Shown one piece after another: positions 1 to 64,000 of a stretch of DNA of 64,000 nt (its first letter is position 1; each line of letters starts with the position of its first letter). Both the position numbers and the translations under genes were made by a program. Under the pieces are notes generated by a model, which was not told the DNA's origin, ran no database searches, and was given only the letters and a program-made list of their open reading frames with translations. Origin of the DNA: Rhodospirillaceae bacterium (GTDB lineage Bacteria > Pseudomonadota > Alphaproteobacteria > Rhodospirillales > UBA2165); NCBI GenBank assembly GCA_002723345.1, contig PBNV01000031.1, forward strand, positions 115,953-179,952, written 5' to 3'.

Positions 1-606
1 AACACCGGAATTAATGTGAACAACGGTGCCGCCAGCGAAATCGAGCACTCCAGCATTACCCAGGAAACCGCCTCCCCACACCCAGTATGTTATCGGCGAA
101 TATACGACGATGGACCAAAGGCCGATGAACCATAAGAGAGCCGAGAATTTCATGCGTTCGGCCACAGCCCCCGTGATGAGGGCCGCTGTAATAATGGCGA
201 AGGTTGCTTGGAATATGACGAAAACCGTGTCTGGGATGGTGCCATTAATGGCGTCGACCGTCAGGTGAGAGAGAAAGGCCAGGTCCATATTGCCGACCCA
301 GGCACTCCCGCCGTTGGAGAAAGCGAGACTGTAGCCGATCACCATCCAAATGATGGTCACTAGACAAGTGATGGCAAAGCTCTGCATCAGCGTTGCGAGG
401 ACATTACGTTTGCGCACCATGCCAGCATAGAACAGTGCCACGCCCGGAATAGTCATCATGAGGACAATCACTGTTGAGGTGAGCATCCAAGCTGTGTCAC
501 CCGTGTCTAAAGTGGGCTTTGTATCCTCCGCCAAAGAGGGATCTATCCACAATACACTTGTCAATGCCGCCCCCGCGAGTAGTGAAAATATTCTTAAACC
601 AGTCAT
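1..606 (-). CDS. amtB: Ammonium transporter AmtB, N-terminal 202 codons; gene runs off the left edge of the window
   Basis: My translation of the minus strand from the ATG at 606 gives MTGLRIFSLLAGAALTS...DTGDTAWMLTSTVIVLMMTIPGVALFYAGMVRKRNV...VHINSGV. It has a signal-like N-terminus and typical Amt family motifs. It lies directly downstream of glnK. It is absent from the ORF track because no stop lies in the window. Confidence 0.85.
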   Translation of the reverse strand, partial: MTGLRIFSLLAGAALTSVLWIDPSLAEDTKPTLDTGDTAWMLTSTVIVLMMTIPGVALFYAGMVRKRNVLATLMQSFAITCLVTIIWMVIGYSLAFSNGGSAWVGNMDLAFLSHLTVDAINGTIPDTVFVIFQATFAIITAALITGAVAERMKFSALLWFIGLWSIVVYSPITYWVWGGGFLGNAGVLDFAGGTVVHINSGV

Positions 607-617
607 TAAGTATCCTC

Positions 618-956
618 CTAAAGTGCTTCGTCGCCGGCTTCGCCGGTCCGAATTCGAAGAGCCTGGGCTACATCCACGACAAAAATTTTTCCGTCACCAA
701 TACTGCCCGTTGCCGCCGCTGTCTGGATGGCAGTCACAGCTGCCTCAGTCTGATCATCGGCAACGACAACCTCGATTTTTGTTTTGGGGACAAAACTCAC
801 AGCATATTCTGCGCCCCGGTAGATTTCGGTGTGGCCTTTTTGTCTGCCAAAGCCGGACACCTCGCTGGATGTTAGACCTTGAATGCCGATTTCAATCAGA
901 GCTTCTCGGACAGCGTCCAGCCTGGTTGGTTTTACAATTGCCATTATCAACTTCAT
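618..956 (-). CDS. glnK: Nitrogen regulatory protein P-II (GlnK type), 112 aa
   Basis: The ORF 618..1013 contains MKLIMAIVKPTRLDAVREALIEIGIQGLTSSEVSGFGRQKGHTEIYRGAEY. This is the canonical P-II sequence including the T-loop. The internal ATG at 956 gives the standard 112-aa length. It is paired with amtB. Confidence 0.9.
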   Translation of the reverse strand: MKLIMAIVKPTRLDAVREALIEIGIQGLTSSEVSGFGRQKGHTEIYRGAEYAVSFVPKTKIEVVVADDQTEAAVTAIQTAAATGSIGDGKIFVVDVAQALRIRTGEAGDEAL

Positions 957-1034
957 TAAACGACCCCTTGTTATGCCTCTAGTTACGCTTTTCGTCGGAA
1001 AAACGAAGATCACTCTCCTCTCTTATCCCTTCCG

Positions 1035-1051
1035 TTTCAAATTCCATGCCA
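1035..1051 (-). promoter_or_regulatory. Weak sigma-54-like -24/-12 element upstream of glnK
   Basis: The minus strand reads TGGCATGGAATTTGAAA, compared with the consensus TGGCAC-N5-TTGCW. The GG is present but the -12 GC is GA, so one key mismatch. It lies about 80 nt upstream of the glnK ATG. TGCAC-containing half-sites (minus-strand ATGCACATTGCACA, about 1137..1150) lie about 95 nt further upstream. Confidence 0.25.
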
Positions 1052-1258
1052 CCATTAAATAATTTCGTAAAATCAACCGTCTCTTACTTTTTTGTCTTTA
1101 AATCAGGGGTTATTTTGTGATCGTAAAGAACAATAAGTGTGCAATGTGCATAATTGCCTATTATTTAATCTATCACAAGTGGCAGGTAGTGTCTGGTATT
1201 CTGGTGTGGGAGGCGCTATGTCAGAGGGTATAGACATCATCAGAGTTTATGGAATCAT

Positions 1259-2473
1259 ATGAATACTCATTGCACAGATACCCTGATCGTTGGGGGCGGT
1301 CCCGTAGGTGGTAGCCTGGCCTGCGCACTGGCTTCCGCTGGTATCTCATCTGTTGTCGTTGATCGCGTCCCCGCGGCAGAACTTCTGGCACCGAATTTTG
1401 ATGGTCGCGCCACAGCGGTTGCCCAGGGACCAAAAAAAATGCTTGAACAAATTGGCGTCTGGCAGGCCCTTGGCACTGAGGTAGCGCCCATCCGAGATAT
1501 TCGAGTAGCAGATGGTCGGTCAAACTTGTTCCTGCATTACGATCATGCGGACGTAAGAGAGGATGCTCTAGGCTACATGGTCGAAAACCAGCACCTCCGA
1601 CATGCAGTTTTGACGGCCGTTACGGATGCCCCCGCCATTATGTACCTTGCGCCTAACGAAATCGATGCATTAGAACACTCAGAAACGGCTGTTATCGCGA
1701 GGTTAAAAGGCGGAGATCACATCACCGCTCCTCTTATCATTGGTGCTGATGGCCGCAATTCCTTTGTGCGTGATCATGCCGGGCTGGAGTTGACCCAATG
1801 GCCCTATCATCAGTCAGGTATTGTATGCACCATTGCGCATGAAGAACCTCATCACAACATTGCCCATGAACATTTCTACCCGGCAGGGCCCTTTGCTATT
1901 CTCCCGCTGACAGGCAATCGATCTTCCATTGTCTGGACAGAGTCGGAAGTGGATGCTGCCGATATTATGGCCTTGCCAGATGATGATTTCATTTGGGAAC
2001 TGACGCAGCGCGCAGGTGACTTTATGGGCGCGTTGGAAGTTGTTGGGCCGCGCTGGAGCTACCCCCTCTCTCTCCAATACACTAAGACCAGCACGGCCCC
2101 AAGGCTGGCTTTGGCTGGAGATGCTGCCCATGGAGTCCATCCGATTGCGGGTCAGGGGCTAAATATGGGGTTGCGGGATGTTGCCGCGCTGGCCGAAGTA
2201 TTGGCCGATGCCCGCCGACTCGGGCTCGATATCGGATCAACACAAGTGCTTCGGAAATATGATCGATGGCGCCGTTTTGACAATACTATGATGCTGGCGG
2301 CGACGGATGTGCTTAACAGATTGTTTTCTAATGACATCGCGCCTATCCGGATGGCGCGCGACCTCGGGTTGGCCGCCGTTAACCGGATCGGTCCGCTCAA
2401 ACAATTCCTCATGCGGCAGGCTATGGGGCTAACGGGAACATTACCGAGGCTGTTAAAGGGTGAGTCTTTGTAG
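1259..2473 (+). CDS. UbiH/UbiF/VisC/COQ6-family FAD-dependent ubiquinone-biosynthesis hydroxylase
   Basis: 404 aa. N-terminal dinucleotide fold LIVGGGPVGGSLACALA, the motif LIIGADGRNSFVR, and the C-terminal GDAAHGVHPIAGQGLNMGLRD signature of this flavoprotein monooxygenase family. Confidence 0.8.
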   Translation: MNTHCTDTLIVGGGPVGGSLACALASAGISSVVVDRVPAAELLAPNFDGRATAVAQGPKKMLEQIGVWQALGTEVAPIRDIRVADGRSNLFLHYDHADVREDALGYMVENQHLRHAVLTAVTDAPAIMYLAPNEIDALEHSETAVIARLKGGDHITAPLIIGADGRNSFVRDHAGLELTQWPYHQSGIVCTIAHEEPHHNIAHEHFYPAGPFAILPLTGNRSSIVWTESEVDAADIMALPDDDFIWELTQRAGDFMGALEVVGPRWSYPLSLQYTKTSTAPRLALAGDAAHGVHPIAGQGLNMGLRDVAALAEVLADARRLGLDIGSTQVLRKYDRWRRFDNTMMLAATDVLNRLFSNDIAPIRMARDLGLAAVNRIGPLKQFLMRQAMGLTGTLPRLLKGESL

Positions 2474-2624
2474 ACCCCCGACTCGCGCTGCTCATAACCC
2501 TTGAACATGTTAACTCATCCACCCTTCGACATTAACATAACTTGTTACCCCGTCCCGTTTCGCTTTAGTTTAATGTAAGATTACGTTACTAGCGTTGCAG
2601 TTGTACCCTCGTCTGGGAGTTCCC

Positions 2625-3842
2625 ATGGTTATTAAAATGACGCCCGCGAATTATATCATCGTATTTTCGGCGGCCTTTGTGATCCTGCTCTCCATGGGCA
2701 CGCGGCACAGTTTTGGACTTTTCCAGACACCGGTTTCTGAAGCGTTCGGAATCGGCTTGACGGCATTTTCGTTTTCGTTGGCACTGCAAAACTTGCTTTG
2801 GGGGTTGTCGCAGCCGTTTATTGGCGCGCTCGCGGATAAATATGGCTCTGGGCGCGTTATTGCAATTGCTGGAGTGGCCCAGGTTCTGGGTCTAGTTATT
2901 CTCGCGAACGCGGACTCTGTCTTCGAGCTTCATTTGAGCACCGGTATAATCATTGGCATCGCCGGATCCGGCACCACTTGGGCGGTGCTCATGTCCGTTG
3001 TGGCGCGAAATGTCCCCGAAAACCGACGTACGTTTTTCTTTGGTTTGGTGGGTGCGATGGGCACCGGCGGCCAAATTTTGATTGCACCTTTAACCCAGAC
3101 TAACATTAATGCGTTTGGCTGGGTTGATGCGCTGCTCATCCTTGCCATCCTACTGGCCGTTGTTGTTCCGTTGAGTTACGTGCTGAAAGGCAAGACGGCA
3201 GATCACGGTGCCCAGACGGAAAAGGCAGAGAGCCTCCTTCAAACACTTGACCGAGCGCGGCAGCATTCGGGCTATCTGTATCTGACGGCTGGGTTTTGTG
3301 TCTGCGGTTTCCACGTCATGTTTATCGCCGCTCACCTGCCCAACTATCTCCTCACATTGGATATGCCTGAGTGGTTGCCGGGTACTGCCATTAGCCTGAT
3401 CGGTGTTACCAACCTGGCCGGGACGCTTATTTTTGGTTGGCTGGGGGATCGCTACTCAAAAAAATATCTTCTGAGCATGCTCTATTTTCTCCGCTCTTTG
3501 GTGATTGCGGCCTTCATATTTTTCCCCATTTCGCCCACATCTGTGTTGATATTTTCCGCATCGATAGGTTTTCTATGGCTCGCCACTGTTCCATTAACTA
3601 ACGCCTTAGTTGGCCAGTTGTTTGGCATTAAATATTTGGCGACGCTCGCCGGCATTGTGTTTGCAAGCCATCAACTTGGCTCCTTCACCTCGGTGTGGCT
3701 TGGAGGCTGGTTGTTCGACGAAACTGGTTCTTATGAGTTGGTTTGGCAGATCGCTATTGGATTGGGCTTGCTTGCAGCATTGTTACACCTGCCCATCAGC
3801 GAAAAAAAAACGGAGACCCCTAAGGCGCAACCGGCCGAATAA
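2625..3842 (+). CDS. MFS transporter (paralog of 12084..13271)
   Basis: Multi-TM protein with QNLLWGLSQPFIGALADKYGSGR. The start is moved to the ATG at 2625, which follows the GGGAG Shine-Dalgarno (track start 2595). It is clearly paralogous to the minus-strand MFS gene at 12.1-13.3 kb. Confidence 0.8.
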   Translation: MVIKMTPANYIIVFSAAFVILLSMGTRHSFGLFQTPVSEAFGIGLTAFSFSLALQNLLWGLSQPFIGALADKYGSGRVIAIAGVAQVLGLVILANADSVFELHLSTGIIIGIAGSGTTWAVLMSVVARNVPENRRTFFFGLVGAMGTGGQILIAPLTQTNINAFGWVDALLILAILLAVVVPLSYVLKGKTADHGAQTEKAESLLQTLDRARQHSGYLYLTAGFCVCGFHVMFIAAHLPNYLLTLDMPEWLPGTAISLIGVTNLAGTLIFGWLGDRYSKKYLLSMLYFLRSLVIAAFIFFPISPTSVLIFSASIGFLWLATVPLTNALVGQLFGIKYLATLAGIVFASHQLGSFTSVWLGGWLFDETGSYELVWQIAIGLGLLAALLHLPISEKKTETPKAQPAE

Positions 3843-4081
3843 AGGGTCAGGGGCAAGGTCCGTCTGACGGACCTACAGTGAAATTAGGCAAAGAGGATTG
3901 TTGTGCGAACGCCGGATTATATACAACACGAAAATCAGCTTAGGCCAGAGGCTTGGCTGCTTTTCCAATATGCTTCCTTTACGCCCGCTGGCACAAGAAT
4001 TCCGCGGCTACCGTTGCAATTGGCACCAAGGGTGGGGTAAGTAAAAGCAGCTTATGTGCTTGATGGAGAGAAGACATTCTC

Positions 4082-4678
4082 GTGCGGGGATTTTTTGGTA
4101 TTGGTGTGGAGTGCGTGAGCAAATCCATGAACGTGGGAAGTTTGTTCCGCTCAGCGCACGCTTTTGGCGCGGGCTTCGTCTTCACTGTTGACGCCCAATA
4201 TGATAGAGGCGAGGGCCGCAAGGCGGACACGTCAGGCACACCGGACCACGTGCCATTTTACAGCTTTCCTGATGTGGAAAGTCTTGTTTTGCCGGCCCGC
4301 TGCGAGTTAGTTGGCATTGAACTAGTTCCTGACAGCTGGGAGCTTCCCAGCTTCCGTCATCCGAACCAGGCAGCTTATGTCTTGGGACCAGAGCGGGGCA
4401 GCCTGTCTCCCGCGATTCAGGCACGTTGCGCATACATTGTTCAAATTCCGACGAAGTTCTGCGTCAATGTAGGCATTGCAGGCGCCATAGTCATGTATGA
4501 CCGAGTCATTAGTTTGGGTAAGTACCCGCGCCGGCCGGTTACGCCTGGGGGCCCTCTGGAATCCCTGCCCAAGCATGTATTTGGGGGTCCTTCACTACGG
4601 CGTAAAATGGATGCGTATCGGGCCGATAGTCCTTTGGCTGAGTTGGACGAATACCTGGAGACCGTGAGCGAATTATGA
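4082..4678 (+). CDS. SpoU/TrmH-family RNA 2'-O-methyltransferase
   Basis: 198 aa. N-terminus is FFGIGVECVSKSMNVGSLFRSAHAFGA and the C-terminal region is IPTKFCVNVGIAGAIVMYD, typical of SPOUT methyltransferases. GTG start. Confidence 0.7.
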   Translation: MRGFFGIGVECVSKSMNVGSLFRSAHAFGAGFVFTVDAQYDRGEGRKADTSGTPDHVPFYSFPDVESLVLPARCELVGIELVPDSWELPSFRHPNQAAYVLGPERGSLSPAIQARCAYIVQIPTKFCVNVGIAGAIVMYDRVISLGKYPRRPVTPGGPLESLPKHVFGGPSLRRKMDAYRADSPLAELDEYLETVSEL

Positions 4679-5181
4679 TCAAAAGCATTTTAATACCGAT
4701 AGCAGTTTCACTTGTTTTTATCGCTGATACTGCGGCGGCTCAGACTGTTATTAAAACTACCGGAGACTGGAGTGTGCTCAAGTACGGTAGCGGTGAATCC
4801 CGCAGTTGTTATATCGCGAGTGCCCCGCAAGAGGAGACCGGTAACTACAAGCGCCGGGGTGATACCTTCGTGATGGTAACCCACAGGCCGGGGGAGGGCA
4901 CCCGGGATGTTTTCGAACTCCGGGCTGGTTATTCCTACAAAAAGGGCTCTTCTGTTACGGTGGTTATCGACGGCCAAAAATTCGATCTTTTCACCCAGGG
5001 CAGTACGGCCTGGGCTAAGGATGAAAAAACTGATAGAGCCCTTGCCCGCGCCATGATTAGGGGCCGTAAAATGACGGTAACGGGCACGTCGAGTCGGGGC
5101 ACGAAGACAGTTGATGTCTACTCTCTCAGCGGCTTCACCGCCGCCTACAAGACTATCGGCCGCGACTGCGGCGTGAAGTAG
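4675..5181 (+). CDS. Invasion-associated locus B (IalB)-family periplasmic protein
   Basis: 168 aa with a signal peptide ([17 protein letters not shown]) and the motif GDWSVLKY...SCYIASAP. It sits immediately upstream of rlmN, a common alphaproteobacterial position. Its ATGA start/stop overlaps the previous gene. Confidence 0.65.
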
Positions 5182-5188
5182 GGGCGGT

Positions 5189-6289
5189 GTGATCGAAAGC
5201 CAAAAACCCAATCTGATCGGATTGAGCAGAAATGAATTGGTGGCCGAAATGGTGCGCCTGGATGAGAAACCTTTCCGCGCTAAGCAATTGTGGCATTGGA
5301 TATATTTCCGGGGCGCTACCAGCTTTGCTGAAATGACCACCCTTTCCGGCACTCTTCAGGAAAAACTGGGGACGAACTTCGTCATCGAGCGACCGATTAC
5401 AGTTACCGAACAACTCTCAGCGGACGGCACCCGAAAATGGCTTTTGCGCACAAGGGATGGTAATGAAGTGGAGTCGGTCTATATCCCGGAGGAAGATCGC
5501 GGGGCGCTGTGCATTTCGAGTCAGGTTGGCTGCACACTCACTTGCTCTTTTTGCCACACCGGCACTCAACGTATGGTTCGGAATTTGACCGCCGCAGAGA
5601 TTGTTGGACAAATGATGGTAGCCCGCGACACTTACGCTGAGTGGCCATCCCCGGCGGACAGGCGGTTGCTCTCCAATGTTGTGATGATGGGCATGGGCGA
5701 GCCTTTGTATAATTTTGACGCTGTGGCCAAGGCGATCAGGATCATCATGGATCCCGAAGGATTAGCGCTCTCAAAGCGTCGCATCACCCTGTCCACATCG
5801 GGTCTCGTGCCTATGATCAAGCGCGTGGGGGATGAGTTAGGCGTAGGCCTTGCCATCTCCCTCCATGCGGTTCGGGATGACCTCCGCAACGAGTTGGTTC
5901 CAATAAATAAAAAGTACCCTATCGAGGAATTGCTGGCAGCCTGCCGTGCATATCCTGGTGCCAACAATGCCCGCCGAATTACTTTTGAATACGTCATGCT
6001 GGACGGCGTGAATGATTCGGAGGCCGACGCTTACGAACTAGCCAGACTTTTGCGAAACATTTACGCAAAGGTAAACCTCATTCCATTTAATAAATGGCCT
6101 GGGGCGAAATACGACTGCTCGCCTCCTCATAAAATCAAGAGATTTTCTGAAATTCTGAACAGGCATGAGCTTTCTGCGCCCATCCGCGTACCCCGCGGCC
6201 GGGATATCATGGCCGCATGTGGGCAGCTTAAAAGTGCGAGCGAACGCACGCGGGGGAAAGATCGCACGCTATTGGCGGTTGCACAGTGA
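5189..6289 (+). CDS. rlmN: 23S rRNA/tRNA adenine-C2 methyltransferase RlmN (radical SAM)
   Basis: 366 aa with the radical-SAM cluster motif [12 protein letters not shown], the sequence [10 protein letters not shown], and the C-terminal AACGQL with the catalytic Cys. Confidence 0.9.
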
Positions 6290-7080
6290 CCCCTCTCCCC
6301 GTACTTGGTACCGTCCTGGGCGCCTATGCTTTTGTCTGGCAGGAGCGCCGGCAATTCTGGCGGCTGACCCTGCCACCGTTAGTTATCCTCGCCATACTTA
6401 CTGCTTTGGTGCAATGGGGAACGGTCTCTTTCGACGTGACGTGGGACGGCGTTAGGTCTTTTTCCGTGCAACGGTCAGGCTGGGTCAGCGTATTGTCCTC
6501 TGTGCTGCTTATGCTCAATATATGGGTGTGGCTCGCCTACAGCGTTGCCTGGCACCGAAGTTATCTTATGCCTGCGGAAGGTTGCTCGACGGTCGATGCT
6601 TACCGACCTCATGGTCGTCAAATTCGTTTCCTTTGGACCGCGTGTAAAATTTTTCTGCTAATGATCCCAGGCCTTTTCGTCGTACCCATTCTTGTCGCGT
6701 TCGCGGCAACCGGTGTTGTGCTTATGCTTCTTGGCATTCTGGCTTGTGGCTATGTTTACGGCCGCTTATTGATCTGGTTGCCGGCGGTTGCTGTGGATGA
6801 TCGGTTGACATTTTGGGAGGCCTGGGCGGTTTCCGGAGGTAATGGTTTTCGCCTGTTAGGGGTCGTTTTGGGAGTTACCTTGCCGCTCATCGCCCTGAGC
6901 CTTCCGACCCTGGTCCTTGTCGGACCGCTGGGTGGCGTTGATGGCGCGACCAAGTCTCTCACTTTAGGGCTGGTTGGCAGCCTAATTATGGAATTTTTAT
7001 CGTTCATTGGCTTGGCTGCGAGTATTTCGGCCCTCTCAATTGCCTACGGTGCTATGCGCCCAGACCACGTGTCCAGCTGA
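6286..7080 (+). CDS. Hypothetical polytopic membrane protein
   Basis: 264 aa with several long hydrophobic segments. Its start overlaps the rlmN stop (GTGA). I recognise no family motif. Confidence 0.5.
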
Positions 7081-7550
7081 CAAAAAACCGGTGTAATATG
7101 TCCAACTGGGGATTTTTACAAGCTGCCCGGTTGACATGGAGAGCAGCATTCCCCGACCTCGCCAAGTAGATCTGGATCCCGTATAGACGAACTACAGCCA
7201 TGCAAACATTGACGAAAGTATGGCTTTACGCGTGAGATCCAATGTGTTTCTGGTGTTACGGATTTGGCATCGCTAAGAAAAAAACCGGGGGATCAATGCA
7301 CCGCCCGCTCTGTCGCCACATTGGTGGCAGGTGGGCTCCACACATACTGGCCTGAGCCTCAGAATGCTATCCGAAAAAATTCCTCGACAAGTCACTGGTG
7401 CGTGACTGGAGAGCGTACTGGGTATCCCGGTACTGTGACCTGCGTTATCATTATCAGTATTTTGTCATGTGCCTTATCATTAATCGACATGCTACCCGTC
7501 TCCAGCAAACGCCCATCCACCGGCACCGAAAGAAAAATCAAATACAACTG

Positions 7551-8144
7551 CTAGCTTTTACGTCGTTCCCTCAGCGCCGCGCTCAGCGTGCCGTCGTCAA
7601 GATAGTCCAGCTCACCGCCGACCGGAATGCCATGGGCGAGCGCGGTTACGGTGACATTACATTCCGACAGCCGGTCGGTGATATAATGGGCAGTCGCTTT
7701 ACCGTCTACTGTGGCGCTGGTGGCGAGGATAACCTCGGAAATGGCGTCCCGACCGGCCCGGTTGAGCAGTCCGCCAATACTGAGATCTTCCGGGCCAATG
7801 CCGTCCAGCGGCGAGAGAACACCTCCTAAAATATGATACCGCCCCTTGAACACGGCTGTTCGTTCAAGTGCCCATAAATCGGCCACTTCCTCGACAACAC
7901 ATATAATGGATGAGTCCCGTCGGGCATCGGTGCAAATAACGCACGGGTCAACTGTATCCAAATTGCCACAAGCACTGCACTGTTTAACGCTCTGGGACGC
8001 GGACGCCATTGCTGTCGCGAGGGGCTTTAGAAGCTGTTCTCTGTTTTTGATTAGATGCAAAGCGGCCCGGCGCGCAGACCGAGGCCCGAGCCCCGGCAGC
8101 TTAGACATCAGTTGGATCAGTAGATCAATGTCACCCGTGGCCAT
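7551..8144 (-). CDS. recR: Recombination protein RecR
   Basis: 197 aa with the zinc finger [16 protein letters not shown], a Toprim region [12 protein letters not shown], and C-terminal [12 protein letters not shown]. Confidence 0.95.
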
Positions 8145-8160
8145 CTCAGCCGTCTCTAAC

Positions 8161-8484
8161 TTAAAAGGGTAGCTTGAAACCCGGAGGCAGTTGCAGGCCG
8201 CCGGTGAGCTCGGACATTTTTTCCTGAACTTTGTTCTCTACCTTGGAGCGGGCGTCATTGGCGGCAGCAACTATCAGGTCCTCCAGCATCTCGGCACTAT
8301 CCGGCATCAAAAGACTTGGGTCGATTTTTAAGCGTCGGGCCTCATTCTTGCCGGTGAGGGTGTATTCCACCATCCCACCACCTGAAGAGCCGGTCACCTC
8401 TATATCGGAGAGCTTATCCTGCATTTCAGCCATTTTGCTTTGCATTTCTTGGGCCTGTTTCATCATCTGCCCCAGATTTTTCAT
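8161..8484 (-). CDS. ybaB: YbaB/EbfC-family nucleoid-associated protein
   Basis: 107 aa beginning [25 protein letters not shown] and ending LPPGFKLPF. It sits in the conserved dnaX-ybaB-recR order. Confidence 0.9.
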
Positions 8485-10262
8485 GTGTTTTCCTCTGCTC
8501 CTGTGCCTGGCATCACCTCCGAGATTTCTCCCATTGGCCCGTCACCATCGAGATTACGGATGGTTTCGATTTCTGCGTCCGGGAATGTTGCCATGACTGA
8601 TTTCACGAAGGGATGGGCTGCTACCTTTGCGCGGAGAGCCTCCTTGCGGTTGCCTTCTTGTTGGGCCAAGGTTTCGTCTCCACCGTCCTTGGCGAGTACC
8701 ACGGACCAGCGTGTGTCGGTGTGTTCGTTCAAGAATTTATAGAGCCGCTGGGGAATGTCCGACGCCGCACCTGTTACGAGTCGAAGCTCAATCTTCCCCG
8801 CCTCAAAATTCACCAGGTGCACATTGTTCACCAGATCGGCCCGAAGAATACGCTCATTTTCCCGGTCCAGGAGAGTAATAATTTGTTCAAAATTTTTAAT
8901 TTCGGGTTGTATCTGCTGCAGTTGTGACACGGCTTCAGCGCCGGATTGGGGTGCTGGTTGCGAAATAGCCGCCGCCATGGCCGCTTGACTTTTGGGTCTG
9001 ACCTCAGTACCTGGCGTCGCAGTCGGTCCACCAGAAGGTCCCTGTCCCGCGCCGCCGCTTTGCAGAGATTTCACGGCTTCCGCCGGCGATGGCAAGTCGC
9101 TCAAGTAGGCGAGCCGGACCAGTATCATTTCGGCAGCCTGAATCGGAGAAGGCGCAATTTGCACCTCTTGCAGGCCTTTCAGGAGCATTTGCCATGCGCG
9201 ACTGAGGCTGGCCATGGATAGCCTGCTGGCCAAGTCGTTGCCGCGCACGCGCTCGCTCTCGGGGTTGGCCAAATCATTAGCCACCGCGGGTGTCACCTTG
9301 ACCCGGGTGAGCCAATGCACCACTTCGAGCAGATCCCGCAGCACAATGACGGGATCAGCGCCGTTGGCATAATCCTCCCCAATCATGTCAAGCGCGCCTG
9401 AGGCATCCCCCTTCATAGTAAGGTCTAAGAGGTCGAAACTTCGCTCCCTGTCCGCAAGACCTAAGATCCCTCGGACATCCGTATCGGATATTTCAGCCCC
9501 CGCACCGGTAGCAATGGCTTGATCCAGGAGACTTTGGCCATCTCGGACGGAGCCGTCTGCGGCTCGGGCGATGAGGGCAATCGCTTCGCGCGTAAGTTTG
9601 GCGCCCTCCTTGTCCGCGATCATTCTGAAATGCGCGGAGAGGGTGGCCACCTCGACCCGCCGAAGATCAAACCGCTGGCAGCGCGACAGCACCGTTACCG
9701 GGATCTTACGGATTTCCGTCGTTGCAAAGATAAACTTCACATGTTCGGGCGGTTCCTCGAGGGTCCTCAACAGGGCGTTGAAAGCGTTCCGGGACAGCAT
9801 GTGCACTTCGTCAATAATGTAGACTTTGTAGCGTGCGGATACCGGTTTATAGCGTACTCCTTCTATCAGCTCGCGCACATCATCAACGCCTGTTCGGCTC
9901 GCAGCGTCCATCTCCAATACATCGACCAGACGGTCTTCTGCAATGGATGTGCAAAATTGACACTTGCCGCAGGGGTCGATTGTGGCGTCTCCATCGCCGC
10001 CGGGCCCGACACAGTTGAGGGCTTTAGCAATAATTCGGGCTGTTGTTGTTTTTCCAACACCCCGGACGCCAGTGAGAATAAACGCATGGGCAATGCGCCC
10101 CGTGTCAAATGCGTTGGTGAGGGTCCTAACCATGGCGTCCTGACCGATCAAATTGGAAAAATCTGTCGGCCGGTATTTTCGCGCGAGAACCTGATAGCCG
10201 GCGGCGGCAGCGGGGCTCTTCTCCGTCAAAGCTGAGTTCTGATCTAACGTATCTTCTGACAT
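8481..10262 (-). CDS. dnaX: DNA polymerase III subunit gamma/tau
   Basis: Motifs [12 protein letters not shown], the Walker [14 protein letters not shown], the zinc module CGKCQFC, and [10 protein letters not shown] place the start at the ATG at 10262 (MSEDTLDQ...) rather than the track start at 10307, because the extension would run into the SRP RNA gene. Confidence 0.9.
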
Positions 10263-10293
10263 GCTGTCTCGGGCAGTTGATCTCGTGGCGAGT

Positions 10294-10390
10294 GGAAGAT
10301 CGGACACGCGACCCGGACAAAACTCGTTACGGCTGCTTCCTTCCGGACCTGACCGGGTTGGCGAGCGGTCCGTCCGCGGCCGATCTCCCG
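10294..10390 (-). ncRNA. ffs: Signal recognition particle RNA (small bacterial 4.5S type)
   Basis: The minus strand reads CGGGAGAUCGG...CCGGUCAGGUCCGGAAGGAAGCAGCCGUAACG...CCGAUCUUCC. It contains the universally conserved domain IV string GGUCAGGUCCGGAAGGAAGCAGCC, identical to E. coli 4.5S. Its termini GGGAGAUCGG and CCGAUCUUCC pair over 10 bp. The position upstream of dnaX is the conserved one. Confidence 0.85.
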
Positions 10391-11083
10391 TTTGAAATAT
10401 AGCAGTTCAAGGGGGAGGCGAGGCAAGCACGAATCCCGAATGTTTGGTTTTGTATCGGGCGGTGCCAGAAATTAGGGTTCAAAAACGAGAGTGTATAACA
10501 AACCTAGAAGAGTACAGCGCCTGACCGCAGTAGTACCAAAGGCTGTTAAACCAAGTTTGAGCCCGTAGTCGCGCCCGAGGGTATGCTATCCGTTCTATAC
10601 GTAGATGACGGAACCTTTCTTGTTTTTCTTAGTTAAAGGTTAGGGCCAATGAGTTCTGTAACAGAAAATTCGCCAGCTAAGGCGAATTCAGGTGATGGTT
10701 TTCCAGACGGCGGTAGATTTGACAACTTAGTTGCGAGGCAAAAAGGGTCCTCGCCATCCCGGTCTCCGATCATCACAGGAGCCACCCGTCCGACTGCGTC
10801 GATGATCGCAACTTGGTTTCACAGATAATTCAACACCTTCAACTATTCGTAAAAATCTGATTTTCCATAAAAGATTGCTAGAAAAAGTATAACGGCAGGG
10901 ACCATGGCCGAGGGCTAACTAGGTGCTAAAAATCAGAAAAGGTCCATCAGAATGATTTTTCAAACCTATCCGCTAATCAAAATTGCTATTACCTTATCCT
11001 GCGATATTCACCGCATATGTTTCGGTTTAATTGGATTTTCCTCGCTGCGACTCTTCAGGATTGCACCTGGGTTAGAGACGTGT

Positions 11084-12010
11084 ATGTTTTCCGCCATGTT
11101 TCAAAGATTTTACTTCGATCATGTGATTATGGAACGCGCGGCTTATCTGCGCCGGCAGGGGGTAGAAACCTTGTCTTCTGAAGTGCAAAACTTTGTCTAT
11201 ATCCCGACCTGGCAGGATAAAAACCTGATCCGCGAGGGGGGTGAGCCCGCTGCAGTCTTTGTGCGCGGCGACGATGCGAGGTGGCTCAAGGAAAACTCGA
11301 CGCTCATGACCTTCCTCGGCATTGAAGGGAGTACAGCGTATTATGGTGCGGATATATCGCACTTGGAAGATCCGGGCCTCGCCGACCTGCCGGATGGGAC
11401 TTTGTTTGAGGACCTACGTAGGTTGGCTACTGCCATTGATAACAAAACTGCCGGTTATTTGGCCTATGCCCGAGCCCTCGCCCATTGGAACAGGAACCAA
11501 CTCTATTGTGGCAGCTGCGGCGCTGTGACTGAGAGCCGGAAAAGCGGACATGAACGGCTTTGTACTAACGATATCTGCGGCCGATCGCATTTTCCACGCA
11601 CAGACCCCGCTGTCATCATGCTTGTCACTCATCCCAACGAAGAAAAATGCTTGCTCGGTCATAACAAACGTTTTGAAGGCCTACGGTTCTCAACGGTCGC
11701 TGGTTTCGTAGAGCCTGGCGAGTCACTAGAGCATGCCGTGGCTCGAGAGGTAAAAGAAGAGACCGGCGTTGATATAACTGATATTACCTATCAGGCATCT
11801 CAGCCCTGGCCTTTTCCCGCGTCCATCATGCTGGGTTTCCGAGCGAAAGGAACCACGACGGTGATAAATTGTATTGACGAAGAGCTCGTAGAAGCGCGAT
11901 GGTTTACCCGTGATGAAGTCCGCGAAATGGGGGGGGCGAGAGATATGTTGCCTCCTGCCCAGTTTTCTATCTCCCGATGGCTCATCGACGCTTGGCTGGA
12001 TGAGGTATGA
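11084..12010 (+). CDS. nudC: NAD(+) diphosphatase (NADH pyrophosphatase) NudC
   Basis: Zinc-ribbon CGSCGAVTESRKSGHERLCTNDICGRSHFPR followed by the Nudix box GFVEPGESLEHAVAREVKEETGV and the motif SQPWPFP. The start is moved to the ATG at 11084 (track start 10952 adds an implausible hydrophobic leader). Confidence 0.8.
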   Translation: MFSAMFQRFYFDHVIMERAAYLRRQGVETLSSEVQNFVYIPTWQDKNLIREGGEPAAVFVRGDDARWLKENSTLMTFLGIEGSTAYYGADISHLEDPGLADLPDGTLFEDLRRLATAIDNKTAGYLAYARALAHWNRNQLYCGSCGAVTESRKSGHERLCTNDICGRSHFPRTDPAVIMLVTHPNEEKCLLGHNKRFEGLRFSTVAGFVEPGESLEHAVAREVKEETGVDITDITYQASQPWPFPASIMLGFRAKGTTTVINCIDEELVEARWFTRDEVREMGGARDMLPPAQFSISRWLIDAWLDEV

Positions 12011-12083
12011 TTTTTGCTGGGCTCGCACGAGGCCTAACACCCAAGGATCCAACTCACAGAAAAAACTAGCTCGTCGGTCGGGC

Positions 12084-13271
12084 TTACCGTCGGAGAAGGG
12101 GCCGTTCATCAATAGGTAAGTGGAGCAGGGCGGCAACAATTCCTAGTCCGATAGAAACCAGCCAAATTGAATCATAAGAACCCGTTTGGTCAAATAAGAT
12201 ACCTCCGATCCAGCTGGAGGTAAACGCGCCCAGCTGGTGGCTTGCGAAGACGATGCCGAATAGTGTTGCTAAGTAACGAATTCCGAAGAACTGCCCAACG
12301 AGTCCGCTCGTTAGAGGCACTGTCGCGAGCCATAGAAACCCGAGGATCCCGGAAAAAATCAACACTGATGTGACAGATATAGGCACAAGGATGAAGGCTG
12401 CGAACAAGATGGCGCGGCCGAAATAAATGCTGCTCAAAAGGTATTTTTTACTCCATTTGTCACCTGCCCAGCCGAAAGAGAATGTGCCGATTAGGTTGGT
12501 AACCCCCACCACCGAGATTGCCGCGCCCGGCAACAAATCCGGCATTTCAAGCGATGTCAGGTAGTTGGGAAAATGACTCATAATAAAGGCCACGTGAAAG
12601 CCGCAAACATAAAATCCAAGGGTAAGGCAGATATAGCCTGAATGCGTCCGCGCCTGATGGAGGGCATCCATCAATTTTTCCGCTCCTGCATTGGATGCAT
12701 TTAGGTCGCTTGCCTTGCCTCTCAGTGCGAGGGCCAACGGCACGATCAGGCCCATTGTTATGCCAAGTAGGATGACCGTCGTGGCCCAACCAAAGTCTGT
12801 GATTAGATTTTGAGATATCGGCGCAATTGTAATCTGGCCCATTGTTGCGACTGCGCTACCTATGCCAAGGAACAGGCTACGCCGTTCTGTTGGCACGTTC
12901 CGCGCGATGACCCCTAAAATAACAGCTAAGGTCGCGCCAGACCCAGCGATCCCAACGATTACGCCTGCGCTAATGTGAATTTCCCAAACGGAGGTGGCAT
13001 TTGCTAGCCACCACATTCCGAGAACGTTTGCGATGCCGGCTAATACGATGGTACGCCCCGAACCGTATTTATCTGCGAGTGCACCGATGTAAGGCTGGGA
13101 CAATCCCCAAAGCAGGTTCTGTATTGCAAGGGTTAACGAAAAAACGCTGAAATCGAGCTGAAAATCCTGGGTTAACGGATTGAGGAACAGCCCGAAGCTC
13201 TGTCGAACGCCCATGGTGATTAGGAGAACAGCGCATCCTGAAACCACAACGAGATAGGCCTTTTTAGACAT
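12084..13271 (-). CDS. MFS transporter (paralog of 2625..3842)
   Basis: Contains QNLLWGLSQPYIGALADKYGSGR and has the same architecture as the gene at 2.6 kb. The start is at the ATG at 13271 (MSKKAYLVVV), preceded by GGAGAA. Confidence 0.8.
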   Translation of the reverse strand: MSKKAYLVVVSGCAVLLITMGVRQSFGLFLNPLTQDFQLDFSVFSLTLAIQNLLWGLSQPYIGALADKYGSGRTIVLAGIANVLGMWWLANATSVWEIHISAGVIVGIAGSGATLAVILGVIARNVPTERRSLFLGIGSAVATMGQITIAPISQNLITDFGWATTVILLGITMGLIVPLALALRGKASDLNASNAGAEKLMDALHQARTHSGYICLTLGFYVCGFHVAFIMSHFPNYLTSLEMPDLLPGAAISVVGVTNLIGTFSFGWAGDKWSKKYLLSSIYFGRAILFAAFILVPISVTSVLIFSGILGFLWLATVPLTSGLVGQFFGIRYLATLFGIVFASHQLGAFTSSWIGGILFDQTGSYDSIWLVSIGLGIVAALLHLPIDERPLLRR

Positions 13272-13693
13272 ATAATTCTCCACGGAGACGGCGAGCGTGT
13301 ATAGACCTCCCCGCAAAGGAGCGCAAACGCCCATTTAAGTTTTATATCTTGGGTCGATGCAAGGGCATCATGGAAAGCGGTAGCGCGCTCAATCGAAACT
13401 TTATGCGACTGTCTTAATCTTTAGTTTAATCCTACCCTTCAAAATTATGAAAAGTTCAGGAGAGCTCTTAGAAAACGATCTTTTCATTATTGGCAGAAGA
13501 TATCGAGAATAAAAAGTGGTCGAAATAACCTGCGAGTAAGAGCAGAAAAATTACAAGTCTCAGCCACCTCTGGCCGAAAGCCAACGTAATTTTTTTGGGA
13601 GAGTAATCCAAAGCATTAAATCTTTACACAATTACTAATTGCATTTTACATTTGTGTATTTCGTAATTTGAACTCAACCTGTTAGGATCAGCA

Positions 13694-14665
13694 TTGGAAA
13701 ATAGCCAAGTAAAAGCCGAGCAAGGACTTTTGTTCGACTCTGTTGTCGCGCCTATGACTGTCACGGATTTTTTCAAAGAATATTTCCGGAATAAACCAGT
13801 CGTAATAAAGGGCGCAGATAATAAATTTTCTGATGTTATGAATTGGAAATTATTATCAGACATACTGAATCAGTCCGCTATTTGGTCGCCGCACTCTTTA
13901 AACCTGTATTCCAATACGAGAGCAATCTCTGCAGATCAATTCAGTTATCCATCACTTACGCGTGAGGGAAACGAGGGGCGGTTGATTAACTTCGATCAGG
14001 TCGCGGAACACGTAAAAAATGGCGCCTCTCTCGTTCTTAACGACATAGAAACACTTAACCCAGGGCTTAAATCAGTAGCTCACGCTATTGAGAGTACTTT
14101 CGTAGGTAAAGTGCAGGCAAACCTTTACTGTTCTCGGAGTGAAAACCAGGCGTTACCCGTCCATTTTGACACACACGACGTGTTCGCATTTCAAGTAGAG
14201 GGATCAAAACAGTGGCGCGTTTATGGCACATCAGTTCAAAAGCCAATCAATCATCATTTTTTTAAGTCAATAGATCAAAGTTTTCATGAGGCCAACAAAG
14301 GTGAGTTGTCCATAGACGAGGAATTAACTTCAGGCGATTTTATATACATTCCAAGAGGATTTTATCACGAAGCAATGTGCCATTCTGAGAGTACTGTGCA
14401 TGTTAGTTATAGTTGTGTGCCTATAATAGGGATTGATCTTTTAACGGCTTTTTTCGATGTGGCGGTAAAGGATGAGCTGTTCAGAGATGCTATTCCTAAT
14501 CCAGATGAGAAATCTGGTAAAAAGTTGGAGGAACACATTACTCGGTTAGTCGGACGAATGAGAAATAACGTGCTAAGTCCTGAATTTCAGGAACCGTTTA
14601 AGGAGGCCTTAAACAATTATAAGTTTGATAGGTTTAGCGTTAAGTTGCCCGATGATTTTGTTTAG
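13694..14665 (+). CDS. JmjC / cupin-4 family 2-oxoglutarate-Fe(II) oxygenase-like protein
   Basis: 323 aa with an HxD...H candidate metal triad in PVHFDTHDVFAFQVEGSKQWRVY and STVHVSY, plus FIYIPRGFYHEA. This resembles bacterial ribosomal-protein hydroxylases (YcfD/RoxA type). TTG start is uncertain (alternative ATG at 13754). The gene is AT-rich. Confidence 0.6.
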   Translation: MENSQVKAEQGLLFDSVVAPMTVTDFFKEYFRNKPVVIKGADNKFSDVMNWKLLSDILNQSAIWSPHSLNLYSNTRAISADQFSYPSLTREGNEGRLINFDQVAEHVKNGASLVLNDIETLNPGLKSVAHAIESTFVGKVQANLYCSRSENQALPVHFDTHDVFAFQVEGSKQWRVYGTSVQKPINHHFFKSIDQSFHEANKGELSIDEELTSGDFIYIPRGFYHEAMCHSESTVHVSYSCVPIIGIDLLTAFFDVAVKDELFRDAIPNPDEKSGKKLEEHITRLVGRMRNNVLSPEFQEPFKEALNNYKFDRFSVKLPDDFV

Positions 14666-14925
14666 TCGCCAATTTTATTAGGTGGTTTTTCTTATTTCAT
14701 TCTCGCGGGCGAGTAAGGAGTAACGACGCATAGTTATACTGCAACCACTCTATTTAGACCAGAAATTGTAGCTACACGCTCTCTCCTTCAGACAAATTTT
14801 GGTTCCCTGTGATTCAGAAATATTATCCTGATGGCTTTATCGCAAAACTTGTCTCATATAACCTACATCAAAGATCCAGGATTCTAACTGACTGCACGAT
14901 TTAAAATAGTTTGTGAGGATGTTTA

Positions 14926-15633
14926 ATGAATAAAATTTATGCCGATGCGCAAGCGGCACTCGAAGGACTGATGTACGATGGCATGACGGTTATGGCAGGT
15001 GGGTTTGGCCTTTGCGGAATTCCAGAACACCTGATCCTTGCTATGCGAGATTCTGGCATCGGTAACCTTACCGTTGTTTCGAACAACGCTGGTGTTGATG
15101 ATGCCGGACTTGGTCTACTTCTAAAGACTAGGCAAATTAAAAAAATGATCTCCTCTTATGTGGGCGAAAATAAAACCTTTGAACAGCAATACCTTGACGG
15201 CGAATTGGAGCTGGAGTTCAATCCGCAAGGTACCCTTGCAGAACGTATTCGTGCTGGCGGGGCCGGCATACCAGCGTTTTTCACAAAAACAGGTTTTGGC
15301 ACACAAATCGCTGATGGCAAGGAAACCCGGGCATTTGATGGAGAAAACTACGTGATGGAGACGGGTCTCGTTGCTGACGTTGCTATTGTGAAAGCAGATG
15401 TGGGTGACTCGGAGGGAAATTTGATTTTCCGAAAAACGGCGCGCAATTTTAACTCTATCATGGCCACCGCAGGGAAGGTGACAATCGCTGAAGTGGAGAA
15501 CCTGGTAGAACCGGGTGAGTTGGATAAGGACAAAATTCATACGCCAGGCATATTTGTGCAGCGCATTATCAAAGGCACGAGCTTTGAAAATCGCATCGAA
15601 CAATTGACGACCCGTGAACGGGATGTGGCATAA
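14926..15633 (+). CDS. scoA: 3-oxoacid CoA-transferase subunit A
   Basis: 235 aa with GGFGLCGIPE, VSNNAG, and ELEFNPQGTLAERIRAGGAGIPAFFT, which are canonical family I CoA-transferase A subunit motifs. Confidence 0.9.
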   Translation: MNKIYADAQAALEGLMYDGMTVMAGGFGLCGIPEHLILAMRDSGIGNLTVVSNNAGVDDAGLGLLLKTRQIKKMISSYVGENKTFEQQYLDGELELEFNPQGTLAERIRAGGAGIPAFFTKTGFGTQIADGKETRAFDGENYVMETGLVADVAIVKADVGDSEGNLIFRKTARNFNSIMATAGKVTIAEVENLVEPGELDKDKIHTPGIFVQRIIKGTSFENRIEQLTTRERDVA

Positions 15634-15645
15634 GGGAGAAGAGAC

Positions 15646-16296
15646 ATGGCTTGGTCACGCAATGACATGGCAGCCCGTGCTGCCAAGGAACTCCAGGATG
15701 GGTTTTATGTAAACCTCGGCATCGGTATTCCGACCTTGGTGTCGAACTATATTCCAGATGGCGTTTCCGTCTCCCTACAAAGTGAGAACGGGATGTTGGG
15801 CATCGGTCCCTTTCCCTATGCGGGGGATGAAGACCCGGACCTTATTAATGCCGGGAAGCAAACAGTAACAGAGCTGGATCAGACATCCTACTTCGACAGC
15901 GCCACGAGTTTCGGCATGATAAGAGGGGGACACGTCGATCTGGCAATATTGGGCGCCATGCAGGTAGCGGAAAATGGTGATCTCGCGAATTGGATGATAC
16001 CGGGTAAGCTCGTAAAGGGTATGGGCGGTGCCATGGACTTGGTCGCTGGCGTTAAACGTGTAGTTGTTATAATGGACCAGAACGCTAAAGATGGCAGCCC
16101 AAAATTTCTCAAAGAATGCAACTTGCCCCTTACCGGCACTCAGGTGGTAGATATGCTAATCACCGACCTCGGGGTCTATGAGATTGACCGAAAGTCGGGT
16201 CGGGCAACCCTGATCGAATTGGCGAAGGACGTGACCCTCGATGAAGTGCGGGAAAAGACGGAGGCTTCTTTTAATGTCACTCCCGGGCTGGCATAG
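15646..16296 (+). CDS. scoB: 3-oxoacid CoA-transferase subunit B
   Basis: 216 aa with [19 protein letters not shown] (catalytic Glu motif), and GMGGAMDLV. Confidence 0.9.
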
Positions 16297-16408
16297 GGGC
16301 CGATTGATTTCCGCTTCTGACTATACCGGCACGCACTCTAGCGCATTCGGGTTTTGGTGGCAGGCGTGCAGTGCTTCCACCCTGTGAGGGGCTCCTTCAT
16401 AAAATCAC

Positions 16409-17341
16409 ATGACTTTCTTGCCTTCCTGGTGGCGCCAAGCGCCGGGTGCTTTCAGGGGTGCTACCTGGATCATTCTGGCAAGCGCATGTTTCGCTCTCAT
16501 GAGCGTTACCATCCGTCTCGCTGCGCGCGACGTGGACCCTTTGGAGGTGGTGTTCTTCCGCAATGTCTTCAACCTCCTATTTATGACGCCGTGGTTTATG
16601 AAAATAGGGTTTGCGGGGCTTAGAACGGACCGGTTTGGTCTCCATTGTTTTCGGACGGCTTCTAGCCTGACTTCCATGTTCTTATGGTTTACCGCGCTGA
16701 CTTTGTTGCCGCTGGCTGAAGCAACATCCCTCAGTTTCACGGCACCTCTTTTCGCCACTGTTGGCGCGGCTATATTTTTGGCTGAGGATGTGAGATTGCG
16801 GCGTTGGCTTGCTGTAGTGCTTGGCTTTGTCGGTACCCTGATTATTCTCCGGCCGGGCCTCGAAGTAGTGACGCCTGGTGCACTTTTAATGCTTGCCGGG
16901 TCAGTGTTTGTGGCGACGTCCATTCTTCTCGTGAAGGTTTTGAGCCGGACGGAATCTCCTAACACTATGGTTCTCATGGTGGCGTTGATCGCTACACCCA
17001 TCTCTGCCATCCCTCTGTTCTGGGTATGGGAAATGCCGCAAGGGATTACTTGGGTCTGGCTCGCCTGTGTCGGTGCAGCTGCAACAGGTGGACACTTATG
17101 TTTTAATCGGGCCATGGTGAGTGCAGATGCTTCCGCAGTTCTTCCTTATGAGTACACGCGTCTGATCTTCGTTGCGCTCATGGGCTTCTTTCTTTTCAGC
17201 GAAGTGCCGGATGCTTGGACCTGGGTGGGCAGTCTCGTGATTTTCGGCGCAGGTATATACATCGCCAACCGGGAAATTGCCGCGCGCAAAGCGGGGAGAA
17301 AAACGCGCAGCACTGCTGCGAAGATAAGGCGAGACGGCTGA
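16409..17341 (+). CDS. DMT-superfamily (EamA-like) transporter
   Basis: 310 aa with about 10 hydrophobic segments in two repeated halves and a basic C-terminal tail. Confidence 0.75.
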   Translation: MTFLPSWWRQAPGAFRGATWIILASACFALMSVTIRLAARDVDPLEVVFFRNVFNLLFMTPWFMKIGFAGLRTDRFGLHCFRTASSLTSMFLWFTALTLLPLAEATSLSFTAPLFATVGAAIFLAEDVRLRRWLAVVLGFVGTLIILRPGLEVVTPGALLMLAGSVFVATSILLVKVLSRTESPNTMVLMVALIATPISAIPLFWVWEMPQGITWVWLACVGAAATGGHLCFNRAMVSADASAVLPYEYTRLIFVALMGFFLFSEVPDAWTWVGSLVIFGAGIYIANREIAARKAGRKTRSTAAKIRRDG

Positions 17342-17846
17342 GGTGAGTAGACTTTGTGACGCCGCCCCGTTTCCCAGTCCGTGATGATCCGACCATAGGT
17401 CCGTCAGATTTCACCCTTGAAGCCTGGGTTTTTTCTGGGAGGTCGCCTAAGTAATAGGCTTGCGCGTAAAGTTTGACCAAAAACGTGTGCTTCAGTTTCG
17501 GCAGTTCTTCTAAAACACGGTCGTGTCCGGCGGGGACGCGTTTCGGCCGGGGCGGTTTGTTGCCGCCCCTTGCTAGACGCCCGGGACAGCAAAACCCCAT
17601 CGGCATGATGGCGATCCGGTATGCATCGTAAAATATATTTCCATTCATCAGAGTCCAATCCAGTAGCCGCTCGCCCGAGGGGTCATTCCAGGCAATACCG
17701 GTCTCGTGAACTTTGATGCCGGGCACGTAGCTGTTGATGATGTGGGCGCCTGGATGCATCGATATTGCAAGGCGCGGGCCCAGGGGAAGGTCCTTTTCAT
17801 GAAGAGTGCAGGCACGCACCTCTTTTAACAAAGCGGCAAACCCCAT
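17196..17846 (-). pseudogene. Uracil-DNA glycosylase-family gene, apparently divergent and 3'-truncated
   Basis: The N-terminal two thirds match the alphaproteobacterial UDG-family pattern (CTLHEKDLPLGPR...PGIKVHETGIAWNDPSGERL...FYD...IAIMPMGFCCPG...PPRP...YAQ). Several normally conserved residues are replaced. No PLPHPSxRN-type C-terminal motif is found in any frame. The last 146 nt of the ORF are antisense to the DMT gene. Confidence 0.4.
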
Positions 17847-17849
17847 GCG

Positions 17850-18584
17850 CTAAATGCCGATCTCCAGAATTTCATCCACAAAACTGGGGATAAGCTCTGT
17901 CGCTGGTCCATAACGGCTTTCGTCAAAAAACGTCGCTCCCGCGGACGGCTCCAGGTTCAGCTCAATGGTGCGCGCACCGACCGCGCGGGCATCTTGTACA
18001 AAGCCCGCTGCAGGATAAACATTCCCGGATGTTCCAATGGATATAAACAGTGCACAGTGCTGCAGACGCTGCTGAATTTCTTCCATAAAAAGGGGCATTT
18101 CACCAAACCAGACGACATGTGGTCGGAGGCTACCGGCACTGGAACATCGCGGACAAGCCTCCCCCTGGCCGAGATCATGTGACCAGGGTGATGTCCCCTG
18201 GCAGGACAGGCAGCGGGCTTTCAACAATTCGCCATGCATGTGCAAAATCGTCTTTGAGCCCCCCGCTTCATGCAGGCTGTCGATGTTTTGAGTCACGATC
18301 GTTACAGTGCCTCCTCCCCGCGCGGGCCATTCCTCCTCCAATCTGGCGAGCGCTCTGTGCGCCGCGTTAGGCTCAACATTGCTTGTTACCAGTTGCCGCC
18401 GCCGGGCATTGTAGAAATCGTGCACCCGGGACCGGTTCTGCGCGAAGGCCTCCGGAGTGGCTACATCCTCGAGGCGTACCTGAGACCAGATCCCGTTAGC
18501 ATCCCGAAATGTGTCAAGGCCGGACTCCTTGGAGATGCCGGCGCCTGTCAAAATGACGATCTCTTGGTTGCTAGAAATTGCCAT
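17850..18584 (-). CDS. cobB: NAD-dependent protein deacylase, Sir2 family (CobB)
   Basis: Contains ILTGAGISKESGLDTFRDANGIW, QNIDSLHE, and the zinc ribbon CLSC...CPRC. The start is moved to the ATG at 18584 (MAISSNQEIVILTGAG). Confidence 0.85.
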   Translation of the reverse strand: MAISSNQEIVILTGAGISKESGLDTFRDANGIWSQVRLEDVATPEAFAQNRSRVHDFYNARRRQLVTSNVEPNAAHRALARLEEEWPARGGGTVTIVTQNIDSLHEAGGSKTILHMHGELLKARCLSCQGTSPWSHDLGQGEACPRCSSAGSLRPHVVWFGEMPLFMEEIQQRLQHCALFISIGTSGNVYPAAGFVQDARAVGARTIELNLEPSAGATFFDESRYGPATELIPSFVDEILEIGI

Positions 18585-18612
18585 GATAAAGAAGGCTAGA
18601 CAGGAGATTGAT

Positions 18613-19086
18613 TTGGTCAAGGTTCTTTTCGTTTGTACCGGTAACATCTGCCGTTCTCCCACGGCTGAGGGAGTGTTCGATAAGCTCGTGAAGGAGGCCG
18701 GCCTGGCTGACGATGTTCACATCGAGTCCGCTGGAACCACTGCCTACCACGTGGGGGAGCCGCCCGACAGACGATCACAGGCGGCCGCGCGACAGCGCGG
18801 CATTGACCTCAGCCAGCAGCGTGCCCGACAGGTCAATGAGGCTGATTTACGGACTTTCGATTATATTCTCGCCATGGATGAGGACCATTTAAACGATCTC
18901 GCCCGCATAGCCCGGACGACCCCTGGCACCCGCCTCTCGCGTTTTCTGGATTTTGCCCCCAACCGGCCAGAGCAGGACGTTCCAGACCCGTATTACGGCG
19001 GTCCGAATGGCTTTGAAAATGTGCTCGATATGATCGAGGACGCGGCACGGGGTCTGTTAGCAGACATACGCGCCAACCATCTTTAG
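18613..19086 (+). CDS. Low-molecular-weight protein-tyrosine phosphatase
   Basis: P-loop VLFVCTGNICRSPTAEG and DPYYG. I place the start at the TTG at 18613, because AGGAG lies 6 nt upstream (18602..18606). The track start at 18511 would overlap cobB. Confidence 0.85.
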   Translation: MVKVLFVCTGNICRSPTAEGVFDKLVKEAGLADDVHIESAGTTAYHVGEPPDRRSQAAARQRGIDLSQQRARQVNEADLRTFDYILAMDEDHLNDLARIARTTPGTRLSRFLDFAPNRPEQDVPDPYYGGPNGFENVLDMIEDAARGLLADIRANHL

Positions 19087-19107
19087 GGCCGTTGTTGGCC
19101 CGTTTTT
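19086..19107 (+). terminator. Putative rho-independent terminator after the phosphatase gene
   Basis: GGGCC-GTTGTT-GGCCC stem-loop followed by GTTTTT. Confidence 0.45.
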
Positions 19108-19286
19108 GATAGGTTATTTGTGCTGATCTTTATCAGGCCGTTTCCAGGCGGGTGATAGGCGGCAACAGAGTTAGAGGTGGAGCCAACCTGCCTGCTCAGA
19201 CGGTGCAAACAATGTTGCAAGAGTGTTCGGAGTGGGAGCTATAACTCGACAATCAGCCTCATCCTTATCAGTGCATCCAAGAAAGC

Positions 19287-20438
19287 TTAAACAAATAACG
19301 TGAGCACACCTGTATAGCTGTAGATGCGGTTATTGGAAATCTCCCCGTTGGCGTAGAGACCAACAAGGGGAATGCCGCCAAAGATGTCTCGGATAAGCTC
19401 AAGCTCGGCGTTTTGACGTCCGAACATATTCGGTCCGCGGGCGATACAGGAAATGTAAAGCCCGCCTTTGATCTGGTCACCTACCCGGCTCTTGAGTTTT
19501 TCAAACGATTGTCGGAGATCATTCTCGGCGGCTTGGGCGTCCCGTCGGACAAACATGATGGGATCGCCGTCCTGGACCGGCGCGCCGATTGCGACTACGC
19601 CATGATCTTCGTCTACACCTATTAGATTTCGCACCACATAATCGGCTGTATCCGATCCCGCGACGGGAAGAGCGGCATGAACATCTCCTCCGAGACCTCG
19701 CAACGCCAAAACCGAGTCAACTCCAAAGGCACCAAGTAACACGTCCAAGGCAGGTCGGTCATCCAACTCAAATATAAGATTATCGGTGGAGCGGGAGACG
19801 GTGTGTGTACGGCTCATGGGCTGACAGCCCTGACTGAGAGCCGTGACCACGGGCACTTCGGGCGAGAATATCACGCCGGATACACTTCCGCCGGTCACGG
19901 ACCCGGAGACGTGATGTTTTGGCGTTGCGCTGGAGGTTAATCCACCGACGATAAAGCCCCCGGTACTCTCTGCTAGGTCTTCGATGAGGAGCAGAGCATT
20001 TGGATTAGAGGTGTCCGCATGTGCGACCACGAATGGCAGGCCCGCCGGCCAGTCTTTCTTGGATGTTTCCGAGGCAACATCCTGTCGATCTAAATCGACG
20101 CCCGGGTCTCCGCTCGAGTCTGAAGCCGGGAACAGCATAAAACTTCCTGGGGGCACATTGGCGGCCAAGACTACGATGGTGGGGTCGTCAAAAAATTCAC
20201 CGCAATTCGACTGATTATTAATGAACACACCGAGCCCGGTGCTACCAACCCAATGGGAGATGCCCGAGCGTTTATGAAGGTCGTGAAGAATGAGATCGAG
20301 ACTGTCCGATAAGGCCTCGGTGATATAAAGAAAACCGAGATTAGCGCCGACGCTTGAAGGCCCTTGCCCGAGTTGCGCCAAGCATGAGTCGACGCCGGTT
20401 TTCCAATCTGCGGTGACAGCGTGCGCTGATTTAAACAT
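19287..20438 (-). CDS. FIST-domain (FIST_N/FIST_C) putative sensory protein
   Basis: 383 aa. The overall pattern is typical of FIST proteins as I recall them: LGFLYITEALSD...WVGSTGLGVF...GGFIVGGL...ISCIARGPNMFG...PLVGLYANGEI. Confidence 0.6.
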   Translation of the reverse strand: MFKSAHAVTADWKTGVDSCLAQLGQGPSSVGANLGFLYITEALSDSLDLILHDLHKRSGISHWVGSTGLGVFINNQSNCGEFFDDPTIVVLAANVPPGSFMLFPASDSSGDPGVDLDRQDVASETSKKDWPAGLPFVVAHADTSNPNALLLIEDLAESTGGFIVGGLTSSATPKHHVSGSVTGGSVSGVIFSPEVPVVTALSQGCQPMSRTHTVSRSTDNLIFELDDRPALDVLLGAFGVDSVLALRGLGGDVHAALPVAGSDTADYVVRNLIGVDEDHGVVAIGAPVQDGDPIMFVRRDAQAAENDLRQSFEKLKSRVGDQIKGGLYISCIARGPNMFGRQNAELELIRDIFGGIPLVGLYANGEISNNRIYSYTGVLTLFV

Positions 20439-20476
20439 TAGTGTAATTTCGCTGTAAATTACAGGTTAGCACTAGA

Positions 20477-21151
20477 TTATGGACGGACCCGTTTGAGGGT
20501 TGCCATAACCTTGGGCAGGATGCGCTGAACAATTTCATCGACGCCGGCCCGGTTTGGGTGAATACCATCCCGTTGATTGAGGAGAGGTTCACCGGCGACT
20601 CCGTCCAGGAAAAAACTATAGAACACGGCATTGTGTTTTCGCGCCAATGCCGGAAATAGGCTGTTGAACTCCACACCATACTCCGTGCCCAAGTTTGGGG
20701 GCGCCAGCATGCCCGTCAACAGCACGCTGATATCGCGTTTTCCGAGTTCTGACAAAATTGCATCAAGATTAGCACGGGTTTCGGATGGCTCCAGTCCGCG
20801 AAGCCCGTCATTGGCGCCCAACTCTAGAATAACGACGGCCGGTTTGTCAGCGAGCGCCCAGGCCAGGCGCGACCGTCCGCCAGCCGTCGTATCACCTGAT
20901 ACGCCGGCATTGATGAAGTTAACATTGTAACCGGCTTTTTTTAGGGCGGCTTCGAGCACCACCGGAAAAGCGTCTGTCTCCGCCAAGCCGTAACCGGCGC
21001 TCAAACTGTCGCCGAGAACAAGAACTTTCACAGGAGTTGCAGATTGTGCGATCCCAGCCGTATGACATATCAACGCCGTGAGAAGAACTAAAAGCCGGGC
21101 CGCCTGTTTCGTCCGGGTCGGTAGGTTAAAAATGAGGATGACGTTCGACAT
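20477..21151 (-). CDS. SGNH/GDSL arylesterase-lysophospholipase (TesA-like), secreted
   Basis: Signal peptide, block I VLVLGDSLSAGYGL, block III GANDGLRG, and block V DGIHPN. It is divergent from a ybbA/ybbP-like ABC pair, as in E. coli tesA. Confidence 0.8.
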   Translation of the reverse strand: MSNVILIFNLPTRTKQAARLLVLLTALICHTAGIAQSATPVKVLVLGDSLSAGYGLAETDAFPVVLEAALKKAGYNVNFINAGVSGDTTAGGRSRLAWALADKPAVVILELGANDGLRGLEPSETRANLDAILSELGKRDISVLLTGMLAPPNLGTEYGVEFNSLFPALARKHNAVFYSFFLDGVAGEPLLNQRDGIHPNRAGVDEIVQRILPKVMATLKRVRP

Positions 21152-21216
21152 TTCCCATTTGCAGTATAAATATAAGAGATAACTTTGACCGTTTTCTATT
21201 ATTTAGGTTAATCTTT

Positions 21217-21945
21217 ATGGATTCAATGCCTGACACCGAGACGCCGGCAGACCTTCTCGCTGTTCGGCTGGAAAACGTTCAGCTGACCCTGCCGAGCGAA
21301 GCGGGTGACGTTCATATTCTTCGGGGCATTGATCTGAGAGTTCCTCGGGGAGAAGCTGTGGGAATTGTCGGGCCGTCCGGTGGCGGCAAGTCCACTATGA
21401 TGATGGTAATAGCAGGGTTGGAACGGGCCAGCCGGGGGACCGTCGAAACCGCTGGTGTTGATCTAATGCCGTTGAGCGAGGATTCCCTGGCACTCTTTCG
21501 ACGGGAGACTGTCGGTATAGTGTTCCAGGACTTCCATCTTATCCCGACCATGACGGCCCTTGAGAATGTGGCTGTTCCTCTGGAGTTTAAGGGCGGGGAG
21601 AAACGCGATCAGATTTTTGAGAGAGCGCAACAGCAACTCGAAGCTGTCGGGCTCGGTCACCGTTTGTTCCATTATCCTGGGCAGTTGTCGGGTGGAGAGC
21701 AACAACGGGTCGCACTTGCCAGGGCCTATGCGGGCGAGCCAAAAATCCTGCTGGCGGACGAGCCCACGGGTAACCTTGATCGCGAGACCGGCGAAGTTGT
21801 AATGGATCTCCTGTTCGATCTCCATGGCCGAGCTGGGACGACCATGCTGTTGATCAGTCATGATCCTGTCCTGGCCGAGCGCTGTGACCGAGTGGTGACC
21901 CTGGCCGATGGCCGCATCGCATGCGACAGGCAAGCCGTGGAGTAG
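21217..21945 (+). CDS. ABC transporter ATP-binding protein (YbbA/LolD-like)
   Basis: Walker A GPSGGGKST, signature LSGGEQQRVALARA, Walker B ILLADEPTGNLD. Confidence 0.85.
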   Translation: MDSMPDTETPADLLAVRLENVQLTLPSEAGDVHILRGIDLRVPRGEAVGIVGPSGGGKSTMMMVIAGLERASRGTVETAGVDLMPLSEDSLALFRRETVGIVFQDFHLIPTMTALENVAVPLEFKGGEKRDQIFERAQQQLEAVGLGHRLFHYPGQLSGGEQQRVALARAYAGEPKILLADEPTGNLDRETGEVVMDLLFDLHGRAGTTMLLISHDPVLAERCDRVVTLADGRIACDRQAVE

Positions 21946-21951
21946 GCGGCC

Positions 21952-24501
21952 ATGATTCCGGGCTTTTCCCTCGCGGTTACCATTGCGCTTAGAGAGATGC
22001 GCGGGGGCCTGAGTGGCTTTCGTATTCTTGTTGCCTGCCTTGCCCTCGGCGTGGCGGCTATTGCCGGTGTTGGAAGTCTCAGCGAGGGTATTACCGGGGG
22101 TATAGAGAAGGATGCCCGCAGGTTGCTGGGCGGGGATGTCGCATTTCGGTTGCTACATCGTCCGGCAACTGACCCGCAGCGGGCCTATTTGACCAACTCG
22201 GCTGTCGTCTCTGAAGTTATCGAAATGCGCGCCATGGCCCAGGTAGACTCGAAGGTTAATCCCGGGGCTGAGAGCAAGAGGCGACGAACCCTCGTGGAGT
22301 TGAAGGCCGTTGATGATCTTTATCCACTGGTGGGCCGCTTGGAACTGGTCTCTGGCGCGGTATTGAGAGGAAGTCTCGCGCGCGACGGTGAGAGTTGGGG
22401 CGCTGTGGCGGAGCGGAATCTGCTGACCAAACTTGGACTGAATATAGGCGACCGTTTGCGTGTTGGTGAGGCGTCATTTGTAATCACCGGTATCATTGCC
22501 AAGGAGCCTGACCGGGTGGCGACTGTTCTGAGCTTTGGGCCCCGGCTTATGGTGTCGTCGCAGTCTCTTGCAGCTACCAAGCTTGTTCGGCCGGGCAGTC
22601 AGATCAGATACTGGTATCGCGCCGTTCTGCCCGATGGTGTCGTGCCAAGCGACTGGATTGATCAGGTCAAAGCTGAATTTCCGACGGCTGGTTGGCGGAT
22701 CCGAGCTTTGGATCAGGCCGCCCCGGGTCTGCAGCGCTTTATAAACCGGATTACCCTGTTCCTGAGTTTCGTTGGGCTTACTACGCTGCTAGTGGGCGGA
22801 GTTGGGGTCAGTAATGCGGTGGAGAGTTATTTGGATGGCAAGGTTCGTACCATCGCGACGCTAAAATGTCTTGGTGCACCGAGCTCTCTTATTTTCCGTG
22901 CATACTTTTTCCAAATTCTGGTTTTGGCTGGAGGCGGTATTCTGATTGGCCTTATAGCAGGCGGGGCGCTTCCTGCGGCGGCGGCCTGGGCGCTAAAGGG
23001 TCAATTACCCGTCGATATCCAAGGGGGCATCTTTCCTATGTCCTTGATAATCGCCGCAGTATTCGGTTTTTTGGTTGCGTTTACGTTTGCTCTTTGGCCT
23101 TTGGCCAGGGCTCGATCAATCCCGGCTGCGAGTCTGTTTCGTGATAAGATCACGCCCGGCAACCACCGTCCCGGTTGGAGCTACGTCCTTCTCATGGTCA
23201 CCGGGGGTTTGGCCCTCTCGGTGCTTACCATTGGAACGGCGGCCGACAGCTGGTTTGCTCTTTGGTTTGTGGTTGGGGCGTCGGCGTCTCTCGCGCTTCT
23301 GAGAATTTCGGCGGCGGCGTTGAAACGGCTTGCACGGCGCATTCGTGCCGCTAGGTGGACGGAATTGCGGCTGGCGGTGGCCAATCTCCATCGGCCCGGC
23401 GCATCCACTAATTCGGTTGTTTTATCTCTTGGACTCGGCCTCGCGGTCCTTGTGGCGATCAGCCTGATTGAGAGTAATCTCAGCCGACAAGTGGATGAGC
23501 GGTTGCCTGAGATGGCACCAGCCTTTTTCTTTATTGATATCCAGTCCCATCAAGTCGCGGCATTCGATAAAATTCTGGCCGGATTCGACGGAACCGGAGC
23601 TTACCGCAGGGTCGCGAGTTTGCGCGGCCGAATTGTGAAAATCGCCGGACAGCCGGTCGATCAGGTGACCATTGCATCAGGTTCGCAATGGGCAGTGCGC
23701 GGGGATCGGGCGCTGACCTTTGCTGTGGCCCCTTCCGAGGGCACGCGTATCGTGTCTGGTGACTGGTGGCCTGCAGATTACAGCGGACCGCCTCGGATCT
23801 CCCTGGATGCCCAGATCGCAAGGGATTTTGGCGTGGGGGTTGGGGATACACTAACCTTAAATATTCTTGGCCGCGAGATAGAAGCGGAAATAGGTAGCCT
23901 GCGCGCCATTGACTGGCGCTCCATTCGCATGGATTTTGCCATCATTTTCGCTCCTGGCACGCTCGAGCACGCGCCACATAGTTATATTGCCGCTTTGCAA
24001 GCGCCGGAGCCGATGGAAGATAGAATCGAAGATGCCGTGGCTTCCCAATTCAATAACATTTCTATCATTCGGGTGCGCGAGGCCCTGCAGTCTGCATCAA
24101 ACATTCTTGCGGGGATCGGTGTGGCCGTCCGGGCGACGGCAGCGGTTACGATTACAGGGGGGATTCTCGTGCTCGCGGGCGCCGTTGCGGCAGGCCGTCG
24201 CCGTCGTGTGTATGACGCTGTGGTATTCAAGGTATTGGGCGCCACCCGGGCCACGGTTTTGCGGGCGTTTCTGTTGGAGTATGGCCTTTTAGGTGTGGCC
24301 ACTGGTGTCATTGCGGCGTTGATTGGGTCACTGACTGCCTGGGCGGTGGTTGTGCTTCTGATGGACATGGTTTGGTATTTTGATGTCGTGGCCGTCGGTG
24401 GTACTATTTTAGTTTGCCTGGTGGCGACCCTCGTCATTGGTTTTGCTGGTACATGGCACGCCTTGGGCCAAAAAGCGGCGCCGCTTCTCAGAAATGAATA
24501 G
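21952..24501 (+). CDS. FtsX-like ABC transporter permease with duplicated domain (YbbP-like)
   Basis: 849 aa with two FtsX-type membrane modules separated by large periplasmic regions. It directly follows the ATPase gene. Confidence 0.8.
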   Translation: MIPGFSLAVTIALREMRGGLSGFRILVACLALGVAAIAGVGSLSEGITGGIEKDARRLLGGDVAFRLLHRPATDPQRAYLTNSAVVSEVIEMRAMAQVDSKVNPGAESKRRRTLVELKAVDDLYPLVGRLELVSGAVLRGSLARDGESWGAVAERNLLTKLGLNIGDRLRVGEASFVITGIIAKEPDRVATVLSFGPRLMVSSQSLAATKLVRPGSQIRYWYRAVLPDGVVPSDWIDQVKAEFPTAGWRIRALDQAAPGLQRFINRITLFLSFVGLTTLLVGGVGVSNAVESYLDGKVRTIATLKCLGAPSSLIFRAYFFQILVLAGGGILIGLIAGGALPAAAAWALKGQLPVDIQGGIFPMSLIIAAVFGFLVAFTFALWPLARARSIPAASLFRDKITPGNHRPGWSYVLLMVTGGLALSVLTIGTAADSWFALWFVVGASASLALLRISAAALKRLARRIRAARWTELRLAVANLHRPGASTNSVVLSLGLGLAVLVAISLIESNLSRQVDERLPEMAPAFFFIDIQSHQVAAFDKILAGFDGTGAYRRVASLRGRIVKIAGQPVDQVTIASGSQWAVRGDRALTFAVAPSEGTRIVSGDWWPADYSGPPRISLDAQIARDFGVGVGDTLTLNILGREIEAEIGSLRAIDWRSIRMDFAIIFAPGTLEHAPHSYIAALQAPEPMEDRIEDAVASQFNNISIIRVREALQSASNILAGIGVAVRATAAVTITGGILVLAGAVAAGRRRRVYDAVVFKVLGATRATVLRAFLLEYGLLGVATGVIAALIGSLTAWAVVVLLMDMVWYFDVVAVGGTILVCLVATLVIGFAGTWHALGQKAAPLLRNE

Positions 24502-24705
24502 TCAGCCGGGGTGGAGGGTTTGTTATCGGACGCGCAGATGAACTAATCTTGAGACTGGCCCGAAACCTGCCTGAAACCCTTGATCTAAAACTCAAACCTG
24601 CCATATTACAACAGGCTTACCCAAATACGTTATGTCGGGTAACAAACCTAATCGCTTCGCAGCCGGAAAAGGTGTTTGCTAGAGTGTTACACGGAGAAAC
24701 AAAAC

Positions 24706-25416
24706 ATGTCTGACGATCTGAGATATATGACACGGACCCAGGCGAACGCCGCCGACATTGATGTCGGACTTCGCCAGTATATGCTTCGGGTCTACAATTA
24801 TATGGCATCCGGTGTTGCCCTTACGGGCATCGTTTCGGCCCTGGTATCGAGTAGCCCGCAGCTGATGCAGGCAATTTTTGGTGGGCCCCTCAAATGGGTC
24901 TTCTTTATCGGCATTCTAGGACTTGGCTTCATGGCACCGCGGATCATTATGTCAAAGAGTATAGTCGCAGCTCAGGGTGCATTTTGGGTCTATGCTGGCA
25001 TGTTCGGTGCGCTTATGGCGCCGTACTTTCTTGTTTACACCAGCACCAGCATTGTACGGGTCTTCTTCATCACGGCTGCGGCATTTGCCGGCCTTAGCTT
25101 GTTCGGGTACGTGACGAAGAAGAATTTGAGCGGCATGGGTGCATTTATGGTGATGGGTACGTGGGGCCTATTGATCGCCATTGTCGTGAATATTTTCTTG
25201 CAGTCGCCCGTTTTGCAGATGACCTATTCGGCGATCGGAGTCCTGATATTCTCTGGTTTGACTGCTTACGAAACCCAGCAGATCAAAAACTTGTATTACG
25301 AAGGGGACAGTAGCGATACTGCTACGAGGAAGGCTATAATGGGTGCCCTGCAGCTTTATGGTTCTTTCGTCATGATATTTATTTTCCTGCTCAATTTGCT
25401 GGGTAATAGGGATTAG
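24706..25416 (+). CDS. Bax inhibitor-1/YccA-family membrane protein
   Basis: N-terminus YMLRVYNYMASGVALTG, seven hydrophobic segments, and C-terminal ALQLYGSFVMIFIFLLNLLG. The start is at the ATG at 24706, after the GGAGA Shine-Dalgarno. Confidence 0.85.
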   Translation: MSDDLRYMTRTQANAADIDVGLRQYMLRVYNYMASGVALTGIVSALVSSSPQLMQAIFGGPLKWVFFIGILGLGFMAPRIIMSKSIVAAQGAFWVYAGMFGALMAPYFLVYTSTSIVRVFFITAAAFAGLSLFGYVTKKNLSGMGAFMVMGTWGLLIAIVVNIFLQSPVLQMTYSAIGVLIFSGLTAYETQQIKNLYYEGDSSDTATRKAIMGALQLYGSFVMIFIFLLNLLGNRD

Positions 25417-25431
25417 ACACAAACATTAATG

Positions 25432-25467
25432 AAAAAAGGCCCGGAGACTTGCCTCCGGGCTTTTTTT
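25432..25467. terminator. Rho-independent terminator, possibly bidirectional
   Basis: AAAAAA-G-GCCCGGAG-ACTTGC-CTCCGGGC-TTTTTTT. This is an 8-bp perfect GC-rich stem with an A-run on one side and a T-run on the other, lying between convergent genes. Confidence 0.7.
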
Positions 25468-25579
25468 ATGCTCGAGGACCAACAATTGACAAAAGGGGCC
25501 GTCATGCGTAGCTCTGCCTCGGTTAAAGGGCTCCCATTTTACGGCTATTTCAGCGCCAGTTTTGGGCGCGGCTCATTTA

Positions 25580-26248
25580 TCAGCTGCTCAGTAGGTCCAT
25601 GGCCGCGTTGAGTTGGCTCATACGCTGATGGTTGCCATAGTTTCCGTCGGGATGATGAATAGCTGCCAGCTTGCGGAACCGGGCACGAACGGTAGCCGTA
25701 TCGGGCCTGTCCGAGGGTGCAAAACCCATGACGTGTCGGGCATCTTCCCGAGTGGTGACGCCCTCTTCAAGAGGCTCGAACATTAGGGCGGAAACGATGG
25801 ACTGAAGCCGGTTCACTTCCTCTTGTAATGCTGGGGATTGCTGCGGTGGTTCTGTTGGTTTTTGTGTCTCTCGGGCCCCCGTGTCGGGCCTCGCTTTTTC
25901 GAGTTTGGGCGTCAGGTCTCCCTGATTTAATTTTAGTGCTAAATATAGAGCTCTTCGGACTATTGTGGTATTATAACCAGCGCTCAGGCGGACCTGAAGG
26001 CGAGGTTTTCGGCGCCAGAGTTTGCCGGCCGATGGACCAGATTTTAGAGTGGTCTCTTCCCGATCCTCTGGTGGAGGGTCTCCTGGATCTGGAATTTCGC
26101 GGACTGCGGTTTCTGGGATGACCAGCAAAATAGATCGGGCCAAGTCCGCGACGTTGACCTGTCGGCTCGCCGCAAGCGCGTTGATTGCATCACGGAACGC
26201 ACTCGAACATGGAATCGTATAAGATGTTTTCGGTGTTTTGATTGTCAT
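25580..26248 (-). CDS. J-domain protein with an uncharacterised N-terminal region
   Basis: The C-terminal approximately 60 aa read ARHVMGFAPSDRPDTATVRARFRKLAAIHHPDGNYGNHQRMSQLNAAMDLL, a helix II-HPD-helix III J-domain pattern. The N-terminus TSYTIPCSSAFRDAINALAASRQVNVADLARSILL resembles a ribbon-helix-helix. The middle is Pro/Glu-rich. The start is moved to the ATG at 26248. Confidence 0.6.
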   Translation of the reverse strand: MTIKTPKTSYTIPCSSAFRDAINALAASRQVNVADLARSILLVIPETAVREIPDPGDPPPEDREETTLKSGPSAGKLWRRKPRLQVRLSAGYNTTIVRRALYLALKLNQGDLTPKLEKARPDTGARETQKPTEPPQQSPALQEEVNRLQSIVSALMFEPLEEGVTTREDARHVMGFAPSDRPDTATVRARFRKLAAIHHPDGNYGNHQRMSQLNAAMDLLSS

Positions 26249-26787
26249 CCGCGTAGTCCCACCGCCACAGACAGACGGACCCAATCACCGGCTGAAGCAA
26301 GGCAGTGTATAAAAGTGTATCGTGAACTGAAAAACCTTACCAACCCCAGTGCCATCGTCAATTACTATCGTTGATGATGCAAAAAGCAATTTTATCCCTA
26401 TCGTTTTGAAATTAGTTGAGGTTAATTATCCATTTTATTCCGGTTTCCGCACGGTTAAACCGAATGATTTGACGGATTGTGGTTGGTTCGGTTTCTCAAC
26501 CTGTCCCCGCCAGACTGTCAGGCAAACTCTCTCCACCTACGTTGTCGTTTGATTTAAAATGATTTGTTAAGATGTTTGTATATAAGCAGTACTTTTTGAG
26601 GGTAAACAGTTAAAACTACTCCCAATTTATTAGTCTGTTGAACGGTAAAACTGTCGCACTATGCAGCTGTTCGGTTAATCGTGCAACGTCCTCTAGATCC
26701 GATGTGAATCGGTCTTGAAGTGCAGCGTCTTGACGAAAAGGTCCTGGATATAACTTAGCGGGTGATTTGTGTACCGCCAATTTAAGG

Positions 26788-27858
26788 TTATGCAGGCGCC
26801 TTTTCGCCATAAACAATCGTCCACGGAAAACGCCAGAATGGGTTGTTTAGTGGATCGACGTCGTCGGCTTCTTGAAATGGAATAATCTCTATATTGATGA
26901 GCCCTTTTTCTGCCATTAGTGCGACGGGGTCGATGTCTGCCCAGGATGACATGAACGGTTCATTATTGCGCCGGGCGTGGCCGTCATGAATAAACCGGGC
27001 AAAAGCGTTGGGGACATGGTGAAAGTCTAAATGAGCCATGCGTCCGCCAGGTGCCAGGACACGGGTTGCCTCCTGGAATAGTTGATTGATTTCCGCTGGA
27101 GGCAGTTCATGGATGAGCATGGTGGAGGTGACTAAATCAAACGTGTTGTCGTCATAATCCGTCGTCAGAGCATCCATCTGGCGATAGCGCACCGTACTTT
27201 TGGTGCAATACCCGGCTTCGTGCGCCCCGACCTTTAGACAGGGAGCCGACAGATCAATGGCATCGACAATGGCCTCCTTGAAAGTCTCGTAGAATGGTCG
27301 CGTGCTTTTACCAAAACCGCAACCCATGTCTAGAATATGCGATGGGGTTGTGCCTTGGTTGGCGACAAAACTGGTAAACCGCTGATGCAGGTCCTTATGA
27401 GCCTTTCCCATTAGGGGGGTGGTAGATCGGGCACCCCTCTCGTAAACAAAGCCGGCGATTTCGTCTCTCCAGATGCCGCCTGGATGCTGATGGATATCAA
27501 CTTTCCGGTAGTATTCCGGAATTGGAAGATCGGGGTTGAGTGTCAGGCGATCAGCAGCGATTTCGATCCCGGCGACGGAAGCCATCAGCTCTCTGCGCTT
27601 TCCATCATGATAGGGGTAAAGTCCATATCGTCCGGAATATTTTAAGCGCTGCAGGTGGCGTTCAAGCCAGGCATAAAAACGGTACAGTGTGGTACTGCCA
27701 ATCAACGCTTCGACCTCCTCTGAGGTGTCGGGTACCGATTCAAACGATGCGGTGCGGTTCTCATAGTCGGCTTTCAACGCCGGATAGATCTCCGTTGTCC
27801 AAAAGCGTTTGACATCGAGTATAAAATCTTGCGCGGCGATAAAACTGCGATCATCCAT
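26788..27858 (-). CDS. Class I SAM-dependent methyltransferase with a long N-terminal extension
   Basis: 356 aa. Motif I is ILDMGCGFGKST, post-I is DAIDLS, and motif II-III is FDLVTSTMLIHELP...LAPGGRM. The roughly 170-aa N-terminal region is unrecognised. Confidence 0.7.
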   Translation of the reverse strand: MDDRSFIAAQDFILDVKRFWTTEIYPALKADYENRTASFESVPDTSEEVEALIGSTTLYRFYAWLERHLQRLKYSGRYGLYPYHDGKRRELMASVAGIEIAADRLTLNPDLPIPEYYRKVDIHQHPGGIWRDEIAGFVYERGARSTTPLMGKAHKDLHQRFTSFVANQGTTPSHILDMGCGFGKSTRPFYETFKEAIVDAIDLSAPCLKVGAHEAGYCTKSTVRYRQMDALTTDYDDNTFDLVTSTMLIHELPPAEINQLFQEATRVLAPGGRMAHLDFHHVPNAFARFIHDGHARRNNEPFMSSWADIDPVALMAEKGLINIEIIPFQEADDVDPLNNPFWRFPWTIVYGEKAPA

Positions 27859-27870
27859 TGTTTTGTTCTC

Positions 27871-28164
27871 CTAGGCCGCGCCTTGGGATTGTTGCTTTCC
27901 CAAAAGGCTGATCATGAGCGCGCGTGTGAATTCAGCCCGGTCATCTGCATTGGCGCGGCGTTCCTGATCGGAGGGTTCACCATCAAGGGCGGCGCGGTCA
28001 AGCACTCCGGCCTCTTCCAAGAGGCGTTCGAGTGCTTGCTGACGGTTGCGCAGCACATAGACTTCAGTCGCGAGCGCCATGACGACGCCGAAAGCGCGGT
28101 CCAGCGCCGGGTCCTCAAAAAAAGTTTGTTCAGCCAAATCAACCAACTCCGGCGCAAGCGACAT
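27871..28164 (-). CDS. Hypothetical small acidic protein, first gene of the methyltransferase operon
   Basis: 97 aa from the ATG at 28164, preceded by AGGAG with a 6-nt spacer. It lies 12 nt upstream of the methyltransferase start. I recognise no family. Confidence 0.5.
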   Translation of the reverse strand: MSLAPELVDLAEQTFFEDPALDRAFGVVMALATEVYVLRNRQQALERLLEEAGVLDRAALDGEPSDQERRANADDRAEFTRALMISLLGKQQSQGAA

Positions 28165-28302
28165 TTCATTCTCCTTCACGGCAAGGGGCCCCAATTCTTA
28201 TCAGGATGATATTCCGAGAACCGTGAATTTAACATAAGAATATGGGGCCAGGATTTTTGACCGGATTTTACCTAAAGGGAGAAAATGGAGACGCCCATCA
28301 TC

Positions 28303-29433
28303 TCAGAGTATTCTCTCCAAGAACCAGACAAATCCGGTAGTTCCAATTAGAATTGTTAGGGGGCGAACGATGCGGGCCCTATACCAGTCTTTTTGGCTGA
28401 CCCAAAATCCGAGGGCACCATACGCGATGGCAATGGTGGCCAACTGGCCGAGTTCGACACCTAGATTAAAAAAGACCAAGCTCGTCGCAAAGTCGGCCGG
28501 CCCCAAGTTCATTTCTCTTAGCACTCCTGCGAATCCGAACCCGTGAATAAGACCAAATCCAAAAATCACAAATGGTCTCCACGGCTGAAGTCTCTCAGTG
28601 AACCAATTCTCCACCGCGACAAATACGATTGAGAGGGCAATCAGAGGTTCTATTATAGCCGATGGTATCGACACCAAACCGAGCATGCTAAGGGCGAGTG
28701 TAAGCGTATGCGCCACCGTAAAGCTTGAAACCTGGATGATGAGCGGCCGAAGTCGGCTGGACAGAAAATATAGGCCGAGTACGAATAGGATGTGGTCCAA
28801 ACCCAGCGGAATAATGTGGGTAAAACCGATCCCCACATACTGATATGCCAACCCGACGAAGCTCTGTGCGGACCTGCCACGTATCTTAATGGGCGGGCTC
28901 CGCTCTCCGTTTTTCAGCCAAAATGCAACCCTCTCGCCACCGATGGCGCCCCGAACGCGGAAGACACTATCGCCGAACGCAGGCGCATATCGCCAGGCGA
29001 GGACAGGCGCGCCCTCGGGCGCTGTCCCGGTCAGCGTAATTTTGGTGTGACGGGGTAGTGCAAGGTCCCCTACTTGGGGCACCCTTATCTGGGTGAGTTT
29101 GAGGTCTGCCCGGCGCTTATCGAAGGTTACATCGATGCCGGAAAGATACGCTGGCATGAAAGAGCGTATACGATTACTCAAAACGGCAGGGGGTAATTGT
29201 CGAAGGGCGTCATATATTTGTGATTTTGGAGAATCCTCTGTGTTCTTATGTGAGGCCCCGATACCTGCTATTAATGCCTCCAGATTTGCATTTATTTGGA
29301 TTGTATAAAGGCCCGTTTCGCTAAATTCAGCGGTGACGATTGTCGGTCTGATTTCATGCGCGTTCACCTGCCGTAATGTTCCAACGAGAAGGACGAGAGT
29401 AACCATGCATAAAAATGTTCGGAGATGAAGCAT
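28303..29433 (-). CDS. HupE/UreJ-family membrane protein (putative Ni/Co transporter component)
   Basis: The C-terminal membrane domain has GFTHIIPLGLDHILFVLGLYFL, FTVAHTLTLAL, and GFGLIHGFGFAG, typical of HupE/UreJ_2. The start is moved to the ATG at 29433 (signal-like MLHLRTFLCMVTLVLLVG). Confidence 0.75.
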   Translation of the reverse strand: MLHLRTFLCMVTLVLLVGTLRQVNAHEIRPTIVTAEFSETGLYTIQINANLEALIAGIGASHKNTEDSPKSQIYDALRQLPPAVLSNRIRSFMPAYLSGIDVTFDKRRADLKLTQIRVPQVGDLALPRHTKITLTGTAPEGAPVLAWRYAPAFGDSVFRVRGAIGGERVAFWLKNGERSPPIKIRGRSAQSFVGLAYQYVGIGFTHIIPLGLDHILFVLGLYFLSSRLRPLIIQVSSFTVAHTLTLALSMLGLVSIPSAIIEPLIALSIVFVAVENWFTERLQPWRPFVIFGFGLIHGFGFAGVLREMNLGPADFATSLVFFNLGVELGQLATIAIAYGALGFWVSQKDWYRARIVRPLTILIGTTGFVWFLERIL

Positions 29434-29482
29434 ATTTAAAGGATGAACACCGGTTTGAGCGTAAATTCGAGAGGTAACACAG

Positions 29483-30286
29483 ATGAATATACAGGCAGCA
29501 AAAATAACGGGCATACCCTTTATTTTAATTTTATTACTGATCGCGACGCCGTTGCAATCTCATGAATTCTGGCTGGAAACGTCGAATTATCAACCTAAGA
29601 TCGCTGAAAAGCTGCCCATCACCCTCCACTTAGGTGAATTTTTTAACGGCGTCAGTATTCCTTATTTGCGAAACGAATTCGTTCTTTTTCAGACCTATAC
29701 AGGCAACACCATCAAGTTTGTAAATGGCGTTGATGGAGATTTGCCGGCCGCGACGCTTACCGTCTCCCAGCCAGAACTTACTTTGGTTACCTATCGCAGC
29801 ACGCCGTCGAGTATAAAGTTTGAAGAATGGGATAAATTTGAGAGTTACCTCCAAAATCAGGGGCTCGAACACGTTATCCAAAGTCACACGATATCGGGGA
29901 AACCGACAAAAAATATTACGGAGCTTTATGAGCGCAACGCGAAACTGTTAATAGGTGCCGGTGTCGTCGGTCGGGATCGAAAGACCGGTTTGCCTTTAGA
30001 GATCGTTGCGGAGAGCAACCCCTCCACACTAAACCGCAGTTCTACTCTCTCCGTGCGGCTTTTTTTTAGGGGTAAGCCGCTCGTCGGTTCTCAAATTACA
30101 GCATTCGCAAAGGCCGAACCAACTCGTCCTCTAAAAATCCGGACCGACTCAACTGGACGGGCTAAAATCCACCTGCCGCATGCCGGTGCGTGGCTCGTTA
30201 GTACTGTCCATATGGTGGCTCCTCCAGCGGCAGAGAATGCGGACTGGTACAGCTATTGGGCCTCTTTGGTATTTTTCCGACAGTAG
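29483..30286 (+). CDS. DUF4198 (NikM-like) periplasmic metal-uptake protein
   Basis: Signal peptide followed by the mature N-terminus HEFWLE, characteristic of DUF4198. It is divergent from the HupE-like gene with only about 50 nt between the starts. Confidence 0.75.
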   Translation: MNIQAAKITGIPFILILLLIATPLQSHEFWLETSNYQPKIAEKLPITLHLGEFFNGVSIPYLRNEFVLFQTYTGNTIKFVNGVDGDLPAATLTVSQPELTLVTYRSTPSSIKFEEWDKFESYLQNQGLEHVIQSHTISGKPTKNITELYERNAKLLIGAGVVGRDRKTGLPLEIVAESNPSTLNRSSTLSVRLFFRGKPLVGSQITAFAKAEPTRPLKIRTDSTGRAKIHLPHAGAWLVSTVHMVAPPAAENADWYSYWASLVFFRQ

Positions 30287-30401
30287 TTAGGTTATCAGTC
30301 CTGCCCCCATTCAGTTGCAACATTGGGATCAGGGATACTTAGTATATGGCGGAGACACTTGGTCCAAAAACACTGCGACCGAAACCCCGGGCCTCGAGCC
30401 C

Positions 30402-31121
30402 TTAACTGAACAAGATGGTAACGCCCGTCACGGCCACCAGCCACGCTACCACTGAGGTAAACCAGGTTAGCGGGAGTATTTGAAATAACTTTGCACCTGC
30501 CCAAACCCCAAACAAAAAGGGCGGTGTGAAGATTGCCGCGAGGAGAAGGGTTTCTGCCAGAATTTTGCCCGCATAAATCAATCCGAGTAGAAAAAAAATA
30601 ATCGTCAGTCCGGCAGAGACAACGATATGCGCTCGCTGCGTTATTGGGTTCCCGTTTGAAGAAACGAAATAGAGCGCAAAAAACTGGCCGGCTGGCACCC
30701 CTAATCCCCCAAGAGCGCCGCCGCTTAGCATCCCCGCGCAGACACCAGCATAGGATGATCTAGGGCCACTGTATTTCCAACCTCCGATTAGCAGGACAGC
30801 GGCAAACATCAAAAACCCGCCCATCAACTTCTTGATGGTTGCTGGGTCATTAGAGACGAGAAACCCTACCGTCAAAAAACAGGTAATGGCTGCCGCCACC
30901 AATGGGGGCATTAGCACGCCCCAATCTGCTGCCTTAAGGGCATTTGGTAGAAGCTGAATTCCGCCAATGCTCGAGACAATGGCCGCAATGGCGATACCCT
31001 CAATGGGGCCAAAAATTATGGCAAAGATTGGCACGAGAAATAACCCGCTCGCGAAGCCCGTATAGCCCCTAATAAGCCCGCTGAGGAGGCTGGTCGCAAA
31101 AGCTACGGAGATCTCGAGCAT
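30402..31121 (-). CDS. TauE/SafE-family anion exporter-like membrane protein
   Basis: 239 aa, highly hydrophobic, with a two-half repeat carrying G-rich helices typical of the TauE family. Confidence 0.75.
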   Translation of the reverse strand: MLEISVAFATSLLSGLIRGYTGFASGLFLVPIFAIIFGPIEGIAIAAIVSSIGGIQLLPNALKAADWGVLMPPLVAAAITCFLTVGFLVSNDPATIKKLMGGFLMFAAVLLIGGWKYSGPRSSYAGVCAGMLSGGALGGLGVPAGQFFALYFVSSNGNPITQRAHIVVSAGLTIIFFLLGLIYAGKILAETLLLAAIFTPPFLFGVWAGAKLFQILPLTWFTSVVAWLVAVTGVTILFS

Positions 31122-31287
31122 AAGGAATGCCAGGGTTAGCTCTAAGGTTTTGGAAAATGACGAAAATTAGCAAGTTTGGATAATTTGATTATAATCATAG
31201 CTCTTTCCATGGACACACCATTTGCGTAATTAACCAATCTTTTTTATATGTTAGTTAATTTCTAAGGAATGGTCAGGGTAATCTATT

Positions 31288-32337
31288 ATGACAAATTTTG
31301 CTAATGAGCCAGTTATTGAGGACGCTTGGTATATAGCTGGATGGTCTCACGAGTTGAGTGATGGCCCGGTAGCACGTCGTATAATGGACGAAGATGTCGT
31401 CTTATTTCGCACTGTGAATGGTAAGGCCGGAGCATTGGAGGACCGTTGTTGTCATCGAGGCGTGCGTTTATCCCTGGGTGAGTGCACCGATGCGGGAATC
31501 CGGTGCGGTTACCATGGTATGGCTTTCGGGCCCAGTGGTGAATGCATTGATAACCCTGGTGAGAAATTGAATCGGTCATTTTGTGTTCGTTCTTTTCCAT
31601 TGGTGGAACGCCAAAATTTCTTGTGGATTTGGATGGGAGAACCAGCAAATGCAGATGAAGATCTGATTATAGATTTTCCATATCACGATCAATGGAGTTT
31701 CCATTTTGGGCATTATCCAATAGAGGCCAACTTTATGTTTCTTATCGATAATCTGATGGACTTGACCCATTTGGGATACGTACACGGCAGTACGATCGGT
31801 GGTGATATTGAAAATCAAAATGTGGCCGAGGTGGAAACTTGGAAGACAGAAAAGGGTGCAAGGTTTGTTCGATGGATGGAGGACGTACCTCCGCCACCTA
31901 CCTTTGTCGCATCAGGAGGCTTTCAGGGTAATATCGATCGCCGAGCCGAGTTTGAATACATTGCCCCCGCGTCTGTTATGCAATCTACTGGCGTATTTGA
32001 CGCAGGAAAAGGTAGCAAAGAGAGTATTGATCTGGACGGAGGTTTAAAGTTTCGATTATTTCATCATGCGACCCCGGCGTCTGAGAGTGAGTTTCATTAT
32101 TTTTTTTCGGCAGGGGTTGAAGGAGCCACACTCGAGTCGCCCGAGAGCCAGAAATTTTTTCAAGATGTTTTAGATGCGTTCCTTGAGGATAAGCTCTTTA
32201 TTGAGGCACAACAAGATGCCGTAGCCCGAAACCCCTCAGAGCGATTATTGCTTAGGGAACACGACAGGGCTGTTGCCTACGCGCGACAAGCCGTTGCCCA
32301 ACTGCGCCGCCAAAATTTTGCCACGGCTGCAGAATAG
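31288..32337 (+). CDS. Rieske [2Fe-2S] non-heme-iron oxygenase alpha subunit (VanA/PaO-like)
   Basis: Rieske motif CCHRGVRLS...CGYHGMAF and a mononuclear-iron region DNLMDLTHLGYVHGST. The size of 349 aa fits the vanillate-demethylase-like class. Confidence 0.8.
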   Translation: MTNFANEPVIEDAWYIAGWSHELSDGPVARRIMDEDVVLFRTVNGKAGALEDRCCHRGVRLSLGECTDAGIRCGYHGMAFGPSGECIDNPGEKLNRSFCVRSFPLVERQNFLWIWMGEPANADEDLIIDFPYHDQWSFHFGHYPIEANFMFLIDNLMDLTHLGYVHGSTIGGDIENQNVAEVETWKTEKGARFVRWMEDVPPPPTFVASGGFQGNIDRRAEFEYIAPASVMQSTGVFDAGKGSKESIDLDGGLKFRLFHHATPASESEFHYFFSAGVEGATLESPESQKFFQDVLDAFLEDKLFIEAQQDAVARNPSERLLLREHDRAVAYARQAVAQLRRQNFATAAE

Positions 32338-32552
32338 TTATCCTAAGTTCACATTCGCGAGGAAATTAGGCGCTTTGATACTGGACCGGATGCAAAACAT
32401 CGGTTGATAGTCACAAATCGTAGTGAGTGCTTTAGAAGGTATTAATCAGGTTAACGCTGCGCTGAGTAGGTGCGGACCTGGCCCTTTTTCTTTTTTTCCG
32501 ACAGGTTTTCTGGTAGACCCTCTGTCGAGAGTTATCGCACTACTTAGGCTCT

Positions 32553-32771
32553 ATGCAGATGATCAAAAAGGCGATCCCACTGTTAACCTTACTGCTGGTG
32601 ATGTTTTGGCCGAGCGCTTCACAGGCTTATTTAGATCCTGCGACAGGCAGTATGCTCATACAGTTGTTAGTCGGTGGAGCAGTAGCTATTGGTGTTACGT
32701 TGAAAATGTATTGGGAGAAAGTCAGGTTTTTCTGGCAAAAAAAAGTTTTGAAAAAAGATCGACCTGAATAG
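32553..32771 (+). CDS. Small membrane protein with a YLDPATGS motif
   Basis: 72 aa: signal-like N-terminus, AYLDPATGSMLIQLLVGGAVAIGV (a hydrophobic helix), and a basic tail. It is preferred over the overlapping 114-aa ORF at 32423..32767, which has no membrane or signal logic. Confidence 0.4.
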   Translation: MQMIKKAIPLLTLLLVMFWPSASQAYLDPATGSMLIQLLVGGAVAIGVTLKMYWEKVRFFWQKKVLKKDRPE

Positions 32772-32924
32772 CAAGTTCGGTCGAATAAAAGTGCCAATGC
32801 GCACGTCTGGTGTTTTTAGCGCAAGGCCTTTACTCCCGAGAAAACACTTAAATTTTCAAATGATATTTCTTTTCAGTAATTTTCCAGAATTATTTTACTC
32901 GGAATGGCAGATACATTTTAAAAC

Positions 32925-34442
32925 ATGCATAATTTAAGCGTCAAAAAAGGCTTTGCTCTAATATTACCTTGCTTGGTTTTCATTACGATGCAGGTTGTTT
33001 TTCAGTCTAGTCAGCTGCATTCAATACTAAATCTGGAGAGTTTAGCCCTCTTTTCTGTATTAGTCTTTGTTGGTGTTTGGGCAGGAGTCTTACTTGAATT
33101 TGAAAATCGCATGGTATCTTCAATTGTTATTGGGGCGCTATTTTCCATATTCCTAAATTTTATCGTATCCATAGAATACTCTGAGATTCGCATGCGCCAC
33201 AGTGTCCCCTTTTACTTTCTTATAGGTTTTTCCATTCATTGGTTTATGGGTGGGAAATTTCTAGTCATAATTTCTTCTGGTTTAATTGCAGTCTTATTAT
33301 CAACTTTATTGCTTCCATCAGAAAAGCCTTGGAAGGAGAACACGTTTAAGTTGGCGAAAACCGTACACCCCTCAAATTACCGCTCACCAATTCTTCACAT
33401 AATTTTAGATGGGCATCTTGGGTTGGCAGCATTTCCTCGTCAAATTGAGGGAGTTGAGCGATTAAACAAAAGAATTGGCGGTATCTATAAACAATATGGC
33501 TTTAAGGTTTATTCCCATGCTTTTAGCCGCCACAATTATACTCAAAACTCTATTCCAGAAATCCTAAATTTGAAGGAAATCAAAATTGATAAGAGTTATA
33601 TTAAAACGGACCCAAAACGCGGATTCGTACTAAAAAAGTCGGCCGTATTCGAGCAATACCGTAAGCACGGCTATGAATTGAACGTATTTCAGACCGATGT
33701 CATGGACTTTTGTTCGTTGGGATATTTTTCTTATTGCCTGACCGCGCCTTATAGAAACCTTGCATGGCTATCAAAGTCGGGCTTCGATTTTTCCACGAAA
33801 TTTTTCGTACTGGCATCAGCATTTCTAAACCAATCAAATTTGTTCCGTTGGTTTGAGAGGTATGTGCTGGCTAGGTGGAATATCGCTGCCCATCCGAAGA
33901 GTTTTCCGCCCGTCAACATGGTAGAGATGTTTAAACGAATTTCGAGGAGCACAGATTTGATTAAACCTGGGACCGTATCACTCGCCCATGTTCTGCTACC
34001 TCACGAGCCCTATGCTTTGGATGAATTATGCAACCTTCGTCCAATAAGTGAATGGTACCCTCAGAATTTAATTAAGGACCAGGAGTCTTACTTCGCTCAG
34101 ATGAATTGCACATACACGCTACTAGAGGAGTTGTTTGAATCGATCCGTAACAATCAAAGCGCAAAAGACGCTATCATAATTGTCCACGGCGATCATGGTT
34201 CCCGTATCGCACACAATGAAAAGTATGCAAAACTGTACACTTACTCCACGTTGTTTGCCGTTCGACACCCAAATTTACCCGCAAATGTTTTTAGCGATGA
34301 AGAGAGTATCACGACATTATTTTCCAAACATGTGTTGGAGTACCTTGGCCTAAACGACGGTAAAAAATTTAGAAACAACTCAATAATGAAAATTAAAGAG
34401 GCTGGCGGGGAGCTGGTCGAGGATGCAGCCCTAAAGTTTTAA
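32925..34442 (+). CDS. Membrane-anchored sulfatase/alkaline-phosphatase-superfamily transferase-hydrolase (LtaS/EptA-like architecture)
   Basis: 505 aa with about 5 N-terminal TM helices and then a soluble domain. That domain has ILHIILDGHLG (metal-ligand Asp region), a candidate nucleophile region HNYTQNSIPE, HVLLPHEPY, and IIVHGDHGSRI (the HGDHG metal motif). Confidence 0.6.
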   Translation: MHNLSVKKGFALILPCLVFITMQVVFQSSQLHSILNLESLALFSVLVFVGVWAGVLLEFENRMVSSIVIGALFSIFLNFIVSIEYSEIRMRHSVPFYFLIGFSIHWFMGGKFLVIISSGLIAVLLSTLLLPSEKPWKENTFKLAKTVHPSNYRSPILHIILDGHLGLAAFPRQIEGVERLNKRIGGIYKQYGFKVYSHAFSRHNYTQNSIPEILNLKEIKIDKSYIKTDPKRGFVLKKSAVFEQYRKHGYELNVFQTDVMDFCSLGYFSYCLTAPYRNLAWLSKSGFDFSTKFFVLASAFLNQSNLFRWFERYVLARWNIAAHPKSFPPVNMVEMFKRISRSTDLIKPGTVSLAHVLLPHEPYALDELCNLRPISEWYPQNLIKDQESYFAQMNCTYTLLEELFESIRNNQSAKDAIIIVHGDHGSRIAHNEKYAKLYTYSTLFAVRHPNLPANVFSDEESITTLFSKHVLEYLGLNDGKKFRNNSIMKIKEAGGELVEDAALKF

Positions 34443-34479
34443 AGGAAGGACCCGTTTTTGATGCTGGCTCAAACCCGAT

Positions 34480-36030
34480 TTAAAGTACACGCCTTCGGAT
34501 TTGCGAAGAAACCATGTCAATTATGAAGATGGTAACAAAAATCATAATAATTATTGCAGATACTCGAGGGTAGTTAAACATTCTAAACGATGATTGAAGT
34601 TCGTATCCTATGCCACCAGCTCCGACTATACCAAGCATGGTGGCCATTCTCACGTTTCGGTCAAGGATATACAAATTGTTGCCAACAAAAGATGGAAGCA
34701 CTTGAGGGATTATAGAAAAAGCGAGAACCTGGAGGCGCGAGGCATTCATCGAGGTAAGTGCTTCTGACGGGCCTGGATCTATATGTTCGATGGCCTCGGC
34801 ATAAAATTTAGCAAGAAATCCCATCGTGTGAAGACCGAGAGCTAGAACTCCAGGGATTGCGCCAAAACCCACAGCAATGACCAAGATCATTGCCATTACA
34901 AATTCGGGAACGGCTCTAAAAAACACGGTTATAACCCGACACATCACATAAATACTATAATTTGGAGAAATATTGGAAGCTGATAAGAACCCGAGAGGAA
35001 TTGATAGGGTAATGGCCATTAATGTCCCTAAAAAAGCCATCTCAACTGTTTCTAGCATCAACCCAAGTAATTGATTCATATTGGAAAAATCTGGTGGCAT
35101 CATTCTTTGAATGACATCGGAAAAATAGGTAAAAGTATTATGAAACAGCTCTAATGGGTCGATCTCTAAATCTATAATTGCTAAAATTGTAAATAGAATT
35201 AGACCTGAAATGCTCAAATATGTGGGCCAATTCCATTGCGGTAGGATGTAAGACTCCAAAAGCTTGCGGTTGCCTTCCTCTATGTCGATATATTTGTCTA
35301 ATTTTCCACCATAACCACTTATTTCTGCACTTTCATGAGCGACTAGGACTAATTCTTTGATCGTATTTTTAGTTTTCTCCGGCAATACTGATGAGAAGAC
35401 CAATGGAGCGCCTGGAATAGGCTTAGACTCATGAAGGATACGTATCCTTTGGGCGTACTCTGGGTTACGAGCAATATTCTCTTGCAGATTCACTGAGCTT
35501 ACGGCTGCAACATCAGCACGACCCTCCAATAATATTCGGATAGCCTCATCATGATTATTTGCTTCTATAATTTCAGAAAAATGCAACCTGTTATCTAGAT
35601 TTACCCCGACATCTTTTAGTTCTCTTTTAGGGACGAGGTATCCACTCATAGATTGCGGATTACCTATAACTATTCTCGTCCCCTTAATGTTTTTTAGATC
35701 CTCAACATTTGACTCTTTGAGAGAAATAAAAAGGCTATTGTATGTTGGGGTTGATTGTCCCTTCAGCAACCCGACTGCAAAAGGCTGTATAATCCCTTTT
35801 TCGTTAGCCTCAAGATACGCGTAAGGGCCTAGCCATCCCATTTGCGCTTCCCCGTTTGTCAGTTTAGAGAGCGCCTCTTCATAACTTTCGCAGCGCTGGA
35901 TATGGAAGGAAAAAGATGTTTTCTCTGTCAGAAATTCAAAGAGATTATCAAAATCGAGGCCGGAGGCTTTTCGGCTCGCGGGTGCGATGGCCACTTGAAT
36001 TGTTGTTTCAGGTTCCACCATTTCCATCAA
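34480..36030 (-). CDS. Fusion protein: PhnD-like phosphonate-binding domain plus PhnE-like ABC permease
   Basis: 516 aa. Residues about 1-260 are PhnD-like (GWLGPYAYLEA, SMSGYLVP, ADVAAVSS). The rest is PhnE-like (ETVEMAFLGT, RAVPEFVMAMILV, LDRNVRMATMLGIVGAGGIG). The N-terminus has no signal peptide. The start is TTG 36030 or ATG 36027. Confidence 0.75.
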   Translation of the reverse strand: MMEMVEPETTIQVAIAPASRKASGLDFDNLFEFLTEKTSFSFHIQRCESYEEALSKLTNGEAQMGWLGPYAYLEANEKGIIQPFAVGLLKGQSTPTYNSLFISLKESNVEDLKNIKGTRIVIGNPQSMSGYLVPKRELKDVGVNLDNRLHFSEIIEANNHDEAIRILLEGRADVAAVSSVNLQENIARNPEYAQRIRILHESKPIPGAPLVFSSVLPEKTKNTIKELVLVAHESAEISGYGGKLDKYIDIEEGNRKLLESYILPQWNWPTYLSISGLILFTILAIIDLEIDPLELFHNTFTYFSDVIQRMMPPDFSNMNQLLGLMLETVEMAFLGTLMAITLSIPLGFLSASNISPNYSIYVMCRVITVFFRAVPEFVMAMILVIAVGFGAIPGVLALGLHTMGFLAKFYAEAIEHIDPGPSEALTSMNASRLQVLAFSIIPQVLPSFVGNNLYILDRNVRMATMLGIVGAGGIGYELQSSFRMFNYPRVSAIIIMIFVTIFIIDMVSSQIRRRVL

Positions 36031-36050
36031 TTTTCATCCGGGTAACAAAA

Positions 36051-36848
36051 TTAGGATACAAAAGGAACGTCAATACTTGAGATATATTCGTTATTATGGG
36101 CCCCAAAAAACACGTCCTGTCTCTCACTGCCATAGATATTATGGAGGTATTTTAGGTCTAAAGACGCGCTAGGTGCATCAAAAACTATCTTTCCGTTAGT
36201 CAAACCTATAATTCGATCAGCAAATTTCAGCGCCAAGTCTACTTGATGAAGATTACACAAAACGGTAATCCCCTGTGCCGAGCTAATTCGTTTGAGCATT
36301 GATAGCACCTGAAATGCAATTAAGGGATCAAGACTGGCTACCGGTTCATCTGCCAAAACAATTAGAGGCGAGCGAGCTATAGCCCTGGCAATGCCAACTC
36401 TTTGCTGTTGGCCACCAGAGAGTTGATCCGCTCGAACGTGAGCTTTTGAGAGCAGGCCCACTTGATCAATACATTCGAGTGCTCGCAATTTCTGAGATTT
36501 ATCGAATAAATAAAAAAGCGAACCAACTGGGTGGCACTTATCCAACATCCCTGACAGCACATTATTTATCGTCGACAGATTCTTGACCAAGTTAAAATCT
36601 TGAAAAATCATACTAATGTGTTGCCGAGCTACAAACGGATCATCAAAATTTATGTGGTTTTTATTTAAAATAATTGAGCCGCTGGTCGGTTTATTTAATC
36701 CATTTATACTTCTTAATAATGTTGTTTTTCCGGACCCACTAGGTCACAAAATAACAACAAATTCTCCCTTTTTTACCTCAAAATTCACCTCTTTTAATGC
36801 TTTGGTCCCGTCATTAAATGTATGCTGAAGGTTTTGTACGTTTAGCAT
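36051..36848 (-). pseudogene. phnC: Phosphonate-type ABC ATPase PhnC, interrupted by an in-frame TGA at the first Walker-A Gly codon
   Basis: From the ATG at 36848 the frame reads [53 protein letters not shown]...ISMIFQDFNL...[14 protein letters not shown]...[10 protein letters not shown]. The stop codon at 36744..36746 occupies the G of GPSGSGKT. The track reports only the downstream 186 aa. Confidence 0.8.
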
Positions 36849-36906
36849 ATTTTCATGTTTATTAATCAGCGGGTAAAAATAAAAATAAAAAACTTGGCAT
36901 CATGAT

Positions 36907-37755
36907 TTATTTTCTAGCGTCGAGCAAACCCTCCACCTCTCGCAGTAGGTCATAGTCGGAGTCGGTAACAGGGATATAACGTGCCATTTCTCCGCCGTAG
37001 CCCCCAATTTTACCGTGTTTATGAGCCTCCAAAACGGCCGCCCTTATTTTTTTTCTGACTGGCTCCGGGAGCTTAGTCGAGTAGGCTAGTGGGGGAGGTG
37101 GAACGGGGGATGACACATGAATTATGCGGAAATCATCTTTTTTAAACGTTTGATCCTTGAGGCGCGCATCAAAATTTCTAGAACTGACCCCACACACATC
37201 AGCGTGTTTATTTCGGATCGACATCATGCACGCGTCGTGGCTTCCAGCGTAAAAAACGCGTTTAAAGTCCTGGGCTGTTGAAAGACCAAATTTTTGCAGT
37301 TCTACCCGGGGGATTAAATCCCCGCTGGTTGAACCTATACTATTCAGCGCCAGTAATTTGCCTTTTAAGTCGGGCAGTGTTTTGTAGGCGCTGTCCGTAC
37401 GAACAACAAAATAAGTGTTATAAGTCGCATCGGTATCACCTTTACGAACGCCTGCCGCAAAAGCCTCTGCATTTGCTATTTTTGCTGCCATTATGTAGGT
37501 CTTACCACCAAACCAGGCTATTTGCGCCCTGTCTGCCCGCATCGACTCAACGGCCGCATTATAGTCCGTAACTCGAATTGGCGTTATTTCATATCCCGTT
37601 AGCTTGTTTACAATCTCTATTAAATTTACGTAGTCTTTTTCATCGCCCTTCTCGCTGGCTGGAACGAACACCATGTTGATTTTTACTGGTTTTGCTATCA
37701 GGGGAACAGTCCATGCGATCAGCAAAATAACAAAAAGAGGGAGCAATTTATTCAT
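36907..37755 (-). CDS. phnD: PhnD-family periplasmic phosphonate/phosphite-binding protein
   Basis: 282 aa with a signal peptide MNKLLPLFVILLIAWTVPLIA, then MVFVPA, IAWFGGKTYIMA, and STSGDLIPR, typical of the PhnD family. Confidence 0.8.
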   Translation of the reverse strand: MNKLLPLFVILLIAWTVPLIAKPVKINMVFVPASEKGDEKDYVNLIEIVNKLTGYEITPIRVTDYNAAVESMRADRAQIAWFGGKTYIMAAKIANAEAFAAGVRKGDTDATYNTYFVVRTDSAYKTLPDLKGKLLALNSIGSTSGDLIPRVELQKFGLSTAQDFKRVFYAGSHDACMMSIRNKHADVCGVSSRNFDARLKDQTFKKDDFRIIHVSSPVPPPPLAYSTKLPEPVRKKIRAAVLEAHKHGKIGGYGGEMARYIPVTDSDYDLLREVEGLLDARK

Positions 37756-37781
37756 TAATTCACCTACTGGTTACCTTTTTA

Positions 37782-38903
37782 TCAGCTAGCAAACTCGACG
37801 AGTGCTTTTTTATAGTCTTCAACCGTATCTATCTCTCTCCAGCCACGTTCAATGATAACGCTGTGAACGGATACTCCGAGATCCACCATTTCTTGGATTA
37901 AGTCAGTGAGGTAGGCTTTTTGGAATGTTTTGGCCCGTTGGAAGGGCTTGTCCCAATAAAGTGCTTTTGACCTCTGAAAATGACGCTTAAAAATTTCCGC
38001 CCCTCGTGGCGTCAATTTAATCATACCAATAAATTCACCATGAACATCATCCTTGTTGGTCATAATTTTACCGATTTTTATGACCTCATTATTGGCGTCC
38101 AATACCACATTTTCCGCCTCATCAATTGGATGTTCTTTCCTGCCGACATACATTCCGCGCCAATCGATATCTACTACAATCGAAATGTCGTGCTTGGACT
38201 CAAGTAATCTACGAACAATAAAGCTCTCGAATAGTATGTCAGAGTAAGATATAACAACATTATTGTTTATTTCCTTTTCTGCATAAAATAGTGAATTTAA
38301 GATATTGTTATTCTCATATTCATCATTATCAAAATATTTGATATCTGGATAATCTATACACTCTTTTTTGTACCCTCTAATCAGCGAAATATCAGATATG
38401 CCTGTTTCTTGGTATGCCTCAAGCTGGCGTTGCAGCAGGGTCTTGTCTCCAAATTCTAAAAGACATTTTGGACGCACATCGGTATATGACCCCATCCTGC
38501 TACCGAGACCGGCTGCAATAATGATCGCTTTTGTATTCTTGGCCATAAGCAACTCCCGCATTTCTCTGATCTGTAACTCGCTGGCGCGTTGGTCTTGGAT
38601 CTCCCTCAATAGGTGCACTGTTTCGGGACTTTTCTGGATCATCTCTGATACATCTGCCGCGATATCATTTCTAGACTGCCCTGCTAAATCGAAAGCTAAT
38701 TTTTTATCCGCATTCAACAGATTGGCGATCTCCATCACGGTTGCCGCTTTTGGGGCGTCACGTTTCTGTTTCTCGATGTCGTTAAGGTACGAAGGGGAAA
38801 TGCCTAATTGACGCGCAAATTCCCTGAGCCCTAGACCCGCATCTAATCTAAGATCTCGAATGTACTGTCCAAAAGTATCGCTTGGGTCACCCATGAGAGC
38901 CAC
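37782..38903 (-). CDS. XRE-type HTH domain fused to a LicC/PntC-like nucleotidyl(cytidylyl)transferase
   Basis: 373 aa. The N-terminus FGQYIRDLRLDAGLGLREFARQLGISPSYLNDIEKQKR is a Cro/C1 HTH. From about residue 122 it reads KAIIIAAGLGSRMG...RPKCLL...ISYSDILF...WREIDTVEDYKKA, a GT-A NTP-transferase fold of the phosphocholine or 2-AEP cytidylyltransferase type. Confidence 0.75.
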   Translation of the reverse strand: MALMGDPSDTFGQYIRDLRLDAGLGLREFARQLGISPSYLNDIEKQKRDAPKAATVMEIANLLNADKKLAFDLAGQSRNDIAADVSEMIQKSPETVHLLREIQDQRASELQIREMRELLMAKNTKAIIIAAGLGSRMGSYTDVRPKCLLEFGDKTLLQRQLEAYQETGISDISLIRGYKKECIDYPDIKYFDNDEYENNNILNSLFYAEKEINNNVVISYSDILFESFIVRRLLESKHDISIVVDIDWRGMYVGRKEHPIDEAENVVLDANNEVIKIGKIMTNKDDVHGEFIGMIKLTPRGAEIFKRHFQRSKALYWDKPFQRAKTFQKAYLTDLIQEMVDLGVSVHSVIIERGWREIDTVEDYKKALVEFAS

Positions 38904-38955
38904 ATTTGTTCAACTGTTCGCAAACAGGTAAACAATCTAGGTCCGATGGTCAATA

Positions 38956-40110
38956 TTATTTTTTTACTATGTCATAAATCAACTCGGAGCCCCTTTTGGC
39001 ACTTTGGCCGATATTAAATACAGTTTTGTCCCGCAAAGCTCGAATTTGTGTGACAAATTTCTCTGAGTCTTCCATAATTTCTGTCACGACATCTGTCACG
39101 TTGTCTAACTTCTCTTTCCCAAGAATTATGCCAATCTTATCACGCGCACTAATTTCAATGGGAATATTTTCTAACTCCGTGTAACGTGGATTATTTATTT
39201 TTTTGGGAACGTCAATGAATATGACGGGCCGCTCTAAGCCGAAGGCAAACTCTAAACTGACGCCCGACCAGTCACTTATTAATACATCGGCTTTGATCAA
39301 ACTCTCAAAAATAGCGTTATCCATATCCATTTCAAAATTTGGATGACTATTAAAGTTCGCAGCTAAGAGTTTCACATTTTTGGCAGATTTGATCCTGCTT
39401 TGCGGGTGAAGCCGCAACGTCACATAATGTCCCGCATCCAGTAGCGACCCAACTAATTCTTTTGCACCATTTTCAATCAAGCCCTCTGACCCCCATGATG
39501 GGGCAACTAATACGTTATAATTCGAGGTTGCTGGTTTTGAAATAAGGGGCTGCGAAGATACCATATCCAGAATGGTGTCTAATGGTGCGTATCCATGTTC
39601 ATACAAATTTTTTTCTGGGAGATTATTCAATTTCTCCCATTCGCGAATTTCCGATACATGGTGGGATCCGGAGCACAAAATTGTGTCAAAGTGATCAAAA
39701 GCCCCTGGCTTGTAAACCATGTGAGAACTCACAAGAGAGTGTTGCAAATAGATATAGTGGACCGGGTAACGCGATCGTTTAATATGAAAGGAGTGAAGGT
39801 CAGGCATTGTCATCACTAAGACCTTGGCCTTTAAGGTTTGAAAGGCAAATATCATTGCGCTTCCCCAACCTACATATACTGATTTTACATTCTCTGGTGG
39901 TTCCGAGAGCAACGGGTCATCTTGATCAGAGGTTAAATAACAAATTCTTAAATTATGATCCTCTGTTAAATGGGACATTACTGGCAAAAGAAAACCGTGG
40001 TATGCCCCCCCCTCCGAGTAAAATACCAAGTTTTTATCTTCCAAAGGTAGCGACCGCAGTTCAATGCACCCACGCCAAGATGCAATAAACGATTGGAAAT
40101 ATTTAAGCAC
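38956..40110 (-). CDS. TagF-like CDP-alcohol (glycero/ribitol)phosphotransferase family protein
   Basis: YNVLVAPSWGSEG matches the family APTWR-type motif. ADVLISDWSGVSLEFAFGLERPVIFIDVP matches the LITDYSS...F motif. The start is uncertain: the track start at 40203 overlaps the tRNA, so I suggest the GTG at 40110 (MLKYFQSF...). Confidence 0.7.
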   Translation of the reverse strand: MLKYFQSFIASWRGCIELRSLPLEDKNLVFYSEGGAYHGFLLPVMSHLTEDHNLRICYLTSDQDDPLLSEPPENVKSVYVGWGSAMIFAFQTLKAKVLVMTMPDLHSFHIKRSRYPVHYIYLQHSLVSSHMVYKPGAFDHFDTILCSGSHHVSEIREWEKLNNLPEKNLYEHGYAPLDTILDMVSSQPLISKPATSNYNVLVAPSWGSEGLIENGAKELVGSLLDAGHYVTLRLHPQSRIKSAKNVKLLAANFNSHPNFEMDMDNAIFESLIKADVLISDWSGVSLEFAFGLERPVIFIDVPKKINNPRYTELENIPIEISARDKIGIILGKEKLDNVTDVVTEIMEDSEKFVTQIRALRDKTVFNIGQSAKRGSELIYDIVKK

Positions 40111-40164
40111 TTTCAAACCAGGCAAAACAATACAGTTTTGTTTAGAGACTTCGGCCCATAAGAA

Positions 40165-40240
40165 TGGTGCCGCCTGGGTGACTTGAACACCCGACCCTCG
40201 CATTACGAATGCGATGCTCTACCAACTGAGCTAAGGCGGC
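40165..40240 (-). tRNA. tRNA-Thr (anticodon CGU), with encoded CCA
   Basis: The minus strand reads GCCGCCTTAGCTCAGTTGGTAGAGCATCGCATTCGTAATGCGAGGGTCGGGTGTTCAAGTCACCCAGGCGGCACCA. It folds into a perfect cloverleaf: 7-bp acceptor, GCTC/GAGC D stem, TCGCA/TGCGA anticodon stem with loop TTCGTAA, and GGGTG/CACCC T stem with a TTCAAGT loop. Confidence 0.95.
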
Positions 40241-40291
40241 AAGGTACTCAGCATGCTTTTTTATACCGGTGCGACCAGAATTACCAGGGTT

Positions 40292-41758
40292 TCATTGGTC
40301 CGTCATCCCGCGGACTCTCTGACTTAAGCTAGCGCGGGCTGCGGATATCACGCCTGCCCAATCTCCCGGCGATGTTTGCCTGAATAGCCGAGCTGACGGG
40401 TACCACGGCGTAGTTTTGCCGTGGTACCACCGCCAATCAGGGTCATGATGCAGCAGCACCCAGACGGGTTTTCCAAGCGCGCCTGCCAGATGCGCGACGG
40501 CTGTGTCAGAGGTGATGACCAGATCCAGGGCGTTGATCATTCCGGCCGTATCTTCTAACGATGCCGGGCCGGTGTCGATAATGGGGAAGTCTACTGGCAA
40601 CGGTGGGGCCGGTGTTTGGCCTTTCTGCAAGCTAAACCAAATGACCTTGTTATTTTCGGCTAGCGTCATCAATTGGTCCACTGGGAGCCGCCGCCGTTTC
40701 TCTACTGGATTATTCGAATTGCCACTCCAGTTCAGGCCAATCTTCAAGCCGTCATACTGGCTTAGTTTTTTTTGCCAGGTTACATAATGATTCACAGGAA
40801 CACGTATGTATGGCGTTGCGCGGAACAAGTCAGGACCGCGCAATTGACACAGCCGTGGTACATCCATCAAGGGGGCATGGACGTCAAAATTTGAGCTCGT
40901 CTCTGCTGGCCGCTGGATTTCATCGGCGAGATGGCTCTCCTCGGCAATGGGGATCAGTGTCTCGGGTAGTTCCAAAATAACACGGCCGCCGGTGGCTTTG
41001 AGAGCAGACACAAACCGCAGCATAAACAGCATGTCGCCGAGCCCTTGCTCGGGATATACCAATATGGTCCGCCCGTTAAGATTATTTCCGGTCCATTCCG
41101 GTTGGTCAAAGGATGACCGCCGACCGGGAAATTTGGGCCAGCGCCAGCGCCAGTTCATCTCGCGAAAGCCGTCTTCATAGCGTCCCGCGCTCAATAGAGC
41201 GAGCGAGAGGTTCCAATGAGCAAGCGCAAAATCCGGGTCAAGGTCGATGGCTTTTTGGTAACTGGCAAGGCTGTCGTCAACCAGGCCAACGTCTTTTTCG
41301 GCATTGCCAAGATTATTAAGCGTTTCTGGATCCGACCCAGCAATAGCAGCGGCCCGCCGGGCGTAATCAAGGCCCGAAACGATGTCTCCGGCATTACGAC
41401 ATGCGCTGGCTAAATTACTGAGCGCCCTCGAGTGCTCCGGATTAAGCCTTATCGCAGAGCGAAAGCTCCGTTCTGCAGCTTCCTCCTGACCTTGCTCACG
41501 CAATGCTATGCCCAGATTGTTATGATAATCGGCGACATCATTTTTGATGGATAAAGCCATACTAATTAGCCGAACGGCAAGACGGTTATCGCCTTTCTGC
41601 ATCGCTGCGACACCCAGAAGGTGCCATAAGTCCGGATGATCTGGGTGCTCGTCTAGCAGGTTGTGGTACAGGCCGATTGCCTGATCAAGGTCGCCAGATA
41701 CTTGCAGTTGAATCGCGTTCTGCAAAGTTGCAGTGAAGGCTTGGCTAGGGTCTGCCAT
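40292..41758 (-). CDS. TPR-repeat protein fused to a glycosyltransferase family 9 (heptosyltransferase-like) domain
   Basis: 488 aa. The N-terminal half has repeated TPR units (e.g. AIRLNPEHSRALSNLA, AIDLDPDFALAHWNLS). The C-terminal half has LVITSDTAVAHLAGALGKPVWVLL, typical of GT9. Confidence 0.7.
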   Translation of the reverse strand: MADPSQAFTATLQNAIQLQVSGDLDQAIGLYHNLLDEHPDHPDLWHLLGVAAMQKGDNRLAVRLISMALSIKNDVADYHNNLGIALREQGQEEAAERSFRSAIRLNPEHSRALSNLASACRNAGDIVSGLDYARRAAAIAGSDPETLNNLGNAEKDVGLVDDSLASYQKAIDLDPDFALAHWNLSLALLSAGRYEDGFREMNWRWRWPKFPGRRSSFDQPEWTGNNLNGRTILVYPEQGLGDMLFMLRFVSALKATGGRVILELPETLIPIAEESHLADEIQRPAETSSNFDVHAPLMDVPRLCQLRGPDLFRATPYIRVPVNHYVTWQKKLSQYDGLKIGLNWSGNSNNPVEKRRRLPVDQLMTLAENNKVIWFSLQKGQTPAPPLPVDFPIIDTGPASLEDTAGMINALDLVITSDTAVAHLAGALGKPVWVLLHHDPDWRWYHGKTTPWYPSARLFRQTSPGDWAGVISAARASLSQRVRGMTDQ

Positions 41759-41769
41759 GGCCTACGATG

Positions 41770-43218
41770 TTACTTTTCTTTTTGATCCCGGGCGACGCGC
41801 TGATCCGAGGGATTAGGCGGCTCTATAATATCGAGGTGGTCAGGCCCGTCCTCGTTATCCAAAGTTTGCATGATTTCGGACCCCGCGTGGTTCAGCGTGT
41901 TTGTCGCGATTTCACTATCAATCCGCGTTACGCGCGGCGGTATCTTCCACTCCAACGTGTCAAATTTTTCGCACCGGGTGCAAATCGGTTCCCATTCTGC
42001 AGCAGCGTTTCCACAATCATTACAAAGCCAGACTGGGTCTGGATCGGCAACAGACGCCCGTTTTAACCATTCCCGTGACGCGTCCACATCATTGTGCTCG
42101 GCCTCTTCAAGTTCTGCCATATAGCGGCATACGCGTGCCGAGGGGTGAATTTGCACCGTTGCCAGAAGATGCTCCCGGGCCTCCTGCCACATGCCGGCGG
42201 CGAGTGCGGCCCTGGCAATGGCGAGGTGGCTCTCCTCGTGATCATTATTGTAAGCTGCCAGCCGTTCAATCGTGCGCATTTTCTCTTGCGGACCCGCGCC
42301 CGAGGCCAGTTCTCCCATCACATCTGCCAAGTGAGGGTGCGGATTGGAAACCCAAATCTCTTCGATGATTGCAGCTGCCTTCCGGCGTTTACCGGCGCTT
42401 TGCAGCAGACGGGCCGTCCGGATTGCGGCTGGTACGAAATCTGGTGCTAAATTATTGGCCCTCTGAGCATGGCGTAGGGCGTCGCCCAGCTTTCCATCGT
42501 TTTCCTCTTCTAGGCTGCGCTGAAACAGCATCAGCGCTCGCCTTCGCCGTCCTGTCGTGCCGTCAACAGTCTTATTCTTGATGGACTTTTTGACCGTCTC
42601 TTCTGCTCTCTCCCAGTCCTGTTTTTTGATTTGTAGATCCAAAAGTGTGGCGGTTGCGGTTTCTGTCTTTGGTTTGAGATTGCTGGCTTGTTCCGCCAAC
42701 TCCAGCGCGCCGTCCTGATCGCCATCTTCCATGGCCTGTTTGAGTTTACCGCTCAAGCCCAAATATTTTGTCTCGGGTTGCTCCGCCATGGCATCAAAGA
42801 ATTTCCCGGCCGCTTTTTCGTCCCCCGATAATTGAGCGGCTTGGGCAGAGAGCAGCATGGTGAGGGGAGGCTCGGCAAGCAGCGCCTCTGCTTTTCGGGA
42901 CAGGCGGCGGGCTTCGACTGCATCGCCTGCAGCGACGGCCACCATGCCCTGGGTAAGGGCTTTGTATCCTCGTTGCCGGCGCCAGTCCTGGCGAGCCCGG
43001 TCGATGCGCCGGGGCGCGCGCCGCAAAAATGACCAGATCCGAAGCGCGGACGCCAAAAGAAAAGAGAGGACGAAGAGCGCCGCGAAAAGGATGCCGACGG
43101 AGGCCTCAATTTTATATCCCAGCCACTGCATGGACATTTGACCGGGATTGTCCGCCAGTAGGGCGGCGCCAAGACTGAATGCTGCCAGCAGGAGAAGAAA
43201 CCAAAATGCTCGAAACAT
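41770..43218 (-). CDS. hemY: HemY-like protein (HemY_N membrane domain, TPR region, C-terminal zinc ribbon)
   Basis: The N-terminus MFRAFWFLLLLAAFSLGAALLADNPGQMSMQWLGYKIEASV is the HemY_N pattern. The C-terminus is CNDCGNAAAEWEPICTRC. It occupies the conserved position after hemC-hemD-mic60. Confidence 0.8.
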   Translation of the reverse strand: MFRAFWFLLLLAAFSLGAALLADNPGQMSMQWLGYKIEASVGILFAALFVLSFLLASALRIWSFLRRAPRRIDRARQDWRRQRGYKALTQGMVAVAAGDAVEARRLSRKAEALLAEPPLTMLLSAQAAQLSGDEKAAGKFFDAMAEQPETKYLGLSGKLKQAMEDGDQDGALELAEQASNLKPKTETATATLLDLQIKKQDWERAEETVKKSIKNKTVDGTTGRRRRALMLFQRSLEEENDGKLGDALRHAQRANNLAPDFVPAAIRTARLLQSAGKRRKAAAIIEEIWVSNPHPHLADVMGELASGAGPQEKMRTIERLAAYNNDHEESHLAIARAALAAGMWQEAREHLLATVQIHPSARVCRYMAELEEAEHNDVDASREWLKRASVADPDPVWLCNDCGNAAAEWEPICTRCEKFDTLEWKIPPRVTRIDSEIATNTLNHAGSEIMQTLDNEDGPDHLDIIEPPNPSDQRVARDQKEK

Positions 43219-43225
43219 AAGATGG

Positions 43226-45106
43226 TTACTCGTTTGCGGCCAGTAAGGCGACAGCTCTGATTTGTAATCGGTCCAGGAAGTTGTTTACGGAAATCAAAGC
43301 TTCAGCATTTTTAAGCCATGGCGCCGCCTTTGTGGCAGGAGCGGCTGTGAGTGTTTTGAGTTCTGCCACAGCATCGGCTAAGTCAGACCGTCCTAGGGAG
43401 CGCTCTGCCCGAGCAACGATGGCTTCCACGTCAGTACCGTTGAAGTCGTCGGTTCGGCGCCATTTCAGAGTCTGGGCGAGCCGGGCAAGCGTGCGGTCCA
43501 TTAAGCCCTTCCCCTTGGGTAAATTTTCCGCCTGAACAATGGCGCCGGCCAACACTGTGAATTCTTGACGCAATTGACTTAGGCTAGGCACCCCTTTTTT
43601 AGCGGCTTCTGAAAGGCCGGTAATGGCCTCTGAGAGGTCGGTGTCATCAAGTTTGAGATTCTTTAAAATTTCAAGCTCTCCCGAGAATGATCGGCCGGCG
43701 TGGGCAGCGGTTCGGAGTTGAACCACGGCAAGAAGAAAAGCTCGTACTTTTGCACTGTTATCTGCCGTCCCTGCCGATGGGACTTTCGTCTCCATAGTGG
43801 CCATTTTTTGCGTCAGCAGGCCCAGTCGTTTTCGAGTTTCCGAAGCCATCGACTCTTTGGTCGCCTCCAAAAGAGTGAGACGTTCAGAGAGTTTCTTTAA
43901 CGTCGCTTCTGCTGAGTCGGAGCCCTTGCTGGTATCCACTGCATTAATCATCGATTTTACCGAGTTGAGGGATCCTTCGAGAGATCTGATACGAGTAAGG
44001 GTAGCGTCTAGTTGGGATTGGAGCAGGTTCCGTTCTTTTTGCAATTCGTTGAGTTTGGGGAGGCTCTCCTTTGATTTGGACTCAAGTTTCAGAAGCCGGC
44101 TCGTTAGAGCATTTAACTGATCGGTCGTTGAGTCACCAAAGATTGGCAATGGGACAAAATCTCGGAGCTTGGGCACCCACAGGTCTGACGTGGCCGCACC
44201 AGCACCGATGGTAAAGGCGGAAAAGAGAAGCGTTATAAAGACGGTTCGAAATGTGTGACTTTTTTGACTTTGCTGGGATTTTACCTCAGGCGCTGGCGGG
44301 CGTTCTCCTGAGCCGTGTACTGGCGATGTTTTCTTTGGCGATACGTTATTTTGCACGTATTGTTCCCTCTCCAATGCCAGCTCAGACGCCGTTTTACCCT
44401 TGGTATCTTCGAGCGCCTGTAGCAAAGCATCTTGTGTGGGTGCTTTCGCTACTAGGCATTCTCGCCAGCTCAGATCAGAGGCTTTTTCTGCCACGGCAGG
44501 GCTCAAGCAAATTAAAGTAAGATGTTTTGCTACCCGGACCAATCTGGATTTCCTGAGTAGTTTAACAAATGTTTCGGCCGTTCGCGGAGAATAAAGCAGA
44601 ACCGTCTTGATCTTCCCACTCTTGATGCCCGCAATGGTCTCGGGACTGAGTGATTTGGTAGGTTCAGATTTATAAAGAACGTGTAGCCGGCATTCGAAAC
44701 CTGCTGTTTCCAAGGTCTCTTTCAGGAGCCCTGCTCGCACCGAACCAGCAGCGTGATAAAGTGCACCATTTTTCGGGTCGAGCATTTCTGTGGCCATCGC
44801 GGCAAGCGCGCCCACGTCACCCTCAGCACTATGAACCTGGGCGAACCCCAAATCACGCGCGGTGTTAGCGGTTGCATCTCCAACTGCATAAAGTGGGATA
44901 GACATGTTTGGTTTGCGGTTAAACAGGGCCCGCACGCCATTGGAGCTTGTTGCTAAATAAGCCTGAACACCACTCGTATCGATATCGGGCCCGTCTCGAA
45001 GATTGACCACCAAAAGCGGCTCATGGAGCCCGTCATAGCCCAGTTCCGTCAAGCGGGCCATTAGGGCCTCTCCATCTGTGCCGGGTCTAGTGACAAGGAC
45101 ACGCAT
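43226..45106 (-). CDS. hemD: Uroporphyrinogen-III synthase (HemD) fused in one ORF to an alphaproteobacterial Mic60/mitofilin-like protein
   Basis: 626 aa from the ATG at 45106, preceded by AGGAGG with a 9-nt spacer. Residues about 1-245 are HemD-like (MRVLVTRPGTDGEAL...LLYSPRTAETF). Next come a Pro/Ser/Gln linker, one TM segment (TVFITLLFSAFTIGAGA), and coiled-coil sequence. The C-terminus is mitofilin-type (AERSLGRSDLADAVAELKTL...APWLKNAEALISVNNFLDRLQ). Confidence 0.75.
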   Translation of the reverse strand: MRVLVTRPGTDGEALMARLTELGYDGLHEPLLVVNLRDGPDIDTSGVQAYLATSSNGVRALFNRKPNMSIPLYAVGDATANTARDLGFAQVHSAEGDVGALAAMATEMLDPKNGALYHAAGSVRAGLLKETLETAGFECRLHVLYKSEPTKSLSPETIAGIKSGKIKTVLLYSPRTAETFVKLLRKSRLVRVAKHLTLICLSPAVAEKASDLSWRECLVAKAPTQDALLQALEDTKGKTASELALEREQYVQNNVSPKKTSPVHGSGERPPAPEVKSQQSQKSHTFRTVFITLLFSAFTIGAGAATSDLWVPKLRDFVPLPIFGDSTTDQLNALTSRLLKLESKSKESLPKLNELQKERNLLQSQLDATLTRIRSLEGSLNSVKSMINAVDTSKGSDSAEATLKKLSERLTLLEATKESMASETRKRLGLLTQKMATMETKVPSAGTADNSAKVRAFLLAVVQLRTAAHAGRSFSGELEILKNLKLDDTDLSEAITGLSEAAKKGVPSLSQLRQEFTVLAGAIVQAENLPKGKGLMDRTLARLAQTLKWRRTDDFNGTDVEAIVARAERSLGRSDLADAVAELKTLTAAPATKAAPWLKNAEALISVNNFLDRLQIRAVALLAANE

Positions 45107-45110
45107 TAAA

Positions 45111-46103
45111 CTAGTCCTCCTGTGCAATTTCAGGGTGCGGCCTTATGATCTTTGGCCGCTCATTATCGATTGCCTCGAGAATACTCGTTCCAGCCTGAGC
45201 CAACAAATTTTCCGCTACGGAACGGCCAAGCTCCCTCGCGCTTGTAATAGGCGCGCTCATTGAAAAACGCGTCGATTCGGTTCCATCAGGCCTGGCGATT
45301 AGACCTTGCATATCGATATTGCCTTTACCATCAGGTAAGGCCAGCCCTGCGATGGGTGTATGGCAGGATCCGTCGAGTAGGACAAGCATGGCACGCTCTG
45401 CGATGATCGCAGCGGTGGCCGGCGGCTCTCCTAGATTTGCTAGCATCGCGTTGGTCCCATGGTCATCCATCCGGCAGGTTGCCGCGAGTGACCCCTGACC
45501 TACAGCAGGCAACATCACGTCGGTTTCCAATATTTCCGTGATCACATTTTCTTTGCCCAGTCGTTTTAAGCCAGCATAGGCAAGGAGAGTCGCGTCAGCC
45601 TCGCCGTCCGTGATTTTTTTGAGCCGCGTGTCCACATTTCCTCGCAAGGGAACAACCCTCAAATCTGGTCTGGCAATAAGAACCTGGCATTTGCGGCGGA
45701 GAGAGGCCGTGCCTAGAGTTGCGCCTTTTGGCAATTCTATAAAAGATGCGTATTTTTCGGAAATGAAAGCGTCTCTGACGTCTTCGCGCGGCATGATAGC
45801 GTGCAAGGCGATGTTCTCGGGCAAAAATGTGGGCATGTCTTTCATGGAATGAATGCCGAGATCGATTTGATCGTTTAGAAGGGCTTCGTCCAGCTCCTTG
45901 GTGAACATTCCTTTGCCGCCGATTTCCGAGAGCAAACGGTTTTGGATGCGGTCTCCGGTTGTCGTTATTACAACCATCTCAATGGCATTTTTTTTTCTCA
46001 ACGATGGATGTGCTTTCTGCAGAGAATCTATAACCTTACTGGTTTGGATGAGGGCCAGCGGACTGCCGCGGGTGCCAATTCTGAGGGGACCAATATCATT
46101 CAT
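45111..46103 (-). CDS. hemC: Hydroxymethylbilane synthase (porphobilinogen deaminase)
   Basis: 330 aa with LRIGTRGSPLALIQT, ALLNDQIDLGIHSMKDMPT, RGNVDTRL, and the cofactor-Cys region LLDGSCHTPIAG. Confidence 0.95.
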   Translation of the reverse strand: MNDIGPLRIGTRGSPLALIQTSKVIDSLQKAHPSLRKKNAIEMVVITTTGDRIQNRLLSEIGGKGMFTKELDEALLNDQIDLGIHSMKDMPTFLPENIALHAIMPREDVRDAFISEKYASFIELPKGATLGTASLRRKCQVLIARPDLRVVPLRGNVDTRLKKITDGEADATLLAYAGLKRLGKENVITEILETDVMLPAVGQGSLAATCRMDDHGTNAMLANLGEPPATAAIIAERAMLVLLDGSCHTPIAGLALPDGKGNIDMQGLIARPDGTESTRFSMSAPITSARELGRSVAENLLAQAGTSILEAIDNERPKIIRPHPEIAQED

Positions 46104-46264
46104 GAGAAAAACGGAGATTTATCGGTCTCGTTGATGCAAACGGGCGATGGTTTTCGAGCGGCAACACCAGTATTGTAGGTGATTATGCCAATTGAAAGTT
46201 TCCTATAGCCTGTTTTGGTTAATGGATAAAGAATTGATGATAAAATTTAGAGGAGGGCTCGGGC

Positions 46265-47335
46265 GTGATTATGCTCGGAATTGAGACCAGTTGTGACGAG
46301 ACGGCTGCTGCAGTTGTTCAAGACTCGATCGACCCGTCGACCCGTATTTTATCAAATGTGGTGCAGTCGCAACACCGGCAGCATCGGCCGTTTGGCGGAA
46401 TTGTCCCCGAGATCGCGGCGCGAAGCCACTTACAGCATGTAGACGAGGTCATAAATGCCGCGATGTCGGACGCGGCAGTCGGGTTCGGTGATTTGGACGG
46501 TGTTGCAGCGACTGGGGGGCCAGGCCTGATAGGCGGTGTTATTGTTGGCGTTACGTCTGCAAAGGGCATCGCATTGGCCAGGGATATTCCATTTCTTGCA
46601 ATTAATCATCTTGCGGGGCATGCCCTGACGGCGCGGCTCACCCATGATGTTGACTTTCCTTATTTGCTGCTCCTCGTCTCGGGAGGTCACACACAGCTTC
46701 TCATTGTAAATGGTGTTGCAGATTATGAGCGCCTAGGCACCACAGTCGACGACGCCGTAGGCGAGGCTTTTGACAAATCAGCCAAACTTCTGGGTCTCGG
46801 GTATCCTGGTGGCCCCGAAATTGAAAAAGAGGCAATCAAGGGGGATCCCCGTAAGATTAGTTTGCCCCGACCCATGAAAGGCAGGGACTCGTGCAATTTT
46901 TCATTTTCTGGGCTAAAGACGGCTGTGAGAAACAAGGTGCGAGAGTTAAGAGATCGAGGGCTCGATGAACGGGATATTGAAAATCTTTGTTCCTCTTTTC
47001 AGGCGGCTGTTGCCGATGTCATGGCCGATCGGAGCCGACGAGCAGCGGAGGTGTTCAAACGAAAAAACCCTGAAGGGCAACACCTGGTTGTTGCCGGCGG
47101 AGTGGCCGCAAATCTAGCCTTGCGGGGGTCGCTAGAGAAGGTTGCTTTGCAAGCGGGCCTGAAATTGATCGCACCCCCACCCGCGCTCTGTACTGATAAT
47201 GGTGCCATGATCGCCTGGGCTGGTTTAGAACGGATGGCACAGGGGCTAACTTCGGATCTGGCATTCGCGCCCCGGCCCAGATGGCCCTTGGACCCAAGAG
47301 CGCCAGCGGTTGGCGGTGCAGGGGTGAAAGCGTGA
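46265..47335 (+). CDS. tsaD: tRNA N6-adenosine threonylcarbamoyltransferase TsaD
   Basis: 356 aa with [31 protein letters not shown], and GGVAAN. Confidence 0.95.
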
Positions 47336-47393
47336 CTTGCAGCCCAGGGGTGGGGCGGGCATAGTTTTTTAACGGCCATGTTCGGGGATTATC

Positions 47394-48386
47394 ATGAGTA
47401 AGATTGGTATAATTGGCGCAGGCGCCTGGGGTACGTCCCTCGCAACTGTAATGCGGCGTGCGGGAAATGAGGTTGTGTTGCAAGCTCACGAGCCGGAGAC
47501 AGCGGCCGCGATTAACAAAAGCCATACCAATCCAGACTTTTTGCCTGAAATTGAACTGGATCCAGAGATCAGAGCCGTTACAGCCTTAAGTGAAGTGGTT
47601 GATGCGGATGCAGTGCTTCGGGTGGCGCCGGCGCAGCACCTCCGCGCGATTTGTGATGCTGCCGAGCCGTATTGGCCCGACTCTGTTCCCGCGATTATTT
47701 GCGCCAAAGGGATTGAACAGCGAACCTGCGCTTTAATGAGTGAGGTTGTTTCAGTGGCCCTGCCGCGAAAACAGATCGCTGTTTTGTCGGGGCCGACATT
47801 TGCGATTGAGGTGGCTCGGGACCTTCCGACGGCCGTAACGTTGGCATGTCACGATGAGAACCTAGTGAAAATTCTTATGGAGCAAATAAACACTCGGCAT
47901 TTCCGGATTTACAGATCCTCTGATGTTGTTGGTGCGCAGATCGGCGGGGCCATCAAGAACGTTCTTGCCATTGCATGTGGTATCGTCGAAGGCCGGGGCT
48001 TGGGAGAAAATACTCGAGCGGCACTCGTAACGCGTGGGCTCGCGGAGATGATGCGCATCGGAGTGGCGAAGGGAGCAAAACCTGAGACCCTTTCTGGTCT
48101 CTCGGGCTTGGGGGACCTGACCCTGACTTGCAATGCCATGCAATCCCGAAATTTTTCCCTCGGCGTCAGATTTGGCCAAGGGCAAAGCCTCAATCAAATA
48201 TTGTCTAATCGAAAATCCGTCGCGGAGGGGGTGTTCACAGCAGCATCGGTCTCGGACCTTGCGCGGAAAATTGGCGCGGAGGTTCCCATTTGCAGCGCAG
48301 TCGACAAAGTAATTAACCACGGCGAAGAAATCGAGCTTGTCATCTCCGGTCTGCTATCCAGACCGCTGAAGGAAGAAACGGCTTAA
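47394..48386 (+). CDS. gpsA: NAD(P)H-dependent glycerol-3-phosphate dehydrogenase
   Basis: 330 aa with IGIIGAGAWGTSLA, KGIE, SGPTFAIEVA, GGAIKNVLAIACGI, and GLGDLTLTC. Confidence 0.9.
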   Translation: MSKIGIIGAGAWGTSLATVMRRAGNEVVLQAHEPETAAAINKSHTNPDFLPEIELDPEIRAVTALSEVVDADAVLRVAPAQHLRAICDAAEPYWPDSVPAIICAKGIEQRTCALMSEVVSVALPRKQIAVLSGPTFAIEVARDLPTAVTLACHDENLVKILMEQINTRHFRIYRSSDVVGAQIGGAIKNVLAIACGIVEGRGLGENTRAALVTRGLAEMMRIGVAKGAKPETLSGLSGLGDLTLTCNAMQSRNFSLGVRFGQGQSLNQILSNRKSVAEGVFTAASVSDLARKIGAEVPICSAVDKVINHGEEIELVISGLLSRPLKEETA

Positions 48387-48434
48387 GGAAACATCGGGCC
48401 ATGGCCAAGAAATAGAGAGCATGGATTATTTTCG

Positions 48435-48950
48435 ATGATTTTTGACTGGCTCAAACAGACCTCCGATAACCAGGCAGGTAATTCAAGCCTGAGAGAAGTT
48501 ACAGGTTTTATTGACGGCCTGCGGTCTATGACAGATGAAGATATGGGGGTTGTAATCGCTGTCGCGACCGTCATTCGGGTGAGCATGGAAAAAGAGGGCT
48601 TTTTGCCTAAGGGACTGTTTAATGAATCAACATTGCCGTCTTCGGTGGCCTTAAGCAACTATCAGGTCGACCTCCATAAATTAGTTCGCCGGTTTAATAA
48701 ACAAGGTCAACCAACGGATGCCGTGGCGGCATTGGTGATCTCTCATTCCCTTCGATGTTTGAATGTGCCTGATCTCCGGGAATACGGAAGGGACATGTGG
48801 CAAACCCTCTCGAGAGGGTTTCCGCATGCAGAAAAAGCCTTGAGAGACGGCGAAGAGGCAAAAGGGAAGCCATTTCCAAAAAGGGTCTGGAAAGAATGGC
48901 GGACCATCCCCCTAGGATTGAAACCCCGCGAGACTTCGGAGGATTCATGA
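48435..48950 (+). CDS. Hypothetical protein
   Basis: 171-aa ORF with plausible composition. Its stop overlaps the start of the next gene (ATGA at 48947..48950), which suggests translational coupling. I recognise no family. Confidence 0.45.
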   Translation: MIFDWLKQTSDNQAGNSSLREVTGFIDGLRSMTDEDMGVVIAVATVIRVSMEKEGFLPKGLFNESTLPSSVALSNYQVDLHKLVRRFNKQGQPTDAVAALVISHSLRCLNVPDLREYGRDMWQTLSRGFPHAEKALRDGEEAKGKPFPKRVWKEWRTIPLGLKPRETSEDS

Positions 48951-49291
48951 GCCGCACTGTTTTGTGCCAATTAGAAGATATTGAGGACGGCGGCAGTGCC
49001 GGATTCACGTCACAGGTGGATGGCAAGCCGCGCATGCTGCTTGCGGTTCGCAGAGGAAAGGACGTTTTCGTCTACATCAACTCCTGCCCCCATCTTGGCG
49101 TCCCATTGGATTTTCATGCCGGTCAATTCCTGAGCCACGACCAGAAGTATATCATATGCTCAACTCATGGGGCGTTGTTTGAGATTGAAAATGGTCTGTG
49201 TGTCTCAGGTCCATGTCGCAATGCATATTTAAAACCTGTCATGGTATCGGTCGAGGAAAGGTCAGTCTTGATTGACGGAAACCAGCTCTAA
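48947..49291 (+). CDS. Small Rieske [2Fe-2S] domain protein
   Basis: 114 aa from the ATG at 48947, with CPHLGVPLD...CSTHGALF (the CxH...CxxH Rieske ligands). The track's longer start at 48797 overlaps the upstream ORF. Confidence 0.75.
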   Translation: MSRTVLCQLEDIEDGGSAGFTSQVDGKPRMLLAVRRGKDVFVYINSCPHLGVPLDFHAGQFLSHDQKYIICSTHGALFEIENGLCVSGPCRNAYLKPVMVSVEERSVLIDGNQL

Positions 49292-49436
49292 TAGAAGAGC
49301 GCTTGTCGTCGGGTATTGGGTATACGTTCTTGTCTTCAGACGTTCGATCAGGAAAGATACACGTCCGAAACGCGTTTAGCGGATAGACGTTGCCCGTTGG
49401 GTATTTAGAGTATTTCAGTGAGGAGAGCGAAGCAAC

Positions 49437-51374
<1,938 letters not shown>

Positions 51375-51915
51375 GCTTTTCAGGGTATCTTAGTGGAGGA
51401 CGCCTTTCGAATTGCAGGTCCTACAACGGGGGCGTGTTCGACGATTAGGTCCGAGGCGTTGTTGGCTGGGGTCCAGAGAATTATCAACGCCCGAACGATT
51501 GGTGCCACCTCTGCCTATTGTTGGCTATCCCAAAGCCCTGGTAAACCAGTGACGTAGCAAAGTGGATTCAGCGGAACTCGTAAGTGCCTCAACACGCGGA
51601 CGGCATATTGAGGCAAATTGGATATTGCAGTGTCGCCCAGCTTGACGCGGGCAATAGCTAAACGTGGTACTTTTGATATTCAAGCTAAGGCAGAAATACC
51701 CGCTGAAAATGAGTGTCTCGTCGTCATTAACTCTCGCGACTTTAGCAAGGATGGGCTATGGTGGAACCTAGATCGCCATAGATTTTGTAATATCATGATC
51801 AGTAGAGTAATGAGCCAAAACGTCTGCCAAACGGATTAACCGGGCCACCACCTTACTTGCTATTAAAAATCTCAGACTTATTACTCTGTATCCAAATGTA
51901 TGCATTGAAAAGTTT

Positions 51916-52080
51916 CTAGAAGTCGATGCAACGGTCGCCTTTTTCCCAATCCCCATATCGGGTCGAGTCGGGTTTGGGTGCCTCGCTCTCCGTCTTTTTT
52001 TCCGCCTTCGGTTGCGATGTGGTGTCGGAACCGAAGGGAGTTTTGGGCTCCGCAAAAGGTGAATTTTCTGTATTTGTCAT
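51916..52080 (-). CDS. DUF1674 / SDHAF4-like mini-protein (54 aa); not in the ORF track
   Basis: My translation is MTNTENSPFAEPKTPFGSDTTSQPKAEKKTESEAPKPDSTRYGDWEKGDRCIDF. The C-terminal TRYGDWE-KG-RCIDF is the DUF1674 signature. It falls below the 60-aa track cutoff. Confidence 0.7.
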   Translation of the reverse strand: MTNTENSPFAEPKTPFGSDTTSQPKAEKKTESEAPKPDSTRYGDWEKGDRCIDF

Positions 52081-52175
52081 TCCTGTATTTCATCCATACA
52101 TATTTCAGCGATTTAATACTTGGGATAAAATCCTGCGACGCTAATCGGTGATAATATTCCTTATTAGGATATGCC

Positions 52176-52937
52176 ATGCTCGACATCATATGGTTCGATA
52201 TGCCTTGGGAGGCCATTTGGTCCCAAGATCTGGTGATCGCGTCGATCTTTGCCATGGTCGGTGCCGCAATCCGCGGGCTCACAGGATTTGGTGCAAATCT
52301 TATTTGGGCCCCGGCACTTGTCGTTTTGTATGGTCCAGTTGAAACCGTTGCCATCATGGGAATTACGGGCATATTGTCGGCGGTTCCGGTGTTTGTGCCT
52401 GCAATGGGCAACGTCGATTGGCGAGAGATCCGGATCATCATCGTCAGCGCATTTGTTCTGGCACCCGCAGGGGTCATGAGCTTGTTATATCTCGAGCCAG
52501 ACATGTTCCGTAGGGTCGTGGGCGGATTAATTTTTTTAATGGCAGGTCTCCTCATGACTGGATGGCATTATGAGGGCACGCGCAGCGCGGCATCGAAAAT
52601 TATTGCTGGGGGGGTCTCTGGATATCTTGCCGGGTTTGCCGGGATCGGCGGCCCAATCTGTGCACTTTATTTTCTGTCTGCGCCGGGGACGGCTCAGGCC
52701 CAGCGCGCAAATAATACTGTGTCAGTCTCACTTTTAATCCCTGTTCCTATTTTGTCTCTTGGATTGAGCGGCTTGATAGGCCTCGACACGGTGATAAAAG
52801 CCTTCATTCTGGTGGCGCCTTATGTGGTCGGCCAATGTCTCGGTAGCCTGCTTTTTGGTATGGTGCCGCAAAAGGCGTTCCGGCAAATCGTTCTGTTACT
52901 TCTAGCCGCTATTGGCGTCGGGAGCATGGCGTTTTGA
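52176..52937 (+). CDS. TauE/SafE-family membrane protein (second copy in the window)
   Basis: 253 aa, hydrophobic, with G-rich helices (GLTGFGANLIW, GFAGIGGPI) typical of the TauE family. Confidence 0.75.
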   Translation: MLDIIWFDMPWEAIWSQDLVIASIFAMVGAAIRGLTGFGANLIWAPALVVLYGPVETVAIMGITGILSAVPVFVPAMGNVDWREIRIIIVSAFVLAPAGVMSLLYLEPDMFRRVVGGLIFLMAGLLMTGWHYEGTRSAASKIIAGGVSGYLAGFAGIGGPICALYFLSAPGTAQAQRANNTVSVSLLIPVPILSLGLSGLIGLDTVIKAFILVAPYVVGQCLGSLLFGMVPQKAFRQIVLLLLAAIGVGSMAF

Positions 52938-53002
52938 GAATAAAAAATTATTACTCGACGCCAGTTGCACCTTGGTTGGTCACAGCATATGTCTGACGGG
53001 CC

Positions 53003-53872
53003 ATGAACGCCTTTAAAACATCAATCTTGCTGGCCGGCTTAACAGCCTTGGTGCTCGCCGCCGGCCTGTTGCTGGGGGGCGAAGGTGGTTTGGTGCTTGC
53101 CATCGGGTTTGCACTGTTTGGCAACATCTTTGCCTATTGGAGTTCGGACAAAATGGTATTGTCTATGTATGGCGCACGTCAAGTAGATGAAACCGCACAT
53201 CCGGCCCTTGTCGGCACGGTTAAACAGCTGGCGGCTCGTGCTCAATTGCCCATGCCCAAGGTTTATGTCATCGATACTCCTCAGCCAAACGCCTTCGCCA
53301 CGGGCCGTAATCCAGATAATGCGGCAGTCGCAGCCACCACCGGGCTCCTCGACAATTTGAGCCACCAGGAAATTGCCGGTGTGATGGCTCATGAACTCGC
53401 GCATGTGAAAAACCGGGATACATTGATCATGACGATTACCGCAACCTTAGCAGGCGCTCTGTCAATGTTGGCGGCCTCTGCCATGTTTTTTGGCGGCAGA
53501 AGCCAAAATAACCCCCTCGGATCGCTCGGCACTATTCTAGTCACGATCCTTGCACCTGTGGCTGCCATGTTGGTGCAAATGGCAATTTCGCGGACCCGCG
53601 AGTACCAGGCAGACCGCCTTGGGGCGGAAATTTGCGGCCGACCACTATGGCTTGCATCCGCGTTGGAGAAACTTGAGACGTTGTCACACCGGATCGATAA
53701 TGATCAGGCCGAGCACAATCCAGCGACGGCCCATCTGTTTATCATCAATCCTCTCCATGCCCGAAAAGTGGATAATTTATTTTCCACCCACCCCAGCACG
53801 TCTAACCGCGTACACTACTTGCGTGATATGGCGGCCTCTTCCCTGGAGCTGCCCCCCCCCTCCCGCCCATGA
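53003..53872 (+). CDS. htpX: Zinc metalloprotease HtpX
   Basis: 289 aa with PNAFATG, the HEXXH motif in [20 protein letters not shown], and [10 protein letters not shown]. Confidence 0.9.
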
Positions 53873-53935
53873 GGATGATGTCCAAGGCCAAACACCGATG
53901 TTGTCACCCCTTAGGTTGGCTGATATGGGACGACG

Positions 53936-55225
53936 ATGCCTCGTGTTCTAGCCGCAGATGTTCTTGAAGATATTCTTTTTCGCCGAAAAAGTTTTGACGA
54001 CGCTTTTGCAGCCGGTGTCGTGCATCGCGCCCGGGCCTCCGTTTTGGCTTCCAGGGACCGTTCTTTTTCATATAATCTCGTGGCAACGACCCTTCGGCGG
54101 CTCGGGCAAATTGATGACTTGATTGACAGTTGTCTCGAGACGCCGCTTCCTAGCAAGGCGCGAGGCGCCCTCACAATATTGCGGTTGGGGGTTGCTCAGC
54201 TTTTATTTATGAACGTTTCAGCCTATGCCGCCGTGGATACTAGCGTCGAATTGGCCCAATTCCGCCGCCAGGGAGCCTATAAAAAACTAATCAATGCTGT
54301 TCTGCGCCGCCTTGGTCGGGAAGGGCCTAAAATGATATTAGCCCAGGATGTGTGCCGACTTAACACGGCTGTTTGGCTGTGGGACAATTGGTGCACGGCA
54401 TATGGCGAGGACTTGACCCGGCGAATTGCTGACGTCCATCTAATTCGGCCGCCCCTCGACATCTCTGTGAAGCCCAATTTCGAAGAAGTAGCTGCAGATC
54501 TTGGAGGAACGCTCCTGCCCACGGGGTCGGTGCGCCTGCACGATCACCCCGGCGTTGAGACCTTGCCCGGTTTTGACCAGGGCTACTGGTGGGTTCAGGA
54601 CGCAGCGGCGGCGTTGCCGGCGAAATTATTCCCTCACTTGAAGGGCAAACGTATTGCAGATCTGTGTGCGGCGCCGGGAGGAAAGACAGCTCAAATGGCC
54701 GCTGCCGGTGCGGATGTCACGGCCATTGATCGCTCCGAAAAACGATTGCACCTCTTGCAGGAAAACATGGATCGGCTCTCTCTCGATGTTTCGTGTATTC
54801 TAGACGATGCCGTCAAATGGCGACCCCGCGAAGCTTGCGATGGCGTGCTAATAGATGCGCCATGTTCGGCTACTGGAACCTTGCGACGGCATCCTGACAT
54901 CCAATGGATAAAATCACCGAATGATGTGGTCGGCGTTGCTAACATCCAGCGCGCTTTGCTGGAAGCATCAGTGGAGATGGTGAGGCCTGGTGGCACGATT
55001 ATCTTTGCAACCTGTTCATTGCAGCCCGAAGAAGGGCCTTTTTTAATCGACGATTTTCTGGATTCTTTCACCAACGTCAGGCGTGATCCGCTTGATGATT
55101 ATGCTAAGTTTTTAACCTCCGACATGATTACAGAAGATGGGGACCTTCGGACCTTTCCTTATTTTCTCTCTGATCATGGTGGGATGGACGGTTTTTTCGC
55201 GGCCCGTCTCATCCGAACATCTTAA
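53936..55225 (+). CDS. rsmB: RsmB/Sun-family 16S rRNA cytosine-C5 methyltransferase
   Basis: 429 aa with GYWWVQDAAAALP, DLCAAPGGKT, DAPCSATGTLRRHPD, and ATCSLQPEEG. Confidence 0.8.
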   Translation: MPRVLAADVLEDILFRRKSFDDAFAAGVVHRARASVLASRDRSFSYNLVATTLRRLGQIDDLIDSCLETPLPSKARGALTILRLGVAQLLFMNVSAYAAVDTSVELAQFRRQGAYKKLINAVLRRLGREGPKMILAQDVCRLNTAVWLWDNWCTAYGEDLTRRIADVHLIRPPLDISVKPNFEEVAADLGGTLLPTGSVRLHDHPGVETLPGFDQGYWWVQDAAAALPAKLFPHLKGKRIADLCAAPGGKTAQMAAAGADVTAIDRSEKRLHLLQENMDRLSLDVSCILDDAVKWRPREACDGVLIDAPCSATGTLRRHPDIQWIKSPNDVVGVANIQRALLEASVEMVRPGGTIIFATCSLQPEEGPFLIDDFLDSFTNVRRDPLDDYAKFLTSDMITEDGDLRTFPYFLSDHGGMDGFFAARLIRTS

Positions 55226-55298
55226 CGAATTATTTGCGTTTTTCCTCATAGAATAAAACCAATAACAAAAGCACCAGGATTTACGAGGAGCGAAGAAA

Positions 55299-56933
55299 TT
55301 GCTCTCGCAAGCTCTAATGATGGGAAGCCCGAAAGGCTTTTTGAGTGGGTTGCAGCGGTTTACCTTTGCGAGCCCCATCTACAATTATACCTTGCTGGGA
55401 CGGGTGCCCGACCGTCTGCTAGGTACGCCGCCAGAACTTCTGCCAGGCAATGCCTCGGCAGGGCAAGCGATCCTGTCTGGGGCCCTTACTTTCAAGGGCC
55501 GTCGTTATCCATTGCCAAACTTTGAGGTGCTCCCTAAGGAATTGTCTGAAGAGTTGTGTGAGTATACTCACGGATTCTCTTGGCTTGCGGACTTGAGGAT
55601 CGTGGGTGGGCCAAGAGCCCGTCATCGAGCCCAGGCTTTGATTGCCGATTGGCTGTCTCGGTATGATGATTGGGATTTATTTGTTTGGCGCCCAGATATT
55701 ACCGGGGCCAGGCTGGCAAACTGGATCACGCATTTTGCTTTTTATGTTTCAGACGTGGATGTCAGGTTTCGAGAGGAATTGTTTGTATCTCTCGCGCGCC
55801 AGTCGCGACATTTAAGCCGGGCAGCGCATATGGCGAACCCAGGGTTAGAGGCCGTGCTAGCCCTACAAGGACTTATTTATGCGGGGATCGCTGTTCCCGA
55901 GTCTGATAACTATCTGGCTCAAGGCCTTGAGCTTTTGGAGGCCGAGGCGAGAAATCAGATCTTACCCGATGGTGGCCATGTGTCCAGGAATCCGAGTAAT
56001 CAATTGCGAATGTTGAGAGCTTTTTTGGAAATTCGGGATGCCCTTATGGCGGCACATATTGATCTCCCAAATTGGCTTAAAAATGTGATCGAACGGATGG
56101 TTCCCATGACCCGCGCCTTGCGGATGGGAGATGGTGCGCTTGTGTGTTTTCACGGCGGAGGCGCCGGAGAGAGCGCCGAAATTGATTTGATTCTGGCTAA
56201 GTCGAACATCAGGGGCAAGCCGGCGCTAATCGCCCCGCACACGCAATTCCATCGATTATCAGCCGGCAAAACCACCCTCGTGCTAGATGCCGGCGCACCT
56301 CCGACCGTGCAAACTAATCGGTGGGCGCACGCTGGCACGCTTGCCTTTGAGATGAGCGCGGGAAAGGAGCGTCTGATCGTTAACTGCGGTTCAACCCGCC
56401 AAATGGGTCTTAAATGGCAACAAGCCTTGCGCACGACAGCGGCCCATTCGACGGTGGTTGTGGATGATACCAATTCCTCCGAGCTGGGAAAAAACGGCGG
56501 TCTCGGTAAGAGAGGCCATACCGTTCAATGCAGCCGGCGCGAGATTGATGGTCGGTCTGTGCTAGAGGTTTCCAGCGACGGGTATAAGGGGCTTTTCGAC
56601 CTGCAACATCGCCGGTTTCTGATGATGTCTTCGGATGGTACAGAGCTGTTGGGCGAGGATCTTCTGATTGGAACCGGGGGCAAGCGCTTTACTATTCGGT
56701 TTCATCTTCATCCCAATGTGCAGGCGACACTTATACAAAACGGGAACGCGGTTCTCTTGAAACCGCGCCGTGGACGCGGGTGGAAATTGGTGTCGCCCGA
56801 CACGGAGGTTCTTCTGGAGGAGAGCATATATATTGAAAACGCCGACCACCCTCGCCGAACGCAACAAATTGTAATTCCCGGCGAGATATTGGGTCGGGGC
56901 GCTGCAGTAAAATGGCGTTTGGAACAGATTTAG
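55299..56933 (+). CDS. Heparinase II/III-family protein
   Basis: 544 aa. The central region (LPDGGHVSRNP, HAGTLAFEMSAGKERLIVNCG) matches my recollection of the heparinase II/III-like family that commonly follows rsmB in Alphaproteobacteria. TTG start. Confidence 0.7.
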   Translation: MLSQALMMGSPKGFLSGLQRFTFASPIYNYTLLGRVPDRLLGTPPELLPGNASAGQAILSGALTFKGRRYPLPNFEVLPKELSEELCEYTHGFSWLADLRIVGGPRARHRAQALIADWLSRYDDWDLFVWRPDITGARLANWITHFAFYVSDVDVRFREELFVSLARQSRHLSRAAHMANPGLEAVLALQGLIYAGIAVPESDNYLAQGLELLEAEARNQILPDGGHVSRNPSNQLRMLRAFLEIRDALMAAHIDLPNWLKNVIERMVPMTRALRMGDGALVCFHGGGAGESAEIDLILAKSNIRGKPALIAPHTQFHRLSAGKTTLVLDAGAPPTVQTNRWAHAGTLAFEMSAGKERLIVNCGSTRQMGLKWQQALRTTAAHSTVVVDDTNSSELGKNGGLGKRGHTVQCSRREIDGRSVLEVSSDGYKGLFDLQHRRFLMMSSDGTELLGEDLLIGTGGKRFTIRFHLHPNVQATLIQNGNAVLLKPRRGRGWKLVSPDTEVLLEESIYIENADHPRRTQQIVIPGEILGRGAAVKWRLEQI

Positions 56934-57032
56934 CGGACTTTATGGCTTGCAAGAAAGAGAACACAAATTAGGGTGCGGGCAACTTTGGAGTCGGTAGACA
57001 TTGTCTGCTGTCAGAAGGAAACGAACAAATCC

Positions 57033-58367
57033 ATGTCTCACCAAGACCTTCTCAAGCGTATTACAGATAATACAGCTATCATCGGTGTGATCGGCATGGG
57101 GTATGTTGGTTTGCCTCTTGCTATTACTTTTGCAGACAAAGGGTTTTCCGTCGTCGGCCTTGATGTTGATCCAGATAAGGTCAAGAGTTTGAATGCTGGA
57201 ATTTCTTACATCAGACATGTCCCTGGCGAGAGCATTTCTCGTCATGTGGAAGGCGACCGTATTAATGCGACCATCGATTTTACTGCGCTGGCCGATGTTG
57301 ATGCTATTCTTATCTGTGTACCGACCCCTCTTAACGGGAACAGGGAGCCAGATTTAAGTTATGTTGAGTCGACGGCTCAGATGATTGTTCCTCATTTGAG
57401 AGAGGGCCACTTAATCGTGCTCGAGTCGACTACATATCCAGGCTGCACGGATAGTTTATTAAAGCCTATTCTTGAACAAGGTGGGATGAAGTCAGGCGAG
57501 GACTTTTACCTTGCTTATTCGCCAGAGAGGGAAGATCCAGGAAATCCTGAATTTGCAACGTCGCGCATTCCAAAAGTGGTCGGAGGCGATGGTGCTCAGG
57601 CTCTTGAAACAGCAACTGCACTTTACGATCAAATTGTTGTTGGGACTGTTCCCGTGTCATCCATGGACGTTGCCGAGGCTGTAAAACTCACAGAAAATAT
57701 TTTCCGTTCAGTGAACATTGCGCTCGTAAACGAACTCAAGGCGATCTATGAAAAAATAGGCATTAATATCTGGGAAGTTATTGAGGCGGCAAAAACAAAG
57801 CCATTTGGGTACATGCCATTTTATCCCGGACCAGGACTGGGCGGGCACTGTATCCCCATTGACCCCTTCTATCTCTCGTGGCGTGCTAAGCAGGCCGGTG
57901 AGTCAACACGGTTCATCGAGCTCGCTGGTGAAATAAATACTGCAATGCCAGAAAAGGTAATAAATACACTTGAGCAGGCCCTTCAGGACCAATTCAATCA
58001 ACCATTAAAAGGTGCAAGTATTTTACTAATAGGACTGGCGTATAAGAAAAATGTCGATGACACACGCGAAAGTCCTGCGTTTTCATTAATCGAGATTATG
58101 GAAACTCGCGGTGCGAATGTCCAATATTATGATCCCCATATCCCTGAGATTCCTATTACACGTGAATACGCGCATTTGGCGGGGCGTCGCTCACTTGATT
58201 TGGACGGTAAAAATAATGCTGACTTCGATGCATTGCTCATTTGTACAGATCACGATGCCATAGATTTTGTAAAAATTACGGAGGGTCAAAAGTTGATCAT
58301 AGATACCCGCGATGCAATTTCCCGATCGGAGGTTACATTGAATGAGAACCAAGTAGTTAGAGCGTAG
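57033..58367 (+). CDS. Nucleotide-sugar dehydrogenase (UDP-GlcNAc/ManNAc 6-dehydrogenase type)
   Basis: GVIGMGYVGLPLA Rossmann fold, the catalytic region GPGLGGHCIPIDP, and LGLAYKKNVDDTRESPA. The start is moved to the ATG at 57033. Confidence 0.85.
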   Translation: MSHQDLLKRITDNTAIIGVIGMGYVGLPLAITFADKGFSVVGLDVDPDKVKSLNAGISYIRHVPGESISRHVEGDRINATIDFTALADVDAILICVPTPLNGNREPDLSYVESTAQMIVPHLREGHLIVLESTTYPGCTDSLLKPILEQGGMKSGEDFYLAYSPEREDPGNPEFATSRIPKVVGGDGAQALETATALYDQIVVGTVPVSSMDVAEAVKLTENIFRSVNIALVNELKAIYEKIGINIWEVIEAAKTKPFGYMPFYPGPGLGGHCIPIDPFYLSWRAKQAGESTRFIELAGEINTAMPEKVINTLEQALQDQFNQPLKGASILLIGLAYKKNVDDTRESPAFSLIEIMETRGANVQYYDPHIPEIPITREYAHLAGRRSLDLDGKNNADFDALLICTDHDAIDFVKITEGQKLIIDTRDAISRSEVTLNENQVVRA

Positions 58368-58877
58368 CCCTCATTCAGGGTGTATTAGCCGAGAATTTCA
58401 TTATTACATCCGGATGCAGTATCTCATTCCCTTGACTTTCATATTTTTGTTTAGGCACATGCTTTATTGATGATAGTTGGATAACAAATACTGTTGTAAT
58501 TGTTCGTCTATCAATAGGTTTACGAAAAGAATAAGTATGCAGTTCTGTCCCAACCAAAAAAACAGGGATGCGGAGTTCAAAAAAAATTGAAGCAATTTAT
58601 TTTTGCCAAATTTCGGTGTACTGGGCCAAAATATTGAAACAACCCGGAAAACTGCATACAAAGGATGACTTGGTTGAAGACGATTGTAGTTTGTTACTCT
58701 AAAAACGTCTGTTCTCAAATGTTTGCAGTATTGCAAGCTAACCTAATACAGTATTTTTCTTTTGCCTTGAGTTCTCCGCAGCGTTGAATAATTTATGTTC
58801 AATCAACTAACGTCATCCTCGCTCACACAATGTTGCGCATTTTTTTCATTATCCCTTAAATGCTTGGCTCTCGTTGA

Positions 58878-60149
58878 GTGAGGTACTCAAAGTCACGTCA
58901 AAATCACCTACTAGGGCTAGCGTTGTCGTTAGTCCTTCCGTTAGGTGTATTTGCACCCAAGGGGCTTGCTCCACTTTTTATTATAACGTTTTTTATAATA
59001 GCAACCTATCTCCCTCGCTTCGGAGTTATTACTGCTTGGGTGCGATTAGGTAGGACGAGCGAGTTATCTTTTGCGATCGCGACTATATTTTTGATCGGTG
59101 TTGCCTCTTCAGCCTGGTCTGTCACCCCACAGAAATCTTTTTGGGCCGCTATTACAGTCGGTGCAATGCTTTTTATGGGCGTTGCCGTTTCTAGAATTGG
59201 ATCCTCTATATCGGCTGAAGATCGTAAAATTATTGAAAAATATATTTTTTTTGGAGCACTTTGCGGCTTTGTCCTGCTGGGTACTGAATATTTAACTAAT
59301 TCATTTCTAACCAGACACATACTACTATTTTCAGGCAAAGATGTGCTGCCCCAAACAGATCTCAGCCACCGACTAAATGCCGCGAGTTCAGTTGGAGCAA
59401 TACTTATTTGGCCATGGTTTCTATTTTTATTTCGGAATTTCAGTTTTGCTCTTGCAGTAGTTATTGCTGGGGCATCTGTCTCCATTTTTGCATTTAGTCA
59501 CGCGAGTGCCCCGGCGGTTTCTGTTCTTATAGGGTGCGTGGTCTTCTTGGTGAGTTACTTATTTTATCGCCAAATATCTGTGGTCTTTGGATTGCTCGTT
59601 GTTACCGCGATTTTTTTTATGCCCTTGGGCCCAAAATTAATAGCCTCGCCTACCGAGTTGGGCAGTAGTTCACATTTTTTACCTCATTCTAGTGTGCACC
59701 GTTTGTTTATTTGGCAGACTACAATCAAACATATCGAAGATAGACCAATTTTGGGCCATGGATTTGATACAGCAAGGTCGTTTTACGATAAAAAAAATCT
59801 TGAGGTAATTGAATTTTTTCCAGGTCAGCCCCGTAAGTCATTCAAAAACTTTTTTGAGCCAATTCCCCTTCATCCGCACAATGGTGTACTTCAAATTTGG
59901 CTCGAAATGGGTGTGCTTGGCGCGCTGGCACTCGTGGTTATTTTGTTGGCGATAATAAGAGTAATACATATAAATTGCCAGAATGCCGCCGAGGTTGCTA
60001 TGGCCTATTCAACACTATCATCTGCCTTGGTTCTTGTTTCCGTGAGTTTTGGAATTTGGCAAAATTGGTGGCTGGCTGCTCTAATGTTGATCGGACTTCT
60101 ATCAGTTTTCTCAAATCTGACAAGCCGGAAAAACTCTTTGAAGAGTTAA
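58878..60149 (+). CDS. O-antigen ligase / Wzy_C-family membrane protein
   Basis: 423 aa, polytopic, with a periplasmic-loop motif GHGFDTARSF and PLHPHNGVLQIWLEMGVLG typical of the family. AT-rich. Confidence 0.7.
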   Translation: MRYSKSRQNHLLGLALSLVLPLGVFAPKGLAPLFIITFFIIATYLPRFGVITAWVRLGRTSELSFAIATIFLIGVASSAWSVTPQKSFWAAITVGAMLFMGVAVSRIGSSISAEDRKIIEKYIFFGALCGFVLLGTEYLTNSFLTRHILLFSGKDVLPQTDLSHRLNAASSVGAILIWPWFLFLFRNFSFALAVVIAGASVSIFAFSHASAPAVSVLIGCVVFLVSYLFYRQISVVFGLLVVTAIFFMPLGPKLIASPTELGSSSHFLPHSSVHRLFIWQTTIKHIEDRPILGHGFDTARSFYDKKNLEVIEFFPGQPRKSFKNFFEPIPLHPHNGVLQIWLEMGVLGALALVVILLAIIRVIHINCQNAAEVAMAYSTLSSALVLVSVSFGIWQNWWLAALMLIGLLSVFSNLTSRKNSLKS

Positions 60150-60311
60150 AAATATCGCTTTTCTATCGGCTCAGGTCCCAAAAATTCTGAGCCAGAGCGA
60201 TCCGTCAATAAGAAGTTTTTGTGCAGGCGCTGATGTACAAAAGAACTTGACGTTCATGTCGTGAACCAGTTACTGTTCGGACGATGAACGCTATGTTTAC
60301 ACACCCTCAAT

Positions 60312-60989
60312 ATGATTTCTGTCGAATTAATGATTAATCGCGCAAGAAGTACTGTGCCGGACAATTCAGATTCAGCTATTATCCTGAAGTTGTTAAGCGC
60401 AATAGAAAATAATAGTGCGTTAACGCAAAGAAGCCTCGCCAAAGAATTAGGCATTGCTCTGGGATTAGCGAATGCTTACATGAAGCGGTGCGCAAAAAAG
60501 GGACTCATCAAGATCCAGCAGGTGCCGGCTAATCGATACGCTTATTATCTAACACCAAACGGGTTCTCTGAAAAAAGTCGTCTGACCACAGAATATCTCT
60601 CTCAGTCGTTCCTAGTGTTCAGGCGCGCTAAGGAGGAATATTCGAGGATTCTCTCTCTGTGTGTCGCGCATGGAAAGAATAAAATTGCTGTGTTTGGGGG
60701 TTCCGACTTAAGTGAGATTATATTAATTTGCGCTCGAGACTTTCCAGTTGAGCTTGTCGGCATTGTTAAGCAAGGTGAAACGAGCAGCAAATACTCGGGC
60801 ATACCCGTTAAAAACAGCGTTGCTGATCTAAGCGAATTTGATGTTATTTTGTTTGCCGAGCTTGTGGATCCCCAAAGCTCCTATGAGAGCCTAGCCAGTG
60901 TGGTCGGCAGTGGTAGGGTTTTGGCGCCTGAGTTTCTGAACATATCGACTGATCGTATCCTCAAAAATTCATTGGAGAGCGACGAGTGA
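60312..60989 (+). CDS. Winged-helix (MarR-like, EPS-associated) regulator with an extra C-terminal Rossmann-like domain
   Basis: The N-terminus ILKLLSAIENNSALTQRSLAKELGIALGLANAYMKRCAKKGLIKIQQVPANRYAYYLTPNG is a wHTH. The C-terminal approximately 110 aa (KIAVFGGSDLSEIILICARDF...) are unassigned. Confidence 0.6.
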   Translation: MISVELMINRARSTVPDNSDSAIILKLLSAIENNSALTQRSLAKELGIALGLANAYMKRCAKKGLIKIQQVPANRYAYYLTPNGFSEKSRLTTEYLSQSFLVFRRAKEEYSRILSLCVAHGKNKIAVFGGSDLSEIILICARDFPVELVGIVKQGETSSKYSGIPVKNSVADLSEFDVILFAELVDPQSSYESLASVVGSGRVLAPEFLNISTDRILKNSLESDE

Positions 60990-61489
60990 GTAGTTGGTGC
61001 GTTGTCTATACCCAAGCGCAAAGCGAAGCTACGGCAGCCAGGCATCTGCGGCGCCAAGGCTTTGATGTTTATCTTCCCGAATATTACAAAATGCGTCGGC
61101 ACGCCCGAAAAAGAGAGAGAGTAAAATCACCGCTATTTTCTCGATATCTTTTTGTTGCTCTGGACATGACCAGGGACAGATGGCGAGCGATCAATTCTAC
61201 GATCGGTGTAAGTCATCTCATTTGTTGTGGAGATCGTCCGCAGGCCATATCAGAGGGGGTAATTGCTAGTATCCGGAATAGAGAAGATAGAAGTGGAATG
61301 GTTGCTTTAAACACGGTTGATGATCTTAAATCGGGTGATGCGGTGCAGATCCAGCATGGCGCTTTTTGTGACCAGATTGGAATTCTTGATTGTGTCACTA
61401 ATGAAGAGCGGGTTCGTGTACTTCTCAATTTACTGGGTAGGTCAGTTAAATTGAACCTGCCTGTCGAGTCCATAGTGGCCTATAGCTGA
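60986..61489 (+). CDS. NusG-family paralog (RfaH/UpxY-like operon-specific antiterminator candidate)
   Basis: 167 aa. NGN-like N-terminus WCVVYTQAQSEATAARHLRRQGFDVYLPEY...PLFSRYLFVALD, and KOW-like GDAVQIQHGAFCDQIGIL. Its GTG start overlaps the upstream stop (GTGA). Confidence 0.75.
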   Translation: MSSWCVVYTQAQSEATAARHLRRQGFDVYLPEYYKMRRHARKRERVKSPLFSRYLFVALDMTRDRWRAINSTIGVSHLICCGDRPQAISEGVIASIRNREDRSGMVALNTVDDLKSGDAVQIQHGAFCDQIGILDCVTNEERVRVLLNLLGRSVKLNLPVESIVAYS

Positions 61490-61545
61490 TTTAGCTATTG
61501 GCGCTATTTTGGTTTTTAGTGTCCTGGGGGCGGAGCCACCTGGAC

Positions 61546-61557
61546 TGCGGTAGCGTG
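61546..61557 (+). promoter_or_regulatory. ops-like element (TGCGGTAGCGTG)
   Basis: It matches the E. coli ops 12-mer GGCGGTAGCGTG at 11 of 12 positions, and the consensus GGCGGTAGnnTG at 9 of its 10 fixed positions. It lies on the non-template strand in the 94-nt gap between the NusG paralog and the first sugar-modification gene. Comparable near-matches also occur by chance elsewhere in the window. Confidence 0.35.
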
Positions 61558-61583
61558 GAAAATAACATGACGGAAAATACTAC

Positions 61584-62027
61584 ATGACTGACCAGGTAAC
61601 CTATTTCCAGGCCAATGTTGCGGTGGACGACAGAGGCATGCTTCAATTTTGTAACGATTTTGACATGTCCGCTGTTAAACGCTTTTATGTGGTATCCAAC
61701 CATCAGTCTCAGTTTGTCAGAGCTTGGCATGCGCACAAAATTGAGAGAAAATTCGCTTATGTTGTCTCTGGTTCCGCATTGTTCTGTATTGTTCAGATCG
61801 ATGATTGGGAAAAGCCCGACCCAAATTTACAGGTACAAAGGCAAACTTTAAGCTATGCACAACCCGGGGTGTTGGAGATTCCGGGAGGCTTCGCTCATGG
61901 GTTTAAAACGTTGGTTCCCGATACAAAAGTGATCTTCTTTTCAAGCTCGACACTACAGGAGAGCGCGGAGGACGACTTTCGCTATCCTTACGACTATTGG
62001 AACCCCTGGTCTATAGTGCCTCGTTAA
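61584..62027 (+). CDS. RmlC-like cupin (sugar-nucleotide epimerase/isomerase family)
   Basis: 147 aa with DDRGMLQF, RAWHAHK, and IPGGFAHGF, resembling the dTDP-4-dehydrorhamnose epimerase / WxcM-type cupin fold. Confidence 0.6.
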   Translation: MTDQVTYFQANVAVDDRGMLQFCNDFDMSAVKRFYVVSNHQSQFVRAWHAHKIERKFAYVVSGSALFCIVQIDDWEKPDPNLQVQRQTLSYAQPGVLEIPGGFAHGFKTLVPDTKVIFFSSSTLQESAEDDFRYPYDYWNPWSIVPR

Positions 62028-62078
62028 TAAGCTCTCAATCCGCTAAACCTAGATCGAAAAAAAACAGGACAGACTGCC

Positions 62079-63500
62079 TTGCTACAGGACTTTGAGATAT
62101 TGCCGGCCCGGTCCCTCTCACCCCAGAAAACAATAGCGGATGCTCTTGAGCAGATCGGTGACCGTTATGGCGCAATCGTCACAGTCGCGGATAATGACAA
62201 TCGACTGCTTGGCGTCGTTTCAGCAGGTGATCTGCGCAAAAATATATTAAACGGTAACGGGGTTGATACTCCTCTTAACCAGGTAATGAACAGCGAGCCT
62301 ATCACCATTACCGACATAGATGTTAACAATCTAGAGAGCTTCAACCGCGTATCAGAGCGCATTAAAAACTTATATAATTTAGGCAACATGATGTATGCCT
62401 TGGTTCCGGTGGTGGGGAAGGATAAAAAAATTGTCGGCCTCGCCAGCCTGCAGTCGCTAGAGCGGCATCTTTCCGATCTAGACATTACGGTATCTCGCAA
62501 AAGTGCCCTGGTGGTTGGCGGAGCCGGCTTTATTGGATCCGCTTTGACACTTATGATGATCGAGGAAGGCTGGTCCGTTAAGGTCCTGGATAATTTCTTC
62601 TATGGCCAGAACTCTCTGGACCGTATCAACAGTGACAGGCTCTCGGTTATCCGCGGAGATGCAAAAAGCATCGACACCATCGTCGAGGCGGTTGATGGTG
62701 TGGATGCGGTGATTTATCTCGCGAAATTGGTAGGCGATCCAGCCGTTTCTGTCGCGCCACAGACAGCGCTGAAAACCAATTATCTAGCTGTCACGACACT
62801 GGCAAATCTTTGCGCCTACCTGAATATAAATCGGTTTGTTTACACGTCGTCATGCAGCGTTTACGGAGCCAGTGAAAATCCTGACGCTCTCCTGGATGAG
62901 GGTTCGGTTATTGCTCCAGTCAGTCTATATGGCAAGATCAAGCTGATGGTCGAGGAGGCCGTTCTCTCCGCCGCGCGACTGCCCAATCCGTCCTTTGCGC
63001 CGACAATATTAAGGCTAGCGACAGCGTTTGGATATTCGGAAAGGTGCCGATTCGACCTTGTTGTGAATACCTTCGTGAAAGAAGCCTTTACTAAAGGACG
63101 GATCGAACTTTTTGGCGGCAACCAGTGGCGACCCCAGGTTCACATCAAAGACATATCGCAGGCAATCTTGAAGGTCCTTGACGCTCCTCTTGAGGACGTT
63201 CGCTCCCAGATCTTCAATGTTGGAAGCACGCAGAATAACCATACAATCAATGAACTGGGTGATTTCATTGAGGAATTATTTCCCGATGTGAAGCTGGTTC
63301 GAAATGAGGCTAAAGCGGATATTCGGAATTATCGGGTAAATTGCGATAAAATAGGACGTATTTTGGGTTTCAATGCAAAATATTCCGTTATAGATGGTAT
63401 GGCAGAACTAAAAGCCGCACTTGAGAATGGCGAGATGGGTAATGTCGAGGACGCGAAATACAGCAATTTTGCCTCGGCGCGAGACTTGGAACTTAATTGA
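62079..63500 (+). CDS. CBS-pair domain fused to an NAD-dependent sugar epimerase/dehydratase (extended SDR)
   Basis: 473 aa. The N-terminal approximately 140 aa contain two CBS-like units (GAIVTVADNDNRLLGVVSAGDLRK; ALVPVVGKDKKIVGLASLQSLE). Then come VVGGAGFIGSAL, SSCSVYG, and the YGKIK catalytic motif. TTG start. Confidence 0.75.
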   Translation: MLQDFEILPARSLSPQKTIADALEQIGDRYGAIVTVADNDNRLLGVVSAGDLRKNILNGNGVDTPLNQVMNSEPITITDIDVNNLESFNRVSERIKNLYNLGNMMYALVPVVGKDKKIVGLASLQSLERHLSDLDITVSRKSALVVGGAGFIGSALTLMMIEEGWSVKVLDNFFYGQNSLDRINSDRLSVIRGDAKSIDTIVEAVDGVDAVIYLAKLVGDPAVSVAPQTALKTNYLAVTTLANLCAYLNINRFVYTSSCSVYGASENPDALLDEGSVIAPVSLYGKIKLMVEEAVLSAARLPNPSFAPTILRLATAFGYSERCRFDLVVNTFVKEAFTKGRIELFGGNQWRPQVHIKDISQAILKVLDAPLEDVRSQIFNVGSTQNNHTINELGDFIEELFPDVKLVRNEAKADIRNYRVNCDKIGRILGFNAKYSVIDGMAELKAALENGEMGNVEDAKYSNFASARDLELN

Positions 63501-63533
63501 GCCGGTTCGGAATTAAACAATAGGCCCGAAATT

Positions 63534-64000
63534 GTGACAGATACATTTATACCTTATGCTAGGCAAAGCCTGACTGAAGATGACATCGCCGCGGTTGTCG
63601 ATGTGCTTCGAGGCAATTGGTTGACCCAAGGGCCCAACATTGTCGCGTTCGAAGAGGCTGTGGCTACACGTGTCGGTGCCGATTTTGCCGTCGCGGTTGC
63701 CACCGGCACTGCTGCTTTGCATTGCGCCTGCTACGCTGCGGGCGTCGGGCCCGGCGACAATATAATAACGTCTCCGATCACTTTTGCGGCTAGTGGTAAT
63801 TGTGCACTGTACTTAGGGGCAGACGTAAAGTTTGTGGATATTCGGCCTGACACCTACTGCTTCGATCCGGAAAAGCTGGAAGCGGCGATCACACCTGAAA
63901 CGAGGGCGATCGTGCCCATCGACTATACTGGACAACCCTGCGACATCGATCCAATCAATGAAATCGCCAAGCGTCACGGTATTGCGGTTATCCAGGATTC
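63534..64000 (+). CDS. DegT/DnrJ/EryC1/StrS-family PLP-dependent sugar aminotransferase (PseC-like); 3' end outside the window
   Basis: My translation from the GTG at 63534 is VTDTFIPYARQSLTEDDIAAVVDVLRGNWLTQGPNIVAFEEAVATRVGADFAVAVATGTAALH...ITFAASGN. It is not in the track because there is no stop in the window. Confidence 0.85.
   Translation, partial: MTDTFIPYARQSLTEDDIAAVVDVLRGNWLTQGPNIVAFEEAVATRVGADFAVAVATGTAALHCACYAAGVGPGDNIITSPITFAASGNCALYLGADVKFVDIRPDTYCFDPEKLEAAITPETRAIVPIDYTGQPCDIDPINEIAKRHGIAVIQD

Follow-up and report, generated by a model that had tools for sequence, protein, structure and literature searches.

Described HemD and Mic60 arrangements

Muñoz-Gómez et al. (bioRxiv 10.1101/2022.06.14.496148) reported occasional fusions of the uroporphyrinogen-III synthase HemD to Mic60 in the Rhodospirillales, Kiloniellales and Rhizobiales. 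The fusions are shown in Figures 1A and 2A of that work, with its reference 20 cited as the source, and are predicted there to carry a membrane anchor at their mid-point, so that HemD would face the cytoplasm and Mic60 the periplasm. In R. sphaeroides, in which the two genes are separate, an interaction between HemD and Mic60 was not found, the stretch between hemD and mic60 contains a transcription start site, and Mic60 was reported to bend membranes and to interact with BamA (bioRxiv 10.1101/2022.06.14.496148). Gammaproteobacterial HemX is considered in the same work to be a distant Mic60 homologue without a mitofilin domain. The arrangement of hem and mic60 genes in which these fusions are embedded has been described for Alphaproteobacteria (PMC7641849; bioRxiv 10.1101/2022.06.14.496148). 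Literature searches yielded no further account of a HemD–Mic60 fusion beyond Muñoz-Gómez et al.

The DNA analyzed here (the window, a 64 kb stretch taken at its full length) encodes a hemD::mic60 fusion with the same domains in the same order as the published ones. It follows hemC and precedes orf52, as they do, and its predicted mid-point anchor and topology are likewise the same ( Table 1 ). Nothing substantive distinguishes it from them; the lineage of the window copy is marine, Rhodospirillales-like and uncultured, and its clade looks fixed for the fusion rather than carrying it occasionally. Given that the fusion has already been published by Muñoz-Gómez et al., the architecture of the window copy is already known, and the locus is a member of the published fusion class and not a new type of protein. 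The additions made here are one confirmed example, distribution data pointing to fixation in one clade and scattered occurrence elsewhere, and the observation that, at roughly one half of the loci without a fusion, a single in-frame stop separates the two genes; no new principle is introduced.

Free-standing Mic60 proteins (R. sphaeroides, R. palustris and the Azospirillum/Skermanella loci L037-L081) share with the fused product the order of transmembrane helix, helical region and mitofilin domain, and their genes occupy the same slot between hemD and orf52 as the Mic60 half does in the window. They differ in being encoded by a separate gene with its own start, with products of roughly 350-630 aa. 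Mitochondrial Mic60 is the core subunit of MICOS and the sole MICOS subunit traceable to Alphaproteobacteria, where it is constantly linked to heme genes; Mic10 or Mic19 partners are not known from bacteria. The mitochondrial protein (mitofilin, 7pv1) and the window protein have in common the succession of membrane anchor, helical stretch and mitofilin domain, and their C-terminal mitofilin signatures align residue for residue. In contrast to the mitochondrial protein, that of the window has no presequence and bears the HemD enzyme domain ahead of the anchor, and sequence similarity between the two is undetectable beyond the last ~70-190 residues. HemX, encoded in the hemCDXY operon of Gammaproteobacteria, also follows hemD and is a bitopic, coiled-coil-rich membrane protein, whereas the window protein possesses a bona fide mitofilin domain; no match to the HemX family was obtained in the window at E<0.1 (Pfam). 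An analogous fusion would be that of the proteins annotated by NCBI as 'fused HemD/HemX' in some Betaproteobacteria.

Gene context and domain architecture

The fusion is encoded by one minus-strand ORF (43226..45127), which starts at a TTG and yields 633 aa, and initiation at the ATG at 45106 yields 626 aa. This ATG, located 4 nt past the hemC stop, is the likely start of the fused gene because it is preceded by an AGGAGG and because its product begins with MRVLVTRPG, the N-terminus common to the homologues in an alignment of 34 proteins. The position of the AGGAGG inside the end of hemC suggests that the fused gene is translationally coupled to hemC. The product is 100% identical to an NCBI protein (P0001), although a look-up on public contigs did not return it.

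All four genes of the predicted operon are on the same strand, with gaps of 4-11 nt downstream of hemC. Pfam and NCBIfam calls and the locus survey described below agree that the order hemC – hemD – mic60 – orf52(HemY_N) is the canonical alphaproteobacterial one, in keeping with the placement of Mic60 homologs beside hemC, hemD and hemY-like genes noted in the initial annotation of this DNA. While orf52 follows mic60 in nearly all loci surveyed, the TPR + GT9-like gene is kept downstream in the nearest relatives only, and is likely the final operon gene in the clade of the window. A tRNA-Thr occurs after it, and tsaD and gpsA are found upstream of hemC in divergent orientation. No second hemD or mic60 was detected within the 64 kb window.

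Table 1. Features of the fused gene and its predicted operon (window coordinates)
Feature	Position	Strand	Remarks
hemC (hydroxymethylbilane synthase)	45111..46103	-	TIGR00212 351 bits, cut-off 164; Pfam Porphobil_deam; directly upstream of the fused gene
Shine-Dalgarno AGGAGG	45116..45121	-	within the hemC 3' end, 9 nt ahead of ATG 45106
hemD::mic60 fused ORF	43226..45106	-	626 codons + TAA stop (43226-43228)
Uroporphyrinogen-III synthase (HemD/HEM4) domain	44402..45106	-	aa 1-235, predicted cytoplasmic
Disordered low-complexity linker	44252..44401	-	aa 236-285, S/E/T/K/Q/P-rich, Met absent
SD-like GGAGAGGG, 8 nt, then GTG (V251)	44354..44372	-	candidate internal start in the linker
Single transmembrane helix (FRTVFITLLFSAFTIGAGAATSD)	44183..44251	-	aa ~286-308, Kyte-Doolittle 19-residue maximum 1.68
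Periplasmic helical region, read as coiled coil	43787..44128	-	aa 327-440
C-terminal Mic60 region	43229..43771	-	aa 446-626, pre-mitofilin helices + mitofilin domain
orf52/'hemY' (HemY_N + TPR membrane protein)	41770..43218	-	Pfam HemY_N E=3.7e-25; starts 7 nt past the mic60 stop
TPR + GT9-like gene	40292..41758	-	Pfam TPR families, Glyco_transf_9; 11 nt past orf52

The initial annotation had proposed a single ORF without a stop between a complete HemD-like domain and a Mic60-like region, the latter reached through a linker and composed of a single transmembrane helix, a long coiled-coil region and a C-terminal domain. The ORF, on the minus strand and uninterrupted over its 626 codons, and each of these parts were recovered (Pfam, AlphaFold, Kyte-Doolittle), and the coordinates given for it proved correct. 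The match of Pfam HEM4 (PF02602) to aa 15-230 scores 115.7 bits (cut-off 27.5, E=2.2e-33) and covers profile positions 3-231 out of 231. AlphaFold pLDDT is ~90 over the domain in a model built with 34 homologues, and Foldseek aligns this model to the solved HemD structures 4es6, 3re1 and 3mw8 with E ~3e-12 and target-normalised TM-scores of 0.64-0.75. Residues T6, R7, S54, N56, G57, G76, Y145, S173 and P174, invariant in the 34 aligned fusion proteins, are all retained in the window copy. Comparison of the HemD codons with those of relatives 84% and 75% identical to the window protein gave 53/28 and 75/40 synonymous/non-synonymous differences, respectively, indicative of purifying selection. 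The NCBIfam HemD equivalog models score below cut-off, the best being PRK09189 (138 bits vs 223); this reflects divergence from the seed set of the model and is no argument against membership in the domain family. The conserved residues, the purifying selection and the position behind hemC give indirect support to a catalytically competent domain, which would cyclise the hydroxymethylbilane made by HemC.

In the linker, AlphaFold pLDDT is <50 over aa 243-284, and both sequence and length differ among the aligned homologues. The same two close relatives show 6/21 and 7/26 synonymous/non-synonymous differences in this segment, and in close relatives its frame is open and free of indels, with stops in both other frames. 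The linker is fast-evolving and weakly constrained, its reading frame nonetheless being maintained. In free-standing Mic60 proteins the transmembrane helix is preceded by an N-terminal tail, tens to hundreds of residues long, and the linker therefore corresponds to the native Mic60 tail.

The transmembrane segment is only modestly hydrophobic ( Table 1 ), and is spanned by an AlphaFold helix at aa 285-317. Six K+R residues occur in the 30 positions flanking it on the N-terminal side and two in the 30 on the C-terminal side, and on account of this positive-inside bias HemD is predicted to be cytoplasmic and the Mic60 part periplasmic (N-in/C-out). The predicted HemD compartment is that in which HemC makes its substrate.

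Beyond the membrane, long helices are modelled by AlphaFold at aa 327-345, 351-389 and 396-440. Coiled-coil families give weak Pfam and NCBIfam matches, and the family profile matches coiled-coil structures at profile positions ~320-445. The mitofilin-like character of the C-terminus, previously read from the letters of the sequence, was borne out by the HMM search: Pfam Mitofilin (PF09731) matches aa 428-613 with 62.7 bits (cut-off 27.4, E=4.5e-17). The family profile also matches the solved structure 7pv1_A (Mic60 fused to Mic19) with E=1.3e-10 and 1.9e-10, in an alignment that covers the signature vRrtd..G..veavvARAE..L..gdl..A..el..L.g....WL.dAr and is convincing at residue level. Within this region, G505, L512, R550, E568 and W597 are invariant in the 34-protein alignment and F516 is nearly so, the same residue occurring in at least 90% of homologues. 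The C-terminal region is modelled with pLDDT values of 80-92 in the whole-protein model and 84 when modelled on its own. In Foldseek searches against the PDB, the C-terminal model had no significant match, none being better than E=0.37, the solved Mic60 fragment being a short helical chimera, and the whole model recovered HemD matches alone; it is therefore the sequence and profile matches on which the mitofilin assignment is based. The pre-mitofilin helices (aa 448-470, 489-504 and 509-528) have moderate hydrophobic moments (0.47-0.48). In characterized Mic60 proteins the amphipathic lipid-binding helix LBS1, located before the mitofilin domain, has a conserved Phe (F573 in C. thermophilum, F327 in R. 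sphaeroides).

Conservation and distribution of the fusion

A homologue search of a 5.8-billion-protein collection retrieved 168 homologues, 120 of which were listed. Both PF02602 and PF09731 are present in 108 of these 120 clusters, with lengths of 538-890 aa and 30-100% identity to the query. They include proteins of Shumkonia mesophila and many from Rhodospirillales MAGs, and where source names are given these read 'uroporphyrinogen-III synthase' or 'hypothetical protein'. The 84%- and 75%-identical proteins are found on contigs of marine metagenomes, Tara Oceans among them, each with exactly 626 codons and in identical synteny, and codon-by-codon comparison with them revealed zero indels. 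These comparisons indicate that the gene fusion is genuine and has been conserved in evolution.

When the Mic60 half was used as query, 4614 cluster representatives (50% identity) were recovered at E≤1e-3, and a HemD domain was also present in 29 of the best 150 of them. Occurrence at the genome level was assessed in 80 species-level genome loci, seeded by a HemD motif. A Mic60 match was missing at 14 of the 80, a contig end being the cause in some, and both parts were found in the other 66. The two are encoded as a single fused ORF at 24/66 loci, including all 12 nearest relatives, a Reyranella sp. and a Dongiaceae MAG, and as adjacent separate genes at 42/66 (Azospirillum, Skermanella, Magnetovibrio and Thalassospiraceae). 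Azospirillum and Skermanella had initially emerged as fusion carriers from tblastn, which merged the two genes; ORF analysis showed them to be separate. Contrary to the initial annotation, in which the fusion was taken as unusual, these counts show a published and fairly common arrangement.

The nearest species-level genomes are ~44% identical, and those that are named are Rhodospirillales and Rhodospirillaceae MAGs. In a rough neighbour-joining tree of HemC, HemD and Orf52, built without support values, the window falls in a deep marine Rhodospirillales-like clade in which 16/16 loci are fused, and the remaining fused loci occupy at least 5 scattered places among unfused ones. The fusion hence looks fixed in the deep clade of the window and scattered elsewhere, a scatter suggesting that fusion and fission have recurred. 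In line with such a history, ~20 of the 42 unfused loci have a mic60 frame that is already open at the codon directly after the hemD stop, leaving one in-frame stop as the separator, where chance alone would put one third of loci in the same frame; in these loci, fused and unfused states would be interconvertible by one point mutation. The fusion most likely arose through loss of the hemD stop codon.

Proposed function and alternative readings

With considerable confidence, we read the locus as a genuine fusion within a hemC–hemD–mic60–orf52 operon that encodes one bitopic inner-membrane protein with both halves functional. The predicted product would be a single protein of ~68 kDa, in which the N-terminal synthase would act in the cytoplasm, cyclising hydroxymethylbilane received from HemC, and a flexible linker of ~50 residues would be the counterpart of the cytoplasmic tail that free-standing Mic60 carries. 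From there a single transmembrane helix would lead to the periplasmic coiled-coil-like stretch, the pre-mitofilin helices and the mitofilin domain. This Mic60 half would bind or shape the inner membrane and contact the outer membrane, for example via BamA, and the fusion as such would tether HemD to the membrane and make 1:1 co-expression obligatory, each half most likely retaining its usual function. As the folded domains are predicted to flank the membrane on opposite sides, the fusion would tether and co-express HemD without contact between the domains. The earlier proposal that a fusion ties HemD physically to Mic60 is thus upheld as far as covalent anchoring and co-expression are concerned, but not as regards contact of the folded domains, and the predicted opposite-side topology weakens the case for direct physical cooperation as the way in which the fusion would account for the synteny.

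The possibility of a sequencing or assembly artefact, with a lost stop or a frameshift near 44350-44450 joining genes that are truly separate, had been flagged in the initial annotation and deserves practically no credence. Sequencing error is excluded because the fusion recurs in more than 100 independent clusters and because independent marine assemblies show the same synteny; those at 75-84% identity retain all 626 codons indel-free, and every one of the 16 clade members is fused. What could speak for separate genes is P0010, a single 'Mic60-only' homologue exactly 376 aa long, the start of which was called by the gene caller at the GGAGAGGG-associated GTG of the linker. It was discarded as a natural stand-alone Mic60, since it derives from a chimeric contig (L001) with 1.8x coverage and its frame is open upstream into the HemD C-terminus, which identifies it as a gene-calling artefact. 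It is also conceivable, though quite unlikely, that one ORF gives rise to two products, internal initiation at V251 or proteolysis of the linker freeing HemD and an anchored Mic60, and that the fusion is a mere transcriptional and translational convenience. The GGAGAGGG and GTG of the window are kept in the 84%-identical relative, the linker is disordered and weakly constrained, and R. sphaeroides has a transcription start site between hemD and mic60 (bioRxiv 10.1101/2022.06.14.496148). However, the SD-like motif is gone in the 75%-identical relative and, in the alignment, the linkers of more distant homologues contain no equivalent of it; moreover, no promoter-like site was found on the coding strand of the linker. 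Loss of the motif at 75% identity together with the lack of a promoter-like site led to the rejection of an internal start conserved within the linker, and V251 is probably not functional as one. Also, the frame has been kept through very different linkers in a deep clade, which would be unexpected if the covalent link were irrelevant, although persistence of a neutral fusion is conceivable as well.

Very improbable is the view that the HemD-like domain is a non-catalytic relic serving as a cytoplasmic domain of Mic60, the true HemD being encoded elsewhere. The sub-cut-off scores of the NCBIfam HemD equivalog models would fit it, yet the full HEM4 profile is matched, the modelled fold resembles solved enzymes, the residues invariant in the 34 fusion proteins are retained, and synonymous differences exceed non-synonymous ones in the HemD codons in both comparisons. 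The domain also occupies the position canonical for hemD, directly behind hemC, with apparent translational coupling, and a second hemD is absent from the 64 kb window.

Within the favored reading of a genuine fusion with two functional halves, it is unlikely, in our view, that the fusion has been selected rather than being neutral and was for this reason retained while the deep marine clade diversified, with HemD tethered to Mic60-marked sites so that the late cytoplasmic steps of tetrapyrrole synthesis are organised at the inner membrane. HemC, plus the Orf52 TPR protein if mostly cytoplasmic, might take part in such an organisation; the evidence from the window gives this localisation reading no specific support. 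If true, selected tethering would be a bacterial counterpart of the mitochondrial link between MICOS and ferrochelatase, for which an interaction has been reported in yeast. As a 'Rosetta stone' case of the classic kind, the fusion by itself hints at a functional link and echoes that interaction.

The hemD/mic60 boundary where the genes are separate

In approximately 20 of the 42 surveyed genomes in which hemD and mic60 are adjacent but separate, no stop codon interrupts the mic60 frame back as far as the first codon past the hemD stop; hemD and mic60 share one frame there, divided by just one stop codon (loci L015, L016, L020, L025, L028, L030, L046, L048, L066, L068, L071-L074, L076-L078 and L081, among others). 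This same-frame share (∼20/42) is, as a comparison of raw counts, greater than the one-third expected for frame alone. In the Defluviicoccus vanus Ben 114 chromosome (locus L042, ∼3935-5965), the HemD ORF extends to 453 aa and a mitofilin match lies directly downstream in a different frame. This locus could represent either a former fusion split by a recent frameshift or an assembly error.

Also, on the 1.8x coverage contig ERZ840881 NODE_68947 (L001), the 5' 320 nt (positions 1-320) are unrelated to hemD and abut coding sequence of the HemD C-terminus; the contig is probably a chimeric assembly. The 376-aa database protein from this contig (P0010) was rejected as a 'Mic60-only' protein, being a misleading entry produced by the L001 assembly.

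Segments and motifs of the orf52/'hemY' product

Near its N-terminus, the orf52/'hemY' protein carries a pair of hydrophobic segments, at aa ∼4-22 and at aa ∼41-63, with a strongly K/R-rich stretch (RRAPRRIDRARQDWRRQRGYK) after them; a CxxC-x10-CxxC motif is present at its C-terminus (aa ∼397-423). The LapB zinc ribbon matches this C-terminal motif weakly (Pfam E=0.026, below the cut-off), and the LapB NCBIfam models also score below their cut-offs (E=2.6e-14). Judged from the sequence by the positive-inside rule, the TPR bulk would be cytoplasmic, the same placement as in LapB. For Orf52, the periplasm has been described as the side that the bulk of the protein seems to face (bioRxiv 10.1101/2022.06.14.496148).

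Genes around hemD::mic60

The gene following orf52 (Table) keeps this position only in the nearest relatives of the window (L002-L009, L012, L082 and L084); it may have been added to the operon specifically in this clade. Since the tRNA gene overlaps the listed 5' end of the Glyphos_transf-like gene, the actual start of that gene must lie downstream of tRNA-Thr(CGT).

Features in and around the hemD::mic60 operon
Feature	Positions	Strand	Remarks
Glyphos_transf-like protein ORF	38956-40203	-	415 aa as mechanically listed
tRNA-Thr(CGT) gene	40165-40240	-	overlaps 5' end of ORF 38956-40203
TPR + glycosyltransferase-family-9-like gene	40292-41758	-	11-nt gap after orf52
orf52/'hemY'	41770-43218	-	
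tsaD + gpsA region	46265-49291	+	head-to-head with hemC
First ORF after gpsA	48435-48950		
Second ORF after gpsA	48797-49291		

On the divergent side, the orientation of tsaD/gpsA relative to hemC is the arrangement described for Alphaproteobacteria, in which YciI and EVE genes are said to come after gpsA (PMC7641849). Neither gene was found in the two ORFs that follow gpsA in the window, the first of which is without a Pfam match and the second of which encodes a Rieske [2Fe-2S] protein.
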